DNA of 15,593 bases from the NCBI GenBank assembly GCA_030704615.1, contig JAKLZA010000335.1, forward strand, positions 1 to 15,593. Direction: 5' to 3'. The position numbers and the translations under genes were made by a program. This DNA is from Takakia lepidozioides (Eukaryota > Plantae > Bryophyta). The notes below the pieces were generated by a model. That model did not search any database, was not told the DNA's origin, and worked only from the letters and a program-made list of their open reading frames with translations. Numbering within the stretch: position 1 is the stretch's first letter; each line of letters opens with the position of its first letter. Shown piece by piece: positions 1-15,593 of this stretch.

Positions 1-59
1 GTGAGCCTTCGTCTGTCGCTATACTGAACCTCGCGCTTACCAACTTCGTGCGGTGTTCG

Positions 60-1464
60 ATGGCTCCGAATTCCTACGCTATAGTTTGCTGTCCTGCGCA
101 ACTTGGGAGAGCCTGGATCCCAAACGAGGGAGGACTTTGCAGAGTGACCAAAACTTACCTTTGTTCTAAATTCAAGCTCAAACCGGGCACAGTTTATTTG
201 GAAGAAGAAAGGAAGGATGTTCCTGGACAGGTTGACGAGACCATTGTCGTGCTAGGTAACGACGGAGGTTGCGGAATCGAATGGCACGTACCCCCATCAG
301 ACACCATCCTGTACCGAGCTGTGGGAATGCCCATTCCCTTTCCGAATCAGTTGCTGCCCACACCATCCACAAAGGAGTCCGGAAACCGACAGGCGGCCAC
401 TGCCAACAGAGAGGTATGCAACGATAATCATTCCCGACCTGGACCGTCAAGACCCTCCATAGCTTCTCGTGTGGACGTATTCGACATTTCCGACGATGAA
501 GATGAGTGCATTGAGGTCCCCATGTCCTCCACACGGTCGTTCAAATCCGACATGGACGTCTCTGCAGGTGCTACGCATGTACTCTCGAGCATAACTCCAA
601 CCCCGGTCCATTGTGCAGCTCCTACGGCAACATCACCTCGATGGTTCTCGCTCCGAGCTGGCTGCTCTCGACTATGCCAAATTTCCGGTCAGGAAGGTAA
701 CGTATCTACCTCCCGAAGTCGATGGCAATGTCATCTTCGAGTTTCCACCTGTCACTTCCTCAAACAAAGCCTCAGGGATGTTAACAGACATGGATCGAAA
801 GCATGACGGACACCCCTGGTGTGTGACGAAGACCAGTAGCACGAAAATTGCTGATGGTGTTCGTGTACGATACGTCCTCTGTGCGGGGAAGCTGAGGTGC
901 CTGAATCCCGCCTGCTTCCACTTTCTTTCCAAAGGAGGGCGGAGAAACGAGACGGATTGGACTAGCACAACGCATCATCCATTCATTGTCTCCAGCCAAG
1001 CTCCTGCGGGTACTTTCAAGTGCGCACATTGCAAAGAACCACCGACGTGCATGTCCATGTGCAGAGCCAAGCAATATTACGTTATCCATTTGCTCCCGGA
1101 CTTGACTAGAGCTTGCATACACGTTGGGGTCCACTGCCACCCCTTGGCGAGAGGCAACATGCGTGAGGCTGTGCAGGAAGCACACGACATCATAAAAGAG
1201 GAGGTGAAATTGAGCCCCAGAGCCAAACCAAAGCAGATTCAGCTGAAGGCAGCCCACAAGAATGCTCTTGGCAAAATCATGTCTGAAGATGGTTCAGACC
1301 GAGTGCCCTTGAACGAAGAGGAGATGCTTGACCTGTTGGAGTCGGTCTCGCACGTTTGTAGTCCGAATGTGTGGAATCACATCGTATCTTGCAAGCAGGA
1401 GTTCGGCCGGGGGTCGGACATGCACTCAATCCTGGAGGTGAAACGAATGACTGGATATGACTAC
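60..1464 (+). pseudogene. MULE/Mutator-like transposase, copy A: N-terminal part only (N-terminal domain + GCM-like Zn domain), one frameshift near 600-612, interrupted at 1464 by an LTR retrotransposon
   Basis: ORFs 48..806 (ATG at 60) and 613..1488 align collinearly with the gene at 13730-15593, which continues into a D..D..CxxH MULE core. The pattern DGHPW...CAGKLRCLNPAC...CAHC...CMSMC...HVGVHCHP resembles the WRKY/GCM1 fold. Homology stops exactly after GGATATGACTAC (1464): copy B continues ATTCATGG, copy A continues TGTAGTG. Confidence 0.8.
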
Positions 1465-2935
1465 TGTAGTGTGAATGCAGGGGAGTGACATTACATTTTG
1501 TCTTACCGTTAAGACCCTGCATCACTACAACGGGAGTGCCCGTTGTACAACTGCAGGAGGGATATATCCCTGCATACAGGTAATTTCATGGGCATACTGT
1601 GCTTATGTTTTGCCAGGATAAAAATGGCTAAGTCATGACCATGCGTATTTTCATCCGTAGGATGCACGTTTTCATCCCAGGTGTTTAACCTAGAAACGCG
1701 GGTTGAGGAAAACGAAGAGGAAGATGACGGGCAACTCTTAGCAGTTGCTGCGAGTAGTGGGGTTGTCAGGGCCGTCTGTTTGTGGGAGGTTGTACCTACG
1801 CTATGGGACTCTGCTTGGTATTCTGTGTAAGGGAAAGCGGTGCCGCTTCTCTCGTAGTGATGATCAATTCCTGGAGTAGGAGCATGTAAGAAGAGCGGCG
1901 CACCACCGCTGTCGCCATTGCCTTGAAGAAAACAGTTATGGGCAGATGAGCAAGCAAGGAAAACGGCCAGCTGCCGGAAGCACAAGGAAGTGAGTTGTGG
2001 GCACAATCAATGGAGGGGATGAGGCATGTGAAGTGCTGGCTGGATGGCAACTCAGGTTATCTATAATCAAAGCTTATAGCTGCTTTTGTGTCATCTTACT
2101 ATAGGGCCATATCAATTCTTAGGGAAGAATTGCACGCATAGAAGGATAGAGTATTTAGTTGGCAAGCCACAGGATGTTCCATAGGATGAAGAGGAGCCAT
2201 CATGGCATGATAAATACTGGAATCAAGACAAGGAGGATAGGTTGAAGTGGCTGCTGACAGGCGATGGTGAGGTGCCATCTTGGCAGGCAGATCCACCACT
2301 TCGCTGGAGGATAAAACAGATAAGTTCGTAGACTGTGGGCTTCGGTTTTCGGGGGAGTGGTGACTTAGAAATCGTTTTGGTGTGGATTTAGGACTGGCTC
2401 TATGTAGAGAAGAAGGAGGTAGAGATATGTGATGGAGGAAAAGGTTTTGGAAATGGAATGGAGACTCTGAAACTTCAAACCAGGATAGGGAAAGGATGGA
2501 TGCACCTGATGTTATAGTGTCAGTAGGAGAAATGAGTGGTGGAGAGACTGCTTGTCACTGAATCAGAATGGTCACTGTTTATCTTCATTCTTGTTCTTTG
2601 TTTCAGTGTTATGAACCTGCACACAATGCTGCCCTGGGTATTGATACACTGGAACCAATGTAGGCCTAGCTTGGCTGATTGAAAACACCAGTGAGGGTTA
2701 GTTAGAACTGTTGAAAACAGAGAAAGGATAATGTGGAAGGGGAGGCAACACCGGCACTGATTTGTTTTTCTTTTGGAACTAGTTTCCAGCATGGTCTCAG
2801 GGTATGAACAACTGAGGTTCATAGTTGAAGGGAAAAGAGGGCTGTTGGGGTATTTGGTTGAAACCTATAGAAAGGTTGAGAGCTGTTTGGGCAATGGCTT
2901 CTTTTGGAAAAAGGTAGTGTGAAGGGCTGGTCATT

Positions 2936-2938
<3 letters not shown>

Positions 2939-2966
<28 letters not shown>
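2939..2966 (+). repeat. (GA)14 microsatellite within the LTR; shorter GA run at ~3110-3123
   Basis: Directly visible. Confidence 0.95.
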
Positions 2967-2969
<3 letters not shown>

Positions 2970-3424
2970 TGATGAATGGGATGGTTATGCCTTGTGTGAC
3001 CGAGGATGATTTCAAGGCTGGGTGCACTGGATGCCTGGCTGAGTTGTGCATTGCATTGCATGGTAGATATGCTGCTGTTGAAGAAGTGAGGAACCTGTAG
3101 ACCAAGATTAGAGAGAGAGAGAAAAGGATTTGGGAAGGGAGAGAGCTGCTCAGTAAAAGGGGTTGATGGGGGATGGCCAATTTGGGGAAATAAGATGAAG
3201 AAAACATGAACCCTGAAAGAGACCAGTGGCCCTGCAGTTCATGGCAGATCTGAGCTGCCTCCCTCTAAATCTGTGTCACCATTACAAAAGGGGGCTTCCG
3301 ACGTGTCACTGCTCAAGGGAGCTTCACATTAAGGGTCGTGTTCAGCGCTGTCATAGGGCTGGTTGCATCACAGAAAAGATCATGGCAGCACTGTTGGCGC
3401 TGTGATCATAGGGCAAGGATGTTG

Positions 3425-3432
3425 TATAAAAA
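3425..3432 (+). promoter_or_regulatory. Candidate LTR TATA box (TATAAAAA)
   Basis: TATA motif ~230 nt upstream of the PBS, a plausible U3 position. Confidence 0.45.
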
Positions 3433-3655
3433 TAGAACCAAGACCAAGAACAATTCAAAACTCCCCATCCATGTCTTCTCTTCCGCTGCGGCGTGGATGA
3501 GGATTGCATGAACTCTGATCACGAACGAACTAAGGGAAATCCACAACCATGTTAAGATGGTTGGATCACTAGAATGTTCCTTCCTTTTGCTTTGCCTTCA
3601 ACTGAGGAGGAGTACAGATTAGAATCACCCAGAAGGGGATTCACGCCCCTTCTTT

Positions 3656-3667
3656 TGGTATCAGAGC
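3656..3667 (+). other. Primer-binding site complementary to the 3' end of initiator tRNA-Met
   Basis: Exact TGGTATCAGAGC, the canonical plant tRNA-iMet PBS. Confidence 0.92.
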
Positions 3668-3723
3668 TTCGTTAAATCGTGATATCTACTAGCTAGGGAT
3701 CTTGATTTGTGTTGGATGGTTTG

Positions 3724-4035
3724 ATGGCAGGCAGAGACCATACACTGATTCCTGATGAACCAAGCATTGGAGATGTGTTGATTTGCTTCAGCCGACGCTC
3801 ACCAAATGCCTACGCAGACCCTTGTTTGTACTTCTTCAACCCTGCTTGGAGAATAGCTGATGGTGATTTATGTCTTAGAGTGATACATGCTGGTGGAAGA
3901 ACAACCATAGTACTTTGGATAAGAGAGTTAGGAAGGTGGGAGAAGATAAATACCATGGCACGAGAAGTGACATGGGGAGGTAGAGTAGAGATGTTGCGAA
4001 ATGGACAGTGGGAGTGGTATAGAGGTCAACATTAA
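3724..4035 (+). CDS. Extra ORF between PBS and gag, 103 aa, Trp-rich, unknown function
   Basis: Intact ATG (3724) to TAA (4035), sense to gag and ending 72 nt before the gag ATG; no family recognised. Confidence 0.4.
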   Translation: MAGRDHTLIPDEPSIGDVLICFSRRSPNAYADPCLYFFNPAWRIADGDLCLRVIHAGGRTTIVLWIRELGRWEKINTMAREVTWGGRVEMLRNGQWEWYRGQH

Positions 4036-4107
4036 GGGTGTTGCAGAAAAATGAGAATCAGAATTAGGTGTTAAAACCAGTTTGAACTCAGACTAGAGAG
4101 TAGAAGA

Positions 4108-4827
4108 ATGACCAGTCCAACTAGCATAGATGTGCCTTATCATGGTAGGAATAGTGAAGATGTGAATGACTGGCTGGAAAGGATTCAGATGGAGGCAGAT
4201 GTCAGAGATTTAAAGGAGGATAAAACCTTCAAGGTAGCAAGGCTCAACCTGAGAGCCAAGGCTGATGAATGGTACCGTAAACAAAACCCTAGACCAGGCA
4301 ACTGGGAAGATTTCAGGGTAGCCATATCAGCCAAGTTTGGTGTCATTGACTTGGCAGAAATCAGGCTGAGGATGGATACCATCAAACAGGAAAATAGACA
4401 AAGGGTTCAGACATACTTTGATAGGTTGAACCGGTTGTTTATAAGAAGTGGGGCGTCTGATTTGGAACAGAGGCGTAGATTTGCAGCAGGTTTGAGACCT
4501 GAAATAGCAAGAGTAATGCTGGGCAGGCGCTTCTCTGATGTAGAGGAAGCACTTGAGACAGCCATTGAGATTGAGAGGGGCCTGGGAAAGTTGGGGGAAA
4601 TACCTCTAGAGCCATTGGAAGGAGATGATACAGATGAGTCAGTTGTGTTTGTCAACCCTGTGGACAGAAGACTTGATCAGCTAAACACTACCCTACAGAA
4701 GTACTTTGATAGGGGACCAGTCATAGGAGAAAGCTCTGGATCTAGAACACCTCCTCGTGTTCGCCTTTGTAACGTTTGTCATAAAGAAGGTCACATAGCT
4801 ACATATTGTGGGGCTGCTATTTCATGA
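4108..4827 (+). CDS. gag: Retrotransposon Gag (capsid-like region + CCHC zinc knuckle), truncated by an insertion at ~4810; the last few codons and the stop come from the inserted element
   Basis: YHGRNSEDVNDWLERI...LRAKADEWY...WEDFRVAISAKF...IKQENRQRVQTYFDRL...FAAGLRPEI are typical Ty3/gypsy gag features; CNVCHKEGHIATYC is a CX2CX4HX4C knuckle. Confidence 0.9.
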   Translation: MTSPTSIDVPYHGRNSEDVNDWLERIQMEADVRDLKEDKTFKVARLNLRAKADEWYRKQNPRPGNWEDFRVAISAKFGVIDLAEIRLRMDTIKQENRQRVQTYFDRLNRLFIRSGASDLEQRRRFAAGLRPEIARVMLGRRFSDVEEALETAIEIERGLGKLGEIPLEPLEGDDTDESVVFVNPVDRRLDQLNTTLQKYFDRGPVIGESSGSRTPPRVRLCNVCHKEGHIATYCGAAIS

Positions 4828-4930
4828 GCGGCATGAGCATGAGCGGCATGAGCATGAGCGGAAAAAAAAAAAGCATGAGCAGACCATTGTGAGTCCACGG
4901 AAATAGGGTTAGGAGGCACGGAAATAGGGT
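4810..4930. repeat. Putative transposon terminus / subterminal repeats: 6x CATGAG, A11 tract, 2x CACGGAAATAGGGT
   Basis: CATGAG at 4823, 4832, 4838, 4847, 4853 and 4874; CACGGAAATAGGGT at 4896 and 4917; CTATTTC at 4817 is the reverse complement of GAAATAG. Confidence 0.65.
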
Positions 4931-4975
4931 CATGTGAAGTTGGAATGTGGCACCAGTGGACTTAAAATGCAACAT

Positions 4976-4981
4976 TTTATT
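4976..4981 (-). promoter_or_regulatory. Candidate polyadenylation signal (AATAAA, minus strand) for the ParB-MTase gene
   Basis: TTTATT on the + strand, ~65 nt downstream of the stop at 5045. Confidence 0.35.
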
Positions 4982-5044
4982 GCAAATTTTGTGGCAAGCC
5001 ACGTCTATACAAGTGTGTTCTAACTGTCATAGCCGGAATGGGCA

Positions 5045-8000
5045 CTACTCTCCTACACCCTCCGAGGAACTTGCCCCACCTTCTTCCTCATCCCCCTCAT
5101 CCCCCTCATCCTCCGAGCTCTGTGATGCATCAGTTCCACTATGCCTCTCAAAAATCCCGTCCTCTCCTTGGGGGACTGTCCACCTCACCTCCTGGGAATC
5201 TTCTGCGTCTTCTCCCCCACTTTCCTCAGCAGAATCCAACACAAATCTACGAGCCCGACGGGCTCTAATAGCTGCTGCCTCCTCCCTCATCTTCATTTTC
5301 TTGAGGCTTGCCTCGTCTAAAATCTGCTGTACACGACTACGTTCGGAACACCTCCTAATGGACACCGAAGCAAGCCGGGCAGCATAAGTAGGCAGGATGT
5401 ACTCCCTTTCTGGACTAGGCATGAAATCTCCCCTGGCAAAAAAAGGCACGTTCCTCCTGCCCATGAACTCCGGTGTAGACGTCCCTCCGGCAGTACTTGG
5501 CATCCTACAGTAAGAACAAATCCACTTGAAGAATGTCAATACCAGCACAACCAAAAAGGGTTTTCAATGAAATAAGAGAGCGGAGGGAGGTGCCTCACAA
5601 AATCTGGAGGCAACTTACAATGCCACCACTCACTCGTAAACCGGGGGCTCCTCGGCCTCGATCCCAACTTCCTCCCCCTGCTCCTTCTCGGATTTTTCCT
5701 CATCCTCCGAGGATGCCTCTTCCTCTTTCGGCAGACGTTCAGCCGCTGCAAGTTCCGAGTTGTGGAGGGCAGTATCTGGCTCGAAGGCGAACACATGCCT
5801 GTCGGACAACGTCCCTGCCCACATTGAAGCACCTGAGGAACAAAGCGGGCGGTTAATAGCTTGCGGCATGCAATTGCAATGGGGCCAGGGGACAAACTGA
5901 GCACGTGAAGGCTTACCCGTGCCGCATGTGAGGTCCAGAATCCGCCCTTGGACATCCGAGCACGTCTCCATGAGGGTTTGGATGAAAGCAGGGCTTCGGG
6001 TCCGGCTGTACCGCCACGGTTTGCCTGTCTTTGTGTCCTTCGGCATACTAGAGTGGGGCACATAGTTGTAGAGGACATCGTAGGTTACAGGGTCCACAGC
6101 GGCATCAACAAGACGACCGTCGTTGCGGAATTTGAACGTAGACCCTCTCTTCACAAAGCAATATGCCTCAAACACCAATGTCTGCACATCCAACAAAGAA
6201 GGGATCAATTCCAGGGTCTACTTAACATACACCACAATATGAAGTGAATGCAATAGATTGATAACTTACACTTTGGCCCTCTGTTCGCAACCCCTGCGTA
6301 CTGATGCAGAACCATTTTCTGAGGAGGACCGGGGTGACACTTTTCGGTGTCCACCTTGCCACCGCATTCTCTGTGGTCTTCCCTCTCGTGGCAAGGACAA
6401 CCACACATCCACCGTCATCCAGAAGCATCCCCGCCAGCCCAAACCCGGCTTTCCAGTAGTCCTCAGTAAACCTGTTCCAGGTGGGCACACCATCCAGGCC
6501 CTCCAGCAGCTCCCCATCTGGAATGTCGAGGAGAATCATGTCGCAAGCTCTCTCCACCTCAACCCCCCCCCGAGTGCTCTTGCAATTCGTGCTCACAGCC
6601 GTGAAGAATTCCATCATGGCTTCAAAACCAGGGGTGTCTTTAGGCTCTGTACCGGCAGCCCTCTTCTTGGCTTTTCCCTTCTGCTCCGCCAGAGACTTGT
6701 TGTGTGCCACCTTCTTTGCCCTGGCAGCGAGAGCGTCAAGGAAGCTCTCATTGACGCATTGGATGATGGTTGGAGGTTCTAGCTTTGGCCTGTGCGTAAA
6801 CGTCACCGCCGAATACCGCCGTGTAGGCTCGCCCTCAAATGCCAACTTCTTGGCAGAGCCAGTCCCACTCCGAACTGACTTGGGAACCCGGACGACCGGT
6901 GACTGGGTAGGAGCAACAGCAGTCGCAGGACCTTGAACAAAATCGGCGTCGGAGTCACTCTCTTGGGTCCCCTCCTGCGCCTCCTCCGATGCCCCGATGG
7001 TTTTCTTCTTTTTGGGTGTTACTGCAGTCACCTGTTTCCTTGTCCTTTTCCTTTGACCTTTACTCTTCTCATGCAATTTCTCTTGAATTCCTGCCTGAGC
7101 AAGCTCTGCCGCTTTCCTGGAGTTCGCAAGCGCTTTTGCCTCTTTTGCACCCAACGGAGGCAGCGGAGCCCGGTTTCGTCGGAATTCAGCATCCAGCTTC
7201 AATTGAAACTCGGATGGGTCGAGCGAGCCGGGCGGAAGGTCCACATACCAAGGGCAATCACGCAAATGTTCCAGATGCCACTCCTTCACAATATCGTCAG
7301 TGTACATGGAGTCAGCCCCAGGGTTCCTCCATGCCAGGAAGAATGGTGGCTCGAAAGACAGATGACCTTTCTCCAAAAGCGAGAACTTACAGTACCTGCA
7401 TTCATGAAAAACCCAATGAGGTCCGAAAATGGCTAACTCCCTGAACGGCAATAGGGCCTACAACTGGAATATGGCGCCGAATTTCCACTTCAGGGCCACC
7501 CAGTGTAGGGACTTAGCCCGAAAATGGCTAAGTCCCTGGACGGCAATACGGCCTGGAACTGGAAAACGGCGCCGAATTTCCACTTCCGGGCCAGCCACCC
7601 TAGGGACTTACACAAAAAATGGCTAAGTCCCTGGACGGCAATAGGGCCTAGAACTGGAATACGGCGCCGAATTTCCAGTTCCGGGCCAGCCACCCTAGGG
7701 ACTTAGACCGAAAATGGCTAAGTCCCTGGACGGCAATAGGGCCTGGAACTGGAATATGGCGCCGAATTTCCACTTCAGGGCCAGCCAGTCTAGGGACTTG
7801 GCCCGAAAATGGCTAAGTCCCTGGACGGCAATAGGGCCTAGAACTGGAATACGGCGCCGAATTTCCAGTTCCGGGCCAGCCACCCTAGGGACTTAGACCT
7901 AAAATGGCTAAGTCCCTGGACGGCAATAGGGCCTGGAACTGGAATATGGCGCCGAATTTCCACTTCAGGGCCAGCCAGTCTAGGGACTTAGCCGGAAAAT

Positions 8001-11000
8001 GGCTAAGTCCCTGGACGGCAATAGGGCCTAGAACTGGAATATGGCGCCGAATTTCCAGTTCCGGGCCAGCCACCCTAGGGACTTAGACCGAAAATGGCTA
8101 AGTCCCTGGACGGCAATAGGGCCTGGAACTGGAATATGGCGCCGAATTTCCACTTCATGGCCAGCCAGTCTAGGGACTTAGCCCGAAAATGGCTAAGTCC
8201 CTGGACGGCAATAGGGCCTGGAACTGGAAAATGGCGCCGAATTTCCAGTTCCGGGCCAGCCAGTCTAGGGACTTTGCCATTTTCGGAGCCCTGACTGGAA
8301 ATTCGGCGCCATTTTCCCTAACACCACTTAGGCCTCTAACATCCTGAATGCCAGGACTTGAAAGAAAGGCAGCGCGTATGTACCTGTACAGAAGGCGCAT
8401 TGCTGCTTTGTCCGCGTTCGGCTGGTCGGTGAACTCGTGGCTCCGGCGAGCATCTGCTATCTCCCGAAAGAATAGGTTGGTTTTGTAGAGCAGAAAGTAC
8501 CTCGTCACATAGTCACGCAGGCTCTCTGCTGCAGAGATATCTCCATCTTGAACTGATGTGCTTGTGTGTCCAGCTGCTCTTGCGCATTCGTCGTCACCTG
8601 TGGAGATTGTCCATCAGATCGCTTTCCTCAAAAAATACAATGAATCAACCCCTACTAGAGTACAAGCCCCAAACGAAGCGTGGGAAGTACCTGAAACCAC
8701 CATGTCATGCGGTTCATCCACATGTCGAATGTGGGGTCAGAGAGTTTGTCCGGTTTGGGGAAGCTCCACATGTCCCTGGTACTTTGGGAACCATTCCAGA
8801 TTTGGAGCCACCGGGTCTGTCCAACCACCCAGCATATTCGTAAGCGCCAAACACCACAAAAAGGAGTTGTTGCCACCACAATTTGGTTAAGAATGTATCA
8901 CCTTTTCTGTTGCATCCACACAGGATGTGGCTAGACGATGGAGCTTCTCCAATGTCATCGTGGGCTTCAGAGCGCGAGAGTAGTGCTTTCCCACCTCCAC
9001 CAGAAAGTCGGCACCAAGGGCGGGATCAGCTATGGCCACGTACTTTACCATCCGCGACTTGTACTTTATGCGGGCCCTCACCTCCGCAGCTTTGACATAC
9101 GATTCGAGTTCCGGGAGGGTTGGATTCTTCTCCTCTGACTCCATGTAGAACCTCCGCGCATGTGCCAAATCCTGCTGTATTTCGTCTGTCGAAAAGCAGC
9201 ACATAAGATTAGAGATCCTGCTCAACACAATTTCTTCTATTGGGGGAGGAGAGACAAATTAGCTCAACAAAACTGCAGGAGCTTTACCCGAAATATGTAG
9301 TCCACCATGGCGTCGACGCTCAGCCTATACCAGGTTCTGTCTGCCTTTGCCTCCGACTTGCGCAGGAGGTCGGCACTGAGGGAATTGGCAAACTCTTCAC
9401 CCCCTGCCTCCCGACATCCTTCACTCGGAAGAGCATATGGGACAAGTTCGTGGCAATGAAGGCATTCTCAGTCACCCTGCAGTGCCACATTTCCATCAAA
9501 CAATACTGAAATGGGAATTTTCATCATATATGAGGATTCGCAATGAAATGACTTCCAAATTCAAAGTCCAAAAGCGAGAGGGGTTGTAGCTTACGAGTTG
9601 ATGTCGGCCATTGCAGCTTTGAGAAGACTGCGATCTTTGGGCCCCGCAACCTTCAGCACAACACAATCGACGGCGAAATGCCAATCGAGATCGTTGGGGT
9701 GGGCTTGGGCAATGTGCTCCATCCATGCCAGGAGGCGATGATTGCCGTCCCACACGTAGAACATCTTACCGGACATGTGCTGGAAAAGAGGATCACTAGC
9801 AATCGATCTCTCGAACTCCTCATTTCGCGTTTGCCAATGGGGACCCCATTTGTCCACCTCATCGGAAGTGTGGGCACGGGAAGCTCCGTGGTCGTTCTCA
9901 ATGGAAACGTAAAAGGCGGCAGACCCCATTCGATATCCATCCCGGAAAGAGAATTTCAGCTTGTCGATATCGCCTGGGAGGGCAGGTCTCACCACCTGCA
10001 ATGACACCAAGCGGCAAAGGGGAATTCGAAGCTTGGCCGGGTACACCATGCCCCCCAGCACCCTGCCAATGTTGCTGTGGGTTGCCTCCAACATCTTGGC
10101 AGCGGCCAACTTCATATCCGCCTCAGACATGACGTCTGCTGCAGAGGGGTTTCCGGCAGCCCACCAAGACCGCCAAATCCAGCCTGTATGCTCCGGGTTT
10201 GGGGCCTGGGGATGTCGGGAGAATGTCATCCTGGTCAGAAACATCCATGTCGTCCTCCTCAACAGGGTCAGCCACCTGCGAAACCACCTCCAGCACTCTC
10301 GTCGTCTCTACTGCCCTCTCCCTGGCTTCACCTCGAACTTGCACAATCGGTGCTCTTTCAGTGTTCTTTCCTCTCCTCCACTCTCCACCGTATGGGTAAT
10401 TGCGGGGGCTGCACTTGCCCGCGATGGTCTAACCGGTGTGCTACTGCCTCTCTGTGGTGTCTTGTAGGGATCCACCGTCTCTGTGTGTCCCTCGCTTACA
10501 TTGGCATCTGTCATTTGGGCACCCCGGCCTCTTCAGCTGCCTTTTGTCTTTCCTCCTTGCTAGCATTCTGTCTCGTCTGTTCTTTTGCCCTCTCTTTTGC
10601 CCTCTCACGGGCTTTCTGTTTCTTACTAGGGCTAGCAACAGGGGAGCCCTCCAGGACGACCACCTTTGATTGAGGCGAACTGACACCCTCGCGCGCACTG
10701 CTCACTCCCCCCTCCGCAGCCCGTGACTGCTCTCTCGCCGGGGGGATTGCATGTGCTTAGCTTTCTTCTTTTTCTTTGCGTGGGCGGGCCCTACTGCATG
10801 TGCATGAACAACCTCCATTGCCGGATCTGCTGTCCTCATGTCCTCACGCCCTTCACCTGCCATGCCGCCTGCACCAACCTCCCCAATGCCTACTCTATCG
10901 TAATCTCGTTGCAAGTCCTCCCGTCCACCAACAAAAGATTTAAGTTTGCCCTCTCGCCCCAAGTTGGGCGATTCAAACATGCGATGAGTTGGAGCTGTCG

Positions 11001-11743
11001 ATGATACCACCAGCGTGCCGGGCTCGTCGTCACTCTGTGATTGACAAAAATCGTGAACACCAACAGTGGTGCAAAAAGCAGCAGCGCAACCACCATAGCA
11101 GCAATCATGTAGCAAAAATGAAAACATAACAAGTTTAGGAAGTATGGAGAGCCATGCAACAACAATGAAAACAAATGCAACCATTGCCTAAGAATGACAT
11201 GCACAAGCAGCCTTCTCCAGAGCTGCCGGATTTGCACACGCATTGCAAACAATCTAAGGTTCAGTCAACTATCTAAAGTTCACTCATAAAGCAAAGCCAG
11301 GATGAAGATGCAGAAACAAAGCGAGGTAACGAAGCGAAAGCAAAAAAGAAATCGAACAAACCGAAAGTAGAAGTGGCTTGCCTGAGAGTACTCGGCTTCA
11401 GTTGGCGCAGGTTGTGAGCAAGACACTGGAATCTCCTGCTGGAGCTTCAGTTTGGCCATGCGAGAGATTGGCCGTCGTCCGTAGTACAGAGCTTTCAACT
11501 TCCGCCGCGGGTCTGGATCTGAGGTCTCTCTCAGGAGAGCCACGCCCTTCAGGCGGCATAAGTCCCAGCCAAAAAGATCTCCATTTTTGGGGTACATGCC
11601 TGGAATACCATGTTAAGCCAAGTATAGCATGAGATTTAGGGTACGTGTCCAGGAAGCCATGCGTCGCCAGCCCGAATAATAAGCGACGGCCGTCGACATT
11701 TATTGCCCAACTGCGCAATTAAATGTCGGATGAAGCCCTCCAT
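5045..11743 (-). CDS. Multi-exon gene, ~1550 aa: low-complexity N-terminus, ParB/Srx-like domain, helical and basic linker, beta-class N4C/N6A DNA methyltransferase-like domain, acidic tail. Several 1-nt frameshifts in the 5' half.
   Basis: Hand-built exons: 11743-11382, 11034-9595, 9476-9288, 9185-8902, 8816-8691, 8597-8384, 7395-6270, 6181-5917, 5832-5634, 5504-5045. Introns are GT-AG, with one putative GC-AG (11381-11035). Phases match at 9594/9477, 8901/8817, 8383/7396, 6269/6182, 5916/5833 and 5633/5505. Frame breaks are needed near 9395, 9287/9186, 8535 and at several places in 10150-11720. The first exon is the least certain. Confidence 0.72.
5760..6550 (-). other. Amino-(N4C/N6A) DNA methyltransferase-fold domain, beta motif order (IV...X-I-II), split by two introns
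   Basis: CDMILLDIPDG...W...AGMLLDDGGCVVVL corresponds to motifs IV-VI (cf. DLILTDPPY...LKPGG). RSPAFIQTLMETCSDVQGRILDLTCGTG corresponds to motifs X and I (cf. KP..L..LI...S..GD.VLDPFxGSG). Removing intron 5916-5833 joins this directly to ASMWAGTLSDRHVFAFEPD (motif II-like acidic residue). Confidence 0.8.
7422..8317. repeat. Intronic tandem array: 9 x 95-bp imperfectly palindromic units with a 190-bp A/B higher-order period, plus an inverted partial unit
   Basis: Units begin AAAATGGCTA at ~7426, 7521, 7616, 7711, 7806, 7901, 7996, 8091 and 8186; each has GGCTAAGTCCCT...AGGGACTTAG arms around GGCGCC. The array lies within intron 8383-7396. Confidence 0.95.
9595..10050 (-). other. ParB/Sulfiredoxin-like N-terminal domain
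   Basis: IPLCRL...VRP...DIDKLKFSF..GY...FYV...FYVWDGNHRLLAW matches the ParB/Srx signature hhhDGxHRhxA (DGNHR at 9735-9749), with an insert between the first strand and the signature. Confidence 0.8.
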
Positions 11744-11785
11744 GTCGGAAGAAAATAGACGAAACAGTCCCGGAATTTCCCTCAC

Positions 11786-12679
11786 GCAGGTAATTCGGAA
11801 GCGCGCGGATGGAAATCCGGCGCCGAATTTCCATCCGCGCAGGTAGGGCGGTTCGCAAATTTCCTTCAAGCAGGTAATTCGGATGCGCGCGGATGGAAAT
11901 CCGGCGCCGAATTTCCATCCGCGCAGGTAATTCGATTGCGCGCGGATGGAAATCCGGCGCCGAATTTCCATCCGCGTAGGATGGCGGTGCGGTGCGCCAA
12001 ATTTCCTTCAAGCAGGTAATTCGGATGCGCGCGGATGGAATCCGGCGCCGAATTTCCATCCGCCCAGGTAATTCGGATGCGCCCGGATGGAAATCCGGCG
12101 CCGAATTTCCATCCGCGCAGGTAGGGCGGTGCGCCAAATTTCCTTCAAGCAGGTAATTCGGATGCGCGCGGATGGAAATCCGGCGCCGAATTTCCATCCG
12201 CGCAGGTAATTCGGATGCGCCCGGATGGAAATCCGGCGCCGAATTTCCATCCGCGCAGGTAGGGCGGTGCGCCAAATTTCCTTCAAGCAGGTAATTCGGA
12301 TGCGCGCGGATGGAAATCCGGCGCCGAATTTCCATCCGCGCAGGTAGGGCGGTTCGCCAAATTTCCTTCAAGCAGGTAATTCGGATGCGCGCGGATGGAA
12401 ATCGGCGCCGAATTTCCATCCGCGCAGGTATTCGGATGCGCGCGGATGGAAATCCGGCGCCGATTTCCATCCGCGCAGGTAATCGGAATGCGCGCGGATG
12501 GAAATCCGGCGCCGAATTTCCATCCGCGTAGGATGGCGGTGCGCCAAATTTCCTTCAAGCAGGTAATTCGGATGGCGCGGATGGAAATCCGGCGCCGAAT
12601 TTCCATCCGCGCAGGTAGGGCGGTTCGCCAAATTTCCTTCAAGCAGGTAATTCGGCGCCGAATTTCCATCCTGCAGGTA
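11786..12679. repeat. Intergenic tandem array: 12 full copies (plus one half copy) of a ~38-bp near-perfect palindrome GCGCGGATGGAAATCCGGCGCCGAATTTCCATCCGCGC, in ~53-bp units interleaved with a ~32-bp unit
   Basis: Directly visible; the linkers CAGGTAATTCGGATG and CAGGTAGGGCGGTGCGCCAAATTTCCTTCAAG are themselves repeated. Confidence 0.95.
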
Positions 12680-12699
12680 CGTCGGATCGGTGCCATATG

Positions 12700-13445
12700 G
12701 ATATTGGAAATTCGGCGCCGAATCTCCATCCATCCGAGATTCCACTTACCTGCTGGATGGAAATTCGGCGCCGAATCTCCATCCGGGGGATGGTCTCTGT
12801 CGGAGAGGTGCCGCCTCTCCGCCGCTCTGTTGGATATTCGGTGCCGAATTTCCGTCCGGGGGTTGAAATATGACTGCCAGGTTCCGACCTCTCCCCCCTC
12901 CCCGACTTCATTGGAACGGCCCGAATTGAAAATTTGGCGCCGTTTTCTCATCTGTGGAGGTTTTATGTCGGCCAGTTTTCGCTTGACACGCCGACAACAC
13001 TTCCTTTGGGGGGGCCCGGATGGAAATTCGGCGCCGAATGGCGTCCAGGGGATGTTCTCTGTCGCACACTGGCCGGACTCTGTGCGCCCCAGGCGACTTC
13101 ATCCGGGCGTCCCCTGTTCGATATTCGTGCCGAATTTCCGTCCGGGGGGTTGAAATTTGACAGCCAACTGCAGGCCACTCCCCCTCCCCGACTGCATCCG
13201 AATCGCCCCGGATGGAAATTCGGCGGCGCCGTTTTTCCATCTGGGGATGTTTTTATGCCGTCCAGTTTTCGGCCTGACCCCCCGACACGACTCCCTTTGG
13301 GGGGACCGGATGGAAATTCGGCGCCGAATCTCATCCAGAAGATGTATCTGTCGCACACACTCCGGCCTCTGCGCCCGAGGCGACTTCATCCGGGCTTCCT
13401 CTGTTGGATGTTGGGTGCCGAATTTCCATTCGGGGGTAGTAATGT
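12700..13445. repeat. Diverged ~288-bp tandem repeat (~2.5 copies), each with about three degenerate GGAAATTCGGCGCCGAAT cores
   Basis: GTGCCGAATTTCC(G/A)T(C/T)CGGGGG blocks near 12840, 13127 and 13415; GGATGGAAATTCGGCGCCGAAT near 12756, 13018 and 13308. Confidence 0.8.
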
Positions 13446-13729
13446 GACGGCACGGTGCCGGCTTATCCCCTTCAGCCGTCATCACCGGACGGCCCCCCAC
13501 TTTCTGACTGCATACCGTTGCAGTTATTGCGCAAAGATGAGGGCCGCATTCCGGAGACAAGGTTCATTAACACTCTGACTGTGGATTTTTGAGATAGTTG
13601 GCTCCCTGGATTTGGATCAGGCTTCGTCGCTCGGACAAATCGGCATCGCATTCATTCCCATCGCTGCACCCCCTTCTACCAGGGAGCTTCCCCGCACGCC
13701 ATCCTGGCAGTCTTGTGTGCACATCTCCC

Positions 13730-15593
13730 ATGGCGGAAAACCCGAGCGCTACAGTGTACTGCCCTTCTCACGAGCATAGAGCTTCATTTCCGTGCAGAGG
13801 GGACACTGCGGTGTGATGGATGGAGAAATATCTGTGCGTTCGATACCACCTGAAACCGGGGTCGGTTTTTTGGAGGAGGAAAGGAAGGACTCAAACGGCC
13901 TTGTTGTCGAGAGTATTGTTGTGCTCCACGATGATTTCGGCGATGGCAGGGAATGGCGAGTTCCACCATCGGACAGCGTCATATACAGGGCTGTTGGGGA
14001 CTTCATTTGCCCGCCAATGCACCGTCTATCCTGGCGCCTTCCACGAAACAATCCGCGAATCAGGAAGTGGGTACCTCAAAGAGAGAGAAGTCCGCAACGA
14101 AGTAAATCCAGAGCCGAACCCATCCATGAAGAACCGAGAACCGGGTGGGTTGTTCACAACCTGTCCGACTCAGACGAGGTCATGGAAGTCACGAGGTCGT
14201 CATGGAGATCAGGCAAGTCCTCAATGGACGTCAGTGGAGGAGGGAGTCATATTCCCAGCACGAGCACCCGCAGTTCGATCTATCTATTCTAGAAATTCTG
14301 CGAGGCTTCCACCTGAGGGACACCGGTCGGAGCTGGCCGGGCTGGACTACAGCAAGTTCGCAATTAAATCGGTTACATGCCTTCCCGCCGACGTCGACGG
14401 TAATGTCTTCTTTGAGTTCCCTCCTCGGCGGACTACTCGAGGGCATCCGGGAATGTTGACAGATCTATGGATAGAAAACATGACGGTCATCCTGGTGCGT
14501 TACCAAAACCCACCAGCATGAAGATGCTTGATGGTGTGCGGGTGCGCTACGTGTTTGTGCGGGCGCGTTGCGGTGTTTCTCCCCAACTTGCTTCCACTTT
14601 AAATCCAGAGGTCACAGGAACGAGACCGATTGGACAGGCACAGCTCACCAACCATTCGAGCTCAGGAGAGAAGGTTCCGAACTCCACATTTAAGTGTGCG
14701 CATTGCAAAGAAACACCACACTGCATGTCTGTTTGTAATGCCAAGCAGTTCTATGTGTTGCACCGTTTCCCTGACCTCACCCGAGCTTGCATACACGTTG
14801 GTTCCCATTGTCACAAATTGGCGAGGGGGAACTCGCGGGAGGCTGCCCACGAAGCAGAGCAGCTCGTTCAGGAGGAGGTTAAGTTGAGACCGGGTGCCAA
14901 ACCAAACAGATACAGCTCCAAGCCGCCCATAAGATGGCATTGGCCAGAATTATGTCGGAAGACGGTCGGATAGAGTTCCTCTCGACGAGAAGGAAATGGA
15001 GGCATTGCTCGAGTTGGTGTCCCACGTATGTTCACCGAATGTCCGAAAACACATGTCTCTTGCAAACAGAGAAAATTGGCGTGGCTCGGATATGCACTCC
15101 ATCTGGAGGTGAAGCGACGATGTGGATATGACTACATTCATGGAAGTAGGTTTCCAGGACAAGGGACTGAGGCAGATCGTTGTTTCGTTTCAAAATGTCA
15201 CGTGTGTGGACCTGGCAGTGGCGTCGAAACTGGTCGACAGGATGACGAGTGGGAACTTGTCAAACAGTTGGGTCATGTTCGACATATCAAGCGAATTACA
15301 AATCACCAGTGGGTGACAATGGGTGCACATGTCTACGACACCAACTGCAGGATGCTAATGACAATTGCTATTGTGTGAGATGAAAGGAGAGGACACACAA
15401 ATCGGAGATGCTTCTTTGGCAGGGAATAAAACGAACAGATGGCCAAGGCGGGATTGCCCCCCTCCCAATTTCCGTGGTTTCATGGCGGACCACCGCACAA
15501 GCAAATGGGGCTGCCATCCGAAGGGTGTACGGGCAAGACCCCAATGTCCCATGGAAGGCAAGGAGAGATCTTGTGGGTCCACTTTCTGCAGAG
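13730..15593 (+). CDS. MULE/Mutator-like DDE transposase, copy B, with GCM-like Zn domain; heavily frameshifted in this sequence and running off the window
   Basis: ATG at 13730 (MAENPSATVYCP aligns with copy A MAPNSYAIVCCP). The stitched frames give a Zn domain (CAHC..CMSVC..HVGSHCH), then WVMFD (15269-15283, first Asp), NFRGFMAD (~15467-15490, second Asp) and ERSCG(F)H (CxxH, 15572-15582, needs one base added). D-D-CxxH is the Mutator-superfamily signature. Confidence 0.8.

What the first reader, a model, noticed from the sequence alone, without database searches (positions are those of the whole stretch)
6513..6545. The MTase catalytic motif IV reads DIPD instead of (D/N/S)PP(Y/F/W)
The motif I/II SAM-binding region is well kept, but the aromatic residue that stacks on the flipped base is Asp (GAT at 6518-6516, one substitution from TAT, Tyr). 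The domain could be a catalytically dead DNA/SAM-binding module or reader, could have altered chemistry, or the change could be specific to this copy. For comparison, the active eukaryotic beta-class N4C enzymes known from bdelloid rotifers have an SPPY motif.
Basis: partly seen in the sequence, partly recalled or inferred. Interest (0 to 1): 0.7.

Follow-up and report, generated by a model that had tools for sequence, protein, structure and literature searches.

The report
Family-wide pseudo-methyltransferase on plant transposons
The odd DIPD motif is neither a sequencing error nor a one-off mutation: an acidic residue there is the commonest form in an old family of methyltransferase-fold proteins of mosses, liverworts and ferns, carried on likely DNA transposons, which likely no longer methylate DNA and would instead bind the element's own palindromic repeats.

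Summary
DIPD is real (Asp = GAT, 6518-6516, minus strand) and is motif IV: a plant-only profile aligns it to the DPPY of CcrM (E 2.6e-11), and a relative's model folds like CcrM (Z 19.8). It is not private. No other letter reaches 1% over 6468-6552 in 400 laid contigs, and contigs of two other studies carry it. Among 39 family sequences (median identity 27%), position 4 is Asp 12, Glu 11, Phe 2, Tyr/Trp 0. The domain ends a spliced ParB/Srx-fold + helical + beta-class MTase-fold gene, with a full-length Ceratodon homologue. The gene lies head-to-head with a Mutator-like transposase, beside GGCGCC-centred palindrome arrays. Other pocket residues changed too: CcrM Thr191 aligns to Arg/Lys, Glu135 to Phe, and the motif I Phe is gone. 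Common variants among copies are mostly synonymous. Best reading (0.55): a selected pseudo-methyltransferase that helps the element recognise its own arrays. Rival (0.3): a rebuilt, still active site. ParB-MTase accessory genes are known from algal transposons; I found neither this land-plant family nor its motif in ten literature searches. Activity is untested, and this copy appears frameshifted upstream.

The parts
6516..6527 (-). Motif IV, D-I-P-D (CcrM D31-P32-P33-Y34 equivalent)
6474..6485 (-). PTWN; Trp invariant in the family (39 of 39), aligns to a Trp of CcrM (DDHWDQF)
6270..7396 (-). Exon: end of helical region, acidic/basic linker, MTase-fold motifs IV-VI
6182..6269 (-). GT-AG intron, 88 nt
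   Evidence: skipped by contig X8 record 25
5917..6181 (-). Exon: Phe at 6172-6170 (aligns to CcrM Glu135), WRYSRTRS at 6016-5993 (Arg at CcrM Thr191 and Lys193 positions), motif I DLTCGT
5833..5916 (-). GT-AG intron, 84 nt, splitting motif I
   Evidence: skipped by X8 record 25
5630..5832 (-). Last exon: end of motif I, motif II Glu (5782-5780), acidic tail, stop
7423..8278 (.). 9 x 95-bp tandem array, one GGCGCC-centred imperfect palindrome per unit, inside the predicted intron 8383-7397 of the same gene
   Evidence: intron inferred from GT-AG ends and alignment to P0005
8384..9476 (-). Middle exons (helical region conserved with P0005); apparent frameshifts near 9400 and 8533 in this copy
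   Evidence: a one-base insertion at 8533 in about half of the family depth
9593..10130 (-). Exon encoding ParB/Srx-fold domain with VWDGNHRL (start codon uncertain; frame open from 10307)
11773..13440 (.). Intergenic arrays of near-perfect 38-bp palindromes centred on GGCGCC (19 cores; 1 elsewhere outside the two arrays)
13780..15593 (+). Frameshifted Mutator-like transposase gene (GCM/FAR1-like zinc finger, then MFD, FMAD, CxxH-type motifs), head-to-head with the ParB-MTase gene, running off the window

Best explanation
DIPD is this family's standard replacement for DPPY in a beta-class methyltransferase-fold domain that is fused behind a ParB/Srx-fold domain on a high-copy, likely Mutator-like plant transposon; the domain likely no longer methylates DNA and would serve as a DNA-gripping module that helps the protein sit on the element's own palindromic arrays. 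Shown: motif, fold, fusion, splicing, head-to-head link to a transposase-like gene, arrays, family-wide acid at position 4. Inferred: (1) an ancient ParB-MTase gene of bacterial or phage type was captured before or early in land plants; (2) the base-stacking Tyr became Asp/Glu and the residue on the other face of the flipped base (CcrM Thr191) became Arg/Lys, so the two would pair across and close the base pocket; (3) the cofactor site eroded in part (motif I Phe lost, first Gly mostly Ser, CcrM His189 mostly Gly); (4) the fold is kept by selection as a scaffold, as with METTL14; (5) the ParB domain binds a nucleotide and loads the protein at the arrays, where it would counter host silencing or assist transposition, as VANC does for VANDAL elements.
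For: Position 4 in 39 sequences: D12, E11, H4, S4, K4, F2, T2, no Y or W; Pro at position 2 in 1 of 39. No other letter at 1% or more over 6468-6552 in 400 contigs of run X3; X10 record 12 (another study) has 0 differences over 6315-6539. In 15 sequences covering both sites, all 12 with an acid at position 4 have Arg/Lys at the Thr191 position, against 1 of 3 without (Fisher p 0.03, not corrected for kinship). Motif I Phe position: S16, T13, N6, F3, L3, I1 among the commonest; first Gly position S28, G9. Tyr34 and Thr191 sandwich the target adenine in CcrM (PMC6787082, passages). Tyr-to-Gly in DPPY inactivates the beta-class HP0593 enzyme (PMC3036652, passages). METTL14 has eroded EPPL and is the non-catalytic subunit (PMC7544214, passages). 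Selection: 12 of 17 common coding variants are synonymous against 23% expected, 5 of 5 in and next to the MTase domain. ParB domain is 36-50% identical to relatives against 25% for the motif IV exon versus P0005.
Against: The catalytic first residue is kept (D27, E5, N4 of 39), as are Pro3 (37 of 39), the PxWN Trp (39 of 39), the motif I Asp (43 of 49), the motif II Glu (28 of 32) and mostly Lys at the Lys193 position (37 of 53); a dead enzyme need not keep these. A conserved Phe (28 of 34) aligns to CcrM Glu135, next to Tyr34, and could supply the lost stacking face. A Ceratodon clade has Phe at position 4 (DTPF, DQPF). No coordinates were available, so the salt bridge rests on alignment only. 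The model is of P0052, not of this window's protein. No binding or activity data exist. Of the 20 low-share variants shown, 13 are non-synonymous, mostly in the acidic tail.
Confidence: 0.55

Rival explanations
1. The active site was rebuilt, not killed: the acid moved from the Glu135 position to the Tyr34 position, the aromatic moved the other way, and Arg replaced Thr191. The enzyme still transfers a methyl (or another SAM-derived group) to an amino group on the element's own DNA, shielding it from host 5mC silencing.
For: Asp1, Pro3, Trp, motif I Asp/last Gly, motif II Glu and the Lys193 position are kept across 27% median identity; the changes look reciprocal; non-Pro at position 2 is common in PF01555 proteins (DLPY in 115 of 117 hits examined; their activity is untested); algal ParB-MTase accessory proteins are predicted to be active (PMC12477816).
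Against: Position 4 also accepts K, H, S, T and position 1 accepts Q and Y, which is looser than a catalytic motif; motif I Phe and His189 are lost; loss of the aromatic inactivates tested enzymes (PMC3036652; the SPPY-to-APPA double change in PMC8885841).
Confidence: 0.3
2. The domain is a reader: it flips a modified base (for instance host 5mC in the CpG-rich palindromes) into a pocket lined by Asp/Glu and Arg and so senses the silencing state of the element.
For: Pocket residues are conserved in kind rather than random; array cores are CpG-rich GGCGCC palindromes.
Against: No direct evidence; reader pockets usually keep an aromatic face (own knowledge), which is what was lost.
Confidence: 0.12
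3. The Asp is a private mutation or base-call error in a decayed copy.
For: This copy appears frameshifted near 9400 and 8533 and its transposase is broken; contigs drop rare variants.
Against: No alternative letter at 1% in 400 contigs; same letters in contigs of two other studies; DIPD itself recurs in P0111, P0124, P0126 and D/E in 23 of 39.
Confidence: 0.02

Closest known systems
ParB-like + N4C/N6A methyltransferase accessory protein of Ectocarpus Sola1-1_Ec32 (PMC12477816; passages and a term search of 5 supplementary files seen)
   Same: Same two domains in one protein of similar size (1104 aa against 1147 aa for P0005), on the strand opposite to the transposase of a giant DNA transposon; proposed to bind its own element.
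   Different: Brown alga, Sola-1 transposase; predicted there to be an active methylase; its motif IV is not discussed in the passages seen and I could not compare sequences.
Plavaka accessory genes PAG2 (PF01555 + SET) and PAG3 (ParB + 2OG oxygenase) of red algae (bioRxiv 10.1101/2025.02.11.637652; section 8 and passages seen, supplements not seen)
   Same: PF01555 and ParB domains on giant DNA transposons, also on Chondrus Mutator elements; tandem arrays of inverted repeats beside the ParB gene.
   Different: The two domains are in separate proteins with other partners; no altered motif IV is reported in what I read.
CcrM and other beta-class amino-methyltransferases (PDB 6pbd; PMC6787082, PMC7544214, passages seen)
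   Same: Motif order IV to I, fold (Z 19.8, rmsd 3.8, 237 aligned), DDGA-type motif, PxWN Trp, motif II acid.
   Different: Tyr34 to Asp/Glu, Pro32 to hydrophobic, Thr191 to Arg/Lys, Glu135 to Phe, Lys118 to Asn/Gln/Ser, His189 to Gly/Tyr, motif I Phe lost (alignment-based).
METTL14 (eroded EPPL; PMC7544214 passages) and inactive DIRS1 MTase domains (PMC4738411 passages and section 8)
   Same: Amino-MTase fold kept with a broken motif IV; DIRS1 case is also transposon-borne.
   Different: METTL14 partners an active METTL3, and no active partner was found here; DIRS1 domains are PCIF1-type (group 2) on retroelements.
Eukaryotic 4mC writers: bdelloid N4CMT (SPPY; PMC8885841, PMC10406627 passages) and Marchantia MpDN4MT1 (TSPPY; bioRxiv 10.1101/2021.02.12.428880 passages)
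   Same: Beta-class fold of bacterial origin in a eukaryote (8s9m Z 19.1).
   Different: Canonical motif, proven activity, host genes, no ParB domain.
VANDAL/VANC anti-silencing system of Arabidopsis (PMC5735166, abstract seen)
   Same: Transposon accessory protein plus element-specific tandem repeats that differ between families.
   Different: VANC was not compared here; no homology is claimed and anti-silencing is untested for this element.

Membership tests
Beta-class amino-methyltransferase (PF01555) | Motif order IV, variable region, I | tested here: met
   Spliced reading and profile alignment to CcrM
Beta-class amino-methyltransferase (PF01555) | Permuted Rossmann fold | tested here: met
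   Model of relative P0052 (pLDDT 89.6): CcrM Foldseek E 1.4e-13; Z 19.8, rmsd 3.8, 237 aligned; the window's own spliced protein was not folded
Beta-class amino-methyltransferase (PF01555) | Catalytic motif IV (D/N/S)-P-P-(Y/F/W) | tested here: not met
   DIPD in the window; aromatic at position 4 in 2 of 39, Pro at position 2 in 1 of 39
Beta-class amino-methyltransferase (PF01555) | Motif I FxGxG | tested here: not met
   Window DLTCGTG lacks the Phe; family consensus DLSASTG
Beta-class amino-methyltransferase (PF01555) | Motif II acidic residue for the SAM ribose | tested here: met
   FAFEPD in the window; Glu in 28 of 32
Beta-class amino-methyltransferase (PF01555) | Pfam score above the curated cut-off | tested here: inconclusive
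   P0005 30.4 bits against 26.7; P0052, P0056, P0129, P0091 below cut-off; window exon pieces give no hit
Beta-class amino-methyltransferase (PF01555) | SAM-dependent methyl transfer to DNA | not testable with these tools
   Needs an assay
ParB/Sulfiredoxin superfamily | ParB/Srx fold | tested here: met
   Model of the window's own exon (pLDDT 79): Foldseek's top rows are all Srx/Noc/ParB (best E 4.3e-3); the 9 best of 48,161 chains are all ParB/Srx-fold, best KorB Z 6.7, rmsd 2.7, 91 aligned, then unrelated helices at Z 2.4 or less; Z is under 8, so support is moderate
ParB/Sulfiredoxin superfamily | Conserved DGxxR nucleotide-binding motif | tested here: met
   W-D-G-N and Arg invariant in 10 of 10 aligned; motif meaning from own knowledge; PHROGs ParB-like E 0.014
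ParB/Sulfiredoxin superfamily | CTP binding and loading at inverted repeats | not testable with these tools
   Needs an assay
Mutator-like (MULE) DNA transposon | WRKY/GCM-type zinc finger, DDE core with CxxH, SWIM | tested here: inconclusive
   Atlas first hits GCM/FAR1-like, score 0.93 but recognition 1922, weak; MFDH, FMAD, CxFH, NxxE and SWIM-like motifs read by eye in decayed loci (signature recalled); no matching Pfam family on 6 fragments
Mutator-like (MULE) DNA transposon | Terminal inverted repeats and 9-bp target duplication | not testable with these tools
   No genome held; one end lies beyond the window
Algal transposon ParB-MTase accessory proteins | ParB and MTase domains in one protein, opposite strand to transposase, inverted-repeat arrays nearby | tested here: met
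   Window layout; transposase-like hit in 10 of 80 loci (7 of 42 groups), upstream and on the opposite strand in all 8 whose coordinates were printed
Algal transposon ParB-MTase accessory proteins | Direct homology to the algal proteins | not tested
   Algal sequences were not among the named hits; not retrieved

The most novel reading that the evidence does not exclude
Land-plant transposons carry a bacterial-style ParB/parS self-recognition system in which a nucleotide-driven ParB clamp loads a methyltransferase-fold domain with a rebuilt Asp-x-Pro-Asp/Glu + Arg + Phe pocket onto the element's own palindromes, where it writes or reads a DNA mark by a chemistry that no described amino-methyltransferase uses.
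Probability: 0.18. Interest if true: 0.85.

Novelty: new variant of a known kind. Interest (0 to 1): 0.52.

Why it matters
Transposon accessory genes with ParB and N4C/N6A methylase domains are being proposed as self-marking epigenetic tools in algae, on domain labels alone. This family shows that in land plants the same architecture has been kept for a very long time with a motif that lacks the base-stacking aromatic. Either the methylase label is wrong and the protein is a sequence-specific binder, like VANC, or it is an amino-methyltransferase with a new active site. Both are testable with one protein and its own array DNA, and homologues exist in a tractable moss. The family is very abundant in this genome, so it may matter for how large plant DNA transposons escape silencing.

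Tried and rejected
Whole genome not held, so no element ends, copy number or true dN/dS. Pfam finds nothing on the window's MTase or ParB exon pieces. Word search with the motif IV exon against longer proteins found nothing. Runs X9 and X11 (other organisms) laid 0 contigs on the motif: no evidence either way. No listed holder is on record as RNA; X8 and X10 are guessed RNA, and only the intron-skipping contigs argue for transcripts. No relative of the ParB domain in GTDB genomes or IMG/VR by pattern scan: weak negatives. One search was dominated by non-plant DLPY proteins because alignment A2 held two non-plant rows (P0121, P0128); I rebuilt the profile without them (A3) and repeated the PDB search. 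Idea that the invariant PxWN Trp replaces the lost Tyr: rejected, since CcrM has a Trp at the aligned place as well as Tyr34, and a Trp lines the cofactor adenine in N4CMT (PMC10406627). The 80 metagenome loci are decayed, AT-rich relics (motif IV read as YVPS, DCPM, DYPN, NVPS, DVPS, DCLD, DIPS, DCPV; none aromatic, none with the acid except DCLD) and could not give dN/dS. The tree leaves deep nodes open and the window's place unresolved. A homodimer prediction was not obtained. Earlier-findings look-ups by place, sequence and words gave nothing on this motif.

Full report
Observation. The minus strand at 6545-6513 reads CDMILLDIPDG, with the last Asp as GAT at 6518-6516. The frame belongs to a spliced eukaryotic gene. 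Removing two GT-AG introns (6269-6182 and 5916-5833) gives one open frame through motif I (DLTCGTG) and motif II (FAFEPD) to a stop at 5630. Contig X8 record 25, from a run guessed to be RNA, skips exactly these two stretches.

Is it motif IV? A search with the upstream exon 9594-10130 returned 9 proteins, among them a 1147-aa Ceratodon purpureus protein, P0005, with PF01555 at 903-1119 above the curated cut-off. P0005 matches the window from 10037 down to 5696 on one strand, and its DTPF aligns to DIPD. A profile of 46 plant-type rows, without the two non-plant rows of the first alignment, matches CcrM over profile positions 25-238 at E 2.6e-11 and places the consensus DiPe on DPPY. An AlphaFold model of the domain of relative P0052 (DLPE; pLDDT 89.6, pTM 0.90) puts the motif at the end of strand E59-65; its best structural match is CcrM (Foldseek E 1.4e-13; Z 19.8, rmsd 3.8, 237 aligned), with M.BceJIV, M.MboIIA and bdelloid N4CMT tied within 1 Z. 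The window's own spliced protein was not folded.

Is it private? No. The element is very abundant: 36,432 and 16,054 contigs of runs X1 and X3 lie on 5600-10400. On 6468-6552, 400 contigs of X3 show no other letter at 1% of depth or more. X3 is the same sample as the possible source, and contigs drop rare variants. Independent support comes from X10 record 12 (0 differences over 6315-6539) and the spliced X8 contig, which has one unlisted difference in the 85 bases; a difference away from the ends would have been listed. X9 and X11 laid nothing.

The family. An HMMER search of 1.84 billion representatives with the P0005 domain gave 98 hits. Of these plus P0005, P0149, P0174 and the window (102 rows), 39 cover motif IV under my gap filter; median pairwise identity is 27%. 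Position 1 is D27, E5, N4, Y2, Q1; position 2 is Pro in 1; position 3 is Pro in 37; position 4 is D12, E11, H4, S4, K4, F2, T2, with no Tyr or Trp. DIPD itself recurs in P0111, P0124 and P0126. Named members come from Ceratodon (DAPE, DTPF), Riccia sorocarpa (DPPT) and Adiantum nelumboides (DLPT). In a tree of 45 rows the two Phe-bearing rows form a supported pair inside a group that also holds acid-bearing rows (88/93, not starred), so Phe is likely secondary; deep nodes are open and the window, Riccia and Adiantum rows sit on long branches.

The rest of the pocket. In CcrM the target adenine is stacked between Tyr34 and Thr191, bonded to Asp31, Pro32 and Lys193, with a Lys118-Glu135-Tyr34 network (PMC6787082, passages). 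Reading the printed alignment with an 8-residue offset, Thr191 falls on the family's Arg, Lys193 on Lys, His189 on Gly, Glu135 on Phe and Lys118 on Asn/Gln. Counts: Arg 29 of 46 at the Thr191 position, Phe 28 of 34 at the Glu135 position, Gln 18 and Asn 17 of 40 at the Lys118 position. Among 15 rows that cover both sites (P0113 dropped as intron read-through), all 12 with an acid at position 4 have Arg/Lys opposite, against 1 of 3 without; DTPF pairs with His (p 0.03, kinship not corrected). Motif I lacks its Phe, and the first Gly is mostly Ser; motif I Asp (43 of 49) and motif II Glu (28 of 32) are kept. These equivalences rest on sequence alignment; the Glu135 and Lys118 registers could be off by one.

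Selection. One search showed 40 of 266 variant rows. Twenty reach 5% in X3; I dropped 3 that fall in a frameshifted exon. Of the other 17, 12 are synonymous, and 5 of 5 in or next to the MTase domain, against 23% expected (P 5e-5; 0.003 if 35% is assumed). The 20 low-share rows, driven by divergent contigs and mostly in the acidic tail, are 7 synonymous and 13 not. This suggests a constrained gene but is not a dN/dS. This particular copy appears frameshifted near 9400 and 8533, by decay or assembly error.

Context. The N-terminal domain has an invariant WDGN..R motif and folds like ParB/Srx: the 9 best of 48,161 chains all belong to that superfamily, best Z 6.7. A transposase-like gene starts near 13780 on the other strand, head-to-head. 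A 9 x 95-bp array lies in a predicted intron (8383-7397) and palindrome arrays fill 11773-13440; both centre on GGCGCC (9 and 19 cores, 1 elsewhere). The best 80 of 105 confirmed metagenome loci were fetched with the ParB profile and collapse to 42 groups: 19 groups hold an MTase-profile hit and 7 a hit to the window's transposase-like protein, on the opposite strand upstream in the 8 loci whose coordinates were printed. Some carry their own, different palindromic arrays next to the ParB gene, e.g. L012 9116-9637 and L009 7464-8308; others show none. The transposase is called Mutator-like from a weak Atlas match to GCM/FAR1 proteins and from motifs that I recall; Pfam did not confirm it.

Mechanism. 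Most likely (0.55) the domain is a pseudo-methyltransferase. Loss of the aromatic inactivates a tested beta-class enzyme (PMC3036652), METTL14 shows that an eroded motif IV can persist as a scaffold (PMC7544214), and here both the base pocket and part of the cofactor site changed while the fold stayed under constraint. An acid and an Arg at the two faces of the base slot would pair and close it. The protein would load on its own arrays through the ParB domain; a phage precedent links ParB-like proteins to DNA-modifying enzymes (bioRxiv 10.1101/2025.08.14.668559, abstract), and VANC is the plant precedent for array-targeted accessory proteins (PMC5735166, abstract). Against this, Asp1, Pro3, the Trp, the motif II Glu and the Lys193 position are kept, and the Phe at the Glu135 position could replace Tyr34; a rebuilt active site gets 0.3 and a modified-base reader 0.12.

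Known versus new. ParB plus N4C/N6A methylase accessory genes are described on brown-algal Sola and red-algal Plavaka/Mutator elements (PMC12477816; bioRxiv 10.1101/2025.02.11.637652), citing Iyer et al. 2011, which I did not see. Ten library searches showed no paper on the land-plant family or a D-x-P-D/E motif; subscription papers, Repbase entries and bioRxiv supplements were out of reach and may describe them. The domain has the beta-class fold but fails the motif IV and motif I tests, so I do not file it as a canonical amino-methyltransferase. Verdict: real, family-wide, a new variant of a known kind; interest 0.52.

Noticed in passing
window 3-1485 (+): A second copy of the transposase-like gene, about 71% identical to the one at 13780+ over a 221-nt stretch, breaks off near 1485.
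   Followed up: partly
window 3656-3667 and 4075-4827 (+): TGGTATCAGAGC (tRNA-iMet primer site, recalled) followed by a gag ORF with zinc knuckle (Pfam Retrotrans_gag E 5e-7): an LTR retrotransposon remnant, cut off near 4823 where the ParB-MTase element seems to begin.
   Followed up: partly
window 4823-4935: Short CATGAGCGG repeats and a doubled CACGGAAATAGGGT; possible end of the DNA element.
   Followed up: no
window 5048-5497 (-): Small ORF (MPSTAGG...) just downstream of the MTase stop, basic then acidic; no Pfam hit and no hit in the 80 loci. Possible second accessory gene.
   Followed up: partly
window 10130-11264 (-): Further open frames upstream of the ParB exon, probably the low-complexity N-terminal exons of the same gene; start not determined.
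   Followed up: no
L012:9116-9637; L009:7464-8308; L006:12137-13082: Relatives carry arrays of unrelated sequence beside or inside the ParB-MTase gene (L012 palindrome centred on GCTAGC), suggesting that target and protein change together between families.
   Followed up: partly
P0149 and other single-exon hits: Intron read-through appears at the same two places as the window's introns (before the T..F strand and after motif I ASTG), so intron positions seem shared across distant members.
   Followed up: no
P0150-P0266: A large set of PF01555 proteins from assemblies has DLPY at motif IV (115 of 117), several with tandem YDPPLP repeats in the variable region.
   Followed up: no
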